Source: Candidatus Spongiisociaceae bacterium
GTDB lineage: Bacteria; Actinomycetota; Acidimicrobiia; Spongiisociales; Spongiisociaceae
Assembly: GCA_965262915.1 (NCBI GenBank)
Contig: OZ253564.1
Span: 4,416,001 to 4,480,000 of the forward strand
Reading direction: 5' to 3'
Length of the DNA stretch: 64,000 nucleotides
In this document: positions 1-64,000 of the stretch, one piece after another
Position numbering within the stretch: position 1 is the stretch's first letter
Layout of the letters: every line of letters starts with the position of its first letter
Program-made: the position numbers and the translations under genes
Notes under the pieces: model-generated
Databases searched by the model: none
Seen by the model: the letters and a program-made list of their open reading frames with translations, nothing else
Told to the model about the DNA's origin: nothing

Positions 1-58
1 CATCCATCCTCAGATGCTCGACAAAGGCACCCCCGACTCGTGGCTGCCCTGGGACTGA
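1..58 (+). CDS. 3' end of an upstream gene (...IHPQMLDKGTPDSWLPWD*), putative partner of the downstream nucleotidyltransferase
   Basis: Overlaps the start of 40..1734; DNA is homologous to the 3' end of the decayed gene at ~60630-61050 (minus strand). Confidence 0.5.
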   Translation, partial: IHPQMLDKGTPDSWLPWD

Positions 59-1734
59 CCCCCACCGGGAAGGGTCTGACACCCGACCAGATCAAGGGTC
101 TGCTACGTATCCTCGACAGGGAGCTGGGTCGCGCTATGGACCTGGATGAGCCGCTGACGATGCTGGTGGTGGGCGGGGCGGCTATCTCTATGCAATGGGA
201 TCCTGGGCGGTACACCAAAGACGTTGACGTGGTGTCCCAGGGCCTACCCCCGATGCTGTGGAAGGTGGTGGCCGACGTGGCCAAAAGCCGGGAAGGCGTG
301 GCACTTGATTGGCTCAACGACGCCGCCCAGCTCATGGTGCCTGTCCCAGACTTCGACCCGGAGCCCACCCTGGTCTACGAAGGTCAGAACATCCACGTCT
401 ACGGGGCGTCCGCCCGCTATGTGCTAGCCATGAAAGCTGTCTCCGCCAGGGTCACCGACATCGAGGACTTGCCCACCCTACTGACGGCCGGAGAGTTCGA
501 CAGTTTCGACGAGGTGCTGGAGACGGTCGCTCAGGCACACGGCCGCACCCAGCTACCCGCCGTGACTCAGAACAAGCTCCGGCAGGCTTGGGACGACGCT
601 CTCACCGCCGCCGCTATGCCCGAACGTGGGTACCTGTCGGTGAACCCCGACTACGACAACGCCTGGGGTTGGCAGCTAGTCGCACGGCATCCCGACGGTG
701 AACCTATCGAACGGTCGGCCACCTACCCGACGAAAGAAGCAGCACGGTCGGTAGCCGATCTAGCGGTGGCCATACTCGACCCGGGGCAGCCGCTCTCGTT
801 CGTCCCCTGGGCACCGGCGGTTCCCCCACCCGCCCCCATAGGCCGCGGACCCGCTGTTCGGGTCAGCGTCGCCCACAAGGACGAGGCGTGGCAGATACGG
901 GCCGTCGACGCCGACGGTTACCTGACCGCCCTGTCCCAGCCCTACACGTCGCATCAGGAAGCCAACGAGGACCTGGCGTTCCTCGCAACGGTCAGCCAAG
1001 TGTGTCGCGTCGAGGTGGACTCACAGGGCCGCGGGGCCCGGTTACCCGTACAGGTCCACGACACCTGCGCCTGTGTCGATACCAACGCCTGCCGACACTA
1101 CGAGACCGCACCTCGGGTACTGGTCCACCACCAACCCGTCCCTGCTAACCCGATCACCGTTTCGGTGCGGGCAGACCGGGCTTCGACGTGGGGCTGGGAA
1201 CTGGTAGCGAACGACCCGGACGGGTCACCCCGCCAGGTCAACGGTCCCTACCCGACGGCGGAGACGGCAGAAGCGGCCCGTGACTTCGCTATGAGCGTTG
1301 TCAACAAGGACGCCCCCCTCCGAGTCGTCGGGTGGTCACCCGCAGATGTTACCGGCTGGGACGACACCGATTACACCGCCCCGGCAGCCGACGTTGCGGT
1401 CACCATCCAGCTGGCACCCGCAGCCGGGGTTGACACCTGGCAGCTGCAAGCAGCCGACCCCGACGGTACGGTGTTTGCGACGTCGCAGGAGTACCAGGGA
1501 TGGCAAACCGTCGCCGCCGCCCGCCACTGGCTGGGAATGCTGGGCGTCATGGCCGGTGACACCGCAGTGAACGGTCCGGTGAGGGACACGACCCTCCCCA
1601 CCAGTCGGGTCTGCGGTTGCGAGTCCCGTGGAGCCGAATGTCACCATCACAACCTCGCACCGGGAACCACATTGGAGGACCTGGCCCACCAGACCCGCCA
1701 GGAGCGACACCGCGGGCCGTCCCTCGGTCTCTGA
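40..1734 (+). CDS. DUF6036-like nucleotidyltransferase fused to four YegP/DUF1508-like repeats and two CxC-x-CxH motifs
   Basis: VVGGAA...RYTKDVDV and WLNDAA...LAMKA motifs; four W-x-L-x-A-x-x-DG...Y repeats; CACVDTNACRH and CGCESRGAECHH. Confidence 0.7.
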   Translation: MAALGLTPTGKGLTPDQIKGLLRILDRELGRAMDLDEPLTMLVVGGAAISMQWDPGRYTKDVDVVSQGLPPMLWKVVADVAKSREGVALDWLNDAAQLMVPVPDFDPEPTLVYEGQNIHVYGASARYVLAMKAVSARVTDIEDLPTLLTAGEFDSFDEVLETVAQAHGRTQLPAVTQNKLRQAWDDALTAAAMPERGYLSVNPDYDNAWGWQLVARHPDGEPIERSATYPTKEAARSVADLAVAILDPGQPLSFVPWAPAVPPPAPIGRGPAVRVSVAHKDEAWQIRAVDADGYLTALSQPYTSHQEANEDLAFLATVSQVCRVEVDSQGRGARLPVQVHDTCACVDTNACRHYETAPRVLVHHQPVPANPITVSVRADRASTWGWELVANDPDGSPRQVNGPYPTAETAEAARDFAMSVVNKDAPLRVVGWSPADVTGWDDTDYTAPAADVAVTIQLAPAAGVDTWQLQAADPDGTVFATSQEYQGWQTVAAARHWLGMLGVMAGDTAVNGPVRDTTLPTSRVCGCESRGAECHHHNLAPGTTLEDLAHQTRQERHRGPSLGL

Positions 1735-1739
1735 TCTTC

Positions 1740-1830
1740 GGTAGTTAGCAGACGGCCCATCACAACACCTCCTACCCATCCCGACTGGTATTTCCAGACC
1801 TAGGTGTTGCGTTGACCCTCTGAGGCCACA
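1740..1830 (-). mobile_element. IS30-like left-end remnant
   Basis: Reverse complement TGTGGCCTCAGAGGGTCAACGCAACACC...GGAGGTG, homologous to 11828-11910; no transposase follows. Confidence 0.55.
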
Positions 1831-1852
1831 GTCCAAATATTCCGTTAACCCC
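1831..1852 (-). repeat. Outer 22 bp of a Tn3-family terminal inverted repeat
   Basis: gtccaaatattccgttaacccc matches the reverse complement of the IR at 36908 (ggggttagcggaatatttggac) with one mismatch. Confidence 0.7.
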
Positions 1853-2025
1853 ATCGAGGCGGCGGGACGCATCCGATCATTGACAGTGCTGGCGGTGGCA
1901 TCAGCGGCCACTTGGCCGGTGACCGCCACGACCAGGGGCCATACCTCGGGTCTCTGACCGTGTAGCCCACAACGGTCAGGTTGTCCGATCATTGGCGGTT
2001 GGCGGCACGGGCGCGGCGGTCAGGC

Positions 2026-3024
2026 TCAGAGGCTCAGCCCGCCGGATGGTCTAACCAGCTGTGGGGTGCTGTCGCGCGACCGGATCCGCACCCGCCGCTG
2101 GTAGAGCTCTTGGAGAGCGTCCCACGCGGTGCGGAGACGGGGATGAGCATCGAACAGTCTGTCGAGGTGCGCCTGGTGGGCTTCGGTTAGGTGATCGGCC
2201 CGGCGCAGGAGGGTGAAGCGGGCTCGGAACAGGTCCGGCTCGAACGTTGGGGGACGCCGGTGGGGGTCGCGGCGCTGCAGCTCTCTGCGTACCAGAGTGA
2301 GGCCTTGGGTGAACCAGCGTACGACGTGGAACCGGTCGAGCACATGGCGAGCAGCTGGCAGATACTGTGCGATTGCGGCCTGATATGAGCGGGACCCGTC
2401 GCTCACGACTATCTCCACCTGCCGGCACCACTGGGGTCCTTGATCCCTAAAGAACCTGGACAGCGACCCTTTCGTGCGACCTGGGATCATCGCCAGCACC
2501 TTGCCGCTGTCGCCACAGGCGACCACAGTCACATACCGGTGACGGCGCCGTATCGACGTTTCGTCGACCAACAGCACACGACACGGCCGGGCCCGGCGAC
2601 GCTGCGCCACCCGCTCCGAGTGGGCTCTCACCAACCCCATTATCCGATGCCACCCAACCCCGTGATGGCGGGACGCTGCCCGAATCGACATCACCGTTGC
2701 ATCCGCCACCAGGCGACGGGCGAACCGGCGGGTTAGGCCAGCTTCGAACTGGTCGTGGTCCTCGAGGTGCCGCTCGCCACAGTTCCCACATTCGAACCGG
2801 CGTCGCCGCCACACCAGCGTGGTGCGGCGGCCGCTCACCTCCAAGTCACGAACCCTCTTGGATCGCCGATCCCACACCCGTCGGCATTTGAACCCGCAAT
2901 GGCGGCACCGCGACCACTCCCGAGCCGATTCCACTTCGACCTCGAGACGCTCAACAGTGTCGACCCCCACCCTCATCACGCGAACACCCGACAAGTGCAG
3001 ACGAACGGACATAACATCAGACAT
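2026..3024 (-). pseudogene. ISL3-family transposase, 3'-truncated
   Basis: CxxC zinc finger, RRRRFEC, VDETS and DRFHVV motifs; C-terminal catalytic region missing. Confidence 0.85.
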
Positions 3025-3123
3025 CGAGGCCTCTCCCTGGATCGGCGATGTTGGCTATTCACCGATTCCAGCGGGGCCTCACCCCCATTCCAAGGATTTC
3101 ACCCCACCCAACCCACGATGCTC

Positions 3124-4357
3124 CTATGTTTTGCAAATCGGTTGTTGGGTGAGCCAGTGTTGGTATCGGGTAGCGAGGTGGTGGTTGTGGTGGAGGCCTC
3201 GTTCGAGTTGTGATAGGACGGTGGGCTGCGTGTCGAGGTGGTGGGCGGCGCGGGTGAGGGTGATTCGGGCTTGGGTTCGGCGGTGGCGTAGGTCGGTTCC
3301 GTGGGGTGTTGGGGGCGGGTCGGTGAGGAGGTGGTATATCTCGCGGGCGATGTGGCGTTTCAGGCAGCGGATTATTTCGGTGTGGGTTTTTCCTTCCGCT
3401 TCGCGTCTGGTGACATATTCTTTGGTGGCAGCGTCGGTGCGCATTCGGTTGGTAGCGCATCGGCCATAGCGCGTTGTTTGCTTGGCGGTTGCCGCCTCGG
3501 TTGAGACGGTGCCGCACTATCGGTCCCGATGATGCGGCTACGGGGCTGAGGGCGCAGAGGGCCGCGAAGGCTGCTTCTGAGTTCATACGTCGTGGGTTGT
3601 CACCAGCAGCGACCAGGAGAGCAGCGGCGGTGTCGGGTCCTACTCCGTAGGCGGCCAGCAACGCAGGGTTGGCCCGTGCGCAGAGACCGCGGATCTGTTT
3701 GTCGACCTGTGTGATCTCGGTGTCTAGATTCTGGTATCGGCGGGCTAGAAGCCGCAGTGCCCGCTTGGCGTATGCCGCAGTGGTCTGCGCTGTGGCTGGA
3801 CGGAAGCGGGCACAGACCTTGACCTGTGTCCGGGTCGGGAGATCCCGGAGTTGGTGTTTGACCTGCTCAGGAGCGGTTACTACCAGAGCGTGCAGCTGGT
3901 TGGCGGCCTGGGTGCGGGCTTTGACCGCGGAGCGGCGAACTACCCGCAGCATCCTGGTGGCTTCTACCGGTCCGTCGCCCGTCTTGGGTAGGGCGGTCGC
4001 TTCACCGTTGAGAGCAGCCCGGGCTGCTGCCTCAGCGTCGGTGGTGTCATCCTTGCCCCGCCGCCGGCGAAGCTGGCGGTTGGGACGGTTCACCTCCACC
4101 ACACCGATACCCGCCTCGGTGAGATGACGTGTGAGCCCAGCGCCGTAGCTGCCCGTTCCCCCCACCCCGACCCGGCAGATCCGACCCCACGACTCCATCG
4201 GGGCGACCAGTTGGGCATAACCGGAGGTATCAGCCCCGAACTGGGCGGATCCCAACAGGCGACCCGCGCCATCCACCACCGCCCCAACGTGGAAATCCCG
4301 ATGTGTGTCCACCCCGCCAACCACACCTACCCCATCGGCCCTAACTTGCTCCGCCAT
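3124..4357 (-). pseudogene. IS110 recombinase with C-terminal XRE HTH, frameshifted
   Basis: GVDTH and RLNRGGNRQAN motifs; VGVGGTG replaces the VGVEGTG of sister copies; frameshift near 3460. Confidence 0.85.
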
Positions 4358-4451
4358 GTGCTCGCCTTTCGTCGGCTGCCTAGAATCCAACCCCCGGAGC
4401 CGGGCAGAGCGGCGGACAGAACACTCACGGTGCAAAAGTCGAAGGCTCCTA

Positions 4452-4690
4452 ATGGGGGTCCACCACTTCTGCCGGTGTTTCTGGGAGGGTGTGGTGGTTG
4501 AGCTGGCTGGCCGGTGAGTACTCCAGGCTCCTGGAACGTTGATTCCTGCTGATAGATCGTGCCCCGGCCGGTGAGTGAGGGCCGCTTGTAGCGCTCATGG
4601 GGTGGCGTGCCACAGAGCACTGATCCATTAGGTCGCCGCCAGGCGTTCTCCACAGCTCAGCAGAGAGTGGACCCGCGCAAGGAAGGGGCG
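4452..4690 (+). ncRNA. Putative bridge RNA
   Basis: AGGCTCCT (4525-4532) and TGATAG (4550-4555) match the target flanks; TGGGGTG (4598-4604) and CCATTAG (4625-4631) match the element's own ends. Confidence 0.7.
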
Positions 4691-4694
4691 AAGG

Positions 4695-5915
4695 ATGATC
4701 TTTGTGGGTAACGACTGGGCTGAGGGACATCACGATGTGTATCTCATGGACGAGGAGGGAGCCCGCCTGGGGTTCTCCCGTCTACCGGAGGGCCTGGCGG
4801 GTGTGGCCCGCTTGCACGAGATGGTCGCCAAACACGCATCGGATGCGGCCGAGGTGGTGGTAGGGATCGAGACCGACCGTGGTCTGTGGGTCGGTGCTCT
4901 GGTCGGGGCGGGTTATCAGGTGTATGCGATCAACCCGATGGCAGTTTCCCGTTACCGGGACCGTCACCGCCAGGGTGGAGCCAAATCAGACCGAGGAGAC
5001 GCCAAGGTGTTAGCCGATCTGGTACGCACCGACCGTCACAACCACCGTCCGGTAGCCGGGGACAGCCCCGAATCGGAAGGTATCAAGATCATGGCCCGTG
5101 CCCATCAGAACCTGATCTGGGCGCGGACCCGCCACACCAACCAGATGCGCAACGCGCTGCGCGAGTACTACCCTGCAGCCCTGGAAACGTTCGATGACCT
5201 GGCCCATCGCGACGCCCTAGCCATACTCGGTCGGGCACCCACCCCCACCCGGGGCGCCCGCCTGACACTTCCCCAGATCAGAGCAGCGGTACAGAGAGGC
5301 GGACGGAAACGCAACCTCGACAAGGTTGCCCGCCGCATACAGAAAGGCCTCAGAGGTGCCCACCTCACCGCACCCGGGCCGGTCGCGGACGCCTTCGGGA
5401 CGATCGTTGCTTCGCTGGTCAAGATCATCGCGGAAACCAACCGCCAGATCGCCGACCTCGAAGAAACCCTCGAGACCCATTTTGAAGAACACCCGGACGC
5501 CGTCATCTACCACTCCCAGCCAGGACTCGGTACCGTGCTCGGCGCCCGGGCGCTCGGTGAGTTCGGGGATGACCCCGACCGCTACACCAGCGCCAAGTCT
5601 CGCAGAAACTACGCCGGCACGTCGCCCATCACCATCGCATCAGGCCGCAAACACGCCGTCGTTGCCCGCCAGGTCCGCAACCGGCGACTCCCCAACGCTT
5701 TGGACCAATGGGCATTCTGTTCCCTCAACAACAGTCCAGGAGCGCGAGCCTTCTACGACCAACGAAAAGCAGCCGGCGACCTCCACCACCAAGCACTACG
5801 AGCCCTCGCCAACCGGCTCGTCGGCATCCTCCACGGCTGCCTCAAACACCGAACCCCCTACGACGAACACACCGCCTGGGCACACCGAACCATGCTCGAC
5901 CGAGCCGCAGCTTGA
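4695..5915 (+). CDS. IS110-family recombinase/transposase
   Basis: GNDWAEGHHD, GIETDRG, AKSDRGDA and YAGTSPITIASG motifs; intact ORF. Confidence 0.92.
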   Translation: MIFVGNDWAEGHHDVYLMDEEGARLGFSRLPEGLAGVARLHEMVAKHASDAAEVVVGIETDRGLWVGALVGAGYQVYAINPMAVSRYRDRHRQGGAKSDRGDAKVLADLVRTDRHNHRPVAGDSPESEGIKIMARAHQNLIWARTRHTNQMRNALREYYPAALETFDDLAHRDALAILGRAPTPTRGARLTLPQIRAAVQRGGRKRNLDKVARRIQKGLRGAHLTAPGPVADAFGTIVASLVKIIAETNRQIADLEETLETHFEEHPDAVIYHSQPGLGTVLGARALGEFGDDPDRYTSAKSRRNYAGTSPITIASGRKHAVVARQVRNRRLPNALDQWAFCSLNNSPGARAFYDQRKAAGDLHHQALRALANRLVGILHGCLKHRTPYDEHTAWAHRTMLDRAAA

Positions 5916-5937
5916 CATTTACGCTCCTGGGGTGTCT

Positions 5938-6060
5938 ATCAAGTCACCCCGCTCCCCGGTTCAGGGTTCCCACCCGGGGCCAGGTCGACAGATCGTGGGA
6001 AAGGCACCAAAGGCCAGTTTTCGCGTGAGTCAGACCCGGCCCCAACCGGAAACCCTATAA
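5938..6060 (-). ncRNA. 5' half (target-binding loop) of the split bridge RNA of the outer IS110; 3' half at ~4360-4448
   Basis: Same scaffold as 40812-41030; variable segment ATCGTGGG (5992-5999) equals the element's right flank. Confidence 0.65.
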
Positions 6061-6370
6061 GTATGAGTGTTTCCGCGCAGGGCCAACTACTCATCTAGGC
6101 TAGGCTGTCATGTGGCACAACAATCCGAAGGTCCACTACAAGTGTGAGGGCCTCGAGTCGGGTCCTTGTGAAAAGCGGCATCATGACCTTATGACAGCGG
6201 TTCACCATACGGACAAGTACAACCGGCGGGTTTCGATGGACAATCCGAGGGCGGTGGGGGATCGGGTAGTGATCGCCCATGGCGACCTTGATCCGTTGCC
6301 CTATCCAGTGCGGGCCGCACAACCCTGCGACTGCCCCACCGATCATTGAGGCCGGGAGACGGGGAACGGT

Positions 6371-8336
<1,966 letters not shown>

Positions 8337-8759
8337 AACACCCCCCAGGCCATCTCTGTGACAGGGGGACAGAGCCCTGCCCGCCGAGGGATCACCGTAT
8401 GGAGCCGCTCGGACCGCTGGCGGCCCGGCTCCGGCCAATCGCTCCGCTCCAGATCGTCGGGCTCCACGGCGGCCACCACCACGTACTCGTCGGCCACCGT
8501 CACCAGGAGACCCGAGTGGCCGAGGTCGTAGCCGGTATAAGCCACCACCCGCCGGCCCACTAGCCAGCGGAGCAACGTGTGCAGGTCTACGGGCGGGTCA
8601 GCCATGCCGGCGGACCCTACTACTGGGAGGCGTTGAGGTCCACGGGGCTCAAACTCCGTGCCACCGGAGGACCCTTCCGCTGTGGGCTTCTGGGGGCCGG
8701 GCCACCGACGGGGCCAACCGCCACGACAGCGTCCTGTTCAAACCCACCCTTGACCAGGT

Positions 8760-9118
8760 GATTCCCGAGGTCTCGTTCTCGACATCGAGACCCTGCACCT
8801 AGACCGGGCCTATGACAGCAAAGCGGTGCAGGCTCTCTGCGAAGCCGCCGGGATCACCGATGTGATATGCGCCAAAAAACGGCCACGAGGCCAAGCCAAC
8901 CACACCAAGCAACCAACCCCCCTCGGGTATGCGCTGGACCGTCGAGCGGACCAACTCATGGCTCTCCAACTACGGGCAACTCCGCCGCAACACCAACCGG
9001 CGTATCCAACACCGGCTAACACAACTCGCCCTCGCCATCGTACTGATCATCACCATCAAACTCATCAACTGGTGAAACCGCTGGAACCCCACCAACTAAC
9101 CTATCCGCGCACGTTCTC
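8760..9118 (+). pseudogene. IS5-family transposase 3' remnant
   Basis: LHLDRAYDS...RWTVERTNSWLSNYGQLRRNT read across a frameshift. Confidence 0.7.
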
Positions 9119-9193
9119 AACCAAAACAGTCTCCGATGAAACCCGGGTGCGGTTCAATCTCAATGTATACCACGTCTGAACGGAGAGGCTCCT

Positions 9194-10942
9194 GTGGCTA
9201 AAGGATCGGAAGAACCACGACGCCGAGGTCCCCATCCGTTGCTGGCCGCGGCTCTTTCCGTGGTCTGGCCTGGATTGGGGCACTTCGGACATGATACCCG
9301 CCGAGGGCTGATGCTAGCCAGCGCAACGCTTGTCACCGTCGTGATCGGACTCGTCTACACCTTAACGCGGGGCGTGACGACTCTGCTTGCTTGGAGCGTG
9401 ACTCGGTTATCGCTCCAGGTTCTCATCGCCGGCGTTCTATGTGTTCTGGTGTTTCGGGTCGTGGTTACTGTTGACGCATACAGAACTGTGGCACGTGGGT
9501 GCCGACCGCAACATTGGAGCGCGCACCGCCGATTCGGAACCTTGGCCATGCTCGTGTTGCTGGCCGTGATCGTCGCCGTGCCACATGTCATCGCTATCCG
9601 ATTCGCTGTAGCTCAGCTTGGCCTGTTGTCCGGCGTCTTCGATGCAACAGACACGCAGACCGCGATTGCGACTCCAGTTCCCATCACCATCGTTCCGGCG
9701 ACTCTGCCTCTGGCTGCTACGACCGGACTGCCCGAATCGTCTGTTCCGGTTGCGCAGACGACCTCTGTGCCCTCGACTATGGCTCCTTCCACGACGGTGC
9801 CGCCACCTGCTCGCGACGGAGCTGATCGACTGGCCAGCGCCGTCGCGATGCCCGAATCGTCTGTTCCGGTTGCGCAGACGACCTCTGTGCCCTCGACTAT
9901 GGCTCCTTCCACGACGGTGCCGTCACCTGCTCGCGACGGAGCTGATCGACTGGCCAGCGCCGTCGCGATGCCCGAATCGTCTGTTCCGGTTGCGCAGACG
10001 ACCTCTGTGCCCTCGACTATGGCTCCTTCCACGACGGTGCCGTCACCTGCTCGCGACGGAGCTGATCGACTCACGATTGCTTTGCTTGGAGGCGACGGCG
10101 GATTCGGCCGCACAGGCGTACGAACCGATACGATCATCGTACTGTCGATCGATACGGTCACCGGCGACGCCGCCGCGTTCAACGTGCCGCGTAACTGGAG
10201 CCGTCTCACGTTCCCCGATGGGACACCCGCATCCCAACGATGGCCCGACGGTTACCCGGATCTCGCCAACGCGGTGTACGGCGCGGGGTTGAGATTCCCT
10301 GGGGTGTTCCCGGGTGTCGAGGATACAGCCGGCCATGCGATCAAGTCAGCCCTCGCTCAACTGACCGGGCTCCCCATCCAATACTATGTGCTCGTCGACA
10401 TGGTGGGATTTGTTGACGCTATCGACTTGTTCGGCGGTATCGACATACATGTCACCGAAGCGATCAACGACCGGATCAAGCCCATCGAACCCAACGGCCC
10501 ACACATCGACATTGTGGTTAAGCCCGGCGACTACCACTTCGACGGTCTGACCGCCCTCGGTTACGTGCGTTCCCGAACCACGAGCTCGGACTACCACCGC
10601 ATGACCCGCCAACGATGCGTGGTGGAAGCATTGATCGACCAGATCACGCTCGCAGAGATGCTGGCAAACTTCCTGGCGCTCACCGACATCATCTCCGACC
10701 ACATCAAAACCGACATACCACTCGACCGGCTAAACGAACTCATCATCCTCGGAGATAAGCTTGACACTTCCAGAATTGTCACCGTCAACTTCATCCCCCC
10801 CGAGTTCCCGCGCGGTCGTGCACCGATCACCCGAGTACGCGAGGCTGTCACCCAAGCACTTCAAGGCGCCACGAACCAGACCAACAGTTCTCTCGTCGAC
10901 AGCTGCCACGGGCCACAGGGACTACCCCACCGCCTTCACTAG
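9194..10942 (+). CDS. LytR-CpsA-Psr (LCP) family protein
   Basis: N-terminal TM helices; LLGGD...RTDTIIV, VPRN and ALGYVRSR..SDYHRMTRQ motifs. Confidence 0.9.
   Translation: MAKGSEEPRRRGPHPLLAAALSVVWPGLGHFGHDTRRGLMLASATLVTVVIGLVYTLTRGVTTLLAWSVTRLSLQVLIAGVLCVLVFRVVVTVDAYRTVARGCRPQHWSAHRRFGTLAMLVLLAVIVAVPHVIAIRFAVAQLGLLSGVFDATDTQTAIATPVPITIVPATLPLAATTGLPESSVPVAQTTSVPSTMAPSTTVPPPARDGADRLASAVAMPESSVPVAQTTSVPSTMAPSTTVPSPARDGADRLASAVAMPESSVPVAQTTSVPSTMAPSTTVPSPARDGADRLTIALLGGDGGFGRTGVRTDTIIVLSIDTVTGDAAAFNVPRNWSRLTFPDGTPASQRWPDGYPDLANAVYGAGLRFPGVFPGVEDTAGHAIKSALAQLTGLPIQYYVLVDMVGFVDAIDLFGGIDIHVTEAINDRIKPIEPNGPHIDIVVKPGDYHFDGLTALGYVRSRTTSSDYHRMTRQRCVVEALIDQITLAEMLANFLALTDIISDHIKTDIPLDRLNELIILGDKLDTSRIVTVNFIPPEFPRGRAPITRVREAVTQALQGATNQTNSSLVDSCHGPQGLPHRLH
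9730..10071 (+). repeat. 120-bp in-frame tandem repeat (~2.8 copies) in the LCP linker
   Basis: cccgaatcgtctgttccgg at 9731, 9851 and 9971. Confidence 0.95.
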
Positions 10943-11019
10943 AACAATAATAGCCACCATCACCAAGTCACGTCCAAGCATATCCCCCTCAGAAGTCGCC
11001 AGCACCCGACCACGGCGGG

Positions 11020-11115
11020 GGGCATCACACCCCAGGCCGGAGACAGGCCGACAGATCATAGAAAAGGCACAACGGCCAGTTTGTCAAAGGGTCAGACCTG
11101 TCCCCGGCCCAAGAC
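11020..11115 (-). ncRNA. Orphan IS110 bridge-RNA target-loop fragment
   Basis: GGCCGACAG-N8-AAAGGCACAA-GGCCAG-N9-GGGTCAGACC scaffold shared with 22284-22335; no adjacent recombinase. Confidence 0.6.
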
Positions 11116-11186
11116 CGCTACCGGTACGGTTCAGTCCGCACTTCGGGCAAGCCGATACGGGGTTGGCTGAGCATCGGCGCCAAATC

Positions 11187-11387
11187 GGGGTTACCGTCGA
11201 ACATGGACAAAGGACAACGGTTTCGTTCAGCCACTCGCGCCCCACTGCCATACCGCCGGTTGATCACCTCAGCAAAGTCGTGAGATGTGAGAGTGAAGCA
11301 CCGCCCCAAGTCGTCGGTATCAACATGGTTCGGGAACCTGGCCAAGACGTCGCGGTCGGCTACTTTGAGAAACCCTCCACGCCCCAA
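11187..11387 (-). mobile_element. Tn3 remnant: 38-bp IR next to a TnpA N-terminal fragment
   Basis: ggggttaccgtcgaacatggacaaaggacaacggtttc at 11187-11224; FLKVADRDVLARFP...DLGRCFTLT. Confidence 0.6.
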
Positions 11388-11827
11388 GAATCCCCCCTAG
11401 CGAGGTAGAGATACCCCACCGACTACCACCAGGCCGGCTTCGGTGGCCAGTTCCTCCAATGACCCGAACACCGGGCCGGCAGCCTCCATATACCCGATAC
11501 CCGGGCCGTCGGCCTTCAGCAGCAGTACCCACCAACCCGCCGATCACCGCAGCTGTAACCGCGACGACCGCGAGCATCCTCGCCTTGTAGAGCTGCCTAC
11601 TCACTTGCATGCCTCTCGTCTCCCCTCGGCGTCTACAAGTGGGTCCCCCTGGTCTGGTCACTAGTAGAGAGCGTCCACGCCGTTCTGGACGTCGGCGGCA
11701 GAGAACGACCTCCAGAAGTTCAGCGCCTAGGCGATGTTCATGACCCACACAGGGAGCGTCGATCGCTGAGACCACACCCATGGCCGAGTCCATACACCGA
11801 TACGCACCCAAACCGTTGTGTTTTATC

Positions 11828-11910
11828 TGTGGCCTCAGAGGGTCAACGCAACACCCTGGGCTGGAAATACCGGCTGGGATGAGTTGGAGGTGTCGTGGTG
11901 GGCCGCCAGA
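11828..11910 (+). mobile_element. IS30-like left-end remnant
   Basis: TGTGGCCTCAGAGGGTCAACGCAACACC; homologous to 1740-1830 in inverted orientation. Confidence 0.55.
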
Positions 11911-12048
11911 CGGACGATCCGGTGTGAAGCAGTACGAGATGGACGCACCTGTCTTTGGCAGAATGGACTTGAAGTCGGGAACGTGTCTAGCTGACCGGTT
12001 GCGATGCCTTGCTCGGAGTGGTGTCACGTCCTGAGATTGTGGGGGATG

Positions 12049-13218
12049 TCAGTTGATCTTGAGTGAGGGTACGTAGTGGCCGTCAGCTCTGTGGTATACG
12101 GTCACTCGTTCAAGTACCTGTGGGTTGATGGCTTGGCCGACGGTGACCGCGGCCGAGAGGGGTATGGCTGCGGTGAGGTGGATGTTGCGGGTCTGTTTGT
12201 GGTTGTGTTCGATCGCTGCGAAGACGTCGTAGCAGGTTGAGCGGAAGTGGTCGAGTGTGGCGCGGGATTCGATGGCGTTGGCGTGGGGCGGGCTGTCACC
12301 GGCTAAGCGGATGGTGTAGGTGGGGAGGTCCTGGAGGTCGGCAGGGAGTTCGGCTCTGTGGATGGATCCGGACACGTTGATAACGACATTGACGGCGGTG
12401 GCAGGTGAGGGTGCTGGTGTCTCGACGACGAAGTCGCTCTCGTCGGCGGTGTCGGGCCAGTCCCAGGACTGGGTACGACGCGAGCGCTGGTAGATGTCGG
12501 TGCTGAAACTGTCGTCGAGTTTGGAGCCGAGGTAGACGAGCAGGGGTAGGCGGGCGAACGCAAAGACGCTGACGTGGCCGATGTGGTCGCGGGCGATGCC
12601 GTCTCGGAGACGTCCGTCGACGAGTTCGTCGATGGCTAGGCACGCGTCGGCGAAGTATGTGTCGCTGCTGGCCTGTTCGCTGGGGCGGCCGCGTAGATCG
12701 CATTCGATGGTGGCGTGGTCAACGGCGAGCGCGAAGTCGGGGAAGCGGTCGCCGGTTCTGAGGCAGGCGCTGGTGGCTTCGAGTCGGGTGCACTGCACGG
12801 TGTTGCCGTAGATATCGCCGATGACGCGGAGGACGACGGTTCGTTCGCGTTTGACCATCGCGGTGGCCTTGCGGATTCGGCGTTCGTGGTGACGTTTCGC
12901 TGTTTTGAGGGTGTCCACATCGAAGGCGGCGAGGTTGGCGGTGGCGTCGATCTGGGGATGGTGGTATGGGCATAGGAGCATGAGGTTGTCGGGGTCGTCG
13001 GGATCCTCGCCGGGGAGTAGATATTCATGGCGAGGCGACCTCGACTTGGTAGGCGAGGCCGGTTCGTGTCGGCGGGTGCGTCTCTTGCCCTTGATGTGGG
13101 CCACCTCGCCGACGTTGGGCGTGGCGGATCCGATGTCGCCGTCGAGGAGGTAGGTGTTGCACACTACGCACCGGCCGCCTGAGCGAACCCAGACTTTTCG
13201 TCGGTCCGAGTCCTTCAC
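12049..13218 (-). CDS. CBASS effector, HNH endonuclease-SAVED (Cap5-like)
   Basis: RSGGRCVVC...GEVAHI...NLMLLCPYHHPQID; SAVED motifs VFAFARLPLLVYLGSKL, INVSG and IHL..AIPLSAAVTVGQ. GTG start overlapping the upstream stop is inferred. Confidence 0.85.
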   Translation of the reverse strand: MKDSDRRKVWVRSGGRCVVCNTYLLDGDIGSATPNVGEVAHIKGKRRTRRHEPASPTKSRSPRHEYLLPGEDPDDPDNLMLLCPYHHPQIDATANLAAFDVDTLKTAKRHHERRIRKATAMVKRERTVVLRVIGDIYGNTVQCTRLEATSACLRTGDRFPDFALAVDHATIECDLRGRPSEQASSDTYFADACLAIDELVDGRLRDGIARDHIGHVSVFAFARLPLLVYLGSKLDDSFSTDIYQRSRRTQSWDWPDTADESDFVVETPAPSPATAVNVVINVSGSIHRAELPADLQDLPTYTIRLAGDSPPHANAIESRATLDHFRSTCYDVFAAIEHNHKQTRNIHLTAAIPLSAAVTVGQAINPQVLERVTVYHRADGHYVPSLKIN

Positions 13219-14945
13219 TGGTCGTACTCGAGGTAGCGATGGCCGGGGAGGTTGATGCCGGAGTGCGGCATGTTGATGAGGTGCATGCCAACAGTGTGGG
13301 CGCCGATGTGGCCCGCGATGAGGTTCAGCATTGTCGCGGCGAGGCCTGCAGCGTCGGCGGCCGAGCCGTGGAACGTCGGTGTCGAGCATCCCGGCATGGG
13401 CAGGACCAGGTCTCCAGGGTTCGGGTCGGTCCAGAACCGGTGGAACGGTTCGAGGCCACCTTGTGCGAGTACGGCCTGGCTCAGTTCGGTTTGGACGTGC
13501 ATGGGCGAGACCGCTCCGGAGCCGACGACGACTATGCCGAGGGTTGCTGATTGTGCGTCGGTTGCGACTGACGCTACGACCGGACCAGTAGTTGGAGTGT
13601 CGGCCATCGCAGCCTGCAGGAATGCGCCAACGGACTCGGAGACCGTGGCGTCGATGAGGAGGTCGCAGTCGGGGACAGCGCCGGCGCCGACTGCGGATCC
13701 GGGCTTGGCGTCGATTTGTGCGAGGTCGGCTATGGCGTCAAGGCGGGCCTTCAGTTGGGTGGCCTTGGCGAAGCCGACGTCGTCCTCGGTGAAGTTCTGG
13801 CGGACAAGGAGGTCGCCTTGGACGCCGCCGTGGTCTCTGAGCGTGAGGTGTGCGACACCGGCTCGGATCAGGTATTCGCCGAGCCAGGAGCCGAGTCCGC
13901 CGCAGCCCCACAGCTCGACGGCGCGGCCGCGTAGCGCAGTGACGGGCCTGGTTTCGTCGCGTCGGGTTGCGTGTTCGGGTCGTTGATCCGACATGTTGCA
14001 CCATTCGATGGGAGTGTCGTGTCCGATTGCTAGGGATATCTCCGCTGGGGAGCGCGCAGCTGGGTTCCAGGAGTCAGATCGGATCGTGATGCGTCCGACG
14101 CACAGGTGCCAACCCGGCTCGGGAAGCGATGGCTGGCGGGCGACGGCCAACACGACGTAGAGGAGGCCGCTGGGGCCGTCGGCTGCGTGGGTCCGTTCGA
14201 GCGCGCCGGCGATCGCGTGCCAGGGCGGCCCGCCTGCGGCCTTAAGCGCTGCTCGGAGTTGGCCGACGGTGTTTCCGGGCCCGTAGGGCATGCGGTCGGG
14301 GACCGAGATGGTGAGCACACGAAGCGCTGGGCGCACAGCGTTCTTGGCAGGCGGGTCGATGTCGATGCGGCGGGCCGTGCGGGGCGTGGCGGATCCGAGC
14401 GATAGGGGCTTTCCTGGGATGCCGGGGAATCGGCGTACGACTGTGGTCGGCGCTCCACTGGTCACGGGGTTTCGGCCGCCGATGGGGTGGAACAGCGCGG
14501 TCGCGGCGTCGAAGCGGTCGTTGGCGGCGTTGTCGAGGAACTTCCAGATCTGTTCGAGGACATCGCGCATCCCACCAGATGGATGCCACTCGCGGTCTTC
14601 GTCGAGATAGATGCAGAGCTCTTTGCCGTAGAGGACGTGGACGACGTCGACGAAGCGGTTGTGCTGGACGTACACCGTGGGCGTTTTCGCCGGGAAGCGA
14701 GGCCCGACGACGATGGTTACGTCCTCTTGGTCGGCCAGTAGTTCCGAAGCCGATGGCGCGTCGATCGTGCGTGTCGAAAGGGAGACGTCCACTGCCAGAT
14801 AGGCGTGCTCTGCAGTGGGGGATGTTATGCATTGGGGTTGGCCGACAGCGACTATGTCATGCGGCTTCGCGGCGGCGAGGTCGCGCAGTTCAGCGAGTGC
14901 GGCCTTCTGGCCGGGGGACCACGCCGGTTTGCGGGAGCGCCTCAT
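13215..14945 (-). CDS. CBASS Cap2-like E2-E1 (ThiF) enzyme
   Basis: N-terminal FPAKTP...HV...LCIY (E2-like); C-terminal WGCGGLGS, LVRQ and PGCSTPTFHGS (E1-like); translationally coupled to both neighbours. Confidence 0.82.
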   Translation of the reverse strand: MRRSRKPAWSPGQKAALAELRDLAAAKPHDIVAVGQPQCITSPTAEHAYLAVDVSLSTRTIDAPSASELLADQEDVTIVVGPRFPAKTPTVYVQHNRFVDVVHVLYGKELCIYLDEDREWHPSGGMRDVLEQIWKFLDNAANDRFDAATALFHPIGGRNPVTSGAPTTVVRRFPGIPGKPLSLGSATPRTARRIDIDPPAKNAVRPALRVLTISVPDRMPYGPGNTVGQLRAALKAAGGPPWHAIAGALERTHAADGPSGLLYVVLAVARQPSLPEPGWHLCVGRITIRSDSWNPAARSPAEISLAIGHDTPIEWCNMSDQRPEHATRRDETRPVTALRGRAVELWGCGGLGSWLGEYLIRAGVAHLTLRDHGGVQGDLLVRQNFTEDDVGFAKATQLKARLDAIADLAQIDAKPGSAVGAGAVPDCDLLIDATVSESVGAFLQAAMADTPTTGPVVASVATDAQSATLGIVVVGSGAVSPMHVQTELSQAVLAQGGLEPFHRFWTDPNPGDLVLPMPGCSTPTFHGSAADAAGLAATMLNLIAGHIGAHTVGMHLINMPHSGINLPGHRYLEYDQ

Positions 14946-15952
14946 CCGCCTTGTGGCTTGCGATACGACGCGCTCGCGACCGCGCCAACGCCGAGGCGAT
15001 TCGAGTTCTTCTTAGGCGCCGGCGCCGGGAAGCCGTCACCGAAGACCTCTTTCCAGAGCTTGACCGACTCGTCGCTGTCGGACTCAAGGTATGCGGCTTC
15101 GATATCGGCGGCGTGCTTGTGGATCTCGTTGCGGAACGTGTCGTAGGCGGCTTGGTCCCAGCGATGGTCGAAGTCGACGGGGGTGCCGTCGGGACGTTGA
15201 GCCCCGGAGGGGTCAACGATGGTCGGTACTTCGGCGTTGTCTTGCAGGTAGTCGTCGAGGTCTTTGACGATGTGCAACAGTGCGGTCGGGAGGTTGTCGT
15301 AGTAGCCGGGGTCGGCGGCTTTGCGGTCGGCGGTGACTTGGGCCCCAACCAGTGCCGTCAAGATGACTGATGGTGTGCCTTCGAAGGTGCCGTGGTGGTC
15401 GCGGAGGTACTTCAGGAGCCGGATGACCTTGCGCATGTTGTGGTTGGCGATCTTGTCCTTGGCGTGCATCCAGGCGGTAAAGCCTTCGGGGTCGGTGTCT
15501 TCCCAGTCGTCGATGTCTCGATTGACAATGACCTTGCGACCGTCGTCAAGGATTCGGTAGGGGACGAGGTCGACGTGGTGCTCGCTGGCGTAGATCACCC
15601 GGACGCAGCGCGACTTGGTGTCGTCGTCGACCATGTCGCTGTAGGTTCCGTGGCGAGCGAGGGCCGCTTCGAGTTCGACGAGATACGAGCTTGGGCTGCC
15701 GTCCCAGTCAGGATGCCCGTCAAGCTTGATTAGGACGTCTGCGTCGAACTCGTGGCCTTCGATCGGTTTGATGATCGTTTCATGAGGCCATGACCCCTGC
15801 GGGATCTTGTCGACGACATAGGGGCCGAACGTGTCGTCACCGCTGAGGGCATCGAAGATAGCGTCGACGTTGGTTTCTAGTTCGTCGAGGCGTGTCTGGT
15901 TGATGTTGACGACGTTGTCCATGAATTCGGTGAACGACGAGATGTGCATCAT
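14942..15952 (-). CDS. cGAS/DncV-like nucleotidyltransferase (CD-NTase, SMODS)
   Basis: PQGSW..ETIIKP...EFDAD, RCVRV.Y...HVDLVP, TDPEGF and IRLLKYLRD motifs; ends in PQGG. Confidence 0.9.
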   Translation of the reverse strand: MMHISSFTEFMDNVVNINQTRLDELETNVDAIFDALSGDDTFGPYVVDKIPQGSWPHETIIKPIEGHEFDADVLIKLDGHPDWDGSPSSYLVELEAALARHGTYSDMVDDDTKSRCVRVIYASEHHVDLVPYRILDDGRKVIVNRDIDDWEDTDPEGFTAWMHAKDKIANHNMRKVIRLLKYLRDHHGTFEGTPSVILTALVGAQVTADRKAADPGYYDNLPTALLHIVKDLDDYLQDNAEVPTIVDPSGAQRPDGTPVDFDHRWDQAAYDTFRNEIHKHAADIEAAYLESDSDESVKLWKEVFGDGFPAPAPKKNSNRLGVGAVASASYRKPQGG

Positions 15953-15958
15953 CGGAGG

Positions 15959-16291
15959 TCAGCCTTTCTGCTGAGATCGGGAGTGCCCCGAGCGCTGTTC
16001 GCCCGTGGTCTGAGACCACTTCGCGGTCAGTATGACGACGGGGTGTGACAGTCGCGATGTGAGCGTCGGCGGAGAGACGGCCCTCGTGCCGGTGCGCAAG
16101 TACCTCCCATTTCGACCCTGCACGACGCGGATCCCGGTACCTCCAAACTCCCACGGCACGTGGTACACGTGGGTCTTGGCGTCGATGTCGCGGATCCCGG
16201 TCGGCTTGGAGACGGACGAGCAGGTCGAGGACCGGTTGCGCAGATGGGTGATCGCGCCGTCTTTGCCGGATCGGGTCACTGCTCTGTTCAT
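15959..16291 (-). pseudogene. DUF3892-like small protein, probably decayed at the C-terminus
   Basis: MNRAVTRSGKDGAITHL...IRDID..THVYHV...IRVVQGRNGRYLRT; the usual NNLxxLP end is absent. Confidence 0.55.
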
Positions 16292-16388
16292 CGGGACTCC
16301 CTGTGGTTCACTATCCAAAACACGGTGGTTTGTGGTAACGAACATACAGGCTCGGGCCGCCGATGTCAACCATCGCGCGCAGAAATGT

Positions 16389-16417
16389 TTGAGATTGCGA
16401 ACGAGTGGTGCCATAAT
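16389..16417 (+). promoter_or_regulatory. Sigma70-type promoter for a probably leaderless transcript
   Basis: TTGAGA-17 bp-CATAAT; ATG begins 7 nt after the -10 box. Confidence 0.6.
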
Positions 16418-16424
16418 CTGTTGC

Positions 16425-16814
16425 ATGGCGACGAACTCACTGGCCGGCCGGCTCCGCGATGTGCGTACTGTGCAGTCGCTTTCGCTTACGGAGGTCGCAA
16501 CTCGCGCTCGGATCTCCAAGGGGTATCTTTCCCAACTCGAACACGGTGCCTCGACGACGCCGAGCCATGATGTGTTACGTCGTTTGGCGACGGCGTTGGG
16601 TACCTCGATCGCTGATCTGACGGGCACCTCTGAAACCTGGCAGCCAGGCGAAGCCGACAAGCTGCCGGCGGCGCTTCGGGCCTTCGCCCGCAGCGCCAAG
16701 ATCCCCGAGGCCGACGTTGAGATGCTGGCCGGGATTCACTACCGAGGTAAGCAACCAGGAGAACCCGACGATTGGGCCCACATCTATGAAACGATCAAGC
16801 GCACAATCCGCTAA
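16425..16814 (+). CDS. XRE-family HTH regulator
   Basis: LRDVR...SLTEVATRARISKGYLSQLEHG...LATALG; C-terminal YRGKQP..PDDW. Confidence 0.85.
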   Translation: MATNSLAGRLRDVRTVQSLSLTEVATRARISKGYLSQLEHGASTTPSHDVLRRLATALGTSIADLTGTSETWQPGEADKLPAALRAFARSAKIPEADVEMLAGIHYRGKQPGEPDDWAHIYETIKRTIR

Positions 16815-16825
16815 CAGGGAGAACC

Positions 16826-17311
16826 ATGACTCTTCGTGAACACATTTCTGGCGTAGAAAGCGTCGCGAGTCTGACGGGGCTGGGACGGCTGGCTGATCGA
16901 GCGGCGCTGGCGGTGCACCGGGCCGAGATCGGCGCGCTTGACGACGACGGTCGTAAGGCACTCCACGACGCCCGAACCCTACTAGTGCAGTTGCAGAGCT
17001 TCGCAGGGATGACTGTGCCGACTCGCGCGGCCCTGCAGGCTATGGGCCCCATCTCAGTACTCGAAGAGACGTTCGGAGCTGCGTCGCGAACGAACGACCA
17101 AGTCGATGTCGGCTCGTTCGTTGAGCAGCTGATCGAGTCGATCGACTCGATCGTCGCGGGATCAGGAACCGCCGAACAAACTCGCGTCGTCGCCACGTTC
17201 TTCGATGGCCTCGGCGCGGCGACCCTCGATCGCGCGATGTCGATGGCACGGCGCGGCCCGGAACGGAGACAAAGATGGATGAGCGAGGCCTTGAGCTCGT
17301 CAAACGCCTGA
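16826..17311 (+). CDS. Hypothetical helical protein
   Basis: RBS GGGAGA; operonic spacing. Confidence 0.7.
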   Translation: MTLREHISGVESVASLTGLGRLADRAALAVHRAEIGALDDDGRKALHDARTLLVQLQSFAGMTVPTRAALQAMGPISVLEETFGAASRTNDQVDVGSFVEQLIESIDSIVAGSGTAEQTRVVATFFDGLGAATLDRAMSMARRGPERRQRWMSEALSSSNA

Positions 17312-18534
17312 TCGCTGGCCACATCGGCAGCGCGCTTCGAGGGCAACCGAAGAGCCACTCCGGCCGAGGCGCCCGGCTCTTTGACCTGCACCGCCGAGTG
17401 ATCGAACAGGCCGAAGAGACACTTTCAGACGTTGACGCCAAACTCGAAGCCAGCGACGACGCCAAGATCCGGCGCTACGCGGAGCGGGCGCTGCATCGGA
17501 CGCTGACAGAGGTCGAGATCATTCTGCCGTTTCTGCGACCGCTGATGGAAAGCGTTCGCAGAGATGACGTACCGATCGGCATGCTGGTAGCGCTCGACTC
17601 GGCTATCGAAGCGTTGCTGCCCGCAGGCGCGGACCCCGTTGTCCACTTCGACAGCGCCCACATGTACTCGACGCTCGACCTGTACGAGATGCTCAACTGG
17701 CCACAGGAGAACGAGCCAACACCGGTCGCGTTCTTCGTGCCGGTGCTGAGCCCGTTCAACGCTCTCATGACCCCGCTGCTCGTCCACGAGATCGGACATA
17801 CTGCGATCCTCCAAGCGAACCTGGGGAGCGCTGCGGTGAGCGTTGCGAGCGACGAGCTCAACAGGTTGCTCGCGCGGTACGTCTCCGATGCAGAAACCAA
17901 AACCCGCTTCGAGGTCCAAACCCAGCTTGTGGGCTGGGTTGACGAGCTGCTCTGTGACAGCTTGGCGACAGCGATCTGTGGTCCTAGCTACCTCTTTTCC
18001 GCGGCCTCATTCCTTCCGGCCACGGCGCACGACGACCCCGCGAGCAGCCACCCCTTCCCGAGCGACCGACTCCGCTTCTCCCTGGCGTCGTTGGAGGCCA
18101 GCGGCTGGAGCGACTTCATGGAGGCCACATGTCCCGAGACCGTCGGATGGCTCCGGCGGCGGGCGACTCCCCGCACGCCAACATCGGGACATGAGCGGTT
18201 CCTGCGCGAGGCATGCGAGGCACTGGCGCCGGCGATCGAGTCGACAGTCTCTAAACATGTCTCGGAGGCGATTGACGCCGAGGGGTACGCCGCGGTCGCT
18301 CCGCACGCCTTGGATCAACTGCGCATGCGCGTGCCAGCAAGTGAGATCAACCAGAAGCCCATCGAACCGTGGCAGATCCTGGTGCTGGGATGGCAGTGGT
18401 CCTTCGAGGTTCACGGCGACTCACCGGCAACCCTGGCTCAGGCGCCAAACGACCCCGAGCTGAGCCGAGTGCTGTTACGCGCCATCGAGATGGCGCAGAT
18501 CCGTCGCCTATGGAGCGATCACGATGCTGTCTGA
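17275..18534 (+). CDS. HExxH metallopeptidase-like protein
   Basis: LVHEIGH, ELLCD...GPSY and SHPFPSDRL motifs. Confidence 0.7.
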   Translation: MDERGLELVKRLIAGHIGSALRGQPKSHSGRGARLFDLHRRVIEQAEETLSDVDAKLEASDDAKIRRYAERALHRTLTEVEIILPFLRPLMESVRRDDVPIGMLVALDSAIEALLPAGADPVVHFDSAHMYSTLDLYEMLNWPQENEPTPVAFFVPVLSPFNALMTPLLVHEIGHTAILQANLGSAAVSVASDELNRLLARYVSDAETKTRFEVQTQLVGWVDELLCDSLATAICGPSYLFSAASFLPATAHDDPASSHPFPSDRLRFSLASLEASGWSDFMEATCPETVGWLRRRATPRTPTSGHERFLREACEALAPAIESTVSKHVSEAIDAEGYAAVAPHALDQLRMRVPASEINQKPIEPWQILVLGWQWSFEVHGDSPATLAQAPNDPELSRVLLRAIEMAQIRRLWSDHDAV

Positions 18535-19162
18535 CATCGCCATCCGCGCCGTCCTCAACCATCACGATGCGGACCAGCGGCTTGTCGTGTGCCCGATGCT
18601 CGACGCCGAACAGATCGGCTCGGCATCGATCGATCTTCGCCTCGGCACCGAGTTCATGGAAGTACAGCGAACGAAGCAAGGCGTCCTCGACCCGTTCTCT
18701 GAACACGATGAGCAGCGCTTCAACGTCCCGTTTGGCAACCAACTCATCATCCACCCGGGCCAGTTTCTGTTGGGGTCGACACTCGAGTACCTACGAGTAC
18801 CGCGCCAGCTCGCAGGCCAAATCCTGAACCGGTCTTCATGGGCCCGCAACGGTCTCCTCGTCGCCACAGCAGTGAGCGTGCACCCGGGGTTCACTGGCGC
18901 GCTGACACTCGAACTGGTCAACGGCGGAACCGTTCCCCTCAACCTCATCACCGGAACTCGGATCTGCCAACTCGTGCTCTGGAAACTCGACCAGGAGACC
19001 TCACAGCCATATCCCGACTCTGCCAAGTACGACACACCCCTCGGCCCGCAGCCATCAAGACTCAGCCGAGAGGCCGAGGAACAGACCCGGATCATGGCCG
19101 TCGGTAACCGGCTCCGGGGCCTCTTCCCGAAAGCAAGCGAAACCGATACACACGCAGAATGA
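18524..19162 (+). CDS. dcd: dCTP deaminase-like protein (trimeric dUTPase fold)
   Basis: MLSD, ASIDLRLG, RSSWARNGL, PGFTGALTLEL and RICQL motifs. Confidence 0.88.
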   Translation: MLSDIAIRAVLNHHDADQRLVVCPMLDAEQIGSASIDLRLGTEFMEVQRTKQGVLDPFSEHDEQRFNVPFGNQLIIHPGQFLLGSTLEYLRVPRQLAGQILNRSSWARNGLLVATAVSVHPGFTGALTLELVNGGTVPLNLITGTRICQLVLWKLDQETSQPYPDSAKYDTPLGPQPSRLSREAEEQTRIMAVGNRLRGLFPKASETDTHAE

Positions 19163-19585
19163 GCGCGAACCGCAACTTGGAGTCTTACCCCATCCATACA
19201 CACATATGTAACTGCACAACCGCAAATAGGTGAACCCAACGGGGATCGACGGTGCCCGAGAACTCCCACTACTGGTCTGCCCAGACTTATGCCGCGGTCG
19301 AGATAGAAGAATCTCGAACCAGGCCATCCACCACAGGGGCTTGGAGCCAGAGGGTTCTCCGCTCTCATCACAGACACCACCCCAGACATCCAGCTTCGCC
19401 TCGTTTCGGCGCCGAGGTTGGCCGGTGTTCGGAGGCCGATTTCGGGTGCTGTCCCGCCGAAACGTGGTACTAAAAGTGGGACGTGACCACTCGACCGTTG
19501 CCTAGCACACCCTGTTAGCTGGCTGTTCGCCGTTGTGGGCAGCGGAGTACCCCTCCGCTGGGGACTCAGGGGAGCCAAGACCACC

Positions 19586-20095
19586 CTACGGCTGCCCGTC
19601 GACCTCGTGGGGGATCATCGGGGACATACCGGCCGCAGCCGCCACGTCCTGCTGGGGATGCTCGGCGGAGAGCGCGACGGAGAGGGCCTCATACCAGCGC
19701 TGGCGGGCGATGTCCAGGGCCCCGGTAGCCACGTCCTGCTGGGGATGCCCGGCGGAGAGCGCGACGGAGAGGGCCTCATACCAGCGCTGGCGGGCGATGT
19801 GCAGGGCCCCGGTAGCCGCTGCGAGGTTCTCTAGGTCGGTGGGTGGTTGCCGCCCGCAGCCGCCCTTCTCTTCGGCCTCGCGGCGACGCTCGTCGGTTCG
19901 GTAGTCGATGTGTTGGTCGGCTTTCCGTTGGTTGCAGGGTCGGCAGAGGGTTTGGAGGTTGTTCCAACCGCTCTTCCCGTCGGCGGCTTTGGGGAGTATG
20001 TGGTCTACCTGAAGCTTGCTGCTGCTTCTACAGTAGAGGCAGCGTTTCTTATCGAGGTGACGGACCTGTCGTTTACGCTTTGGTGTGATGGCCAT
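19586..20095 (-). CDS. HNH endonuclease with a duplicated helical C-terminus
   Basis: CLYC...VDHILP..ADG...NLQTLCRPCNQRK; 87-bp tandem duplication with units starting at 19641 and 19728. Confidence 0.8.
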   Translation of the reverse strand: MAITPKRKRQVRHLDKKRCLYCRSSSKLQVDHILPKAADGKSGWNNLQTLCRPCNQRKADQHIDYRTDERRREAEEKGGCGRQPPTDLENLAAATGALHIARQRWYEALSVALSAGHPQQDVATGALDIARQRWYEALSVALSAEHPQQDVAAAAGMSPMIPHEVDGQP

Positions 20096-20350
20096 TCGCC
20101 GGAGCATAGGGGGACACTGTGACGCCCTCCCGCAGCGGAGACAGGTTTTGGGGTGTTTTCGCCCGAAACTGACGGCTCGAAAACGCTTGGAGGCTGAGGC
20201 CGGGTCTGGCCTGGCCCTTCCCCGCTGCCAACAACGGACGACCCTTCCGCTGCGGGAATTAGGCAGGCCGGGCATCTCAGGACAGCCAGCGCCACAGCCC
20301 CCCGTCCAGATCCTCGCCGGAGGTGATGACCTCGGATCCGGCGTGTAGCT

Positions 20351-20688
20351 GGGGTGACCGTAGTAAATGGACAAAGTGTTACGGTTTCGGGGGGATCCGT
20401 AGGGGTCGGAGTTGGCCGTGGGGTGGTGGTGCGGGGTTGGTGAAGTCGTATCGGCCGTAGAGGTTGATGTGTTTGTGGGTGGCGGGGGAGAGATGGGTGA
20501 GGTGATGGTCGGGGGGGTGTGTTCCGGTTGCTTTGAGGTCGGACGGCCAACAGCCAAGTCCGAAACCCCGCCTCCCTGCATCGCCGCTACTCCTGGTCAG
20601 GAGCCGACTGCGGCAGCAGGTACTGGCCGCTGGTCATGAAACCGTAACATTTTGTCTGTGGCCTCCGTCCATTTACTACGGTCACCCC
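20351..20688. mobile_element. Tn3-derived miniature element
   Basis: GGGGTGACCGTAGTAAATGGAC... inverted repeats at both ends; internal TnpA C-terminal remnant HINLYGRYDF. Confidence 0.8.
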
Positions 20689-20907
20689 GCTCCCTTCTGC
20701 CCAGGTGAAGATCCGCCGGGTCGGCGTCGTGCGGACGCTGATATCGAGGATGACAAGTGACCAGTCTTGGCGGGTGGCGCGGTCGGCTAGGGCGAGGATG
20801 TCGGAGGAGTTACGGCCGAAGACGGGAGACGACCGACACGTCAGCCCGGCCTTCGTTGAGGCCCTGGAGGATGCGCCTTATTGGGCTCATCGATGCTCCT
20901 ATGGTTG

Positions 20908-22137
20908 TCAAATCGATGATGGGGCGGTTTGGTGGGTGTGCAGCCAGTTCTGGTATCGGGTGGCGAGGTGGTGGTTGTGGTCTCGGCCGTGTTCGAGTGC
21001 TGAGATGCGATTGGGGTGGGTTCCGACGGCTTGGGCGGTCTGGGTGAGGGTGATGCCGCGTTGTTGGCGTCGGGTGCGTAGGCGGGCGCAGTTCGGGGTT
21101 GGGTGCGGGTTGGTGAGGAGCCGGTAGATTTCTCGGGCGATGTGCCGCTTGAGGCAGCGGATGATCTCCTTTTTCTTCTTGCCCTCGGCCTTGCGTCGTG
21201 CCACGTAGGCTTTGGTGGCGGCGTCGGTGCGCATCCGGGTGGTAGCGATCCGCCATAGCGCGTTGTTGGCTTGGCGGTTGCCGCCCCGGTTGAGACGATG
21301 CCGAAGGGTTCGTCCTGATGACGCCTGGACGGGGCTGGCGCCGCACAGCGCCGCGAAAGACCGTTCCGATTTCATTCGCTTGGGGTTGTCGCCGGCGGCG
21401 ACCAACAACGCGGCGGCTGTGTCAGGACCGACACCTTCTGTGGCCAGCAGGGCCGGGTTGGCCTGGGCGCAGAGACGCCGGATCTCGGCTTCGAGTTGGG
21501 CGATCTCTACGTCGAGGGCCTGATACCGGCGGGCCAAATGCTGTAGGGCACGCTTCGCATACGCGGTGGTGGTGTGGTCTGTGCCGGGTCGGAACCGGGC
21601 ACAGGTTTTGACCCGTGCTTTGAGATTCATGCCCTTTAGCTGGTGTTTTAGCGGCTCGGGAGCTGTTACGACCAGCGCATGTATCTGGTTAGCGGCCTGG
21701 GTGCGGGCCTTGACCGCGGAGCGGCGCACCACCCACAGCATCCGTATGCACTCGACCGGGCCCACACCGGACTTGGGAACCGCGGTTGCTTCGCCCGAGG
21801 CAGCTGCCCGAGCTGCCGCCTCGGCGTCGACGCTGTCGGTCTTGCCGCCCTTCTGGCGGCGTAGTTGGCGGTTGGGGCGGTTGACCTCCACCACCTCGAT
21901 GTTCATCTCGGTCAGGTAACGGGCCAGGCCGGCGCCGTAACTACCCGTTCCTTCCACCCCAACCCGAACCAACTGTCCCCGCGACTCGAACCAGGTGACC
22001 ATTCGCCGATAACCGGATTCCTCCACCGCGAAAGACTCCGATCCCAGTACCCGCCCGACGCCATCCACCACCGCTGCTACGTGGACGTCCCGATGGGTGT
22101 CAACCCCACCGTAGATAATCTGGTCTGCTTCTCCCAT
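20908..22137 (-). CDS. IS110 recombinase with C-terminal XRE HTH
   Basis: GVDTH, VEGTGSYG, KTDSVDA and ASSG motifs; protein identical to 41043..42272. Confidence 0.93.
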   Translation of the reverse strand: MGEADQIIYGGVDTHRDVHVAAVVDGVGRVLGSESFAVEESGYRRMVTWFESRGQLVRVGVEGTGSYGAGLARYLTEMNIEVVEVNRPNRQLRRQKGGKTDSVDAEAAARAAASGEATAVPKSGVGPVECIRMLWVVRRSAVKARTQAANQIHALVVTAPEPLKHQLKGMNLKARVKTCARFRPGTDHTTTAYAKRALQHLARRYQALDVEIAQLEAEIRRLCAQANPALLATEGVGPDTAAALLVAAGDNPKRMKSERSFAALCGASPVQASSGRTLRHRLNRGGNRQANNALWRIATTRMRTDAATKAYVARRKAEGKKKKEIIRCLKRHIAREIYRLLTNPHPTPNCARLRTRRQQRGITLTQTAQAVGTHPNRISALEHGRDHNHHLATRYQNWLHTHQTAPSSI

Positions 22138-22149
22138 GATGCTCTTCTC

Positions 22150-22365
22150 CTCTAGGGGATAGAATCATTTCCGATCCCCGGACCCGTGTGCGGTTGGACA
22201 GGCCACTCACGGTGGAGAAGTTGAAGGCTCCTATTAGGTCACATCCGCCCCGGGTCAGGGGGTTACGCCCCAGGCCGGGAACGGGCCGACAGATCGATGA
22301 AAAGGCACAAGGCCAGATTTCAGTTGGGTCAGACCCGCCCTAGCCCAGGAACCCTCTAATTATGA
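22150..22365 (-). ncRNA. Putative bridge RNA
   Basis: Guides AACTGAAAT and TCATCGAT match the target; ATAGGAGC and TGAGTGG match the element's own ends. Confidence 0.7.
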
Positions 22366-22372
22366 GTGGATT

Positions 22373-23708
22373 TCAGTGGGGAGTGACCGATGGGAGTAGG
22401 TCCCAGTTGGGTTTCCCCGCGTAGAGAAGGGCGCGGATTCGGTAGTTCGCGAAGTTGGGTAACCCGAACGCTGCTCGTTTGATCCGTTTGATGAGGTTGT
22501 TGAGGGCTTCGGTGGGTCCGTTGGTTACCTTCGAGATGTGCCAGTTGGTGATCTGGGGGGTCCAGCGGGCGATGGTACGACCCAGCTTGTTGATCTCGGG
22601 TGGGCAGGATTCGTGTTGGAGGTCGTCTGCGAGCTGGAGGGTGTATCGGAGAGCAAGGACCGGACTCTCGATCCCGTAGATGCCTCGTACCGTCTCTTTC
22701 GCGTGCCAGGCTGTGCGCACTTCCCCGTGGGGGTCACCAGCGTCGAGGAGACCACGCAGCCGTATTTGACCGCGGTCGCTGATCCTCTCATGCGCAGCGG
22801 TTAGGAGCCGCCGTATCCGATACAGCGGGTCATCCTTGCGGCCTCTGTGTCCCAGGGTTTCGTTTTGGACTCTTCGTCGTACCTCGTCGAGACGCTGGTT
22901 GGCGAGGCGGATGACGTGGAACGGGTCCGCTACCTGCAGCGCGTGCGGTAACACCCTGTCATACGCCTTCCGATACGAACCGGACATGTCCAACACCGCC
23001 CAGCGGATAGCCTCACACCATTCGGTGGGTTGTGACCGGAACCAGGCTGCGGCGCTTTCTGCTGTTCTACCAGGGACTATGTCGAACCGGCTGGTGGCCG
23101 CCAACGTCGACGACAGAGGTGCACCAGACTTTGGTACGCCAACGGCCCCGACGCCAGAACAACGTCTCGTCCACTCCCACAGCTTCGACGGTCCCGACCC
23201 GATCGGTGTCTGCTTCCAGCAGCGCTTCGCCCCAGCGGCCAACCTCTTTGTTCACCGTATGCCAATCACAACCAAGTTCTGCGGCGACCTCGTCGACCGA
23301 ACGGCCCCGCCCACCCACCTGGATGGTCACCCACCGGGCCGCTCGGGATGTCAACAACGCCCGTTGGGGACCAATCTTGGGGTCTTGTTCGATGAACGAT
23401 CTGAGCGCACAGTCGGTGTTCGGACATGTCCAGCGCCGTTTCCGCCACCGCAGCCGCACAGGCCGGCCGAACGCCGGTAAATCCACCAACACCACACTCC
23501 GATAGCCCTTCGACCACACCGACCCGCCACAGGCCACACACAACGGCCGGGGCTTGCGGGACCGGATCACCACCTCCAACGGTGCCTCCTCGCCCGGGTC
23601 GTTGATCCCTACCAGATCAACCTCACCTAGGCCTACCAACTTCTCGCACATGCGCGCAGGGATCAGCTTCCACAGGGGTCCTCCTGCCTCGGATGTCATT
23701 ACCAACAC
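22373..23708 (-). pseudogene. ISL3 transposase, frameshifted
   Basis: Near-identical to 39510..40808; split into two ORFs near 23085. Confidence 0.9.
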
Positions 23709-23862
23709 CCGATTATGGAGGACCCCTCCTCACTTCTGGTGGATTCCAACTCCCCCTGGCAGATCCCCTACTCCCCACTCATTTCCGAAGAGCCGGTTAT
23801 TGATACTTGGTTTGAGGGCGTTCCTGGTGGTTGCTGCTGTAGGGATGACCGGATCCATCCAT

Positions 23863-24657
23863 CTACGGTGGTAATTCAGGTCCGCCGAAGTCGAGTAGCT
23901 TGACAAAGTCAGCTAACTTTCTCCGGTGTTCCAGATACTTCTGAGGTCTGTCCTCGCACTCGAAATGAAAGATGGCGTTCCGGGCCTTGGTTGCTTCCTT
24001 GAATAGACTACCGAACTCTGGGTGGCTTACGCCCTGCCACGGGCCCGACTTCACCATGCGAGTCCAAGTATCAGTCTCCGCTACGAGCTTTTTCCTGTAG
24101 TAACGGAAGTTCATCTTCTCAGGCGGCGTACCCTTATTCTCTGCGAAGGCATTGCAGAGCTCCCTCAGCCGCAACTCCAAGCGGCGAACCTCTACGAGTC
24201 CCATCGCGTGTTGATCTGTCCAGCGCACCAGATCGGCCGAAGTCATGACCCCGAAGAAGCTCCCATCCTTATCGTATGTCAGGATGAAGTCATTCTCGAA
24301 CAGGACACTGATAACGTCGACGACCGACTTATCGACAGAGAACTGCTGGAATCTCTCGGGTGGATCGCAGGCATCTCTACAGACAGGCAACCGACCACCA
24401 AGGTCGGAGAGAAGAGAGCGAGTGATCGACTTCCACGTGACTATACCTTGCAACTGTACAGGCCCATTGGAGTGGTCCACTGACTCAACGCGAACCGGCA
24501 TCTGGGAGTACTCGTGAGCGATCATGCGGGTGAGAGCCAACGACACCTCGTCATCGGGGTGAACGTACACTAGGCGGTCGTCCTTCACAGTTGCGTGAGG
24601 GATTCTTCGCAGTGCGAATTCAGAGTCTTGGCTCAACAAGGAGAACGCCGGTTTCAA
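23863..24657 (-). CDS. CBS-pair protein with a C-terminal HEPN-like RxxxxH motif
   Basis: YSQMPV...LQGIVTWKSI and GVMTSADL (CBS); ELRLR...ARNAIFH. Confidence 0.65.
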   Translation of the reverse strand: MKPAFSLLSQDSEFALRRIPHATVKDDRLVYVHPDDEVSLALTRMIAHEYSQMPVRVESVDHSNGPVQLQGIVTWKSITRSLLSDLGGRLPVCRDACDPPERFQQFSVDKSVVDVISVLFENDFILTYDKDGSFFGVMTSADLVRWTDQHAMGLVEVRRLELRLRELCNAFAENKGTPPEKMNFRYYRKKLVAETDTWTRMVKSGPWQGVSHPEFGSLFKEATKARNAIFHFECEDRPQKYLEHRRKLADFVKLLDFGGPELPP

Positions 24658-24895
24658 GCTACAACCTCCAATCGCAACCGGTCCGTGCCATTCATGATGC
24701 TATACCTACCCTGCCGATTGCCTGATCGTTTAGCTGAAGCGCTTCGGAAGAACGACAAGCAATGTAATCCAAGGTACCCGAACTCAACAGATGGATGACT
24801 ACGAGGTCGGATGGCCCTGATACGATGTCGAATAGGCCTGAACACAGGATTCGAGGTTAGGAGAAACAGGTGCGGCCCGGCGGTTCGGTCTCTCA

Positions 24896-27800
24896 TTAGC
24901 CCGTGATGGTTTTTGGCGGATCGGCCTGTCCGCGATCGTTCGATCCCCAGCAGAAGATGGACCCGTTGGTACGCACTCCACAAAAATGCCCTCTCCCAAC
25001 AGCGACCGAAGTGAATTGGCCGGAGGGTATGTCAGGATGGTCCGGCCAGCAGACGAGGCTACCGTCCGCGTGTATCCCACACGTACGGGCCGCGCCAACG
25101 GCTATGGTAGTAAACCGGCCGGGCGGGGAATCCAATTGGCCGCGTGCGTTGCTGCCCCAGCAGACGACCTCCCAGTCGACTCGGATCGCACAGGAATGGT
25201 CGGCACGGGAGCCAGACACGATCTGCTCAAAGCGGCCGGACGGTGCGTCTGTCTGCCCCTGTCTATTGTCGCCCCAGCACGTGACCGAGCCGTCTGGACC
25301 TATCGCACAGGAATGGCTATCACCGGCGGCTATGTCAGTGTAGTGGCCAGATGGCGGATCGACCTGGCCCCAGTCCCTGTTGTGCCAAGGATCCCGGGAT
25401 GCGTTCGGTTCGCCCCAGCAGACAGATGTACCGTCGGTGCGTATCGCGCACGAGCCTTCGCCGCCTGCGGCGATGGCAATGAATCGACCCGGGGGAGCTT
25501 CTATCCGAGAACTATCGTATACCCAGCAGGCTATCGTGCCGTCGGTACGTATCGCACAGGTATGGACAAATCCTGTGGCTATAGCTGTGAATCTGCCATC
25601 GCGTGGTTCATTTCGGCGGTGTAAGTCGTTCCCTCCCCAACACACTAGGTTACCCTCGGTGTGTATGCCGCGGATGCCGCAGGAGTAACCGGAACCGGCT
25701 GCTATGGCTGTGAACCGGCCTGTCGGGGCTTCAGCCTGGCCGTTATTGTTGATACCCCAGCATTCGGCGGTGCCGTCTGTGCGTATTCCGCACGTGTGAT
25801 CGCTCGTGGCGGATAGCGCCTTGAATGTTCCGGTCGGGGCGGTTGCTTGCCCGGAGTCGTTATTACCCCAGCACGCGGCGGTGCCGTCTGTGCGTATCCC
25901 ACATGCGTGAGAGCCGCCCGTTGCTACAGCGTCGAAAGTCCCAGGGGGCGCTACTAACTTGCCGGTGAGCAGTCCCCCACCCCAGCAGATAACGGAGCGG
26001 TCGCTGCTGAGAATCGCGCATGTGTGGTTGTCCCCAGCGGACACGGCCGTGAACGTTCCGGTCGGGGCGTCCAAGCGACCACTTTGGTCGCTGCCCCAGC
26101 AGGCGATCGTTCCGCCGCTACGGATCGCACAGGAATGGAACGATCCGACGGCAATCGTGGGCGAACCGAGGGGCGCAGTGTCTGTTGCCGTCGGGATACC
26201 AGGCCCGGTACCCACTGTTGTCAGAGCCCGGATCAGCAGTGATGCGAGTTGGGCACGGGTCACGTGCTTGTCGGGGCAGAACCGGGGAGGGTCGGTGTCG
26301 CATCCCTTCGTCACATCCGCCGCAGCAAGCGCCTCGATAGCGAGAAGGTACGGATGGTCGGCGGGAACGTCGGTGAACCTACCCGCAGCAGTGGACGCCT
26401 TTGGGACAGTGGGCAGGAGCTGGGCTATGAACTCAGCTACTTCTCCCCGTTTGGCCGGGTCGTTGGGGCGAAAAGTACCTTGTGGGTTCGTCCATGCCTG
26501 GCCGGCGAACCGTTCCACATGTCGTGCATACCAGGCATCCGCCGCAACGTCGGAGTACACGTTCCCCGTGGCTGCGGGCAGCGAAGTATCGCCATCGGTA
26601 GCGCGGACCAGCATGACAACAAGCTGGGCGCGAGTAACCGGCCGGTGTGGGCAGAACAAGTCGAGATCCGCGTCGCATCCCCGCGTGATGGACTCCTGCG
26701 CGAGGGCTTCTATGTTCACTTCGTGGACACTTCCGTCGTCGTCACGGAACGCGCCCCCAAACGGGGGGCCGATCACCACGTCGAAAGAATCCCCGACCCG
26801 CCGTTTCACCGTCACAACTCTTGCACCCGGTGTTCCGTCGCTGTAGATGATGGGGATGCTCAGAGCTTCACCCGGCCCCAGCACGTGATCCGCCGTGTCA
26901 GCCGCTCCCCGCTGCCAGACTCTCCGATTCAGGGAGACACAGGCCAGTTCGTTGTCGCATAGCTCCGCTCGCTGGTCAACCCGGTACACCTCGACACCCT
27001 CCCTGGGAATATCGAGGTCATACCCTCCCCGAACCCTGGCACCGAGCGCATCGAATACACCGTCCTCGGTGTAGGTCATCGCAACCATCTGCTTCCCGCC
27101 ACCAGTGCGAACTCCGATAGGGTCGATACGGAACTTGACCACACCCTTCGCCGAGAACCATATCGCCACGTCGTCAGGATCCACCCACCCCGCCGCGTAA
27201 CGGTTCACCGCCGGGGTTGCTCTCCACTCCCGCTTCCCGTCGTTGGTCGGCGACCCCATAACATCCATCGGGTTGTCGTACTCCCAGCTAGCCGCCCGAC
27301 TGAAGGAATGCGGCCAATGCAGAGCATGTCCAATCTCGTGCACGTAAGTGTCGGCGAACGCGTCGCCGCCCACGATCGCCCACCGGTCGTTGCCGGGAAA
27401 CGAGGCGCAATCGTCGGCGAGACACCACTCACTCGGACCTGCCCAGCCCTCCTCACTTGAGCTTGTGTCAATAATGAGCGCACCATCGGCGCCTCCCGGC
27501 GACGCCTCCTTGACATGATCAACACAATCCGACCACTGGACGGACTGGTCGGACGTATAACGGCTGTACTCCGAGAAGGTCAACGAAGACACGTCAGGCT
27601 CGACAGTTCCACCGACCCGGAACGTCGGCCGATACCGATTCCCGGACAGCCACCGGAAATACGGGATCACGTCAGACTCGTCGTTGAGCCACTTGGTAAG
27701 GCGTTTGGGGTCATGAATGTTCGCGACTGACTCGCCAGGCGTCCAACAGATCCAAACCTCCCATGTATCGGTTCCGCTGCCATATACGGACATCCAGGGC

Positions 27801-28006
27801 AGCAAGGAGATGAGACCGTGCGGATCGAAGGTATAAGCGTTCTCGTCATACCAGTCCGGCGGCTGGGACTGGGCCCCCACCGAGATCGCGAACGAGAGCC
27901 CTAAGGCGATCGTGAACAACGAAACGGTGATCCATCCACGCCGAGAGGTGCCAGTACTGCAAGTAGGGATCATGCAGGGACACTTACTGTTTAACGGATC
28001 CATCAA
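24896..28006 (-). CDS. Secreted metallopeptidase-SLH-RCC1-like repeat protein
   Basis: Signal peptide; HEIGHALHWPH...DNPMDVMG; SLH TRAQ motifs; about ten AG..HTCAIRTDG...CWG repeats. Confidence 0.85.
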   Translation of the reverse strand: MMDPLNSKCPCMIPTCSTGTSRRGWITVSLFTIALGLSFAISVGAQSQPPDWYDENAYTFDPHGLISLLPWMSVYGSGTDTWEVWICWTPGESVANIHDPKRLTKWLNDESDVIPYFRWLSGNRYRPTFRVGGTVEPDVSSLTFSEYSRYTSDQSVQWSDCVDHVKEASPGGADGALIIDTSSSEEGWAGPSEWCLADDCASFPGNDRWAIVGGDAFADTYVHEIGHALHWPHSFSRAASWEYDNPMDVMGSPTNDGKREWRATPAVNRYAAGWVDPDDVAIWFSAKGVVKFRIDPIGVRTGGGKQMVAMTYTEDGVFDALGARVRGGYDLDIPREGVEVYRVDQRAELCDNELACVSLNRRVWQRGAADTADHVLGPGEALSIPIIYSDGTPGARVVTVKRRVGDSFDVVIGPPFGGAFRDDDGSVHEVNIEALAQESITRGCDADLDLFCPHRPVTRAQLVVMLVRATDGDTSLPAATGNVYSDVAADAWYARHVERFAGQAWTNPQGTFRPNDPAKRGEVAEFIAQLLPTVPKASTAAGRFTDVPADHPYLLAIEALAAADVTKGCDTDPPRFCPDKHVTRAQLASLLIRALTTVGTGPGIPTATDTAPLGSPTIAVGSFHSCAIRSGGTIACWGSDQSGRLDAPTGTFTAVSAGDNHTCAILSSDRSVICWGGGLLTGKLVAPPGTFDAVATGGSHACGIRTDGTAACWGNNDSGQATAPTGTFKALSATSDHTCGIRTDGTAECWGINNNGQAEAPTGRFTAIAAGSGYSCGIRGIHTEGNLVCWGGNDLHRRNEPRDGRFTAIATGFVHTCAIRTDGTIACWVYDSSRIEAPPGRFIAIAAGGEGSCAIRTDGTSVCWGEPNASRDPWHNRDWGQVDPPSGHYTDIAAGDSHSCAIGPDGSVTCWGDNRQGQTDAPSGRFEQIVSGSRADHSCAIRVDWEVVCWGSNARGQLDSPPGRFTTIAVGAARTCGIHADGSLVCWPDHPDIPSGQFTSVAVGRGHFCGVRTNGSIFCWGSNDRGQADPPKTITG

Positions 28007-28259
28007 TATCGGCCTCCTAGATGAGTAGTTCGGCGTGACCGATCCGGTCGCCTAGCGGATGCGCTCCACTCCCAGACGGCCAGCTCCAGGCTCATGGCAC
28101 AGCAACCCGAGAACAATATCGTCCGGACCACAATCCAAGCGGTGGCGGCCCTCGGAAGGCACCCAGTCCCGTCATACCAACGCCTTCGATGAAACGTTAG
28201 GCCTCCCCACCGAGCATTCGGCCACCATCGCCCTCCTGACCAAGCAGATTCTGGCGGCC

Positions 28260-29294
28260 TAGATGAATAGTTCCAAGGGGTGCGGGGGCGAAATCCACCG
28301 TTTCGGGGCTTGAGGGGTCCAAGATCCAGGGTATCAAACCTTCCCCGATCCGAAAGGGCCCGGTATGGGCCCGGACCTCGACACCCTCGCTACCACACTA
28401 TACGTGACAGTCGATGATCTGTTGATCCAGCACCCCGAATGGGCGCCCCAGCGTCCCGCGGTGGGGATCGCTCCCCGACTGTCCGACGCCGAGTTGGTCA
28501 CCCTAGCGGTGATCGGGGTGCTGCTCAGGTTCGATACCGAAGCCCGTTTCCTGCGCTACGCCCACGCCCATCTGGGACCCTGGTTCCCCTATCTGCCCGC
28601 CCGGGCTGGTTACAACAAGCGGCTGCGCCGCAGCGCCGGGCTTCTCCAACATGTGATCCGGTGGCTGGCCAGAGACTCCCCGAGTTGGTGGGACGATGTT
28701 TGGCTAGTGGATTCCACCCCGGTCGAGTGCGGCCGCAGCCGCGAGACCGCCCAGCGCTCTGACCTGGGAGGATGGGCGGAATACGGCTACTGCGCGTCGC
28801 ATTCCCGCTACTTTTGGGGACTGCGTCTCCATCTCGTCGCTACACCGTCCGGTTTACCGATCACGTTCGCTCTCGCCGGCGCCAAAGCCGACGAACGCGA
28901 CATCTGCTCTGCCATGCTGTCCCACGCCCAGATAGCCCGCCAAGGCCAGACGCTCATGGCGGACAAGGGATACAAGAGCGGCCCCTTTGAGGAAGACCTC
29001 AAGACGGCTGGGATCAGCCTCATCCGACCCGCCACCAAAACAGAAACACCACGGGCGGGCAAACAGCTCCTCAAAGCGTTCCGTCAAACCATCGAATCGG
29101 TCTACGACACCCTCAAAGACCAACTCGGGCTCCAACGCCACGGCGGACGCACCCGAACCGGTGTCTGGGTACGCGTACTACAGCGCATACTCGCCCTCAC
29201 CGCCGTCATCTGGCACAACCAAACCACCCAACGGCCCGGCCCGGCCCGCTCCCTGATCGCATATGACCACTAAAACCTTGGAACAGATCATCTA
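28260..29294 (+). mobile_element. IS982-family element
   Basis: Imperfect IRs TAGATGAATAGTTCCAAGG and CCTTGGAACAGATCATCTA. Confidence 0.8.
28365..29273 (+). CDS. IS982-family transposase
   Basis: LSDAELVTL, VDSTPV, YGYCASHSRYFWG, ADKGY and RQTIES motifs. Confidence 0.92.
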   Translation: MGPDLDTLATTLYVTVDDLLIQHPEWAPQRPAVGIAPRLSDAELVTLAVIGVLLRFDTEARFLRYAHAHLGPWFPYLPARAGYNKRLRRSAGLLQHVIRWLARDSPSWWDDVWLVDSTPVECGRSRETAQRSDLGGWAEYGYCASHSRYFWGLRLHLVATPSGLPITFALAGAKADERDICSAMLSHAQIARQGQTLMADKGYKSGPFEEDLKTAGISLIRPATKTETPRAGKQLLKAFRQTIESVYDTLKDQLGLQRHGGRTRTGVWVRVLQRILALTAVIWHNQTTQRPGPARSLIAYDH

Positions 29295-29321
29295 GTAGGG
29301 CGTTACCGATACCGACGGTAC

Positions 29322-29867
29322 GTGACCGAGTTCGCGCTCGTCACAACGTCGGCCATCCGGACACTACTGACCAGATGGCCGCCCGAGCGAAGCGAACGGA
29401 AGGCCGCTGGCTCCGCTACGACCAGCTCATCGCCAGCACGCCGGTACGTGGTCTACGACCAAAGATTGTCTGAACAGGGTTCGTTGGACCCACCCCCAGG
29501 TTACATTCCACCTGAATCCCCGAGTACCGAAGGAGGGCTCATGCACCACGATCTCGACTCCAGGATAAGTACCCACATCAACGCTTTCGCGCACCATTTC
29601 GAACGTCCGCCTGACTGCTCCATCCTCCACCAGCCTCTCAAGGACACATTCGTGGAACTCCGAGAGTACGGCCAGGCCCCCGACCCGGCGGCGCATCGCC
29701 AATTCGCCGAGGACCACACCATCGCTCCCGACTTCGATCACCTCATCACCCACGTCGGCGACTCCGATCACGACGCCCACTACCACATTGAGCAGCTCCG
29801 CTCGCTGTGGGATACGGGCGACTGCACACCGGAATGCACGTGCCCCGAATACCCTTCGTTCGGATGA
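29322..29867 (+). CDS. Hypothetical protein (start may be at 29541)
   Basis: ORF only; RBS GGAGGG before 29541. Confidence 0.4.
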   Translation: MTEFALVTTSAIRTLLTRWPPERSERKAAGSATTSSSPARRYVVYDQRLSEQGSLDPPPGYIPPESPSTEGGLMHHDLDSRISTHINAFAHHFERPPDCSILHQPLKDTFVELREYGQAPDPAAHRQFAEDHTIAPDFDHLITHVGDSDHDAHYHIEQLRSLWDTGDCTPECTCPEYPSFG

Positions 29868-29960
29868 GTTTCCGCGATCGAACAGATCGCCGCCCACTCA
29901 GAGCGATGCTCCCCCGGTGCTCCAACACCAGGCGAACCGCCCGCTCCCCAACCTCCGGAC
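29868..29960 (-). mobile_element. IS3 orfA fragment
   Basis: PEVGERAVRLVLEH...WAAICSIAE. Confidence 0.65.
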
Positions 29961-30409
29961 GCCGACCGCGAAGCCCACCAAGCGGAAGCCACCGCCGCCT
30001 ACGCCCGGCTGGTGTTCGAGGTTGGGGACCGGCTGGAAACCGTCGAGGGGGCCACCGTGTGCGACACCGCCCTGCGGGCCCTGGCACTGGCCCTGGGCAG
30101 CCTGCATCGGGTACCGGACGGGGATCGGCTCATCCCCATCCCCCACGACCACACCACCCGCGACATCGCCTGGCAGTACCCACCCGAAGCTATCGCCGCG
30201 GTCGACGCCCCGACCCTGGCACGGGCGTTCATCCGCCAAAAGATCGACCGTCTGCTCCACCACCACTGGTGGGCCGACCGCCACCCCACGAGTACAACAT
30301 CATCGCAGGGCTAGCCGCCCAGCTTGGCCTCTACGAACCCGCCACCGACGACGGCGGCGCCGGCGGGGATGGGGGTAGGCTCCCCCCGATGGCGCCAACC
30401 AGCCACCCC

Positions 30410-30445
30410 CACGGTCAACCCCCCAATCCGTCGGTGGATTCAGGC
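30410..30445 (+). mobile_element. Isolated IS1380 right end
   Basis: cacggtcaaccccccaatccgtcggtggattcagg, near-identical to the IS1380 end at ~44489-44523. Confidence 0.75.
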
Positions 30446-30480
30446 TTATTCTCACCGCTGACATTCGACTCGAATTACTA

Positions 30481-30517
30481 CTAGATAGCTAGGTAATCAA
30501 TTGCTAGCATATCTAGC
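30481..30517. promoter_or_regulatory. Imperfect inverted repeat, possible operator
   Basis: CTAGATAGCTAG...CTAGCATATCTAG in an AT-rich stretch just upstream of 30539. Confidence 0.35.
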
Positions 30518-30538
30518 ACCAGTCAAAGGGGGTAGGAT

Positions 30539-31289
30539 ATGATCCTTGATCACCGTAGGCGTTCACCATTCCGTGGACGACCCTTGGCCCTAGCGGTTGC
30601 TGTGCTTGCCATCTGTGCGCTCAATGGCACACCTGCCAACGCCGACCCGGGTCGCTCAGCGGCACAGGCAGCCACTCCGAGTGAGGCCGACAACGCGCAG
30701 GAGTTGCTTGCTCTGATGCAACGAGCGGGTATCGATGTTCAAGACACCAATGACGCAACGGAGCTTGTCCAAGCCGCTGGCGTGTCGGCGGCCGATGCCG
30801 TAGATTTGCTACGCAGCGATGAGCGCTATGCAGATGCGTTCGTGGCTCCGGTGGTCACAGCCTCGGTTGCCACCTATCGAAGTGAGACGACTTACCAACA
30901 GGCTGCGGGCAGCGACCAGCAATGTGGATGGGCAACAACACGAGTCAGCATAAAGGGCGGAACCACTGCACTTCGAAGTGCAGTGGTTCCGCTTGCGCAC
31001 GGACTGGTGTTGGACTCTCGACGAGACAGAGATCGTGGGAACGCCGACCAACGACCCTGTCACGTTTGGCGGTACAGCTTACGGCACAGCGCTGGGATAC
31101 ACGTGGACCTCGGATCCATCAATTGACTCCCATCAGTGGGTAACCGACGGTTGGAAGTACCGAATCTCGGTCAGGGGCACGTCGAAGATATGCCCACTCC
31201 GCCTCAACAGCTGCTTCTCGACAAAGACACCGTGGCTGATCCATGACATGTACGGTAACGGAACAGTCGGCAAGCAGTCGGGAACCTAA
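30539..31289 (+). pseudogene. Secreted Cys/Trp-motif protein, frameshifted
   Basis: Signal peptide in ORF 30539; C-terminal WCW...C-x-C...PW...YGNG in ORF 30978, paralogous to 34118..34690. Confidence 0.6.
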
Positions 31290-31293
31290 CCAG

Positions 31294-31536
31294 ATGAGTC
31301 AGAGCCCTTGGTTCCAATTGAGATGGCCCCCAGTACTCGCAGCAGTCCTGACAGGATGGTTCTTACCGATCATCGCTCTACAAGCTGCAGTCATCATCTC
31401 TGTGTTCTCTCTGTGGGTGTGGAGATTCCACGGCAGACATCAAGCCGGGCGGCTACTAGGCGTCGCTTTAGCCCTCGCGGTAGCGGCCGGACTCCATCTG
31501 CTATTGGCCCTACCCGTAGTCGTTGAGTTGACGTAG
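31294..31536 (+). CDS. Small membrane protein (immunity-like position)
   Basis: Hydrophobic, 80 aa, starts 4 nt after the upstream stop. Confidence 0.6.
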   Translation: MSQSPWFQLRWPPVLAAVLTGWFLPIIALQAAVIISVFSLWVWRFHGRHQAGRLLGVALALAVAAGLHLLLALPVVVELT

Positions 31537-31693
31537 CGACCCGGTTACGGTTCAAAGTGGGCCGTGACCAACCGACCACCACGGCGGATGCCAGAACCAA
31601 CCACCACAGAAAATAGGGGTGGCGTACCGGCCAGCCCGCGAAGCGGCCACACCCGTAGACAGCACACGCGGGTCAGTCCACGGAGAGACCAAG

Positions 31694-32209
31694 ATGACAG
31701 AAGCGACCGGCAGGATCACCAACGACCCAATCGACTGGAAGATCCACAACTGGGAACAAGTACTCCCCGGTACGGGATTCGACAGAATCGAAGCAGCCGC
31801 CCGCCTGGTACAACTCGGGGCCGCCTTAACCGAACCACTGGACCAAATCGCGAGGCAAGAAGGCCTGGCAAACCAGGGTGACTACCAAGTCCTCTCGATA
31901 CTCCGACTCGCACACCACCAAGGCCAGCTCGTCACCGCCACCGACGTGGCAACCAAGCTCCAAATGACCACTGCAACAATGGTAAACCGCATAGACCGAC
32001 TCGAAAAGCTCGGCTACACCCAACGCGCTCCCCACCCGACCGACCGCAGGTCCACAAACCTCACCATCACACCAGAAGGGATAGCCTGCGCCCAGCGCAT
32101 GGTCCTTGACCGCACCAAAGAAAGAGAACGACGCCTCGCCGTGCTCACCGACGACGAGCGTGCCGCTCTCACCACCACACTCGCAAAGCTCGCCGCAGCG
32201 TGGACCTAA
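31694..32209 (+). CDS. MarR-family regulator
   Basis: MVNRIDRLEKLGY..R.PHPTDRRS...ITPEG. Confidence 0.88.
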   Translation: MTEATGRITNDPIDWKIHNWEQVLPGTGFDRIEAAARLVQLGAALTEPLDQIARQEGLANQGDYQVLSILRLAHHQGQLVTATDVATKLQMTTATMVNRIDRLEKLGYTQRAPHPTDRRSTNLTITPEGIACAQRMVLDRTKERERRLAVLTDDERAALTTTLAKLAAAWT

Positions 32210-32492
32210 CAACAGGCAAAGCGGACACGAGCACCGCGTCGGCGCTCAGCGAGACAGACAGAACAAACCCCAACGGCCGTAACACTTCCACCAGCGTAAC
32301 GCCCGGTAGCGTGGTCTCGCCTGGGACCGGTATTGCAGGTATCCGTCCCATACCTGCAGAAGCGGTCAGACCGCCTTGAGTGGGGTTACTGGATTCGTCT
32401 AGAGAACTTCGGCGTTCGCGCTGGCCAACCACGCATCGCTAAACCTTGGTCGCCTCTGCGGGAAGGACAGCTAGACAGCGTGATGGGATCTC

Positions 32493-32786
32493 TCACCACA
32501 GCTGGACTCGGGTGACGTAGAGTGTCGCCAGCGTTACCGCGATGGCTGAGATGATTGCTGCCTCCGTCCGTCTCACGGTGATAGCCCGCCAGTAGATCCC
32601 AACGTAGAGCAGGTAGACCGCCAGCATCGCTAAGGCCACCCAGACGAGCCGAACCCTGCCGACCTCAAATCCTCCTACCACCAGGGAGAGCAGAATTACG
32701 GCTCGGCCCATCCAAATAAGGCAACCGACAGCTTCCTCCCTCGCCGTTTTGGGTTGCTCCCGACGGATCGTTATCTGAATGTCCGT
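32493..32786 (-). CDS. Small membrane protein, paralog of 34687 and 35242 (ACG where a start codon is expected)
   Basis: EEAV..LIWMGRAVIL.S...LY..YW.A...R.EAA...LY...LW pattern shared with both paralogs. Confidence 0.6.
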   Translation of the reverse strand, partial: TDIQITIRREQPKTAREEAVGCLIWMGRAVILLSLVVGGFEVGRVRLVWVALAMLAVYLLYVGIYWRAITVRRTEAAIISAIAVTLATLYVTRVQLW

Positions 32787-32809
32787 ATGCCTGTCTTGGT
32801 ACAGCTAGG

Positions 32810-33724
32810 TTGATGCTACCGCCAGCCGCTGGTCTACTCGACCCTAACTACCGATCCGGCCTTGCTAATCCAATGGGAGGAGACCGCACCTCCGCTATGG
32901 TTCACCAGATGAGTGCCGGCGACCTTCGGCGGTGGCTCTCGCTGTGCTGGGGGGACATCCGCGATCAGGTCAGGGTCATCGAAGGTGCCCAGTCGGTTGA
33001 CGAGCGTCTCGTCGTTGACGCCCTCGTCGAGATCTCGTCCTCTCTCTATGACGTTCAGCATGTAGGGAGGGCCACGGCCAGTCCGGGGGACGTCCACGTC
33101 ATGGATCAGGTTCTTGCGGCTGTCAGAACATTCAGCGATGCGCTGGCCGAACGGTTTGCTCTGCCGGCGGTGCACATGGCCGCCACAAGCCCACCCTACG
33201 GTCGGCGAGAACCCAAGACGGCGGTGACAGCTCACCTTTGGAAGCCGGTGGGCAGGCTGTGGACGGCTCCGCTCGCTGAACCTGCCAGTGCATGGGCCTT
33301 CTGGGCGAAGGAGACCGGCAACGCCAGGACATGGGATCGTCAGCTCCGATACGAGAGTCCCCCCACAGCGTCGCGTGTCGTCGTCGACTCGCTCGAGAGC
33401 GCCGACGAACTCGTCGGCGCTACCACGTTCGTGGAGGTCGCCCACAATCTGGAAGGCGCTGGCATCGAACGGGTCGACTTCTCCTGGCGATGCGTACTCG
33501 AAGCCGAGTGCAGTGCCCTTCGGGGACAACGAGACGCGACCAGCTACCCGTGTGCGCTGGGAACCGAAAGCTCCATCTGGCTCACAACACCCGTACCGAC
33601 ATCCGAGCGTGAATACGACACCACACCCAACGACCCGCACCCGGAGCCCGACTGGTTCCTCTACCAGTGCCAAGCCCGACGGTTCGAGAACGTGGCCTCG
33701 TCGAACGTTGGTGGGGACGACTGA
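32810..33724 (+). CDS. Hypothetical protein
   Basis: Long ORF with protein-like composition; start uncertain. Confidence 0.5.
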   Translation: MMLPPAAGLLDPNYRSGLANPMGGDRTSAMVHQMSAGDLRRWLSLCWGDIRDQVRVIEGAQSVDERLVVDALVEISSSLYDVQHVGRATASPGDVHVMDQVLAAVRTFSDALAERFALPAVHMAATSPPYGRREPKTAVTAHLWKPVGRLWTAPLAEPASAWAFWAKETGNARTWDRQLRYESPPTASRVVVDSLESADELVGATTFVEVAHNLEGAGIERVDFSWRCVLEAECSALRGQRDATSYPCALGTESSIWLTTPVPTSEREYDTTPNDPHPEPDWFLYQCQARRFENVASSNVGGDD

Positions 33725-34117
33725 GTGAGGTACAGCTACGCTTCCATCAAGCGGCTGTCCGGCTCCGATTCATACGAGGCTCACGCTCTGCGACCCTCAT
33801 CGAGGGGGACTCTGGAGTTCCCCCCGTGTGCTGGACACTTGGTTTATGCGGCCGTGTGATGGTAGTAGTTGTCCTCCCATTCGTTTGGTGGCTGTTGTCC
33901 GATCGTGGAATGAAGCCGGCGGGGGTTATACCAGACTTCGATCCAGTACCGGATCGATAGGCGGGCGTGGTGACCAGGTTCAAGGGGTGGTGGGGACGGC
34001 TGCCACTACTGGGTGCACGGTGGGCAGGTCTTCCCTGCCTAGAGCGTCATCGCTTGACCCGAGCCTCGGTAAGGGATAGGCTACCGCTTAGCAATCGTCT
34101 AGGGAGGGAGGGTGCGT

Positions 34118-34690
34118 ATGTTCGGGAATCGGCGACTACCAAAGGTATGGAGGGTCACCGCGACCGTGGCTGTCCTGGTCGCCCTCGTGGTGGTGTCTTC
34201 GCCGGCCGGGGCGGCGACACCCGGCACGGAGGTGCCTCTGTTCGAGGAGCTGGTGTTCGACCCGGTAGAGGCCCGCGTCACTGTGAGAGCACCGTCAGCA
34301 GCGGACGGTACGGCAGCGGACGGCGCCACCATCTGCAGCGAGGTACACGCCTGGGTGACAGCCAGGACGCCGTGGCCGTTGCACAACATCGTCTACCGGT
34401 ACAACCATGTGGTGGGTTGGTGCTGGGATGGCGAGACGGTCACCGACATCGAAGAAGACCGCGACTGGCTCAGCCACGTCGACTCCACGTACCGCTGGGA
34501 GGGAACGGAGGAGGAAGCCAAGCGTTACTACCGTTGGGGCGGCGTTTCGCGGGGACGGTACAGGTCGTATATGCAGGGCCTGGTCCAACAATGCATACAC
34601 AGCGATTGGGCCTGCCTCAACTTCTACCCGTGGATCACGATCAACGTGTACGCCGACGGAGACAGCGACTACGACGGAGACGCCGGATGA
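34118..34690 (+). CDS. Secreted Cys/Trp-motif protein
   Basis: Strong RBS; signal peptide ending SSPAGA; WCWDG...QCIHSDWAC..YPW..VYADG. Confidence 0.75.
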   Translation: MFGNRRLPKVWRVTATVAVLVALVVVSSPAGAATPGTEVPLFEELVFDPVEARVTVRAPSAADGTAADGATICSEVHAWVTARTPWPLHNIVYRYNHVVGWCWDGETVTDIEEDRDWLSHVDSTYRWEGTEEEAKRYYRWGGVSRGRYRSYMQGLVQQCIHSDWACLNFYPWITINVYADGDSDYDGDAG

Positions 34691-35025
34691 GCGCAAAGGT
34701 TTCGGTGAGCTGGAAACGGCGGCAGAAACCGCCCGAGGAGGCCAGCGAGCGGGCCCTGGCCTGGCTGGGCCGCTTCGTAATCCTCACCTCGTTCCCAGTC
34801 GCTGCCCTCGAGGAAACACTGTTCGGGTTCCCGGCGCTAGCCATCATGATGCTGGTGCTCTACGCCAGCTACGTGGTTTTCTGGTGGAAGGCTCTCGGCC
34901 CGCGGCGACCCGAGATGGCGGCCCTCGCCGTGATCGCTGTGGCGCTAACCGTCCTGTACGTCGCCGCCGTGGTGGGTTTGTGGGGAAACGGACCCGACAC
35001 CGGGTTCACCGTAGAACAGTGGTAG
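34687..35025 (+). CDS. Small membrane protein (immunity-like)
   Basis: ATGA overlap with the upstream gene; three hydrophobic segments. Confidence 0.75.
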   Translation: MSAKVSVSWKRRQKPPEEASERALAWLGRFVILTSFPVAALEETLFGFPALAIMMLVLYASYVVFWWKALGPRRPEMAALAVIAVALTVLYVAAVVGLWGNGPDTGFTVEQW

Positions 35026-35085
35026 ACGAAACCAGGCCGAGTAGAACAGGCGGGGAGGCCCGCCTCTACGTAGGGCGCAGGATTC

Positions 35086-35150
35086 ACGAGTGGGAACAAA
35101 TCCTCCCCGGATCCGGATTCGACCGGATCGAGGCGGCCGCGCTCGTCACC
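35086..35150 (+). pseudogene. MarR N-terminal fragment
   Basis: IHEWEQILPGSGFDRIEAAA matches both MarR genes. Confidence 0.65.
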
Positions 35151-35241
35151 CAGACACGCCGGCTCGAATACTCCGGTACCGTCCGAGGGCCCTGCGATGT
35201 TTGACAACGCAGGCGACCGATTAGGGACTGCTACCCACCCC

Positions 35242-35538
35242 ATGCATGTTTCGGTGAGTTGGAAACGTCGGCACAAACCCCCCGAAGAGGCCGTAGAGCG
35301 GGCCCTGGCCTGGCTGGGCCGGTTTGTCATCCTCGCCTCGTTCCCCGTCGCTGCTTTCGATAACACACTGTTCGGTTCACCGCTGCTAACGCTTGTGATG
35401 CTGGCGCTCTACGTCGGTTATGTGGTCGTCTGGTGGCCCGCCCTCACACGCCGTGCCGAGGTGGCCGCCCTGGCCGCCGGTGGCCTGGCGTTAGCCGCCC
35501 TGTATATGGGAGCAGCGATCCCGCTGTGGGGCGCTTGA
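35242..35538 (+). CDS. Small membrane protein, paralog of 34687
   Basis: VSVSWKRR.KPPEEA.ERALAWLGRFVIL shared. Confidence 0.75.
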   Translation: MHVSVSWKRRHKPPEEAVERALAWLGRFVILASFPVAAFDNTLFGSPLLTLVMLALYVGYVVVWWPALTRRAEVAALAAGGLALAALYMGAAIPLWGA

Positions 35539-35546
35539 GCACAGGC

Positions 35547-36071
35547 GTGGGGGGATACCCGACGTCGGGTATCCCCCCACGCGACCCTACGAAGTGGAAG
35601 ATACGGCAATGGGAACAGATACTGCCCGGCGCCGGTTTCGACCGTATCGAAGCGGCAGCACGGATCCTCGACTGCGCCAGCGGCCTGGCCGCGGCGATGG
35701 ACCGGATCGCCCGAGCCGAAAACCTCGCCAACCAGGACGATTACCAGGTCCTCTCGCTCCTCCGGATCGCCCAGCACACCGGACAGCAGCTGACCGTTAC
35801 CAACATAGCAACCGCGCTCGAGACGACCACTGCTGCGACCGCACTGAGACTCAACCGGCTCGAAGCCCGAGGCTACGCACGGCGCAGCCAACACCCGACC
35901 GACCGCCGATCCGTCCACGTCACGATCACCGCAGACGGAGCCGCCAGCGTCGAACGCATAATCACGACCCGCACACACCAACGCGAACAGTGGCTCGCTG
36001 CCCTCACCCACCAGGAACGCAGCACCCTCACCGCGCTGCTAACCAAACTCGGGAGGCACTCACGTATATAA
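35547..36071 (+). CDS. MarR-family regulator
   Basis: Paralog of 31694..32209. Confidence 0.85.
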   Translation: MGGYPTSGIPPRDPTKWKIRQWEQILPGAGFDRIEAAARILDCASGLAAAMDRIARAENLANQDDYQVLSLLRIAQHTGQQLTVTNIATALETTTAATALRLNRLEARGYARRSQHPTDRRSVHVTITADGAASVERIITTRTHQREQWLAALTHQERSTLTALLTKLGRHSRI

Positions 36072-36456
36072 CCCCCAGATTAATGGCTCTCATTCGGCCG
36101 CTGAGCGTCCTCAGCGGCTATTCCTGGTGCGGTAGCCGTCCCAGTCGTCCGGGTCTCCCTCTGGGCAGAGGAATAGGTAGGCAGCCACCGCGACTTCAAA
36201 CAGAGAGCCTGAGAGGCCGTAATCGCCGAATGGGTCTAGAACACGATCCCACCCCGCCGCCATTGTCTCAGTAGTATTCCACTCCGGCCTATACGGGTTA
36301 GATACAAGGTTACTGGCCTCCACATAGGCGGCCAAACAGTAATCCCACCACACATTTACCGCCTCTCGTGCCCCGTCGTGGAGCTCCGAGTTAGCATGTA
36401 CCAGCTCGTTAGTGCGCTCGTCGGGTACGCCGAGGACGAGAGCCGCGGCGTTTAAG

Positions 36457-36907
36457 GGCTCTTCGGAAATGAGTGGGGAGTCGGGGATCTGCCAGGGGGA
36501 GTGGTAATCCACCAGAAGTGATGGGGGGTCCTCCATAATCGGGTGCTGAGAAAAGACATCCGAGGCAGGAGGACCCCTGTGGAAGCTGATCCCTGCGCGC
36601 ATGTGCGAGTTGTTGGTAGGCCTGGGCGACGTTGATCTGGTAGGGATCAACGACTCGGGCGATGGTGCACCGCTTGGGGTGGTGATCCGTTCCCGCAAGC
36701 CCCGCCCGTTGTGTGAGTCCTGTGGCGGCCCGGTGTGGTCCAAGGGTCACAGAACGGTTGTGTTGGTGGATCTACCGGCGTTCGGCCGTCCGGTTCGGCT
36801 GCGGTGGCGGAAACGCCGCTGGACGTGCCCGAACCCCGACTGTGAGATCAGATCGTTCATCGAACAAGACCCCACGATTGGTCCCCAACGGGCGTCGTTG
36901 ACATCGA
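36457..36907 (+). mobile_element. ISL3 5' fragment
   Basis: IRL GGCTCTTCGGAAATGAGTGGGG plus transposase N-terminus, cut by a Tn3 IR. Confidence 0.85.
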
Positions 36908-37475
36908 GGGGTTAGCGGAATATTTGGACGAGATGGTGCGGTTTCAGGGGGTTCTTAGGGGTCGTAGTTGGCCTGGGGGTGGTGGGGTTGGGTTGGTGAA
37001 GTCGTATCGTCCGTAGAAGTTGATGTGTTTGTGGATAGCTGGGGAGAGATGAGCTAGGTGCTGGTCGGGGATCTCGGTTCCTGTTTGGGTGAGGTATTGG
37101 ATGGCGGCTTCGGTGTAGACGGTGTTCCAGGTGATGATGGCGTTGGTGAGGAGGGTGATGCATTCGCCTTGGAGGTCTTGGTCTTCGGTACGTCGCCTTC
37201 GCAGTTCCCCCTGGTTAGCGAAGACGAGTTGCCGGCGGAGCGCGTGGAGGGTTTCGCCTTTGTTGAGCTGGCGGTGGATGCGTCTGCGGTGTTGCTCGTC
37301 GTGGAGGTAGCGAAGCAGGGAGATGGTTTTGATGATCCGCCCGTATTCTTGGATGGCTCGTGTGAGCTGGTTTTGGCGGGCGGCGGCTTGGAGGCGTGAG
37401 ACGAGCAGCGACGCTGGGAGGTGGCCGTGTCGGATGGTTGCGGCGACTCTGAGCATGGTGTCCCAGTGGTCTGTG
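36908..37475 (-). mobile_element. Tn3-family 3' remnant (TnpA C-terminus and 38-bp IR)
   Basis: QLNKGETLHALRR, NAIITWNT and HINFYGRYDF; IR at 36908-36945. Confidence 0.88.
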
Positions 37476-38759
<1,284 letters not shown>

Positions 38760-38763
<4 letters not shown>

Positions 38764-38987
38764 CTCGAGTAGCGTTCGGCGCGTACCGCGTCGGCTGCCG
38801 TCTCCTGCAGAGCGCGGCGTTCGAACGCCGCGACCCGCTCGACCAACTCCCGCCTGGTTGGCTGCCGCATCGCGCGGCGCAGTTCGCCCAGCGCGTATTC
38901 GGACAGCGATTTGCCCTCAAGCGCAGCTCGGGCCTTGATCCGGCGGTGTAATTCGTCGGGAATATCGCGGATTTGCAGTGTACGCAT
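38760..38987 (-). CDS. vapB: FitA/VapB-like ribbon-helix-helix antitoxin
   Basis: LQIRDIPDELHRRIKARAALEGKSLSEY; 4-nt overlap with the toxin gene. Confidence 0.85.
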
Positions 38988-38993
38988 CGGTTT

Positions 38994-39022
38994 AGCATAG
39001 AGACGTGTGAAACACATGTCAA
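38994..39022 (-). promoter_or_regulatory. Promoter of the TA operon (leaderless) with an overlapping imperfect palindrome
   Basis: TTGACA-17 bp-TATGCT, ATG 6 nt later; GACATGTGTTTCACACGTC. Confidence 0.7.
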
Positions 39023-39509
39023 TCGGCCACTACCCGGAGGGGCTACCAGGCCGTCGTTTGTGCAATCCGGCGGGTTCATGGCATTGGATACCGAAGCCCA
39101 TTTCGCTGGCCATTCTGGGCCAGCTCTTGTAATCCATGGTAGGGCGAATCGGGGCGACCACGGCTTAGAACGGAGAAGGAGCAGCCATAGCGGACAGCGG
39201 CGGCGACCGACGTAGCCAGCGCCACAGAGCCGAACACGATCGCCGTCGCCCACAACAGTTCGGCCTCCCGAAAATGGTCTCTCAGTTTCATCGCCGCCCC
39301 GGTGACGGCCGTTACGGACAGGAGATCTCGACTGTTACCCCCAGGGTCACACTGATCCCCACGACGGCGGCGGCTACGGCCTGAATCTGGCTCTTCGGAA
39401 ATGAGTGGGGAGTAGGGGATCTGCCAGGGGGAGTTGGAATCCACCAGAAGTGAGGAGGGGTCCTCCATAATCGGGTGTTGGTAATGACATCCGAGGCAGG
39501 AGGACCCCT

Positions 39510-40808
39510 GTGGAAGCTGATCCTACGCGCATGTGCGAGAAGTTGGTAGGCCTAGGTGAGGTTGATCTGGTAGGGATCAACGACCCGGGCGAGGAGGCAC
39601 CGTTGGAGGTGGTGATCCGGTCCCGCAAGCCCCGGCCGTTGTGTGAGTCCTGTGGCGGGTCGGTGTGGTCGAAGGGCTATCGGACGGTTGTGTTGGTGGA
39701 TTTACCGGCGTTCGGCCGGCCTGTGCGGCTGCGGTGGCGGAAACGGCGCTGGACATGTCCGAACCCCGACTGTGCGCTCAGATCGTTCATCGAACAAGAC
39801 CCCAAGATTGGTCCCCAACGGGCGTTGTTGACATCCCGAGCGGCCCGGTGGGTGACCATCCAGGTGGGTGGGCGGGGCCGTTCGGTCGACGAGGTCGCCG
39901 CAGAACTTGGTTGTGATTGGCATACGGTGAACAAAGAGGTTGGCCGCTGGGGCGAAGCGCTGCTGGAAGCAGACACCGATCGGGTCGGGACCGTCGAAGC
40001 TGTGGGAGTGGACGAGACGTTGTTCTGGCGTCGGGGCCGTTGGCGTACCAAAGTCTGGTGCACCTCTGTCGTCGACGTTGGCGGCCACCAGCTGATCGAC
40101 ATAGTCCCTGGTAGAACAGCAGAAAGCGCCGCAGCCTGGTTCCGGTCACAACCCACCGAATGGTGTGAGGCTATCCGCTGGGCGGTGTTGGACATGTCCG
40201 GTTCGTATCGGAAGGCGTATGACAGGGTGCTGCCGCACGCGCTGCAGGTAGCGGACCCGTTCCACGTCATCCGCCTCGCCAACCAGCGTCTCGACGAGGT
40301 ACGACGAAGAGTCCAAAACGAAACCCTCGGGCATCGAGGCCGCAAGGATGACCCGCTGTATCGGATACGGCGGCTCCTAACCGCTGCGCATGAGAGGATC
40401 AGCGACCGGGGTCAAATACGGCTGCGTGGTCTCCTCGATGCTGGTGACCCCTACGGGGAAGTGCGCACAGCCTGGCACGCGAAAGAGACGGTACGAGGCA
40501 TCTACGGGATCGAGAGTCCGGTCCTTGCTCTCCGATACACCCTCCAGCTCGCAGACGACCTCCAACACGAATCCTGCCCACCCGAGATCAACAAGCTGGG
40601 TCGTACCATCGCCCGCTGGACCCCCCAGATCACCAACTGGCACATCTCGAAGGTAACCAACGGACCCACCGAAGCCCTCAACAACCTCATCAAACGGATC
40701 AAACGAGCAGCGTTCGGGTTCCGCAACTTCGCGAACTACCGAATCCGCGCCCTTCTCTACGCGGGGAAACCCAACTGGGACCTACTCCCATCGGTCACTC
40801 CCCACTGA
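39510..40808 (+). CDS. ISL3-family transposase
   Basis: GVDET, LDMS, DPFHV and TNGPTEALNNLIKRIKR..FGFRN motifs; intact. Confidence 0.93.
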   Translation: MEADPTRMCEKLVGLGEVDLVGINDPGEEAPLEVVIRSRKPRPLCESCGGSVWSKGYRTVVLVDLPAFGRPVRLRWRKRRWTCPNPDCALRSFIEQDPKIGPQRALLTSRAARWVTIQVGGRGRSVDEVAAELGCDWHTVNKEVGRWGEALLEADTDRVGTVEAVGVDETLFWRRGRWRTKVWCTSVVDVGGHQLIDIVPGRTAESAAAWFRSQPTEWCEAIRWAVLDMSGSYRKAYDRVLPHALQVADPFHVIRLANQRLDEVRRRVQNETLGHRGRKDDPLYRIRRLLTAAHERISDRGQIRLRGLLDAGDPYGEVRTAWHAKETVRGIYGIESPVLALRYTLQLADDLQHESCPPEINKLGRTIARWTPQITNWHISKVTNGPTEALNNLIKRIKRAAFGFRNFANYRIRALLYAGKPNWDLLPSVTPH

Positions 40809-40814
40809 AATCCA

Positions 40815-41030
40815 CTCATACTTAGAAGGTTCCTGGGCTAGGGCGGGTCTGACCCAACTGAAATCTGGCCTTGTGCCTTTTCATCGATCTGTCGGCCCGT
40901 TCCCGGCCTAGGGCGTAACCCCCTGACCCGGGGCGGATGTGACCTAATAGGAGCCTTCAACTTCTCCACCGTGAGTGGCCTGTCCAACCGCACACGGGTC
41001 CGGGATCATAAGTGAGTCTATCCCCTAGAG
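40815..41030 (+). ncRNA. Putative bridge RNA
   Basis: AACTGAAATC (40856-40865), TCATCGAT (40881-40888), ATAGGAGC (40947-40954), TGAGTGG (40972-40978). Confidence 0.72.
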
Positions 41031-41042
41031 GAGAAGAGCATC

Positions 41043-42272
41043 ATGGGAGAAGCAGACCAGATTATCTACGGTGGGGTTGACACCCATCGGGACGTCCACG
41101 TAGCAGCGGTGGTGGATGGCGTCGGGCGGGTACTGGGATCGGAGTCTTTCGCGGTGGAGGAATCCGGTTATCGGCGAATGGTCACCTGGTTCGAGTCGCG
41201 GGGACAGTTGGTTCGGGTTGGGGTGGAAGGAACGGGTAGTTACGGCGCCGGCCTGGCCCGTTACCTGACCGAGATGAACATCGAGGTGGTGGAGGTCAAC
41301 CGCCCCAACCGCCAACTACGCCGCCAGAAGGGCGGCAAGACCGACAGCGTCGACGCCGAGGCGGCAGCTCGGGCAGCTGCCTCGGGCGAAGCAACCGCGG
41401 TTCCCAAGTCCGGTGTGGGCCCGGTCGAGTGCATACGGATGCTGTGGGTGGTGCGCCGCTCCGCGGTCAAGGCCCGCACCCAGGCCGCTAACCAGATACA
41501 TGCGCTGGTCGTAACAGCTCCCGAGCCGCTAAAACACCAGCTAAAGGGCATGAATCTCAAAGCACGGGTCAAAACCTGTGCCCGGTTCCGACCCGGCACA
41601 GACCACACCACCACCGCGTATGCGAAGCGTGCCCTACAGCATTTGGCCCGCCGGTATCAGGCCCTCGACGTAGAGATCGCCCAACTCGAAGCCGAGATCC
41701 GGCGTCTCTGCGCCCAGGCCAACCCGGCCCTGCTGGCCACAGAAGGTGTCGGTCCTGACACAGCCGCCGCGTTGTTGGTCGCCGCCGGCGACAACCCCAA
41801 GCGAATGAAATCGGAACGGTCTTTCGCGGCGCTGTGCGGCGCCAGCCCCGTCCAGGCGTCATCAGGACGAACCCTTCGGCATCGTCTCAACCGGGGCGGC
41901 AACCGCCAAGCCAACAACGCGCTATGGCGGATCGCTACCACCCGGATGCGCACCGACGCCGCCACCAAAGCCTACGTGGCACGACGCAAGGCCGAGGGCA
42001 AGAAGAAAAAGGAGATCATCCGCTGCCTCAAGCGGCACATCGCCCGAGAAATCTACCGGCTCCTCACCAACCCGCACCCAACCCCGAACTGCGCCCGCCT
42101 ACGCACCCGACGCCAACAACGCGGCATCACCCTCACCCAGACCGCCCAAGCCGTCGGAACCCACCCCAATCGCATCTCAGCACTCGAACACGGCCGAGAC
42201 CACAACCACCACCTCGCCACCCGATACCAGAACTGGCTGCACACCCACCAAACCGCCCCATCATCGATTTGA
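41043..42272 (+). CDS. IS110 recombinase with C-terminal XRE HTH
   Basis: Same motifs and sequence as 20908..22137. Confidence 0.93.
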   Translation: MGEADQIIYGGVDTHRDVHVAAVVDGVGRVLGSESFAVEESGYRRMVTWFESRGQLVRVGVEGTGSYGAGLARYLTEMNIEVVEVNRPNRQLRRQKGGKTDSVDAEAAARAAASGEATAVPKSGVGPVECIRMLWVVRRSAVKARTQAANQIHALVVTAPEPLKHQLKGMNLKARVKTCARFRPGTDHTTTAYAKRALQHLARRYQALDVEIAQLEAEIRRLCAQANPALLATEGVGPDTAAALLVAAGDNPKRMKSERSFAALCGASPVQASSGRTLRHRLNRGGNRQANNALWRIATTRMRTDAATKAYVARRKAEGKKKKEIIRCLKRHIAREIYRLLTNPHPTPNCARLRTRRQQRGITLTQTAQAVGTHPNRISALEHGRDHNHHLATRYQNWLHTHQTAPSSI

Positions 42273-42739
42273 CAACCATAGGAGCATCGATGAGCCCTGA
42301 ATCTGCGTCCTCGTGGATCCCTCCGGGCGGTTCGCTGAGTAGGCCAACATACACAGCCCGCGCCAAGGCGCCACGCCACATGGGGAGACCTAGGCGAGGT
42401 GTTTTGGTACAGTGGGTGTCGTTGTGTTGTAGACAAGAAACTATGATACGGGATGGATACTCCGCTCGGGTCAGGGTTGCGAGCCTCTGCCTAAAGGACT
42501 ACTCTCCCGAAGATATAGGGCCACGGTGAGCCCGGCAGCCAGCCGAGGTACTCCCCCCAAACCCGGGTGTAGAAATCCGTCTGGCCCATCTGTCTTCTAA
42601 CCATCTTGGTTTCTATTTTTGGACCGGGAGACGTGGCCATGGCCGCCCTCCCGGTTTCTATTGTCCGGAGGGCGGTACCCCATCACGGACCGAGAGGGTG
42701 CCCGCGTGGTTGTTCGTGATCCCGGTAGGAGCCTCTCAG

Positions 42740-44523
42740 CCTGGATCCACCGATAGAGTATTTGGGGTTGGGGGTGGATAGACGCGGAAAGTGCCTCTGA
42801 TCTGGGACAATAGCCGTATCTGGAATGGTTATTGGCTCGGAGTCAGGAGGCACTTCCTGTGAGTGGAGTATTGCATAACATCAACCGTCTGGGGGTGGTT
42901 TTCGATGATGAGTCTTTGGTGGCCGACGCGGGGTTGTTAGCGGCCGGAACGTTGATGGACCGTCTCGGGTTGGAAGAGTTGGTGGACGGGACGGTGCGGT
43001 TGGGCGGCCGGGTGGGCGGCGCTCGGCCGGGTCGTAAGGTGTTGACGGTGGTGGCCGCAATGCTGGTGAGCGCTTCCCATATTGATCATGTGGATCGGCT
43101 ACGGGCGGGGTCAACGGGTCGGGTGTTGCCCCATGCGGTGATGGCTCCTTCCACGGTGGGGGTGTTTCTGCGTTCTTTCACCTGGGGTCACACACGCCAG
43201 TCGGGGGAAGGTGTTGACCTTGGCGCTGGGCCGGGCGTGGAGGACGGGTGCGGGTCCCGGGACCGGACCGGTGACGGTTGATCTGGACTCGACGATCTGT
43301 GCGGTGTCGGGCAAAGGGAAGCAGGGCGCCGCTTATGGTTATACCAAAGAGTTGGGTTATCACCCTCTTGTGGCGTTCCGGGCCAGCACGGGGGAGGTGG
43401 TCGGTGCCCGCCTGCGGGAAGGGTCGTCGCAGCGGGGTGTGGTCCATTTCGCGAAAGAAACTATTGGGCGGATAAGACGGGCCGGCGCTTCGGGCCGGGT
43501 GAGTGTGCGAGCCGATTCGGGGTTCTGGTCTTATGCCATGTTGGCTGCCCTAGACGATCTGGGGGTGGGCTGGTCGATCACCTCTCAGGCGAACAACAAG
43601 GTCAGGGCACTGATCGCCGACATCGGCGAAGACGCCTGGACCACTATCGGCTATCCCCCAGGGGGTGAAGCACAAGTGGGGGAAACGGTCATGGAGATGA
43701 CCAACCCCGGGAAGCGGTCGGAGCGACGCCAGGTTCGTTTGGTGATACGCCGCACCCGCCTGCTCGGTTCCCAAGCTCAGCTGTTCCCCGACTGGCGGTA
43801 CCACGCGTTCGTCACCAACCTCAACCTGCCGGCGGTCTCAGCCGACCGACACCACCAACCCCAGGTCGGGGAAGACACCGAACCGCCCAGGGTTGCCGAC
43901 ACCGGCCGCAACCCTGGGCGGGAACCTACCGAGGTATCGGCGGTCGAAGCCGACCGATACCACCGCCGCCACGCCACCTGCGAACTCGCCATCCGCGACC
44001 TGAAACACTCCGCAGGGCTCGCCCATCTCCCCTCCGCCAGCTTCGTCGCTAACGCCGCGTGGCTGATCTGCGCCGCCCTATCCCATAACCTCTACCGCCA
44101 GATCGCTCTCCTCGGACGAACCCAACCCAAGGGACGGCTCGTCTGTGGACGCACCATCCGCACCCGACTGTTCGGAATCCCCGGACGTGTGGTCAACCAC
44201 CGGGGCCGGCACATCCTGCGTCTACCCGCCCCATGGCCCTGGGAGCAGGTCTACCTAACCACCCTCGCTAACCTCCGCCGACTACCCCAGGTCTGCTGAC
44301 CGCACCCAACAGGCCCCCAACAACCAAAACCACCCAGCCAACCCCAGCCACACACGCCCCAATCCTCCGGAACCATCCCCCAAACACCACAAACGCATTC
44401 CACCATCCACCGACACACCCCTAACATCGCCCCAAACACCACACACCAAGCCCACCACCCCCAGCCACCGCCGCCAATCACCCACCGCCACGGTCAACCC
44501 CCCAATCCGTCGGTGGATTCAGG
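42740..44523 (+). mobile_element. IS1380-family element, transposase frameshifted (42832-44299)
   Basis: IRs CCTGGATCCACCGA and TCGGTGGATTCAGG; CTCAG direct repeat on both sides; DLDST, RADSGF and ELAIRDLK motifs. Confidence 0.88.
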
Positions 44524-45102
44524 CTCAGTTCGCAGAGGAACGGGTACCCCGAGTAGTCGGGTTCTACGGTGTCTGGTTTTGTTGCAGGTATGGGGGCATT
44601 ATCTGCCGTCGACCGACAGCCCGGCCGCTAAACAGCCTGCAAAACGTGGGTGCTCCCGACGGCTGGGAATGCACGAGGCGGGCGAACGCGGGGCCAGTCG
44701 TCCTCGTCCCGCATCCCGTGGACGCCGCCAACTGCAACAGCCCGGATGGTGCCCCAACCGACAGGGGTGCAGGGACCGTCCTACAATGCCCATTAGGGTC
44801 AGGCTGTGTCGGCGGGTTTCCGCCGGAAACCGGGTTAGCAACCTGGCGGTCTGAGTGGCCGAGGCTAGGGGGCGGGCGATTATCGAGGCGACCCGACGGG
44901 CGTCGTGACGGAGGAGTGCATCCATTAGGCAGCCACCGAGCGTTCAGTCGCCGCCACCGAGGAGCATGTAGAGGCTGTCTCGGAGGATCGGGACCACCAG
45001 CGGGAACAGCACCAGGGAGGCGCCGACCGTGGTGGCCGTGTCCCATCTAGGTCGTCGCCTGGGTGGGCGTGCGGGTAGGGCTGTTGACGTTTCGTTGCAA
45101 CT

Positions 45103-45131
45103 CACTCATAGTGGAGGGCGCCCCGTTTCTT
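45103..45131 (+). mobile_element. IS110 left-end remnant
   Basis: CACTCATAGTGGAGGGCGCCCCGTTTCTT is near-identical to 46317-46345. Confidence 0.55.
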
Positions 45132-45226
45132 AGGTGGCCCCTGTCACCGTGATGGCGTGGGGTGTGGTGCCTCCCGACATGGTTGGGTGCCTGCGACCTC
45201 TGGCAGGGACATGCACCGAAGTTCGG

Positions 45227-45276
45227 TGAACGCCCCGTTTTCCCCGGAGACTCTCCGGTAATCCCGGTGCGGTTCA
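45227..45276. mobile_element. 50-bp IS3 mini-element (two IRs fused)
   Basis: TGAACGCCCCGTTTTCCCCGGAGA-C-TCTCCGGTAATCCCGGTGCGGTTCA. Confidence 0.7.
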
Positions 45277-45363
45277 GTCCACAAAAGTGGGGTAACTTCA
45301 CTCCCGTTCACTGACACGGTGGGTGACTTGTGGCTACGGTTGGACCGATGCCGAGTTGGCACG

Positions 45364-45966
45364 CTATAGGTCGAGGTCATCCGCTGACGCAACACCGCAC
45401 CGGTCCAGCACGGCAACCAGAACGCTTCGGTCCGTACCCAGGTCGAACATCACACGATGGAAATAGACGGGCGGTGGATGCTCCCACTCGTCTTCCCCAA
45501 CCCAGCGCTCGCCTTTATTCGAGTACTCCCGCAAGGCACCCTCATACGGCGCCTTGTAGGCATCCATCTCGTACACCAGCAACTCAGAGCCGGCCAAGGC
45601 CTCATATACTTCAGTGGTCACAACCAGTGATCTGTCGCCGTACGGGCCTGCTTCGCCGTCCGTAAAGAACGCCCACCGCTGTGAATATGAGTATCCCAGG
45701 TTTTCGGACGGGAACGGGTCGTAGTGGACCTGGGCCTCAGTCGGGTAACGGCCATCGGTCTCACATCCGGCAGATAGCCCCGCGTTGCCTTCCGAAGAGA
45801 GAAGCCTTGCCTCCCACCGTTCGTCGTCTGAGTGATCCACCCAGCCCTGCGGTGGCTCTTCGACGACGACTGACGTGGCAACCGACGTTTCGACCGGGCC
45901 TGACACCACATCACACCCAGCCAGCAACAGCAGCGGAAGCGTTATCCGTACCGCAGCACTGCGCAT
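45364..45966 (-). CDS. Lipoprotein
   Basis: Lipobox LLLLAGC; RBS GGGAGAG. Confidence 0.7.
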   Translation of the reverse strand: MRSAAVRITLPLLLLAGCDVVSGPVETSVATSVVVEEPPQGWVDHSDDERWEARLLSSEGNAGLSAGCETDGRYPTEAQVHYDPFPSENLGYSYSQRWAFFTDGEAGPYGDRSLVVTTEVYEALAGSELLVYEMDAYKAPYEGALREYSNKGERWVGEDEWEHPPPVYFHRVMFDLGTDRSVLVAVLDRCGVASADDLDL

Positions 45967-46324
45967 TTGGTCTCTCCCTTCGTGGTTCTCATAACGGTCG
46001 GGGTCACCCTTCGCAGTAGCCTCCCCGCCGGTCCGATGACTTCCTCCCAACGGAGAAGGTCCGTATCTGCCCGTCCTCCTGGCGGACCCGCACCTGCCCG
46101 CTCACTCTCGATTCCCACACCGAGTAGCCATCACTCGAACAGTACTCGTCCACAGGGGCGTAGACAGTCCGATAGCTGCTCCAGTCTTTTGCGTTCCTGT
46201 CCCACATTACCCAGAAGACGAGACCGTCACGTGCCCACAGTTGGCCTGGGCAACCTTTGAACCGTACCGGGTTTGTTGACGATCAGCGAAATTACCCAGT
46301 CTCGATCACCGAAAATCACTCATA

Positions 46325-46580
46325 GTGGATGGTGCCCCGTTTCTTTGGGGGTCACTGCGATGATGCGGGTGGCCCCCCGGGACCGGGGGGCGGGTCTGAC
46401 CCAACTGAAATTTGGCGTGTGGATTGCCTTTGTGGGGATCTGTCGGCCTGTTCCCCCGGTCCCGGGGGCGGGGTTGTGGCTCGAAGCGGATGTGACCTTG
46501 TAGGAGCTTTAGCTTGCCAGCACCGTGAGTGTATTGTCCGCCGTTTTTGGCCGGAGCCCCTTCTAGCAAGACGGTAGTCC
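46325..46580 (+). ncRNA. Putative bridge RNA directed at the IS21 IR
   Basis: GTGGGGAT (46432-46439) is complementary to the right flank ATCCCCAC; GTAGGAGC (46500-46507) matches this element's variant right end. Confidence 0.72.
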
Positions 46581-48054
46581 ACGGGGAGGTGGGTCGTGTC
46601 AGAGGATGGGGTTGGTGTTTTCGGGCTCTTCGGAAATGAGGGGGGAGTAGGGGGTCGGCTAGGTGGTGCCGTAATCCACCAGAAGTGATGGGGGGTCCTC
46701 CATAATCGGATGGTTGGTAACAGACATCCGAGGCAGGAGGACCCCTGTGGAAGCTGATCCTACGCGCATGTGCGAGAAGTTGGTAGGCCTGGGCGACGTT
46801 GATCTGGTAGGGATCAACGACTCGGGCGAGGGTGCACCGCTTGGGGTGGTGATCGGGTCCCGCAAGCCCCGCCCGTTGTGTGAGTCCTGTGGCGGCCCGG
46901 TGTGGTCCAAGGGTCACAGAACGGTTGTGTTGGTGGATTTACCGGCGTTCGGCCGTCCGGTTCGGCTGCGGTGGAGGAAACGCCGCTGGACGTGCCCGAA
47001 CCCCGACTGTGAGATCAGATCGTTCATCGAACAAGACCCCAAGATTGGTCCCCAACGGGCGTTGTTGACATCGAGAGCGGCTCGGTGGGTGACCGTCCAG
47101 GTGGGTGGGCGGGGCCGCCCGGTCGACGAGGTCGCCTCGGAGTTGGGTTGTGATTGGCATACGGTGAACAACGAGGTCGTCCGCTGGGGCGAAGCACTCC
47201 TGGGGGCCGACACCGATCGGATAGGCGAGGTCGGAGCTGTGGGCATCGACAAGAAGCGTTGTTCTGGCGGAAAGGCCGGTGGCGCACCAAGGTTTGGTGC
47301 ACTTCTGTCGTCGATGTGGGAGGCCGCCAGTTGATCGACATAGTCGGTGGTAGAACGGCAGAAAGCGCCGCAGCCTGGTTCCGATCCCAGCCCCCCGAGT
47401 GGCTCGACGGGATCCGCTGGGCGGTGCTGGACATGTCAGGGCCTTATCGGAAGGCGTACGACCGGGTGCTACCGCACGCGCTGCAGGTAGCGGACCCCTT
47501 CCACGTCATCCGCCTCGCCAACCAGCGACTCGACGAAGTACGACGAAGAGTCCAAAACGAAACCCTCGGGCATCGAGGACGCAAGGATGACCCGCTGTAT
47601 CGGATACGGCGGCTCCTCACCGCCGCCCATGAGAGGATCAGCGACCGCGGTCAAACACGGCTGCGTGGTCTCCTCGACGCTGGTGACCCCCATAGCGAAG
47701 TCCGCACCGCCTGGCACGCGAAAGAGACGGTCCGAGGCATCTACGGGGTCGACAGTCCCGCCCTCGCTCTCCGATACACCGTCGGGCTCGCGGACGACCT
47801 CCAGGACGAATCCTGCCCACCCGAGATCAACAAGTTGGGTCGCACCATCGCCCGCTGGACCCCCCAGATCACCAACTGGCACATCTCGAAGGTAACCAAC
47901 AGATGCCACCGAAGCCCTCAACAACCTCATCAAACGCATCAAACGAGCAGCGTTCGGGTTACCCAACTTCGCGAACTACCGAATCCGCGCCCTTCTCTAC
48001 GCGGGGAAACCCAACTGGGACCTACTCCCATCGGTCACTCCCCACTGAAATCCA

Positions 48055-48275
48055 CTCATACTTAGAAGGTTCCTGGGCTGGGACGGGTCTGACCCAACTG
48101 AAATCTGGCTTTGTGCCTTTTCATCGATCTGTCGGCCTGTTCCCAGCTTGGGGGTGTAACCCCCTGACCCGGGGCGGATGTGACCTTATAGGAGCTTTGA
48201 TCTTCCACCACCGTGAGTGGTCTGTCCACCGCCTTCCGGGTCCGAGGATTAGGAAGTGATTCTATCCAGCAGAGG
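48055..48275 (+). ncRNA. Putative bridge RNA
   Basis: Same four guide segments as 40815-41030. Confidence 0.7.
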
Positions 48276-48286
48276 AGGAAGGTGTC

Positions 48287-49603
48287 ATGGGAGAAGATGG
48301 TCGGGTTGTGTTCGGTGGGGTTGATACCCATCGTGATACCCATGTGGCGGCGGTGGTTGATGGCGCCGGTCGGGTCCTGGGAACGGCACCGTTCGGAGCT
48401 GATCCGGTCGGCTATGAGCAACTGGAAGACTGGTTGCGGTTACAGGGTCGCGTTAGCCGGGTAGGAGTGGAGGGCACCGGCAGCTACGGCGCCGGCCTCG
48501 CCCGCTATCTGATGGCGGCGGGCATCGAGGTGGTAGAAGTGAACCGGCCGAACCGGCAGCTACGCCGCCAGCGGGGCGGCAAGACCGACAGTGTCGACGC
48601 CGAGGCGGCAGCTCGGGCAGCGGCCTCGGGGCAAGCTACCGCAGTTCCCAAATCTGGTGACGGACCGGTTGAGTGCATACGGATGCTGTTGGTGGCCCGC
48701 CGCTCGGCTACCAAGGCCCGCACCCAGGCCGCTAACCAGATACATTCTGTGACCGTTACTGCACCTGAGCCGCTAAAACGCCAGCTCAGAGGTCTCAAGC
48801 TCAAGGCTCGGGTTCGGGTCTGTGCCCGCTGGCGTCCCGGCCAAGCACAGACCACTGCGGCGTACGCGAAGATGGCTCTACGCTACCTGGCCCGCCGATA
48901 CCAATCCCTCGACGCAGAGATCCGCGAACTCGACGTCGAGATCCGTCGCCTCTGCGCCGAGGCTAACCCGGCTCCCTTAGCCGCCACCGGTGTGGGCCCT
49001 GACAGCGCTGCTGCGCTGCTAGTCGCTGCCGGCGACAACCCCGGACGGATGAAATCGGAACGGTCCTTCGCTGCGCTATGCGGCGCCAGCCCCGTCCAGG
49101 CATCATCGGGACAGACCATCCGGCATCGTCTCAACCGGGGCGGCAACCGCCAAGCCAACAACGCACTCTGGCGGATCGCTACCACCCGGATACGCCACGA
49201 CGCAGCCACCAACCAATACGTGGCACGGCGCCAGGGGGAAGGAAAGAACCGAAAAGAGATCATCCGCTGCCTCAAGCGGCACATCGCCCGAGAGGTCTAC
49301 CGACTGCTGACCAACCCGCCACCAACCCCGAACTGCGCCCGGCTCCGCCGCCGACGTCAACACGCCAACATCACCGTCACCCAGGCCGCCCAGCTGACCA
49401 ACCCGCCACCAACCCCGAACTGCGCCCGGCTCCGCCGCCGACGTCAACACGCCAACATCACCGTCACCCAGGCCGCCCAACAGCTCGGAACCCACCCCAG
49501 CCGCATCTCAGCACTCGAACACGGCCGAGACCACAACCACCAACTCGCCAGCCGATACCAGACCTGGCTCCTAACCCACCAACCGGCCCCATCACCGACT
49601 TGA
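48287..49603 (+). CDS. IS110 recombinase with HTH tail and an 87-bp in-frame duplication
   Basis: IS110 motifs; LTNPPPTPNCARLRRRRQHANITVTQAAQ occurs twice. Confidence 0.9.
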   Translation: MGEDGRVVFGGVDTHRDTHVAAVVDGAGRVLGTAPFGADPVGYEQLEDWLRLQGRVSRVGVEGTGSYGAGLARYLMAAGIEVVEVNRPNRQLRRQRGGKTDSVDAEAAARAAASGQATAVPKSGDGPVECIRMLLVARRSATKARTQAANQIHSVTVTAPEPLKRQLRGLKLKARVRVCARWRPGQAQTTAAYAKMALRYLARRYQSLDAEIRELDVEIRRLCAEANPAPLAATGVGPDSAAALLVAAGDNPGRMKSERSFAALCGASPVQASSGQTIRHRLNRGGNRQANNALWRIATTRIRHDAATNQYVARRQGEGKNRKEIIRCLKRHIAREVYRLLTNPPPTPNCARLRRRRQHANITVTQAAQLTNPPPTPNCARLRRRRQHANITVTQAAQQLGTHPSRISALEHGRDHNHQLASRYQTWLLTHQPAPSPT

Positions 49604-49627
49604 CAACCATAGGAGCATCGATGAGCC

Positions 49628-50837
49628 TGTTTTCGGTGGGGTTGATACCCATCGGGATGCCCATGTGGGGGCGGTGGTGGATAGCGCTGGTCGCCTGTTG
49701 GGTTCGGAGTCGTTCGCAGCGGAGAGAGCCGGGTATCGCCAGATGGTCGCCTGGTTCGGATCGCAGGGATGCCTGGTTCGGGTCGGGGTGGAAGGGACAG
49801 GCAGCTACGGCGCTGGGCTGGCTCGTTATCTGACCGCAGCCGACATCGATGTGGTGGAGGTGAACCGCCCCAACCGCCAACTACGCCGCCAAAAGGGCGG
49901 GAAGTCTGACAGCGTCGACGCCGAGGGAGCAGCTCGGGCGGCTGCTAGCGGGGAGGCGGCGGCGGTTCCTAAATCCGGTGATGGGCCGGTTGAGTGCCTC
50001 CGGATGCTGTTGGTGGCCCGCCGCTCCGCGACCAAGGCCCGCACCCAGGCCGCTAACCAGATCCATTCTGTGATCGTTGGTGCCCCAGAGCCGGTAAAAC
50101 ACCAGCTCAAGGGTATGAACCTCAGAGCACGGGTCCGGGTCTGTGCCCGCTGGCGTCCCGGTGAAGCACAGACCACAGCCGCGTACGCGAAGAAGGTTCT
50201 ACGCCACCTGGCCCGCCGATACCAAACCCTCGACGCAGAGATCACCGAACTTGAGGGAGACATCCGTCGTCTCTGCGCTAGGGCGAACCCGGCGTTGTTG
50301 GCCGCCAACGGTGTGGGCCCTGACACAGCCTCGGTGCTGCTGGTCGCAGCCGGCGACAACCCCGGGCGAATGAAATCGGAACGGTCCTTCGCGGCGCTGT
50401 GCGGCACCAGTCCTGTTCAGGCATCATCGGGACAGACCATACGGCATCGTCTCAACCGGGGCGGTAACCGCCAAGCCAACAGCGCGCTGTGGCGGATCGC
50501 TACCACCCGGATGCGCACCGACGCTGCCACCAAAGAATATGTGACCAGACGCCAGGGGGAAGGAAAGAACCGAAAAGAGATCATCCGCTGCCTCAAGCGG
50601 CACATCGCCCGAGAGATCTACCGACTACTCACCAACCCGCCCCCAACCCCGAACTGCGCCCGCCTACGCGACCAGCGTCAACATGCCGGTATCACCGTGA
50701 CCCAGGCCGCCCAAGCCCTCGGAACCCACACAGCCCGCATCTCAGAACTCGAACTCGGACGGAACCACAACCACCAGCTAGCGACCCGATACCAGAGGTG
50801 GCTCCGCACCCACGAGGCGGCCCCATCACCGATTTGA
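49628..50837 (+). pseudogene. IS110 recombinase separated from its start by ISL3
   Basis: FGGVDTHRD begins at the TSD. Confidence 0.88.
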
Positions 50838-50949
50838 CAACCGTAGGAGCATCCCCACCCTGTGACAGCAAATACCAGACGTTGAGTGGGGTCCTCTCCA
50901 AGCTGCTGACTGAGAGATCTGGCAGCGAGGAGAGGGAGCCCTGCCGCTG

Positions 50950-52254
50950 ATGTTGGCACAGGAGGAATCCGTGGAAGTACACGCGTTGAGGAAGCGAGGC
51001 TGGTCGATGTGGGCCATTGCCCGCCATGTGGGAAGAGACCGCAAAACAGTACGAGCTCACCTTTCTGGTGAGCGTATCCCCGGGCAGCGGAGGTCGGCGG
51101 AGCCGGATCCGTTCGATGTGGTCGAGGCTTATGTTGGGCAGCGGCTGGCCGAGGATCCCCATCTTTGGGCGACGGCACTGTTCGACGAAGCCAAGGGTCT
51201 GGGGTATGGGCAGAGCTATGTGACGTTTGCCCGTAAGATCCGAGTCCGGCGGCTGCGTCCGTCGTGTGCGGCGTGTGGGGGAACCCGAGGACAGCCGACC
51301 GTGGTGATCGATCATCCGGCGGGCGAAGAATGCCAGTGGGACTGGTTGGAGTTGCGGGACACCCCGTGGGGGTCGAAGGTTTTCGTGTTGGTGGGTGTGC
51401 TGTCACATTCGGGCAGGTTCCGGGCGTGGGTGAGCTCGAGCCAGGACCAGGCGCATCTGGTGGAGGGCATCGACGGGGTGCTGCGCCGCTTCGGGGGGAC
51501 TGCCCGGCGGTGGCGGGTGGATCGTATGGCGACGGTGGTGGTGCCGGGCACCGACCGGATACAGGCGTCGTTCGTGGGAGTGGCGAAGCATTACGGTGTC
51601 GGGGTTGATCCGTGTCCGCCGAGACGGCCGAACCGCAAAGGCGTGGTCGAGAAAGCGATCCATTACATAGCTCAGCGGTGGTGGCGCACCGCTGCGGTGG
51701 GAACACTGTCCGAGGCGCAGGACAGCCTCGACCACTTCTCCCAGACGGTTGGGGATGCCCGTCGGCGGGCTGGGGACACGGTTGGGGAACTCGCCGACGC
51801 AGAACCGTTACTTCCGCTTCCTGCGATGCCGTATCCCGCGGAGGGAGTCCTGGTCCGCAAAGTGGCTGCCAACGGGCTGGTGTCGGTGTGGGGCAACCAG
51901 TATTCGGTGCCACCAGGGGTTATAAGAACCGAAGTTAGCGTTCGTTGGCGGCTGGGTGACCCCAGCTTCGATGTAATCTCGGCTTCTGGGCGGCTGGTCG
52001 CCACCCACCGCAAGGTCCCCCGAGGCCAAGGCAGGGTGGTTCGCCTTCCCGAACATACCGCAGCCCTGGAGAAGGTCGTGCTCGGGGCGTTCACCACAGC
52101 CCGGCCCCCCAAACCCAAACCCAACCGGCCACCATCGGCAGCGGCTCGGGCGATCGCCGCCGACATTGGGGGCGGAGTGGAACACGACGAGCCGGTGATC
52201 GACCTCGCCGTCTACCAACGTCACATCGACCAACAGAACCGGGGCCGGCGATGA
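50950..52254 (+). CDS. istA: IS21 transposase
   Basis: HTH, GEECQWDW, VDRMAT and KGVVE motifs. Confidence 0.9.
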   Translation: MLAQEESVEVHALRKRGWSMWAIARHVGRDRKTVRAHLSGERIPGQRRSAEPDPFDVVEAYVGQRLAEDPHLWATALFDEAKGLGYGQSYVTFARKIRVRRLRPSCAACGGTRGQPTVVIDHPAGEECQWDWLELRDTPWGSKVFVLVGVLSHSGRFRAWVSSSQDQAHLVEGIDGVLRRFGGTARRWRVDRMATVVVPGTDRIQASFVGVAKHYGVGVDPCPPRRPNRKGVVEKAIHYIAQRWWRTAAVGTLSEAQDSLDHFSQTVGDARRRAGDTVGELADAEPLLPLPAMPYPAEGVLVRKVAANGLVSVWGNQYSVPPGVIRTEVSVRWRLGDPSFDVISASGRLVATHRKVPRGQGRVVRLPEHTAALEKVVLGAFTTARPPKPKPNRPPSAAARAIAADIGGGVEHDEPVIDLAVYQRHIDQQNRGRR

Positions 52255-53034
52255 GCCGAGACACCATCTACCAACAGCTCCGTGGCCATCTCGCCTACCT
52301 CAAGCTGGCGGCAGCTGCCGAGGCGCTACCAGCCCACCTCGAAGCAGCCCGCCAGAGCCAGCTTGGCCACACCCAGTTCCTCGAGGAACTGCTTCGCGTC
52401 GAGGTCGAAGCCACCGAAACCCGCCGCTGGAACAGCCGGATGCGGTTCGCTAACTTCCCCACGGCCTGGCAACTCGACGACTTCGACTTCTCAGCCCAGC
52501 CCTCCATCGATGAGAAACTCGTGCGGGAACTCGCAGCAGGCGCCTACCTCGCCGACGCGACCAACGTGCTGTTCATCGGCCCGCCCGGAGTCGGCAAGAC
52601 CATGCTCGCGGTCATCTTGGGCCGCGCCGCGGTCGATGGTGGGCACAGGGTTTACTACACCACCGCCGCTGACCTAGCCGCCCGTTGCCCCAACAGCCGC
52701 CCTCGAAGGCCGCTGGGCCGCAACCATGCGGTTCTTCTCCGGCCCGGCAGTTCTCATAGTCGACGAACTGGGATATCTGCCCATGCCCGCCCAAGACGCC
52801 GCCTCCCTGTTCCAGGTCATCTCCCGCCGCTACCAGAAAGGATCGGTCATCCTGACCACCAACCGCAACGTCGCGTCGTGGGGAGACATCTTCTCCGACT
52901 CCACAATCGCTGCTGCCATGCTGGACCGGCTCCTGCACCGAAGTGTCGTGTTCACCATCTCAGGTGACAGCTACCGGCTACGCGCCTACCAAGCCCAAGC
53001 CCGCAAACACCGACCGAAAGGAGACAGAAACTAG
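52251..53034 (+). pseudogene. istB: IS21 helper ATPase, frameshifted
   Basis: GPPGVGKT in one frame; IVDELGY, LTTN and AMLDRLLH in another. Confidence 0.88.
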
Positions 53035-53102
53035 ACTCAGCAACACACCCAGGGTGGGGATTTTCACTGATCGACTCTGGGTAGTTTCAACGATCGCCAA
53101 CA

Positions 53103-53470
53103 TAGGCGACCCCGGCCAGTCCCGGCTAAGGACGATGACGTGGCAGGGCTCGGCCGTGTGAGCGTCCGGATCGAGGTCCCACAGTTGGCGCAGCGCCGTG
53201 TGGTCGGGGTCGGACCAGTACCGGCTGACGATGGCCGCTTTGTATCCCTCGGCTCGTATCTCGCTCACACGGGCTTCGAGTTCGTCCCTCGACTCGGCCT
53301 CTTTGAGCACCGTCTCGGTGGCGTGGACCGGCTTGGTGGCCAAGCTGGTCAGCTTGTGGGGTCCGACGTTGCGGTCGGCCAGGCGGCTGATCTGGTAGGC
53401 GTGGTCGACGGTGATGTCGCCTGCCCGTACCTTCTCCTGCACTTCGGCGGGTAAGGCCAGCTTGATGGCA
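53103..53470 (-). pseudogene. ParB-like internal fragment
   Basis: KLALPAEVQEKVRAGDITVDHAYQI; cut by IS21. Confidence 0.45.
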
Positions 53471-53711
53471 AGCACTTCGAAACAGCCGTGGATGTCACCT
53501 ACTAGCGCGAGCCTGGTTCCCATGACCCTCCCAGCCCAGGAGTACATCGCCACATACCTACCCCCAGCCATCCCGACAGCGACTCTGGTCTGGGTCGGGA
53601 GCCGTCAACCGCAAGCAACTCCGAACGAGCGTGGAGGTCTGCCGCTAGGACCCTGTGACAGCCCTGCGCCGAACATCCGCGTCGGAACCCGACACGCCAC
53701 TGCGAATGCGG

Positions 53712-54296
53712 CTAGTCACCCGCCCCCTCTGCGGGTTTCTGACCCGTGTTGTCGACTCGTGTGTTGTATAGCTCTCGGGCTGCGGCCAACTCGGCACCCA
53801 CGCGGGCCAGCACATCCCGTTTGTGCTCCAACAGGTCAGCCTCGTAATAGACACCGTGAATGTGACATGCAGGGGCGGCTCTAGCCTTGAGGATACGATC
53901 CAAGACGGTGTTGGACAGCCTCCGTCCCATGTAGCTGATCTCGGTCGGTGCCACAATGCCCTCCACCCACCCCGGCGTTGGATGGTCCCACCGTTCGCAC
54001 AGGCCCCTAACTACCGCAGCGACGGTGGCCACGTCGTAAGGGTCGCCAGCAGCAACGTCGGGTCCGGTGTCTACCATCCAGGCCCGCTCGGCGGGGTTGT
54101 TCCGCCACTCGACACAGAAACCCTTGATGACAGTATGAACCGCCGCTGTCACCGTTCCGGCCGCTTCCAGCTCACGGTAGGCGGCGAGCACCGCCGGCAG
54201 CTCCGGAACCCGGCGCGGCTTCCACCCGAGGCGGGAATCAACATTCCGCGATGTGACGATCCCCTGGTCACGTTCGCGGCTGGTGCTAGATGACAT
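53712..54296 (-). CDS. Hypothetical protein, putative nucleotidyltransferase partner family
   Basis: Shares W...P...VA.VV..L..R....PG...HGV pattern with the gene at 60630-61050. Confidence 0.6.
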   Translation of the reverse strand: MSSSTSRERDQGIVTSRNVDSRLGWKPRRVPELPAVLAAYRELEAAGTVTAAVHTVIKGFCVEWRNNPAERAWMVDTGPDVAAGDPYDVATVAAVVRGLCERWDHPTPGWVEGIVAPTEISYMGRRLSNTVLDRILKARAAPACHIHGVYYEADLLEHKRDVLARVGAELAAARELYNTRVDNTGQKPAEGAGD

Positions 54297-54554
54297 GGTG
54301 GTGCTCCTACAGGGGGCCCGCAGTATGGGAGGTTGCTGGTCCTGGTGTCAACAATGATCCCTCCACAGCTGCCGCTGGCCGTCGGAGACCACGCACAGAC
54401 TCGATGACGATACAGAACGTCGCGGCAGCCCCCGCCGGCAACGGTCAGACAAGAGGCGCAACACCGCCCGCGGGGACCCAGCCGACAATGCCCATTGGAA
54501 ACAGCAGAGGACGCCCCTGGCACCGGCCGGAGGTAACATTGGCATCGGCCGGAC

Positions 54555-55238
54555 GTGGAAAGCGGAGCTCTCATGGCGGGGATCGAGAAGGTGGCGACGA
54601 TCGTCCGGATGGGCGATCCTGACCCCGACGCCGGATTCTGGTTGTCTCGTCCTCCAACCGAGCGGGTCGCTCATCTTCGGGAGCTGCAAGCGTATTACTA
54701 CGGCCCTGACGCTGCGGACGGAGGGAATCACATGCCGCTCGGGAACGACTTGCAGGAGTTCGTCGAGTTGTGCCTTCAACGCGGGGTACGTTTTTTGGTC
54801 GTTGGCGGTTACGCTGTGGTCGCCCACGGCCACCCCCGCTTGACCAAGGACCTCGATATCTGGGTTTGGGTCGAGTCCGAGAACGCGACACGCGTAGCCG
54901 CAGTGCTCGACGAGTTCGGCTTTGGGTCAGTCGGGCTGTCAGCGGAGGACTTTGCTGTGGAGGGACCCGGTGTTCAGCTAGGTCGCCCGCCGAACCGGAT
55001 CGACATACTGACCAGCATCGACGGGGTGGACTTCGAGTCGTGCTGGCAGCGGCGAGAGGAGTTCCCGGTGGGCCCCCTGACGGTTCCCTTCATCGGCTTG
55101 GACGACCTGGAACACAACAAACTAGCCGCCGGTCGTCACCAAGACTTGGCCGACGTGGAAGCCCTGCGACGTAACCGTGCAGCGCGGTGGACTCCCGACC
55201 GCGACAACTCGGCGAACAGCCGCAGCCCGGAACTCTGA
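54555..55238 (+). CDS. DUF6036-like nucleotidyltransferase with an N-terminal extension
   Basis: VVGGYAV..HG.PRLTKDLDIW, RIDILT and NK.AAGRHQDLAD motifs; internal RBS and ATG at 54732. Confidence 0.85.
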   Translation: MESGALMAGIEKVATIVRMGDPDPDAGFWLSRPPTERVAHLRELQAYYYGPDAADGGNHMPLGNDLQEFVELCLQRGVRFLVVGGYAVVAHGHPRLTKDLDIWVWVESENATRVAAVLDEFGFGSVGLSAEDFAVEGPGVQLGRPPNRIDILTSIDGVDFESCWQRREEFPVGPLTVPFIGLDDLEHNKLAAGRHQDLADVEALRRNRAARWTPDRDNSANSRSPEL

Positions 55239-55288
55239 CCGCGGGTGGCGTAGCCCCCCGAAGGCCCATTAGCGGACCCGACGGGGTC

Positions 55289-56308
55289 TCAGAGACCGAA
55301 GGTCGGCCCCTGGTAGCCGTGCTGAGGGCCGCGGGCGTCAAGGCCCTTCGCCTCGTAGTGGCGGCAACCCACCGACTGGCAGTTACAGGCCTCGTCGAGC
55401 GTTACCCGCATCGCCCGCCGCCCTCGGGGATCACCTACCAGCCCGCTGAGCGCCTCAACGAAGGCCAGCGCGTTGTACGCGCCCACAGCGGTGTGCGGAT
55501 CCGACAAAGCCACCAACTCCCCATCGGGGGTGGCGGCCACCAGACTGTGCTCGTTTCCGGCTGCGGCGACACTGACTCTCACAGCGTCGCCGGGCCGGTC
55601 GGCGTGGATCTGGGGGGAGCCCGCGAAGCGGAGCGGGTAGTGAACATCGACGACATCGGCGTCCTCCTTCGTGTGGTACAGCCCCGAGCCGCGGAGCGCC
55701 AGACCCTGGGCAGCGCAGATCGTCATGTCCCATCCCGATGTCCGCTCGGTGGCGGACTGTACTGACAGGTACACGCGGTGGTCTCTCCGCTCGGTTCCCG
55801 CTTCTGGCATCAGCTCGGGATGGGCGGCGGCGTAGTCGTCCCACACGTCCTCGATGATGCGTCGGGAGGTGGCGGGCACAGGGTGGTGCGGGCATGCCTG
55901 CTCGAACAGGTCGTACAGATCGTCGCTGCTGCGGGGGCGGACAGCGCCTATGAGGGCCGGCATGTCCCCGATGTCGATGCCTCGACCGGAGCGCAACTTC
56001 ATGACCATCAACATGTGGGCGCTGGCACCGGACACCGCCAGGTTCGATCCCTGGTAGATGAGGCTGGGCGACCCGGGTACCGTCCCGGTGGGGACAGCAA
56101 CCTTGACAGCATCATTCAGCCAGTGAACACCGAGACCTCCCGCTTCGGCCACGGCCGCTACCGCATCCCAGAACATCTGGGGAATCCCCACGTTCACCAC
56201 GTCCACGTCGTAGGTGCTCCGTCGGGGGTTCCACTGCATCGCTACTGCTGCGCCGCCCACCACGAGGAGTTCGACAGGAACAGCCAGACCACCGAGGCGG
56301 GCATCCAA
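55289..56308 (-). CDS. DUF6036-like nucleotidyltransferase with two YegP-like repeats and a CxC-x-CxH motif (5' end uncertain)
   Basis: Paralog of 40..1734: VVGGAAVAMQW...TYDVDV, WLNDAV, CNCQSVGCRHY. Confidence 0.72.
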   Translation of the reverse strand: MDARLGGLAVPVELLVVGGAAVAMQWNPRRSTYDVDVVNVGIPQMFWDAVAAVAEAGGLGVHWLNDAVKVAVPTGTVPGSPSLIYQGSNLAVSGASAHMLMVMKLRSGRGIDIGDMPALIGAVRPRSSDDLYDLFEQACPHHPVPATSRRIIEDVWDDYAAAHPELMPEAGTERRDHRVYLSVQSATERTSGWDMTICAAQGLALRGSGLYHTKEDADVVDVHYPLRFAGSPQIHADRPGDAVRVSVAAAGNEHSLVAATPDGELVALSDPHTAVGAYNALAFVEALSGLVGDPRGRRAMRVTLDEACNCQSVGCRHYEAKGLDARGPQHGYQGPTFGL

Positions 56309-56387
56309 CGCTGGGAACAGCTCACCGATCCGCTCGACGGTCAGCTCCTCGGGCCTAGGACTGAGGTGACCCCGGCGCTGGCGGTGC

Positions 56388-57993
56388 TCTGGTGGGCAGC
56401 CGAGCTGATCAGGGCTCGTCGCAACACGTGGGCGGCCAACGACCAGGACCAGCCACAGCTCCAGATGCTGTCAGGGTCCGGTGGTACAGCCCGAACGCTG
56501 CTAGCTCCCCGCACAGCGCCTTCTGAAGGCGGGGACGCCAAGGCCCCGGTGGGAGACCCGCAGGGAACTGGGTGGGCCCTTTGCGGGGCCGTAGCGTTCG
56601 GGTTTGTTTTGGGGGTTGGTGTCATGCTGCGGGTCGGAGACCGTTGAGCCAGTCTTGCACTTCGTGGTGTAGCCAGCCCACAGCCCGGCTACCGGGAGGT
56701 CCCAGCCGCACGTGCCGGGGAAACGACCCGTCCCCGATTCGACGCCAGATCGTGGTTCTGCTCAAACCGGTCATCTCGGTCACTTCGCGCTGTCTCAGGA
56801 TTCGGATGTTGCGGCGGGGTGTTCGCTTACTCATCTCGGGGTTTCCTTTCCGATCGAATTCCTGTATTTGGTTGCTGCGGCCCTCCGATGGGGAAGGTCC
56901 GGGCTATTTGGTCGGCGAACGTAGCGGCCCGGACCGTGTGCGACCGTGCGACTAACCGTGCGTTTAGCCCCAAACCGTGCGACTAACCGTGCGTCTGTCT
57001 CTGACCTGGGGTTTCGCGGTACCACAGATACCGCCCTACCCCCCTCAGCACCCGACCCGGAACATGAGATTGCCCATCCGGGTACCGCTGTACCCACCAG
57101 GTGGGTGCCCGCGTCGTGGGACAAAGAGGGGTCGTGTTGTTGGTTTTTCATCTCGGGGTTTCCTTTCCGATTGGATTCTGTTTTTGGCTGCGGCCCGTCC
57201 TGCCGGTGGGGAGAGCCCAGCTGTTTGGTCGGCGACCGTAGCGGCACCAACAGCGCGCGACCGCTCGCTCAAAGGCGCGATCGCCGCCAAAAGGCTCGCT
57301 CGCGAGCGCGCTCGTCTCTGACCTGGGGTTTCGCGGCACCCGAGATACCGTCCTACCCCCCTTCAACACCCGACCCCCGACACCAGATCGCCCCACCTGG
57401 TATCCCTGTATCCCCGGTCCGTGCCCCCGAGAAACGGTCCCGGAGCGGCTACGAACAGGGCCGGGTACCGCTGTACACCCTGCATCCGATGGGGTGTTGC
57501 GAGCCTCGGAAAGGTGGGAGCCCTCAATGTCTGGAGGGGATCGCTGTCATCTCCCGCCTGCCCTGCAAACCCGGTGTCCCGACCCCGGGCGGGCCGGTTC
57601 CGCCGCCGGCCTGTTTCCCACAACTCCCTGCCGGACCAGGGGCAGGTTCTGTAGAACCCGGGGGGAGTCGCGTCGGTGGGGCTGTTGGACGGGTGTACGG
57701 GTGGTGTCGGATGGTCTCGGGATGGTCCGGGGGGATGTGGGCGTGGGGGGATGATTCGTGGGGCTGTTCGAGCCGGGGAGAGTAGATCGTGGCCGGTGTG
57801 GGGGGTAGTGGAGTATCCGGGGGGGGGGGGGGGGACCGGTGTATCCGATCGGGGGGGACCTGGGTATCTTGGGTGTGGCTTCTGACCGGGGTGAGAGGGT
57901 GTGTCAACCCGGGTTAAAACAGAGGCACGTTTGCATTAGAAATGCGGAAGCGTGGTACCCCCCTCTGGGTACTGCTGTATCCCACCCCGCGAG
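56388..57993 (+). repeat. Left arm of a ~1.6 kb imperfect inverted repeat
   Basis: Colinear with the reverse complement of 58469-60045. Confidence 0.9.
56622..56834 (-). CDS. alpA: AlpA-family regulator/excisionase
   Basis: ILRQREVTEMTGLSRTTIWRR...FP..VRLG...VGW...EVQDW. Confidence 0.9.
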   Translation of the reverse strand: MSKRTPRRNIRILRQREVTEMTGLSRTTIWRRIGDGSFPRHVRLGPPGSRAVGWLHHEVQDWLNGLRPAA

Positions 57994-58218
57994 GCAGTGG
58001 TGTTTCCCTGCGCTCGGTCCTTCGCGGACCCCAGCGCCCGATCACCAACCGGGAGGGCTGTTCGGTCGCCTGCTACGCGCCGCTAATCTGACACCGAAGC
58101 CGGCGTCGCAACAGTCCCAGGCTGGGGTCGTAGTGTCCTGATGGGTTGGACCGGCGGCTACGCCGACGATCGCATCAACGCTGCGGTAGTGCCGCTGGGA
58201 TACGGGTTCGCTGCCTTC

Positions 58219-58341
58219 TTACCGTCGATGGGTGCTCTTGGCCGTGGCGAGCGGTTCGGCACTCGGCGTGGGTGCAAGGACGCGCAGTCGTGAAGTTAGG
58301 TGGCTCCGCTCCGGCTTGCCCGAATCGTCGATGAACAGCAC
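58219..58341 (-). pseudogene. DUF3800-like N-terminal fragment
   Basis: VLFIDDSGKP motif only. Confidence 0.35.
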
Positions 58342-58468
58342 ACGCCAACTCAAGAATCTCCTCCCGAGTGCTCCTTGGACAGCATCCTCGGATCCCCCGG
58401 ACGCCCCTCGCCCGTCGGCGCCTGTCACGCCCCGAGTTGGCCGCGCGGCGGACGAAGATACCACCGTA

Positions 58469-60045
58469 TCTCGGGGGTGGGGTACAGCGGTACTCACAGG
58501 GGGGTACCACGCTTCCGCATTTCTAATGCAAACGTGCCTCTGTTTTAACCCGGGTTGACACGCCCTCTCACCCCGGTCAGCACCCACACTCTAGATATCC
58601 AGGTACCCCCCGATCGGATACTCCGGTCCCCCCCGGGTACTCCACTACCGCCCCACACCGGCCACGATCACTCCCCGGCTCGAACAGGCCCATAAGACCT
58701 CCTTCCAGTCCCACACCCCGCACCGTCCCGAGACCATCCGACAAACACCCGTCCAGCAGCTCCACCTACGCGGCTCTCCCCCGGCATCACAGAACCTGGC
58801 ACTCGTCCGGCGGGCAACGGGGTTGGGGGCACCGGGTTTGCAGGGCAGCAGGCGGGAGGTGACAGCGATCACCTCCAGACATTGAGGGCTCCCACCGTGC
58901 CTAGGCCCGCAACACCCGATCCGATGCTGGGTGTACAGCGGTACCTGGCCGTGCCCGTAGCCGCTCCGGGACCGTTCTGGCGGGGCGCCGAGGCGGGGTA
59001 CAGCAGTCCGGCGGAGGGGAAATGGGTGCCGCCGGGTGGGGTGTTGAGGGGGGGGTAGGACGGTATCTGTGGTGTCGCGAAACGCCAGGTCAGAGACGAG
59101 CGCGCTCGCGAGCGAGCCTTTTTGGGGTGAGCGCGCCTTTGAGCGAGCGGTCGCGCGCTGTTGGTGCCGCTACGGTCGCCGACCAAATAGCTGGGCTCTC
59201 CCCACCGGCAGGACGGGCAGCAGCCAAAAACAGGAATTCGAATCGGAAAGGAAAATGCCGAGATGAGAAACCAACAACACGACCCTTCTTTGTCCCACGA
59301 CGCGGGCACCGACCTGGTGGGTACAGCGGTACCCGGATGGGCAATCTCATGTTGCGGGTCGGGTGCTGAGGGGGGTAGGGCGGTATCGCGGATGTCGCGA
59401 AACGCCAGGTCAGAGACAGACGCACGGTTAGTCGCACGGTTTGGGGCTAAACGCACGGTTAGTCGCACGGTCGCGCACGGTCCGGGCCGCTACGTTCGCG
59501 GACCAAATAGCTGGGCTCTCCCATCGGAGGGCCGCAGCAACCAAGTACAGGAATCCGAATCGGAAAGGAAACCTCGAGATGAGTAAGCGAACACCCCGCC
59601 GCAACATCCGAATCCTGAGACAGCCTGAAGTGACCGAGATGACCGGTTTGAGCAGAACCACGATCTGGCGTCGAGTCCGGGACGGGTCGTTCCCCCAGCC
59701 TGTGCGGCTGGGACCTCCCGGTAGCCGGGCTGTGGGTTGGCTACACCACGAAGTGCAAGACTGGCTCAACGGTCTCCGACCCGCAGCATGACACCAACCC
59801 CCAAAACAAGCCCGAACGCTACGGCCCCGCAAAGGACCCACCCAGTTCCCTGCGGGTCTTCCACCGGGGCCTTGGCGTCCCCGCCTTCAGAAGGCGCTGT
59901 GCGGGGAGCTGGCAGCGGTCGGGCTGCACGACCGGGCCGGCCGGCCGGTTCATCGGATCCCGACAGCATCTGGAGCTGTGGCCGGTCCTGGCCGGTCGTC
60001 TCCCACCTGTCACGGCCAGGCCTGATCAGCTCGGCTGCCCACCAG
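58469..60045 (-). repeat. Right arm of the inverted repeat
   Basis: Reverse complement is colinear with 56388-57993. Confidence 0.9.
59579..59791 (+). CDS. alpA: AlpA-family regulator/excisionase
   Basis: Near-identical to 56622..56834. Confidence 0.9.
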   Translation: MSKRTPRRNIRILRQPEVTEMTGLSRTTIWRRVRDGSFPQPVRLGPPGSRAVGWLHHEVQDWLNGLRPAA

Positions 60046-60149
60046 AAGTGGCCACTCCCCCGTCGCAGGACCCCCGGGCGGGTGGACCAACCCGGCGGGG
60101 CAAACAAATGTCAGTCACCTAACTGAAACATGAGAAAGGAAGCGAGACG

Positions 60150-60485
60150 ATGGCTAGACGACGCAGAAAGAGGCCACCACCCCGACGCCGCGCCGCCAGC
60201 ACCCACGACGCCAAACCGGCGAAGTCGCCAGACCTGTCGGCTCCTTACCATTCCCCGTGGGCACGCGCCCTCCAGATCGCCGAGCGGCGCCGCCAACAGC
60301 AGGCAGCCCTTGGGGACACAAACCGTGAACTACGAGCCGTGTGCACCGAACTCCACAAAACAGGCGCCACTCTGAGACAGATCGGGAACCTCATAGGGGT
60401 ATCAGCCCAAGCTGTCCACTCCTACTGGCTAACCCCCACACCCACCGAACCCCGGCGAACCCCGGCGATCGACATCTGCTCATAG
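60150..60485 (+). CDS. Small HTH protein
   Basis: GATLRQIGNLIGVSAQAVH. Confidence 0.55.
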   Translation: MARRRRKRPPPRRRAASTHDAKPAKSPDLSAPYHSPWARALQIAERRRQQQAALGDTNRELRAVCTELHKTGATLRQIGNLIGVSAQAVHSYWLTPTPTEPRRTPAIDICS

Positions 60486-60629
60486 GACGGTTGTGGGTAC
60501 GCCCGCGGCTGCGTTCATCTGCGGTTGTCGGCGTATGACACCCGCGGGGACGACAACGTTATCCGCCGCCGCGAACAGACCCCACAACCCCCTCCACGGT
60601 CAGGGCACCGCCAGCATCCGGGGTCACCT

Positions 60630-61050
60630 CAGTCCCAGGGCAGCCACCAGTCGGGGTTCCCTTGTCGAGCATTCAGGGGTGGAACCAGACCCGATGGTAG
60701 GTGCACACGGCCGGCGATCGCCGACGTACCCACCGGGCGTAGCCCCCGTCGAACGGCCACCCGAACAGCATCACGTCGGCAGGAGCGCGATAGCCGAGCA
60801 CTCAACCCGGCAGGGCCATCCCGGCACGGTCTGCCAATGCGTGGACAACCACGGCGACCGCCGGGAGCAACAGCCCATCGTCGCTGTGGTAGATGGGGGC
60901 CTCCGCTATCAGCGCCGGCCGGTCATCCGCAACGTTCCAATCCCAAATGAACTGCAACAACGGGAACCGGTACGGGCTGGTGTCGACACTGGGCGGGACC
61001 GACATGAGCGGCGGCAGGTCCGCCACGGTCAGAGGCGCCCGCCTGCCAAC
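60630..61050 (-). pseudogene. Decayed homolog of the gene ending at 1-58
   Basis: Frameshifts and an internal stop; ...HP*MLDKG...CTGCCCTGGGACTGA matches the window start. Confidence 0.55.
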
Positions 61051-62654
61051 GCGTCCGGGTAAGGTCTCGGGCTGTGCCCTGGCTGCCTCGGGTGGGGGAC
61101 GGCGACGCGCCGTCGCCACTCCCCGGCCCGCAACTGACCGATGCCACCAATAACACCTGCAGGGTTTCGGGCCCCGTTTGGGCCGTCCCCCTCGCGAAAC
61201 GGCGAATTCCGGGCTTCCCCCTGACCCCCGAACACCCGAAGCGCCGTTCCCAGGCGTCTGGAGGCCTCTCAGCAGTCTCTTGTGCCAATCTGTGCGGGGG
61301 GGTAACGTTCGTATCTGACAGGATAAGGGGTGAAAGGAACAACGCGTGGACACCGCCAAGACCTTTCAAGCGAAGCGGGTACGCAGCCTCGGAGACCAGG
61401 CTGTCACCTTCCGGTCGCCCGACCACCGCCACGGCGATCTGGTGACCCTCGATGTTTACGACCGTGGCCACTACGACCACACCGCCACCTACCGAGTGAG
61501 CCACCGGCCCAGCACCGCCGACGAGCGGCTGGTGTGGCCACCCGAGGTGCTCGCCTTCCCGGCCCGCGACCCGGAACCCGCTACGGTAGGGCCAACCCGT
61601 CGGAGAACCGCTAAAACCGGTTAGTCCCCAAAGCAACCGTCAAGTCCCCCTGCCGGTACCCATCCGGACTCCGCCAGCGGATCGTCAGAGACCACTGCCA
61701 CACACCGGGGAACGGATGCCCCACACACAGTTCGCCTCCGGCGTGTCCCCCACCTCACACCAACCGCCCAGCCACTTGTCGTGCTCGGGAGCGTGCAGCC
61801 CGACCCGTTTCAGCAGCCGCCCGTCGGCCGCCTCGACTTGGGCCCGCTGCTCCGACATAGCCAGCCACTGCGGTGCGCAACCCCAGGGCGACGTTGCGGA
61901 TCACACGCCCATGTCGTTGTCGTACCAGACGAACAGCGGATGCGCCGACGAGACGATCTCGGTCATCCGCCATTCACAGCCCCTAGTGTCCGCCAGGTCG
62001 TCGTCGGAAGCCCACCACAGCCAGATCCGCGGACTACCCCCACCTACCCCCGGATCGCCAATCGTGATCAGATAGTCCCCCTTTGCCTTGTTGGATGGCT
62101 CTGATGTGTGAACATCGGGGTCGGCTACTCGCCGTGGACGGCGCTCTCGACTTCGTAGGGACGCCAACCGTGCTCACCAGCGACCCCACACAGACGGGAC
62201 GGGTGATCACCTCCACCACAGCCGACGACCAGGTATGCGCCAGCAGGTCGGTCGGGGCCGCGTGTCTCCACCTCGAGAGCGACGACGCCGACCATCGTGG
62301 ACCCGACCGCGACAACCGGGATCGTACCCCCGCCTCTGGCCGCCCCGAGAGCAGAACCACCCCGCGTCTAGCGTCGGGCATCGGGATCTGATCGGGCTAC
62401 AGGGTTGAAGCGGCTACGAGGCGCGGTTGACCTGCTCTAGCGGTCGCTTTGACGGCTGCTGTCGGTGATGGTGGGGTGTTCCGGATAGGGCAACACGCTG
62501 AGGCGCCCGGGACCATCGCGCTGTAGGCCTGCGACGAGTAGCACCATGACCTATGCGAGGGGGCGGTCGGTTGTGGGGAACCGATGGGGAATGTCACAGG
62601 TGTTTGATACGTTGTTGAAACGGATCGTCGTGGTAGGAGTATGGGAGGGCTGTC

Positions 62655-63656
62655 ATGGGTTATCGGCTAGTGGAGAACGCGTTAGGGCCTGTGGTTCCGT
62701 ACTCGGACGTGTACGACGACGGCGGCGACTGGATCGGTTCGGTAGCGCAGGAGAACAACCCGCCGGTGTGGGTTCCGGTGAACACCTGGGGCTACAACCT
62801 TTGTCTCGGAGGTGGTGGGAGTTATGAGACGGTACACGACGCGGTGGAGGCTCTCTACGCTGACTATCGGCAGGACCGTGGTGACTTGTGGCTGCTACAG
62901 ACGGTGCTCACATTCGGGCGGGTCGAGAAGCCGGAGGGTCCGGGGCTGACACAAACGGTATGGGCCCCGGCCCTGGGTTTCGAGGGGTGGCCGTTCGGGG
63001 ACCTGGGATATCTCGGACGGGTCGAGATGACCGGACCGGGCCAATTCCGTGCCTTGGGCGAAACTCCACCGGCTGTGCCTTACCGGTCGGGGGTGGAGGC
63101 CGCATCCCTCGAAGCTGTGTGCTGTGACCTGCTCCGGCTACGTCAGCTACGGGACGCCGGTCGCTGGGCTGCCCCATCCGGGTGGACCCCACCGGACTAC
63201 ACGTATCAGCCAGCCGATGTGCTAAACGCTCCCGGGTTCGACGTGTCCGACAGCGACCGGAAAGTCGGATACGGCTGGGAAGGTGGCGGTGAGTGGGAAG
63301 CATTCGGGTATTCCCGACAACTCGGCTGGGGAGCCTGCCAGTTCTTAGCGTCGAGCCGGGCCGCGCTCAGCCATGCGCTCAGCATGTACTCCCATTACGA
63401 GGAGTGGGTAGAAACAACCGGACTGGCCGCTCCCCTACGAGAGAAACACTACTGGGAGGACCGCGACTACTACACCGTCTTCCACGAAGACACCTTTGTG
63501 GGAACCCTCACCATGGACCCTGTTTCGGTCACCGTCGAAACAGCCGACGGGCGATGCTGGTCACTCACCAACGACCGCGGAGACGAGTCCGTACGGAACC
63601 TCCACGCGTTGCAGCAGCTAGCCGCACACCACGGCCGAGTCGACATCGCGGCCTAG
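62655..63656 (+). CDS. Hypothetical protein
   Basis: RBS GGGAGGG; 333-aa aromatic-rich ORF. Confidence 0.65.
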   Translation: MGYRLVENALGPVVPYSDVYDDGGDWIGSVAQENNPPVWVPVNTWGYNLCLGGGGSYETVHDAVEALYADYRQDRGDLWLLQTVLTFGRVEKPEGPGLTQTVWAPALGFEGWPFGDLGYLGRVEMTGPGQFRALGETPPAVPYRSGVEAASLEAVCCDLLRLRQLRDAGRWAAPSGWTPPDYTYQPADVLNAPGFDVSDSDRKVGYGWEGGGEWEAFGYSRQLGWGACQFLASSRAALSHALSMYSHYEEWVETTGLAAPLREKHYWEDRDYYTVFHEDTFVGTLTMDPVSVTVETADGRCWSLTNDRGDESVRNLHALQQLAAHHGRVDIAA

Positions 63657-63815
63657 GCTGAAGTGTTTAAGAGAACCCGTCTCGTGACAATTGCTGACAT
63701 CCACGGCATGGCCGAGTCCCTAACCGAAGCGCTTGCCGTGGCCGCCACCGGTGGGGACGGTTCGATTTCGTGTTGGCTGCGGGTGATGTGGAACCTAACC
63801 GTGACGAGACCGACC

Positions 63816-63950
63816 GGAGTTCCCCCCGGTGACCGGACACTTCCACAGTGAGCACGTCGCGTCCTGGAGAATGGACGTGTGCGCTTCGAAGGGGTCCAGA
63901 TGGGAGGGAAACGACCGAGAAGAAAGTTCTCGGATGAGTTCAGACAGCCG
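63816..63950 (+). mobile_element. IS3-family left-end/orfA remnant
   Basis: GGAGTTCCCCCGGTGACCGGACACTT, similar to 33812-33840; RRKFSDEFR. Confidence 0.5.
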
Positions 63951-64000
63951 CACATCCTCCCCACCGTCCTAAACCCCATCCCACGCGTCTCGAACGCCGT

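Follow-up and report, generated by a model that had tools for sequence, protein, structure and literature searches.

An IS110-group insertion sequence lodged in the probable donor-guide DNA of a second IS110 element

Results

The window analysed here, a stretch of 64,000 nucleotides, carries at 2026-6084 a three-level nest of insertion sequences, in which an ISL3-family element is interrupted by an IS110 element that is itself interrupted by another IS110 element. The outermost level is a partial ISL3-family element on the minus strand (2026..3117; Pfam PF01610, PF14690 and PF13542 on 2026-3024), whose inverted repeat is broken by the second-level IS110, referred to below as the host; the outer tip of the repeat lies at 6069-6084. 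The host (3118-6068, minus strand), whose ends were set by homology with a nine-copy family at 40815-42296, is split in its left end by the inner element at TGAT-AG-GAGCCT. Alignment of four copies, together with Pfam, places the rest of its presumed donor loop, its recombinase gene and its right end (..CATAGGAGCAT) in the 3' part at 3118..4448 (minus strand). Matches to PF01548 and PF02371 fall on the recombinase region (3059-4357), and the recombinase frames remain open. The 5' part of the left end (5938..6068, minus strand) starts with ACTCATACTT and holds the target loop, in which the left target guide CGCGAAAAC (6017-6025 in plus-strand coordinates) and the right target guide CCCACGA (5993-5999, likewise), both read on the minus strand, match the host's own flanks on the two sides of the split ISL3 repeat. 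These target guides covary with the flanks in four host subfamilies. The host clade, with ~70 to 80% nucleotide identity among its subfamilies, is distantly related to the inner element.

The inner element (4449..5937, plus strand) measures 1489 bp counting both CT cores, which lie at 4449-4450 and 5936-5937. Its flanks and cores were read directly (left ..GAAGGCTC/CT, right CT/ATCAAGTCAC, with slashes marking junctions here and below), and three copies of at least 98.5% identity have the same ends. As is typical of the IS110 group, there are no terminal inverted repeats and the same short core is found at both junctions; these CT-core junctions are exact in every copy of the element. The left non-coding end spans 246 nt, versus 22 nt for the right end. 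Between them lies an intact recombinase gene (4695..5915, plus strand) of 406 amino acids, whose frame is kept in all three near-identical copies. The protein has an N-terminal DEDD (RuvC-like) domain (PF01548, E 1.9e-35, residues 4-160, covering the full length of the profile) and a C-terminal Tnp domain (PF02371, E 6.5e-9), and its sequence matches, in the PDB, the transposases of ISCro4 (E 1.4e-8) and IS621 (E 5.9e-8). Its S-x-P-G-x-G motif aligns onto S-I-P-G-I-G of the ISCro4 transposase chain, and we take the serine of this motif to be the nucleophile. The right end (5912..5937, plus strand) holds a TTGACA that would lie 17 bases before TCTAAT once the ends are joined as a circle. This TTGACA-N17-TCT/AAT arrangement recurs in relatives of the element and, judging by its sequence, may act as a promoter across the circle junction. 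Overall, the inner element is an autonomous, intact IS110-group insertion sequence.

Four sequencing runs, all in the form of assembled contigs, were compared with the locus. In run X1, a single contig (depth 28 of 69) passes directly from 4448 to 5936, omitting 1487 bases. Excision was rejected as the source of this joint, which shows the two base differences characteristic of intact host copies elsewhere in the genome and corresponds to those uninterrupted copies. Three contigs from the only RNA run, X18, have a depth of 2 to 3, all lie inside the recombinase gene (5153-5661) and could derive from DNA; with the same reservations of low depth and possible DNA origin, no contig from this run covered the left end. 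A circle junction of the inner element, which would hardly be expected in assembled contigs, did not appear in any of the runs.

The left non-coding end (4451..4694, plus strand) is predicted to form a structure resembling a bridge RNA, in which the target loop comes first and the donor loop second. A consensus fold of 39 left ends shows the two loops, with compensatory changes on both sides in 19 of 42 predicted pairs, and the variable stretches fall in the loop strands. Folded singly, the inner left end is indistinguishable from shuffled sequences (z 0.19), an outcome that says little in DNA so rich in G+C, and an Rfam scan of 2500-7000 detected no bridge-RNA family, the sole match being Ms_AS-4 inside the recombinase gene. 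Guides were assigned on the guide geometry given for IS110-group bridge-RNA elements such as IS621 (Durrant et al., 2024, PMC11208160). The left target guide AGGCTCCT (4525-4532, plus strand) reads in the sense of the left flank plus core and matches AGGCTC-CT at 8/8 bases; the corresponding alignment block varies together with the flank among 11 genomic copies. It is followed by a hairpin atop the target loop (GGAA..UUCC, 4533..4546, plus strand), in which alignment columns 108-111 pair with 128-131 and GC changes to AU in 8 to 10 of the 39 sequences. The right target guide (C)TGATAG (4549..4555, with TGATAG at 4550-4555, plus strand) is the reverse complement of CT+ATCA and matches at 6/7 bases. 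In the donor loop, the left guide TGGGGTG (4598..4604, plus strand) matches the inner right end, ..CCTGGGGTGT-CT, and lies in a block conserved across the 39 relatives. The right guide CCATTAG (4625..4631, plus strand) is the reverse complement of the inner left end, CT+AATGG; RNAalifold pairs it with the CTAATGG start in 39/39 sequences, showing the complementarity. As an exception, some copies read CTGCTAG, mismatched to their own left end. The two target guides and two own-end guides that the first-pass annotation had proposed from the letters of the window were thus all located, at 4525-4532, 4550-4555, 4598-4604 and 4625-4631.

Among the 11 genomic copies, the variable columns are the guide columns, and they track the flanks of each copy. 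On average, 13 of 15 guide bases fit the copy's own flanks, versus 8.76 when guides are paired with the flanks of another target class (n 62). Seven sister copies in the same genome, 85-87% identical, are inserted in heptamer tandem repeats, and their right guides, in the three variants GTGCCAG, GTGTCAG and GTGCTAG, each match their own flank at 7/7 bases. We extended the comparison to 54 distinct, more distant relatives (out of 56 elements with both ends found) using an exact-suffix guide-flank test. The right guide gave a clear signal (4.2 versus 1.85) and the left guide a weak one (mean 2.9 versus 1.5) in a test that assumed it to read CT at the core, which is untrue in many relatives; 14 of the 54 had both a left match of at least 4 and a right match of at least 3. 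At least four target classes are found among elements that are 84 to 90% identical, three of them in one genome, and two of the four together make up the guide-donor pair of one host. Other relatives (L033-L036, L041-L043, L062) target the tip of a different repeated sequence. The proposal that the inner element is a hyperparasite stands insofar as its target is the guide DNA of another IS110, in four genomes (see below), but the lineage is not an obligate hyperparasite, because the seven sisters target the heptamer repeat and other relatives a different one.

The host segment that the inner element splits was reconstructed by comparison with intact host copies, which read GACTTGATAGGAGCCTTCGAC across it. 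One half, ..AG/GAGCCTTC in host sense, lies at 4441..4448 and the other, CTTGAT/, at 5938-5943 (both minus strand). Boundaries, flanks and intact host copies agree with the earlier claim that 4449-5937 is inserted at AGGCTC-CT-ATCA and divides the donor-guide segment of the outer IS110. Within this segment, ATAGGAGC reads the same in all 21 distinct host left ends and is a direct-orientation repeat of the host right end. The match extends over 8 bases and not over the whole segment, the left-end motif continuing ..GCC-TTC and the right end ..GCA-TC. In eight distant host relatives with both ends read, identical 8-mers are found at left and right in six; in L114 (ATAGGTGC) and L118 (ATAGGGGC), two of the eight, the left-end motif and the right end have changed together, and in another two, L116 and L117, which form one lineage, a single base separates the motif from the right end. 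Some 15 to 25 bases downstream of the ATAGGAGC block lies a segment complementary to the start of the left end. In this host it is GTGAGTG in host sense (4422..4428, minus strand), the reverse complement of the left-end start CACTCA, and we assign it by covariation as the probable right donor guide: in distant relatives TCACTG accompanies CAGTGA and TCGCTG accompanies CAGCGA, and L124 shows an 11-base match.

An RNAalifold consensus of 16 host left ends recovered the target loop and no convincing donor-loop stem, and a crude search for stems in the donor-loop region did no better than shuffles (mean best stem 6.25 versus 5.87), which speaks neither for nor against such a stem. Since no such stem was recovered, the host assignment rests on sequence matches and joint changes. 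Conceivably, the ATAGGAGC block serves as a direct repeat, common to both host ends, with a structural or protein-binding role rather than as an RNA guide, so that the inner element hits a conserved host motif and not a guide. The missing stem would fit this, as would the match of just 8 bases and the one mismatch tolerated in L116 and L117. We nevertheless consider it unlikely: a well-supported target loop precedes the block on its 5' side, which is the arrangement of target and donor loop in the IS110-group elements described in PMC11208160; its sense is that of the right end, as expected for a left donor guide; the downstream segment complementary to the left-end start covaries with that start; and block and right end changed together in two relatives. 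By its position, its identity as a direct repeat of the right end and the joint change of both, the split segment behaves as is expected of a left donor guide and its donor.

The first-pass annotation had further supposed that the host cannot easily mutate this site. This holds for the ATAGGAGC core, which is constrained by its identity with the host right end, both having changed together in two of the eight relatives. For the target as a whole the idea is only partly supported, since this tie reaches just 8 of the 12 targeted bases. The four unconstrained bases differ from one host subfamily to another (one side reads TGAT, TAAT, TTAT or TCAT, the other GCC or GCT), and occupancy shows that hosts do escape: among 28 host left-end sites in the genome, 25 empty and three occupied, the guides match five perfectly and three of these are occupied, versus none of the 23 variant sites with at least one mismatch. 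The one-mismatch site AGGCTC-CT-ATTAGG occurs 12 times in the genome and is unoccupied in every case. The copy at 40815-41030, which had been put forward for a plasmid insertion test, is a one-mismatch site of this type, reading TAATAGGAGCCT and not TGATAGGAGCCT.

The empty 12-mer AGGCTCCTATCA occurs only twice in the 5.06 Mb genome (0.6 expected under uniform composition), both times inside intact copies of the same host IS, and the three near-identical inner copies (at least 98.5% identity) all occupy this site within IS110 left ends, with 12/12 targeted bases matching the guides. A chance short match, the reading that would have undone the initial proposal, is thereby disfavoured. The nest as a whole might likewise be ascribed to chance landing or homologous recombination in an IS-rich region; IS110 copies are indeed abundant in the genome (the host query by itself gives 49 BLAST segments), and rearranged cases exist among the relatives (L019/L030, L038). 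However, the exact CT-core junctions in every copy, the fit of all 12 targeted bases, the occupation of 3/5 perfect as opposed to 0/23 imperfect sites and the recurrence of this site in other genomes, in one of them with a compensating change of guide, argue strongly for programmed insertion, and leave the chance account very improbable.

The third inner copy occupies a different host subfamily, ~72% identical to the first host, and there have therefore been at least two independent insertion events in this genome. The other two interrupted hosts belong to one subfamily and differ from each other at 17 positions and from the intact pair at 20 to 29, with 16 shared derived columns. Both may stem from a single insertion, later copied as a composite, and the three occupied perfect sites may then stand for no more than two independent events. 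The inner copy in the second interrupted host is placed in the tree with that from the other host subfamily (SH-aLRT 97), and both composite movement and separate insertion are possible.

Relatives of the inner element were found at the same host position and in the same orientation in three further genomes of the genus (G005, G006 and G002), so that one host site has been used repeatedly in four genomes. G005 and G006 share the same host flank, with CAGGCTCCT and GTTGATAG as guides. Both ends were read in G006, giving the target AAGGCTC-CT-ATCAAC and a right-guide match of 8 bases. In G002 the host carries the variant AAAGCTC and the element guide is AAGCTCCT, a compensating change. Locus L017, from the unpublished genome G043, was left out of all conclusions. 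With the three copies described above, these cases amount to repeated, orientation-specific insertion at one position of a functional host sequence. They bear out, together with the tracking of flanks by guide columns in the 11 copies, the suggestion that this is a guide-programmed IS110.

A sister sub-lineage with the guides ATGCTCCT and AACATAG sits in the host right end itself, the donor sequence CATAGGAGCAT that is found in the present host at 3118..3128 (minus strand). Its members there are L037, L007, a remnant at genome position 4018494 and a defective copy at 291611. L037 is a clean insertion at the right-end motif of another host copy, with flanks ATGCTC/CT..CT/ATGTTTTGCAAATCGG and guides GGATGCTCCT and AACATAG. 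In a tree built with the guide columns removed, a guide-site element groups with the end-site elements (SH-aLRT 99), a placement that speaks for repeated switches of target inside the host and not for a random choice of repeats. The flanks of homologs, proposed earlier as a check, gave a divided answer: the three near-identical copies and the G005, G006 and G002 relatives lie in IS110 left ends and the sister sub-lineage in the host right end, but others lie in the heptamer or in another repeat. A metagenome scan for the junction motif returned 26 stretches. Two, identical to each other, are host left ends with only a 21-base footprint of the element, and two represent a form in which the host body is deleted. 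The other 22 lie in other contexts, with no guide match confirmed there, so that the junction motif is not specific to IS110 victims.

Discussion

With its boundaries read, its guides complementary to the flanks and covarying with them, one site used repeatedly in four genomes and the host's guide segment linked to the host's own end, the inner element is very probably programmed by its target loop to AGGCTC-CT-ATCA and integrates by RNA-guided recombination in the donor-guide DNA of its host. The element would move as a circle and integrate at the CT core, its bridge RNA having a target loop set to a 12-mer that in this genome lies only inside left ends of the host IS110 clade. AGGCTC-CT-ATCA is the reverse complement of the host segment ..TGAT-AG-GAGCCT.., the putative left donor guide, and integration would cut the host bridge-RNA gene in two, leaving the host target loop on one side and the rest of the donor loop with the recombinase gene 1.5 kb away on the other. 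With this gene split, the interrupted host copy should be disabled in cis. Production of the RNA, recombination of the IS621 kind and inactivation of the host copy are all inferred from the sequences.

The site may have been favoured for the damage done to the host or for being an abundant and harmless repeat, and the sequence fits either. The second possibility, to which we give somewhat less than an even chance, keeps the same mechanism and regards the host IS110 as a conserved landing pad, as REP sequences are for other IS110 members, with no selection on host damage or on the host's inability to change. The lineage seems to take any fitting repeat, with seven sisters in the heptamer tandem repeat and other relatives in the tip of another. 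The host is not trapped, its 23 mismatched sites all being unoccupied and single-mismatch variants common, and the host elements themselves target ISL3 inverted repeats, hence landing of one IS in another is common in these genomes. On the other hand, the guide-coding segment and the matching end of one host clade are both used, by related elements in at least five genomes; the guide-free tree suggests repeated re-targeting within the host; and the decayed footprints and the host-body deletion point to a long association.

More tentatively, we can envisage a lineage in sponge-associated Acidimicrobiia that has specialised on a second IS110 clade, aiming at the donor end and at the guide that reads it, the only two sequences that the victim must keep identical, and hopping between both with two or three guide substitutions. 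The only escape for victims would be by change in the unconstrained bases flanking the 8-base core, in an arms race of two RNA-guided transposons conducted through their guides, and the parasite would also delete or invert victim DNA (L038, L019/L030). We regard this fuller scenario as possible and on balance doubtful. In more general terms, sequences fixed by guide-donor pairing may serve as stable targets for other elements. Programmed insertion of one IS110 into the guide DNA of another would also explain three-level nests (ISL3, IS110, IS110) that are otherwise annotated as broken transposases.

The inner element resembles the IS621/IS110 group, as characterised in PMC11208160, in its DEDD and Tnp domains and CT core, in a long left end encoding a two-loop RNA, in left guides of the same sense as the left target and left donor, in right guides that are the reverse complement of the core plus right side, and in a likely promoter formed across the circle junction. 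It differs from IS621, which is described there as targeting REP sequences, in that it targets the donor-guide DNA of another IS110, or in the sister lineage the donor end itself. Its protein is only distantly related to that of IS621 (PDB match E about 1e-8, in the C-terminal domain). The case would be a natural example of a mobile element whose RNA guide is directed against the DNA encoding the guide of another such element. No report of this kind appeared in the full-text literature searched, and the lists of natural target motifs in PMC11208160 may contain IS110-in-IS110 cases.

A second parallel is with IS4321/IS5075 of the IS110/IS1111 superfamily, which likewise insert site-specifically and in a single orientation into the functional end of another mobile element, presumably disabling that end. 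There the victim is the protein-binding repeat of a DDE transposon, whereas here it belongs to the same RNA-guided family and its site is constrained by its own guide-donor pairing. The host IS110s themselves behave like IS4321 in hitting ISL3 inverted repeats, and the inner element goes one level further. Finally, the closely related ISEc11 and ISXne4 differ mainly in guide bases and sit in correspondingly different targets, as reported by Siddiquee et al. (2024, PMC11187229), a natural re-direction of the seekRNA or bridge RNA. Close relatives of the inner element similarly differ mainly in their guides, with targets that follow. Unlike that pair, elements 84 to 90% identical here cover at least four target classes, two of them the halves of one host's guide-donor pair, and with single-mismatch sites left empty they amount to a reprogramming series that nature has already supplied for a compact bridge recombinase.

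An IS110 element interrupted by a second IS110

The inner element occupies 4449-5937 on the plus strand; on a reading of the sequence of 3600-7200 it starts CT-AATGGGGG and finishes GGGGTGT-CT, with ..GAAGGCTC flanking it on one side and ATCAAGTCAC.. on the other. Its recombinase frame of 406 aa (4695-5915) carries PF01548 (E 1.9e-35) and PF02371 (E 6.5e-9) and, among solved structures, has sequence matches to the IS621 and ISCro4 transposases. The minus strand of this gene also matches the Rfam family Ms_AS-4, an Actinobacteria antisense sRNA (86.9 bits, 5516-5597), which may represent either a conserved coding region or a genuine antisense RNA. The surrounding DNA is a second IS110, the host, on the minus strand, whose recombinase frame with IS110 domains (3059-4357, minus) extends beyond the host's own right end into an ISL3 flank (3059-3117). 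The insertion cuts the non-coding left end of the host into two pieces (4358-4448 and 5938-6068, minus). When the four genomic copies of the host were aligned, two were found to be intact, reading GACTTGATAGGAGCCTTCGAC through the site, and two to be broken at TGAT-AG-GAGCC.

Guides and left-end fold of the inner element

According to sections of Durrant et al. (PMC11208160), IS110 left guides read in the sense of the left target or of the left donor, with the core included, and right guides read as the reverse complement of core and right side together. In the inner left end, the left target guide AGGCTCCT (4525-4532) is identical to the flank AGGCTC+CT, and reverse-complementing CT+ATCA gives the right target guide TGATAG (4550-4555); the left donor guide TGGGGTG (4598-4604) repeats the element's right end, and the right donor guide CCATTAG (4625-4631) corresponds to CT+AATGG in reverse complement. 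A consensus fold was computed from this left end and 38 relatives in named public genomes (Acidimicrobiia, Rhodococcus, Mycobacterium and others). The closing stem and top hairpin of the first stem-loop covary, with compensatory changes in 19 of 42 pairs, and the variable columns of the left and right guides form the two strands of its loop. Next comes a conserved second hairpin with the donor guides on either side. RNAalifold also paired the CTAATGG start with CCATTAG in all 39 sequences, which restates the complementarity of guide and donor. The single-sequence folding energy of the inner left end was unremarkable (z 0.19).

Right ends throughout the family have TTGACA placed 17 bases ahead of TCT|. 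Upon circularisation TCT| would meet AAT to give TCTAAT, so that TTGACA and TCTAAT at the joined ends constitute a putative junction promoter. CTGCTAG replaces CCATTAG at the right-donor-guide position in three genome copies (288788, 721288 and 291611) and in two loci from relatives (L019 and L030). These carriers belong to several sub-lineages, their left end nonetheless begins CTAATGG, and some have GAGGGGGTGG in place of CATGGGGTGG; the variant may have been spread by recombination, or the copies may be non-autonomous.

Target specificity among copies in one genome

Eleven full-length copies of the inner element are present in the genome. Three that are at least 98.5% identical all lie at AAGGCTC-CT-ATCA(A/C)G within IS110 left ends, one of them in another host subfamily, which shares about 72% identity with the first. 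Seven sister copies (85-87% identical; genome positions 739262, 372875, 1359845, 2093377, 1852071, 721288 and 1873956) lie in GACACCT/GGCACCT tandem repeats. One more (84%; genome 291611-290115, beyond the window) is inserted at ATGCTC-CT-ATGG in a host right end, and is probably defective because its frame is shortened to 344 aa; its right junction is odd, reading ..CCTGGGG and then ATGCTCCT, with ATGCTCCT on both sides. In an alignment of the 11 left ends, differences concentrate in the two guide blocks. The right guides of the seven repeat-targeting copies (GTGCCAG, GTGTCAG or GTGCTAG) each fit their own right flank at 7 of 7 bases. On average, guides fit their own flanks at 13 of 15 bases, compared with 8.76 for flanks of another target class (n 62).

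A census of host left-end sites in this genome gave 25 empty and three occupied. Five sites fit the guides at all 12 bases and include all three that are occupied (hypergeometric chance 10/3276, calculated by hand). None of the 23 sites with at least one mismatch is occupied, 12 of these being single-mismatch sites with ATTA for ATCA. Two interrupted host copies of one subfamily have 16 derived columns in common; the occupied sites may therefore not be independent events, these two copies perhaps stemming from one insertion that was copied as a composite.

The targeted block as the probable donor guide of the host

Support for the first (target) loop of the host clade is good: the stem that closes it covaries, with compensatory changes in 14 of 26 pairs, and the left guides (CGCGAAAAC, CTGAAATC, CCTCGTAAC and others) and right guides (CCCACGA, TCATCGA, GTCATGA and GCGTTGA) fit each subfamily's own flanks. 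Downstream of this loop, GTGAC-N3-ATAGGAGC-C/T does not vary across 21 distinct host left ends in this genome, and GTGAGTG, about 15 to 25 bases further on, is the reverse complement of the left-end start CACTCA. The host right end terminates ..ATAGGAGCAT in every subfamily and is oriented like the left-end block, as a left donor guide requires.

Covariation was assessed in distant host relatives (45-57% protein identity) from other families of the class. The downstream block tracks the left-end start (TCACTG with CAGTGA, TCGCTG with CAGCGA), with an 11-base match in one locus (L124). The ATAGGNGC block and the right end are identical in six of the eight distant relatives for which both ends were found; block and right end have changed jointly in L114 (both ATAGGTGC) and L118 (both ATAGGGGC), and in L116 and L117, which are of one lineage, the block is one base off the right end. 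No stem for the host donor loop was demonstrated by RNAalifold or by a stem search; the assignment is therefore based on where the block lies, how it is oriented, and its match to and joint change with the right end. On these sequence comparisons the targeted block is very probably the donor guide of the host, in agreement with the first-pass annotation.

Relatives in other genomes

The inner left end was matched in 17 of 61 related genomes. In two genomes of the genus (G005 and G006) an 88-90% relative occupies the same host site, its guides being CAGGCTCCT and GTTGATAGs. Both ends were read in G006, and there the right guide fits its target, AAGGCTC-CT-ATCAAC, over 8 bases. In a third (G002) the host site and the guide of the element have both changed, to AAAGCTC and AAGCTCCT respectively. 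The G002 element (L019, L030) is present twice, in inverted orientation and 5 kb apart, and each copy has one host and one foreign flank, an arrangement that is the signature of inversion between the two.

A second sub-lineage, with guides GGATGCTCCT and AACATAG, is inserted cleanly in a host right end at ATGCTC-CT-ATGTTTTGCAAATCGG in L037 (L002, identical over the compared stretch, was counted with it as one), and also occurs in L007, in L026 and as a 214-base remnant in this genome. In L038 the left flank is a host right-end tip and the right flank a host left end, and L003, L153 and L155 have the same flanks; the host body between donor end and donor guide is missing in this type and has been deleted. 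Two identical metagenome records (L147 and L160) hold a host left end that keeps only the parasite's first 21 bases at the target site, a decayed footprint. Another target class of the lineage, ..GGACCCTC-CT-AGCCC or AGAT (L033-L036, L041-L043, L062, L021 and L022), lies at the tip of a repeat (cccctttgtgcggggttttctcaggaccctc) resembling the terminus of a further mobile element. In a 24-element tree that excluded the guide columns, the G002 guide-site element grouped with end-site elements (SH-aLRT 99) and the window's element with that of G006 (SH-aLRT 88); recombination among copies could have blurred these groupings.

It had been proposed that the parasite is aimed at a site that the host cannot easily mutate. 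This holds for the 8-base core but not for the other four targeted bases, which do not match the host right end and vary among host subfamilies, and such variants are unoccupied. IS110 ends flank the homologs in G005, G006, G002 and L037; the lineage uses non-IS repeats too. Because of these unoccupied variants and non-IS targets, a reading in which the host IS110 serves as a safe landing pad stays about as likely as a selected anti-IS strategy.

Proposed mechanism

The circle junction would supply both promoter and donor. In the left-end RNA, the donor loop would pair with the junction and the target loop with both strands of AGGCTC-CT-ATCA in the host left end; strand exchange at CT would then integrate the element antisense to the host recombinase gene. 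The host target loop would be left on one side of the inner element, and half of the donor guide, the right donor guide and the gene would end up 1.5 kb away on the other. Such an interrupted copy would be unable to make an intact bridge RNA, which intact copies elsewhere could provide in trans. A left donor guide is identical in sequence to the donor that it recognises, so the host presents two near-identical sites, and a parasite could shift between guide site and end site by two or three guide changes.

Comparison with known systems

Full-text literature searches of main articles, and term searches inside two papers, turned up no account of insertion in the guide-coding DNA or the matching end of another RNA-guided element. 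Mechanistically the inner element is an ordinary IS110-group member. Its behaviour resembles that of IS4321/IS5075, which reportedly insert in the inverted repeats of the Tn21 family, and the host IS110s, like IS4321/IS5075, insert in inverted repeats, here those of ISL3. A nine-copy IS110 family (about 99% identical; 40800-42296 and 20883-22381) lies in the ISL3 right inverted repeat in all nine cases, at CTCCCCACTGAAATCC|..|GATGAGCC, and its target guides CTGAAATC and TCATCGA fit the two halves of that repeat. The outer IS110 splits the inverted repeat of another, partial ISL3 element (2026-3117 and 6069-6084; transposase 2026-3024, minus), making a three-level nest. Two more IS110 copies of the host clade adjoin at 48040-50853 (BLAST segments 48040-49392 and 49634-50853) and may form another nest. 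The new feature here lies in the victim, itself an RNA-guided element, and in the site, which is the victim's guide-coding DNA or the matching end.

Follow-up and report, generated by a model that had tools for sequence, protein, structure and literature searches.

The IS110-group element at positions 40813–42287 of the window (the 64,000-nucleotide stretch of DNA analysed here) is very probably an ordinary bridge-recombinase element of the IS621 type, which has been retargeted, in about 10 guide classes, onto other mobile elements. The 230-nt left end of the element would encode a two-loop bridge RNA: one loop is target-binding and composed of a left and a right target guide (LTG, RTG), the other is donor-binding and composed of a left and a right donor guide (LDG, RDG; Table 1). 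This RNA would steer the DEDD/Ser recombinase to the right inverted repeat (IR) of an ISL3 element, where the circularised element enters behind ...ACTGAAATCC. The insertion would split this IR, detach its outermost 8 bp and presumably disable the host IS. Within the genome, the clade appears to have diversified into about 10 guide classes, the loops of each matching a different site.

The preliminary description of this DNA had inferred that one IS110 lineage was naturally reprogrammed to parasitise, and perhaps reversibly disable, several unrelated IS families. This biology is largely established, since the targeting of other transposons' IRs by IS4321/IS5075 and IS1383 has already been published (refs 10 and 13, as cited in the available part of PMC11208160). 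In the main texts of the literature searched we found no report of an IS110 element aimed at ISL3 or IS21 ends and none of a guide radiation within one genome; the supplementary target tables of PMC11208160 and PMC11187229 could hold such cases. Because the mechanism is already known, the value of the family is that of a natural experiment: about 10 related guide classes, most with empty as well as filled sites, reveal which loop positions evolve. Moreover, in this IS-rich, symbiont-type genome other transposons are preferred and safe landing sites, with one in two cognate ISL3 ends already occupied.

Anatomy of the nested element

The IS110 element is inserted in the right IR of an ISL3 flanked by 8-bp target site duplications (TSDs; Table 1). 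The stop codon (TGA) of the ISL3 transposase falls in the right IR, 5 nt ahead of the insertion, and contigs of runs X3 and X4 pass from 40813 directly into GATGAGCC. The left end of the IS110 element is non-coding (230 nt, 40813–41042) and lies 5' of the gene, the right end comprises 15 nt past the stop codon (42273–42287), and there are no terminal inverted repeats. The recombinases of the copies match the Pfam families DEDD_Tnp_IS110 (PF01548, 1.2e-23 for the element at 40813–42287) and Transposase_20 (PF02371, 1.7e-19), in agreement with the earlier assignment of the recombinases to the IS110 type. A phmmer comparison with the IS621 transposase (8wt6) yielded an E-value of 9.5e-12, with the motifs GvDT, vEgTG, KTDsVDA and SG aligned (D, E, D, D, SG). 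We take these aligned residues to correspond to the catalytic positions of IS621.

Table 1. Features of the IS110 element, its ISL3 host and the related copies in the window
Feature	Position	Strand	Remarks
IS110-group element, line A1	40813–42287	+	Boundary ambiguous by the shared C: 40813–42287 or 40814–42288
Host ISL3	39389–42296		IS110 40813–42287 nested in its right IR
TSD of host ISL3, 8 bp CTGAATCT	39381–39388	.	Partner copy 42297–42304; direct read of letters
ISL3 left IR GGCTCTTCGGAAATGAGTGGGG	39389–39410	+	Same head on other ISL3 copies
ISL3 transposase, 432 aa	39510–40808	+	Pfam DDE_Tnp_ISL3 (1.1e-57), Zn_ribbon_ISL3, HTH_Tnp_ISL3
ISL3 right IR, inner part CCCCACTGAAATCC	40800–40813	+	C40813 is the single base common to the IS110 donor junction
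ISL3 right IR, outer 8 bp GATGAGCC	42289–42296	+	Cut off from the remaining IR by IS110
LTG AACTGAAAT(c)	40856–40865	+	AACTGAAAT itself 40856–40864; sense of left flank CACTGAAATC; 9/9
RTG TTCATCGAT	40880–40888	+	Matches right flank 6/7
LDG AATAGGAGC	40946–40954	+	Same as right end CATAGGAGC (42277–42285)
RDG TGAGTGG	40972–40978	+	Complementary to left end CACTCA plus target base preceding the shared C
Recombinase, 409 aa	41043–42272	+	DEDD RuvC-like domain, Tnp domain, extra C-terminal Xre-type HTH
Candidate -10 box CATACT	40817–40822	+	By analogy with IS621; would sit 17 nt past right-end TTGACA in the circle
Candidate -35 box TTGACA of junction promoter	42269–42274	+	Right end, overlaps stop codon
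Second A1 copy	20893–22368	-	In right IR of another ISL3; genome 4436893–4438368
A2 copy	48053–49618	+	Recombinase 48287–49603, 438 aa; in right IR of ISL3 46624–49627
Line B copy	46317–50852	+	43 nt inside IS21 left end (IS21 start 46274)
Line C copy	3118–6069	-	In IR of second ISL3 family (transposase 2026–3024)

The element follows the two-loop plan of the IS110 group: its target strands match the flanks, and its donor strands match the element ends. As in IS621 and the IS110 group (available parts of PMC11208160 and PMC11208158), a DEDD and Ser recombinase is combined with an RNA in a long left end, in which the target loop precedes the donor loop. In each loop the 5' strand has the sense of the flank and pairs with the bottom strand, the complementary 3' strand pairs with the top strand, and the loop strands beside the crossover match non-cognate DNA (“handshake”). 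The reverse complement of TTCATCGAT, ATC-GATGAA, spans the right flank (C)GATGAG, ATC being the last three donor bases. IS621, as described in these parts, has a CT dinucleotide common to donor and target and targets REP sequences, whereas the window family has one C, often preceded by unequal bases, carries an extra C-terminal HTH and targets transposons.

In the IS1111 group the non-coding region lies downstream of the gene, and subterminal inverted repeats of 7–17 bp are found (available part of PMC11208160), whereas the window element has this region ahead of its gene and a right end of 15 nt. IS4321/IS5075, members of the IS1111 group, target the IRs of the Tn21 family (ref 10 in PMC11208160, as cited there). 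Like the window family, they are DEDD-family ISs that occupy one position and orientation in the terminal inverted repeat of another transposon; they belong, however, to the other subgroup, with the RNA 3' of the gene and long subterminal repeats, and have a single target class and no radiation. Similarly, IS1383, an IS of this superfamily, specifically targets the IRs of another IS, IS1384 (ref 13, cited in the same part), but the two form a single pair in Pseudomonas.

RNAalifold, applied to nine lines, recovered the fold of the target loop, in which an outer stem of 14 bp and an inner GGC/GCC stem bracket exactly the two variable strands. Five of the 32 pairs are compensatory. Columns 1–6 pair with columns 235–240 in 9/9 sequences, a pairing that bears on the complementarity of the RDG to the left end. 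The fold of the donor loop was absent from this result, and therefore the donor loop is assigned by sequence complementarity alone. The minimum free energy of the single sequence was no better than that of shuffles (z = -1.06), and an Rfam scan of 40700–41150 yielded nothing relevant at E ≤ 1 (a chance match to CRISPR-DR8 scored E 0.16).

The left end is presumably transcribed, and in a circular intermediate TTGACA and CATACT would come to lie 17 nt apart at the junction, which reads as a candidate promoter. GATTTGACAACC is conserved across all right ends. Run X3, on record as RNA, covers only 40700–40813 (the ISL3 part) and 41801–41952 (within the recombinase gene) and leaves the left end uncovered, while runs X1 and X2, RNA by guess only, include a 163-nt contig over 40815–40976. 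A joint of right end to left end, as in a circle, is not listed among the run contigs, and neither a clear left-end transcript nor a circle junction or excision product, which would bear on the suggested reversible disabling of the host IS, was seen in the runs examined; as all of these are contigs, they speak neither for nor against such states.

Guide classes and their insertion sites

The five IS110 copies of the preliminary description are found where it had placed them (Table 1) and in the hosts it had named: the ISL3 right IR, the IS21 left end (43 nt inside) and the IR of a second ISL3 family. The guide strings it had quoted are likewise present, AACTGAAAT and TTCATCGAT in the window element, GTGGGGAT in the copy at 46317 and CCCACGAT in that at 3118. 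Two copies have themselves been invaded: the line B copy, whose IS21 host encodes IstA at 50950–52254, is interrupted by ISL3 46624–49627 (TSD TGTTTTCG), the carrier of the A2 copy, and the donor loop of the line C copy is interrupted by a different IS110 (about 4450–5937).

Genome-wide, a regular expression retrieved 34 scaffolds in about 10 guide classes; the 39 hits of nhmmer comprise these 34 scaffolds, 3 second halves and 2 remnants. The flanks fit the element's own guides on both sides in 29 of the 30 complete genomic copies (complete copies only; thresholds of at least 6/9 on the left and at least 5/7 on the right). For the 8 distinct guide pairs the sum of cognate matches was 114, the best value of all permutations, versus a permutation mean of 67.9, and this sum was reached by 10 of 100,000 permutations, far beyond chance; left-guide scoring permitted two registers, with lines A and F pairing one base out of register compared to C, D, E and G. 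The core of the preliminary description, i.e., that the variable loop segments of one IS110 clade track insertion sites at the ends or in the genes of other IS families, is thus borne out by guide-flank covariation over the genomic copies.

The identified targets are all mobile elements, namely two ISL3 families, IS21 and the recombinase gene of another IS110. One genome harbours at least eight lines, each with guides matching the end or gene of a different mobile element, and guides and flanks likewise agree in three additional lines from other genomes. The count of 26 among 151 genomes takes in an unpublished genome (G004), of which the other statements are independent. Independent guide classes number only about 8–11, and part of the copies may have been duplicated together with their host element. 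At a locus at 286–294 kb, where line J adjoins a type-2 IS110, two event orders were tried, and neither accounts for all junctions.

Duplication bears on an alternative origin of the repeated junctions, the copying of ISL3::IS110 composites or larger segments as units instead of repeated targeted insertion. Two copies of line D (715 kb, 1730 kb) indeed have flanks that are homologous over 400 nt (91% identical), and the line C copies are located in a repeated host element. Yet an identical recombinase is encoded by 8 A1 copies, the host ISL3s of which are 85–100% identical to that of the window and differ by up to 15% from one another, and the outer flank or TSD is different for each ISL3. Furthermore, 16 of the 32 cognate ISL3 IRRs lack an insertion, among them those of 10 uninterrupted copies with the same sequence as the interrupted ISL3 of the window. 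Copying as units is therefore very improbable as the source of these junctions, and the copies represent independent insertions.

Another very improbable alternative holds that the protein, e.g., its extra C-terminal HTH, chooses the site and that the variable left-end segments are incidental. The recombinase does contain an HTH_31/HTH_3 domain, which is absent in IS621, and RNA from the left end was not seen in run X3. However, the recombinases of lines A1 and A2 are only 77% identical, but share the same target and the same guides, while those of lines D (81%) and B (79%) resemble that of A1 to an equal or greater degree and use other sites. At the DNA level A1 and A2 are 80.6% identical overall and 97.7% identical across the first 200 nt, and lines B and E are 90% identical, yet differ in guides and sites. 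In addition, the flanks are mirrored in the correct polarity on both sides in 8/8 guide pairs. According to these sequence comparisons, specificity moves with the left-end RNA module and not with the protein.

The junction and its relaxed core

The element ends read C^ACTCAT...GGAGCATC^, with one C common to donor and target and without duplication of AT. Empty sites document insertion without duplication: line A has 12+3 of them, line B has 1, line C has 3 (plus 1 variant), lines E and F have 4 each, and line G has 2. The filled site of line D aligns gap-free with an intact paralog (107/120); the insertion rule of line A1 is thereby confirmed in the other lines.

The preliminary description had placed the copies at the “same AT” and had predicted empty ISL3 repeats reading CCACTGAAATCGATGAGCC, and neither proposition held. 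The forms to be contrasted are ...ATCCGATGAGCC (ATCC) and ...ATCGATGAGCC (ATCG, AT-core model). A pattern search yielded 21 uninterrupted ISL3 IRRs, 12 of which read ...ACTGAAATCCGATGAGCC, while a single one reads ...AAATCGATGAGCC and corresponds to the prediction. An AT core needs an empty ...AAATCGATGAGCC, present once versus 12 times for ...AAATCCGATGAGCC, and would demand the loss of 1 nt in each of 16 diverged ISL3 copies. It is rejected on these grounds. One of the 16, the interrupted ISL3 of the window, agrees at 100.0% over 1421 nt with 10 uninterrupted genomic copies, all of them with ATCC. The AT-core model also fails outright in lines C, D and F, and the two-base cores TC and CA each fail in at least one line. 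Instead of a core dinucleotide identical at both junctions, a single C is found.

This invariant C is position 9. At position 8 the donor carries T, and the target carries C in lines A and F, A in lines C, D and G, and T in lines B and E, so that donor and target are unlike at this position in 5/7 lines examined. Hence, one shared base suffices, and the preceding base is free to differ. Given that IS621 itself tolerates variation of the first core base, this represents a relaxed core and not a different rule. In every complete copy listed the left junction keeps position 8 of the target and the right junction that of the donor, and the product thus consistently follows the top strand. This pattern is as would be expected if top-strand exchange fixes the product, and it is predicted by the top-strand integration model for CazIS110-1 (available part of bioRxiv 10.1101/2025.10.25.684509), an experimental Firmicute system, whereas the window family is known from static genomic evidence alone.

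The covariation of the donor guides reported earlier holds in part. ATAGGAGC/GTAGGAGC indeed co-vary with the right end, although this amounts to one evolutionary event, lines B and E being 90% identical. The variation of TGAGTGG versus TGAGTGTT, on the other hand, does not follow the left end, which is invariant (CACTCAT) across all lines, but co-varies with the target nucleotide adjoining the shared C.

An exceptional copy and the possible mixing of loops

One of the 30 complete copies (genome 3665110–3663633) resides at a site unrelated to its own guides (5/9 + 2/7, or 7/16), an outcome that the preliminary description had regarded as speaking against guided insertion; yet the site fits the guides of the co-resident line D (8/9 + 5/7, or 13/16). 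None of the remaining 9 guide pairs exceeds 9/16 at this site, and the maximum for unrelated guide-site pairs in the permutation set is 11/16. These matches suggest that the exceptional copy was guided in trans by the target loop of line D. Such an exchange is in line with IS621, in which one synaptic complex draws its target loop and its donor loop from separate RNA molecules, two in number (available parts of PMC11208160 and PMC11208158).

Alternatively, the exceptional copy might be a plain off-target of its own guides or a chimera produced by gene conversion. Off-targets of bridge recombinases are on record (Extended Data Fig. 7 legend, PMC11208160), and the exceptional copy is a single event. 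A chimera is at odds with its sequence, since it is 99.1% identical to an A2 copy over the full length and D-like in no 200-nt window, and its own guides fit the site far less well than those of line D. On balance, this alternative appears unlikely, albeit not negligibly so, compared to guidance in trans. The possible mixing of loops between RNAs bears on the off-target risk when bridge RNAs are multiplexed in genome engineering.

Tentatively, and with considerable doubt, the locus might be part of a self-contained network of RNA-guided transposons, which attack other transposons as well as one another. This joint proposal has three components. The clade would have radiated by exchanging or mutating the loop strands of the bridge RNA, and now sits on the ends of two ISL3 families and IS21 and in the gene of another IS110. 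A sub-line of a second IS110 family would carry guides that match the donor-loop DNA of the first family, and its insertion would destroy that RNA. Finally, the loops of co-resident bridge RNAs would combine, such that the target loop of a rival can pick the site of an element. If this were the case, the evolution of bridge RNAs would be shaped in nature by the exchange of guides in trans and by insertions aimed at the DNA that encodes guides.

Guide classes of one IS110 clade

The genome that carries the window is a single contig of 5.06 Mb with a G+C content of 64%, and the five IS110 copies claimed in a preliminary description are all in place. Genome-wide, tblastn retrieves 50 stretches matching the recombinase clade, a scaffold regular expression identifies 34 left ends, and an nhmmer profile yields 39 matches, namely these 34 scaffolds, the second halves of three interrupted copies and two remnants. 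The left end, a putative bridge-RNA module comprising a target loop followed by a donor loop, harbours invariant blocks (GGTCTGAC, GGC, GCCTT, GATCTGTCG, TGAC, TAGG and TGAGTG), and short line-specific blocks occupy the gaps between them. RNAalifold, applied to one representative each of nine lines, returns a 14-bp outer and a 3-bp inner stem, which enclose exactly both variable strands in the fashion of a target-binding loop, with compensatory change in 5 of 32 pairs. By their guides, the scaffolds fall into classes A (17 copies), B (2), C (4), D (3), E (2), F (1), G (1), J (2), H (1) and I (1, degenerate).

Features of the window locus and targets of the guide classes
Feature	Position	Description
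ISL3 element	39389-42296	left IR GGCTCTTCGGAAATGAGTGGGG begins at 39389
ISL3 transposase	39510-40808	Pfam DDE_Tnp_ISL3, 1.1e-57
ISL3 target-site duplication, 8 bp		CTGAATCT, flanks ISL3 on both sides
IS110-group element, 1.48 kb (class A1)	40813-42287	nested inside ISL3 right IR
IS110 non-coding left end		230 nt
IS110 recombinase, 409 aa	41043-42272	Pfam DEDD_Tnp_IS110 + Transposase_20
Line A target	8 bp from end	right IR of ISL3 family 1
Line B target	43 nt inward	IS21 left end; IstA: rve + Mu-transpos_C_2
Line C target	about 14 bp from end	IR of second ISL3 family
Lines E and G targets	subterminal	same second ISL3 family as line C
Line D target	conserved ...GKEH/NAAV... region	another IS110-family recombinase gene (Transposase_20)
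Line F target	12 nt from end	a repeated element

The nearest solved relative of the window recombinase by sequence is the IS621 transposase (8wt6; E 9.5e-12), and the two proteins align at the acidic motif residues as well as at the SG serine motif. The window protein carries an extra C-terminal Xre-type HTH (HTH_31, HTH_3; residues 351-386, window 42093-42200), over which the IS621 chain does not extend. The A2 recombinase is longer (438 aa vs 409) and shows a direct repeat of ~87 nt immediately ahead of the HTH region (window about 49307-49480).

An orphan degenerate target-loop scaffold lies at window about 11022-11105 on the minus strand (left guide CCTTTGACAAA, reverse complement of the right guide ATCATAGAA); no left-end motif and no recombinase match were found in its vicinity. 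The left flanks of the class H and J scaffolds and of remnants (genome 293303, 341505 and 3970115; cf. window 46274-46316) resemble IS21-type left ends (GATCACCGAAAAT-like).

Guide strands, flanks and junctions

Guides were compared with flanks in the 30 copies having both ends, which leaves aside G, H, I and one J copy (right end not found). Under left-guide scoring that permitted two registers, chosen post hoc, the left flank recurs in the 5' loop strand of 29 of 30 copies (6-9 of 9), the right flank recurs in the same 29 in the reverse complement of the 3' loop strand (5-7 of 7), and the cognate assignment of the 8 distinct guide pairs scores 114 against a random mean of 67.9, a value reached by 10 of 100,000 permutations, as expected from identity plus swapping of the two near-identical E guides. 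Guides track flanks, as proposed at the outset. In lines A and F, pairing of the left guide is shifted by one base compared with C, D, E and G. Three further lines, found in other genomes within the order, likewise have guides that match their flanks, and an identical A element occupies an ISL3 right IR in an Acidimicrobiia MAG record (L001). At locus L030 of another genome (G072), the 16 nt left of a copy equal scaffold plus left guide of that element itself; it looks as if this copy had landed in the target-loop DNA of another copy, with a right flank that disagrees.

The preliminary description had further taken AT to be duplicated and the empty site to read CCACTGAAATCGATGAGCC. This form occurs in only one of the 21 uninterrupted ISL3 right IRs retrieved by pattern; 12 read ...ACTGAAATCCGATGAGCC, six ...AAACGCGATGAGCC, and two are other variants. 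Three additional uninterrupted right IRs read ...ATCCGAAGAGCC. Ten uninterrupted copies elsewhere in the genome, all of which end in ATCC, match the window ISL3 at 100.0% identity over 1421 nt, and contigs of two public runs pass from 40813 directly into GATGAGCC. Because of these right-IR readings, identical ISL3 copies and contigs, the IS110 element is delimited as C^ACTCAT...GGAGCATC^, inserted without duplication or loss, with one C common to donor and target. The only uninterrupted right IR lacking one C (genome 306070-306087, ...AAATCGATGAGCC) might reflect ordinary variation or a scar.

The same junction rule predicts empty sites that were observed for lines B (1), C (3), E (4), F (4) and G (2), and for line D the joined flanks align gap-free to an intact paralog (107/120). 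Position 9 is invariantly C; at position 8 all donors carry T, and targets C (A, F), A (C, D, G) or T (B, E). All scaffolds (34/34) have A-T-C, donor positions 7-9, in their 3' target-loop strand, a feature that the regular expression does not impose. The 3' donor-loop strand bears target position 8 in lines A, C, D, F and G and lacks it in B and E. Throughout the junctions listed genome-wide, the left one retains the target base and the right one the donor AT. For IS621, PMC11208160 and PMC11208158 describe a top-strand cut after core position 9 and a handshake, in which the 3' loop strands, after exchange, base-pair to the incoming core and to positions 6-7 of the other DNA. The junction pattern fits a product determined by top-strand exchange, and agrees with the proposal made for CazIS110-1 in bioRxiv 10.1101/2025.10.25.684509. 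The IS110 feature, with its relaxed one-base core, is real and well-supported.

Contigs of public sequencing runs gave no sign of transcription, circles or excision at the locus. In one low-depth contig of run X4, the initial 11 nt of the left end (to 40823) are connected through one extra G with the final 9 nt of the right end (from 42279); this could represent a mini-derivative with an internal deletion, located in another ISL3 copy. As a motif reading, circularisation would bring TTGACA (42269-42274, over the stop codon) and CATACT (40817-40822) together at a spacing of 17 nt as a candidate promoter.

Specificity and traffic between elements

A1 and A2 recombinases share 77% protein identity, and guides and site are the same; A1 shares 81% with D and 79% with B, and B and E elements share 90% DNA identity, with guides and site different in each of these three pairs. 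As judged from such comparisons, specificity goes with the RNA module. Since A1 and A2 elements, alike in guides and site, are 97.7% identical in their first 200 nt and 80.6% over the whole length, exchange of the bridge-RNA module among lines is suggested.

Line A occupies 16 of 32 cognate right IRs, and none of the copies examined was found to target a host gene. The recombinase is identical in eight A1 copies, whose ISL3 hosts are 85-100% identical to the window ISL3 and differ in their outer flanks; these are therefore repeated, recent and independent insertions. Conversely, ISL3 copies lie inside IS110 (window 46624-49627 in the B copy, TSD TGTTTTCG; genome 4176841-4178261 in an A copy), and therefore each family interrupts the other. 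IS21 and ISL3 sites have CACTGAAA in common, which may have eased a switch between these targets. Reversible disabling of the host ISL3 is plausible, given that 1.48 kb now separates the outermost 8 bp of its IR from the remainder and that the ISL3 transposase gene is intact.

Guidance by bridge or seek RNA and loop-target co-variation over orthologues are covered in PMC11208160 and PMC11187229, and insertion of the superfamily into IRs of other transposons is evident from the titles of refs 10 and 13 in PMC11208160. In the literature, supplements aside, we encountered neither targeting of ISL3 or IS21 ends nor a guide-class radiation inside one genome; the guide classes described here constitute a useful natural data set.

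An exceptional copy and a second IS110 family

The exceptional copy (genome 3665110-3663633) carries A guides and is located past the stop codon of an IS1182/IS5-like transposase (DDE_Tnp_1, DUF772). Its flanks are matched by its own guides at 5/9 and 2/7, by line D guides at 8/9 and 5/7, and by the nine other guide pairs at 9/16 or less. A chimera is ruled out, since the copy shares 99.1% identity with an A2 copy from end to end and is nowhere D-like. In the IS621 complex, target loop and donor loop derive from two RNA molecules, as stated in PMC11208160 and PMC11208158. Given the D guide match, the non-chimeric A2 copy and this two-RNA precedent, we lean towards joint guidance by a D target loop and an A2 donor loop, which would account for this single event.

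A second, unrelated IS110 family has a CT core (window 4450-5937 (+), recombinase 4695-5915). Three of its copies (window 4450-5937, genome 287300-288789 and 3638542-3640031; mutual identity 98.5-100%) form a sub-line inserted in DNA for the donor-binding loop of the first family (GTGACTTGATAG^GAGCC), a site that is matched by the loop strands of the sub-line itself, CCAGGCTCCT and GCTGATAG. At genome 286-294 kb (L036), a line-J copy of the first family adjoins the right end of a type-2 IS110, with a truncated type-1 right end on the opposite side; two event orders were considered for this locus, and each leaves some junctions unexplained. Seven sister copies of the second-family sub-line carry loop strands GGTGGCACCC plus AGTGCCAG, AGTGTCAG or AGTGCTAG; six occupy GACACCT/GGCACCT-type repeats, and the seventh matches only partially. 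The guides of the second-family copy at 291612 fit the right end of the first family.
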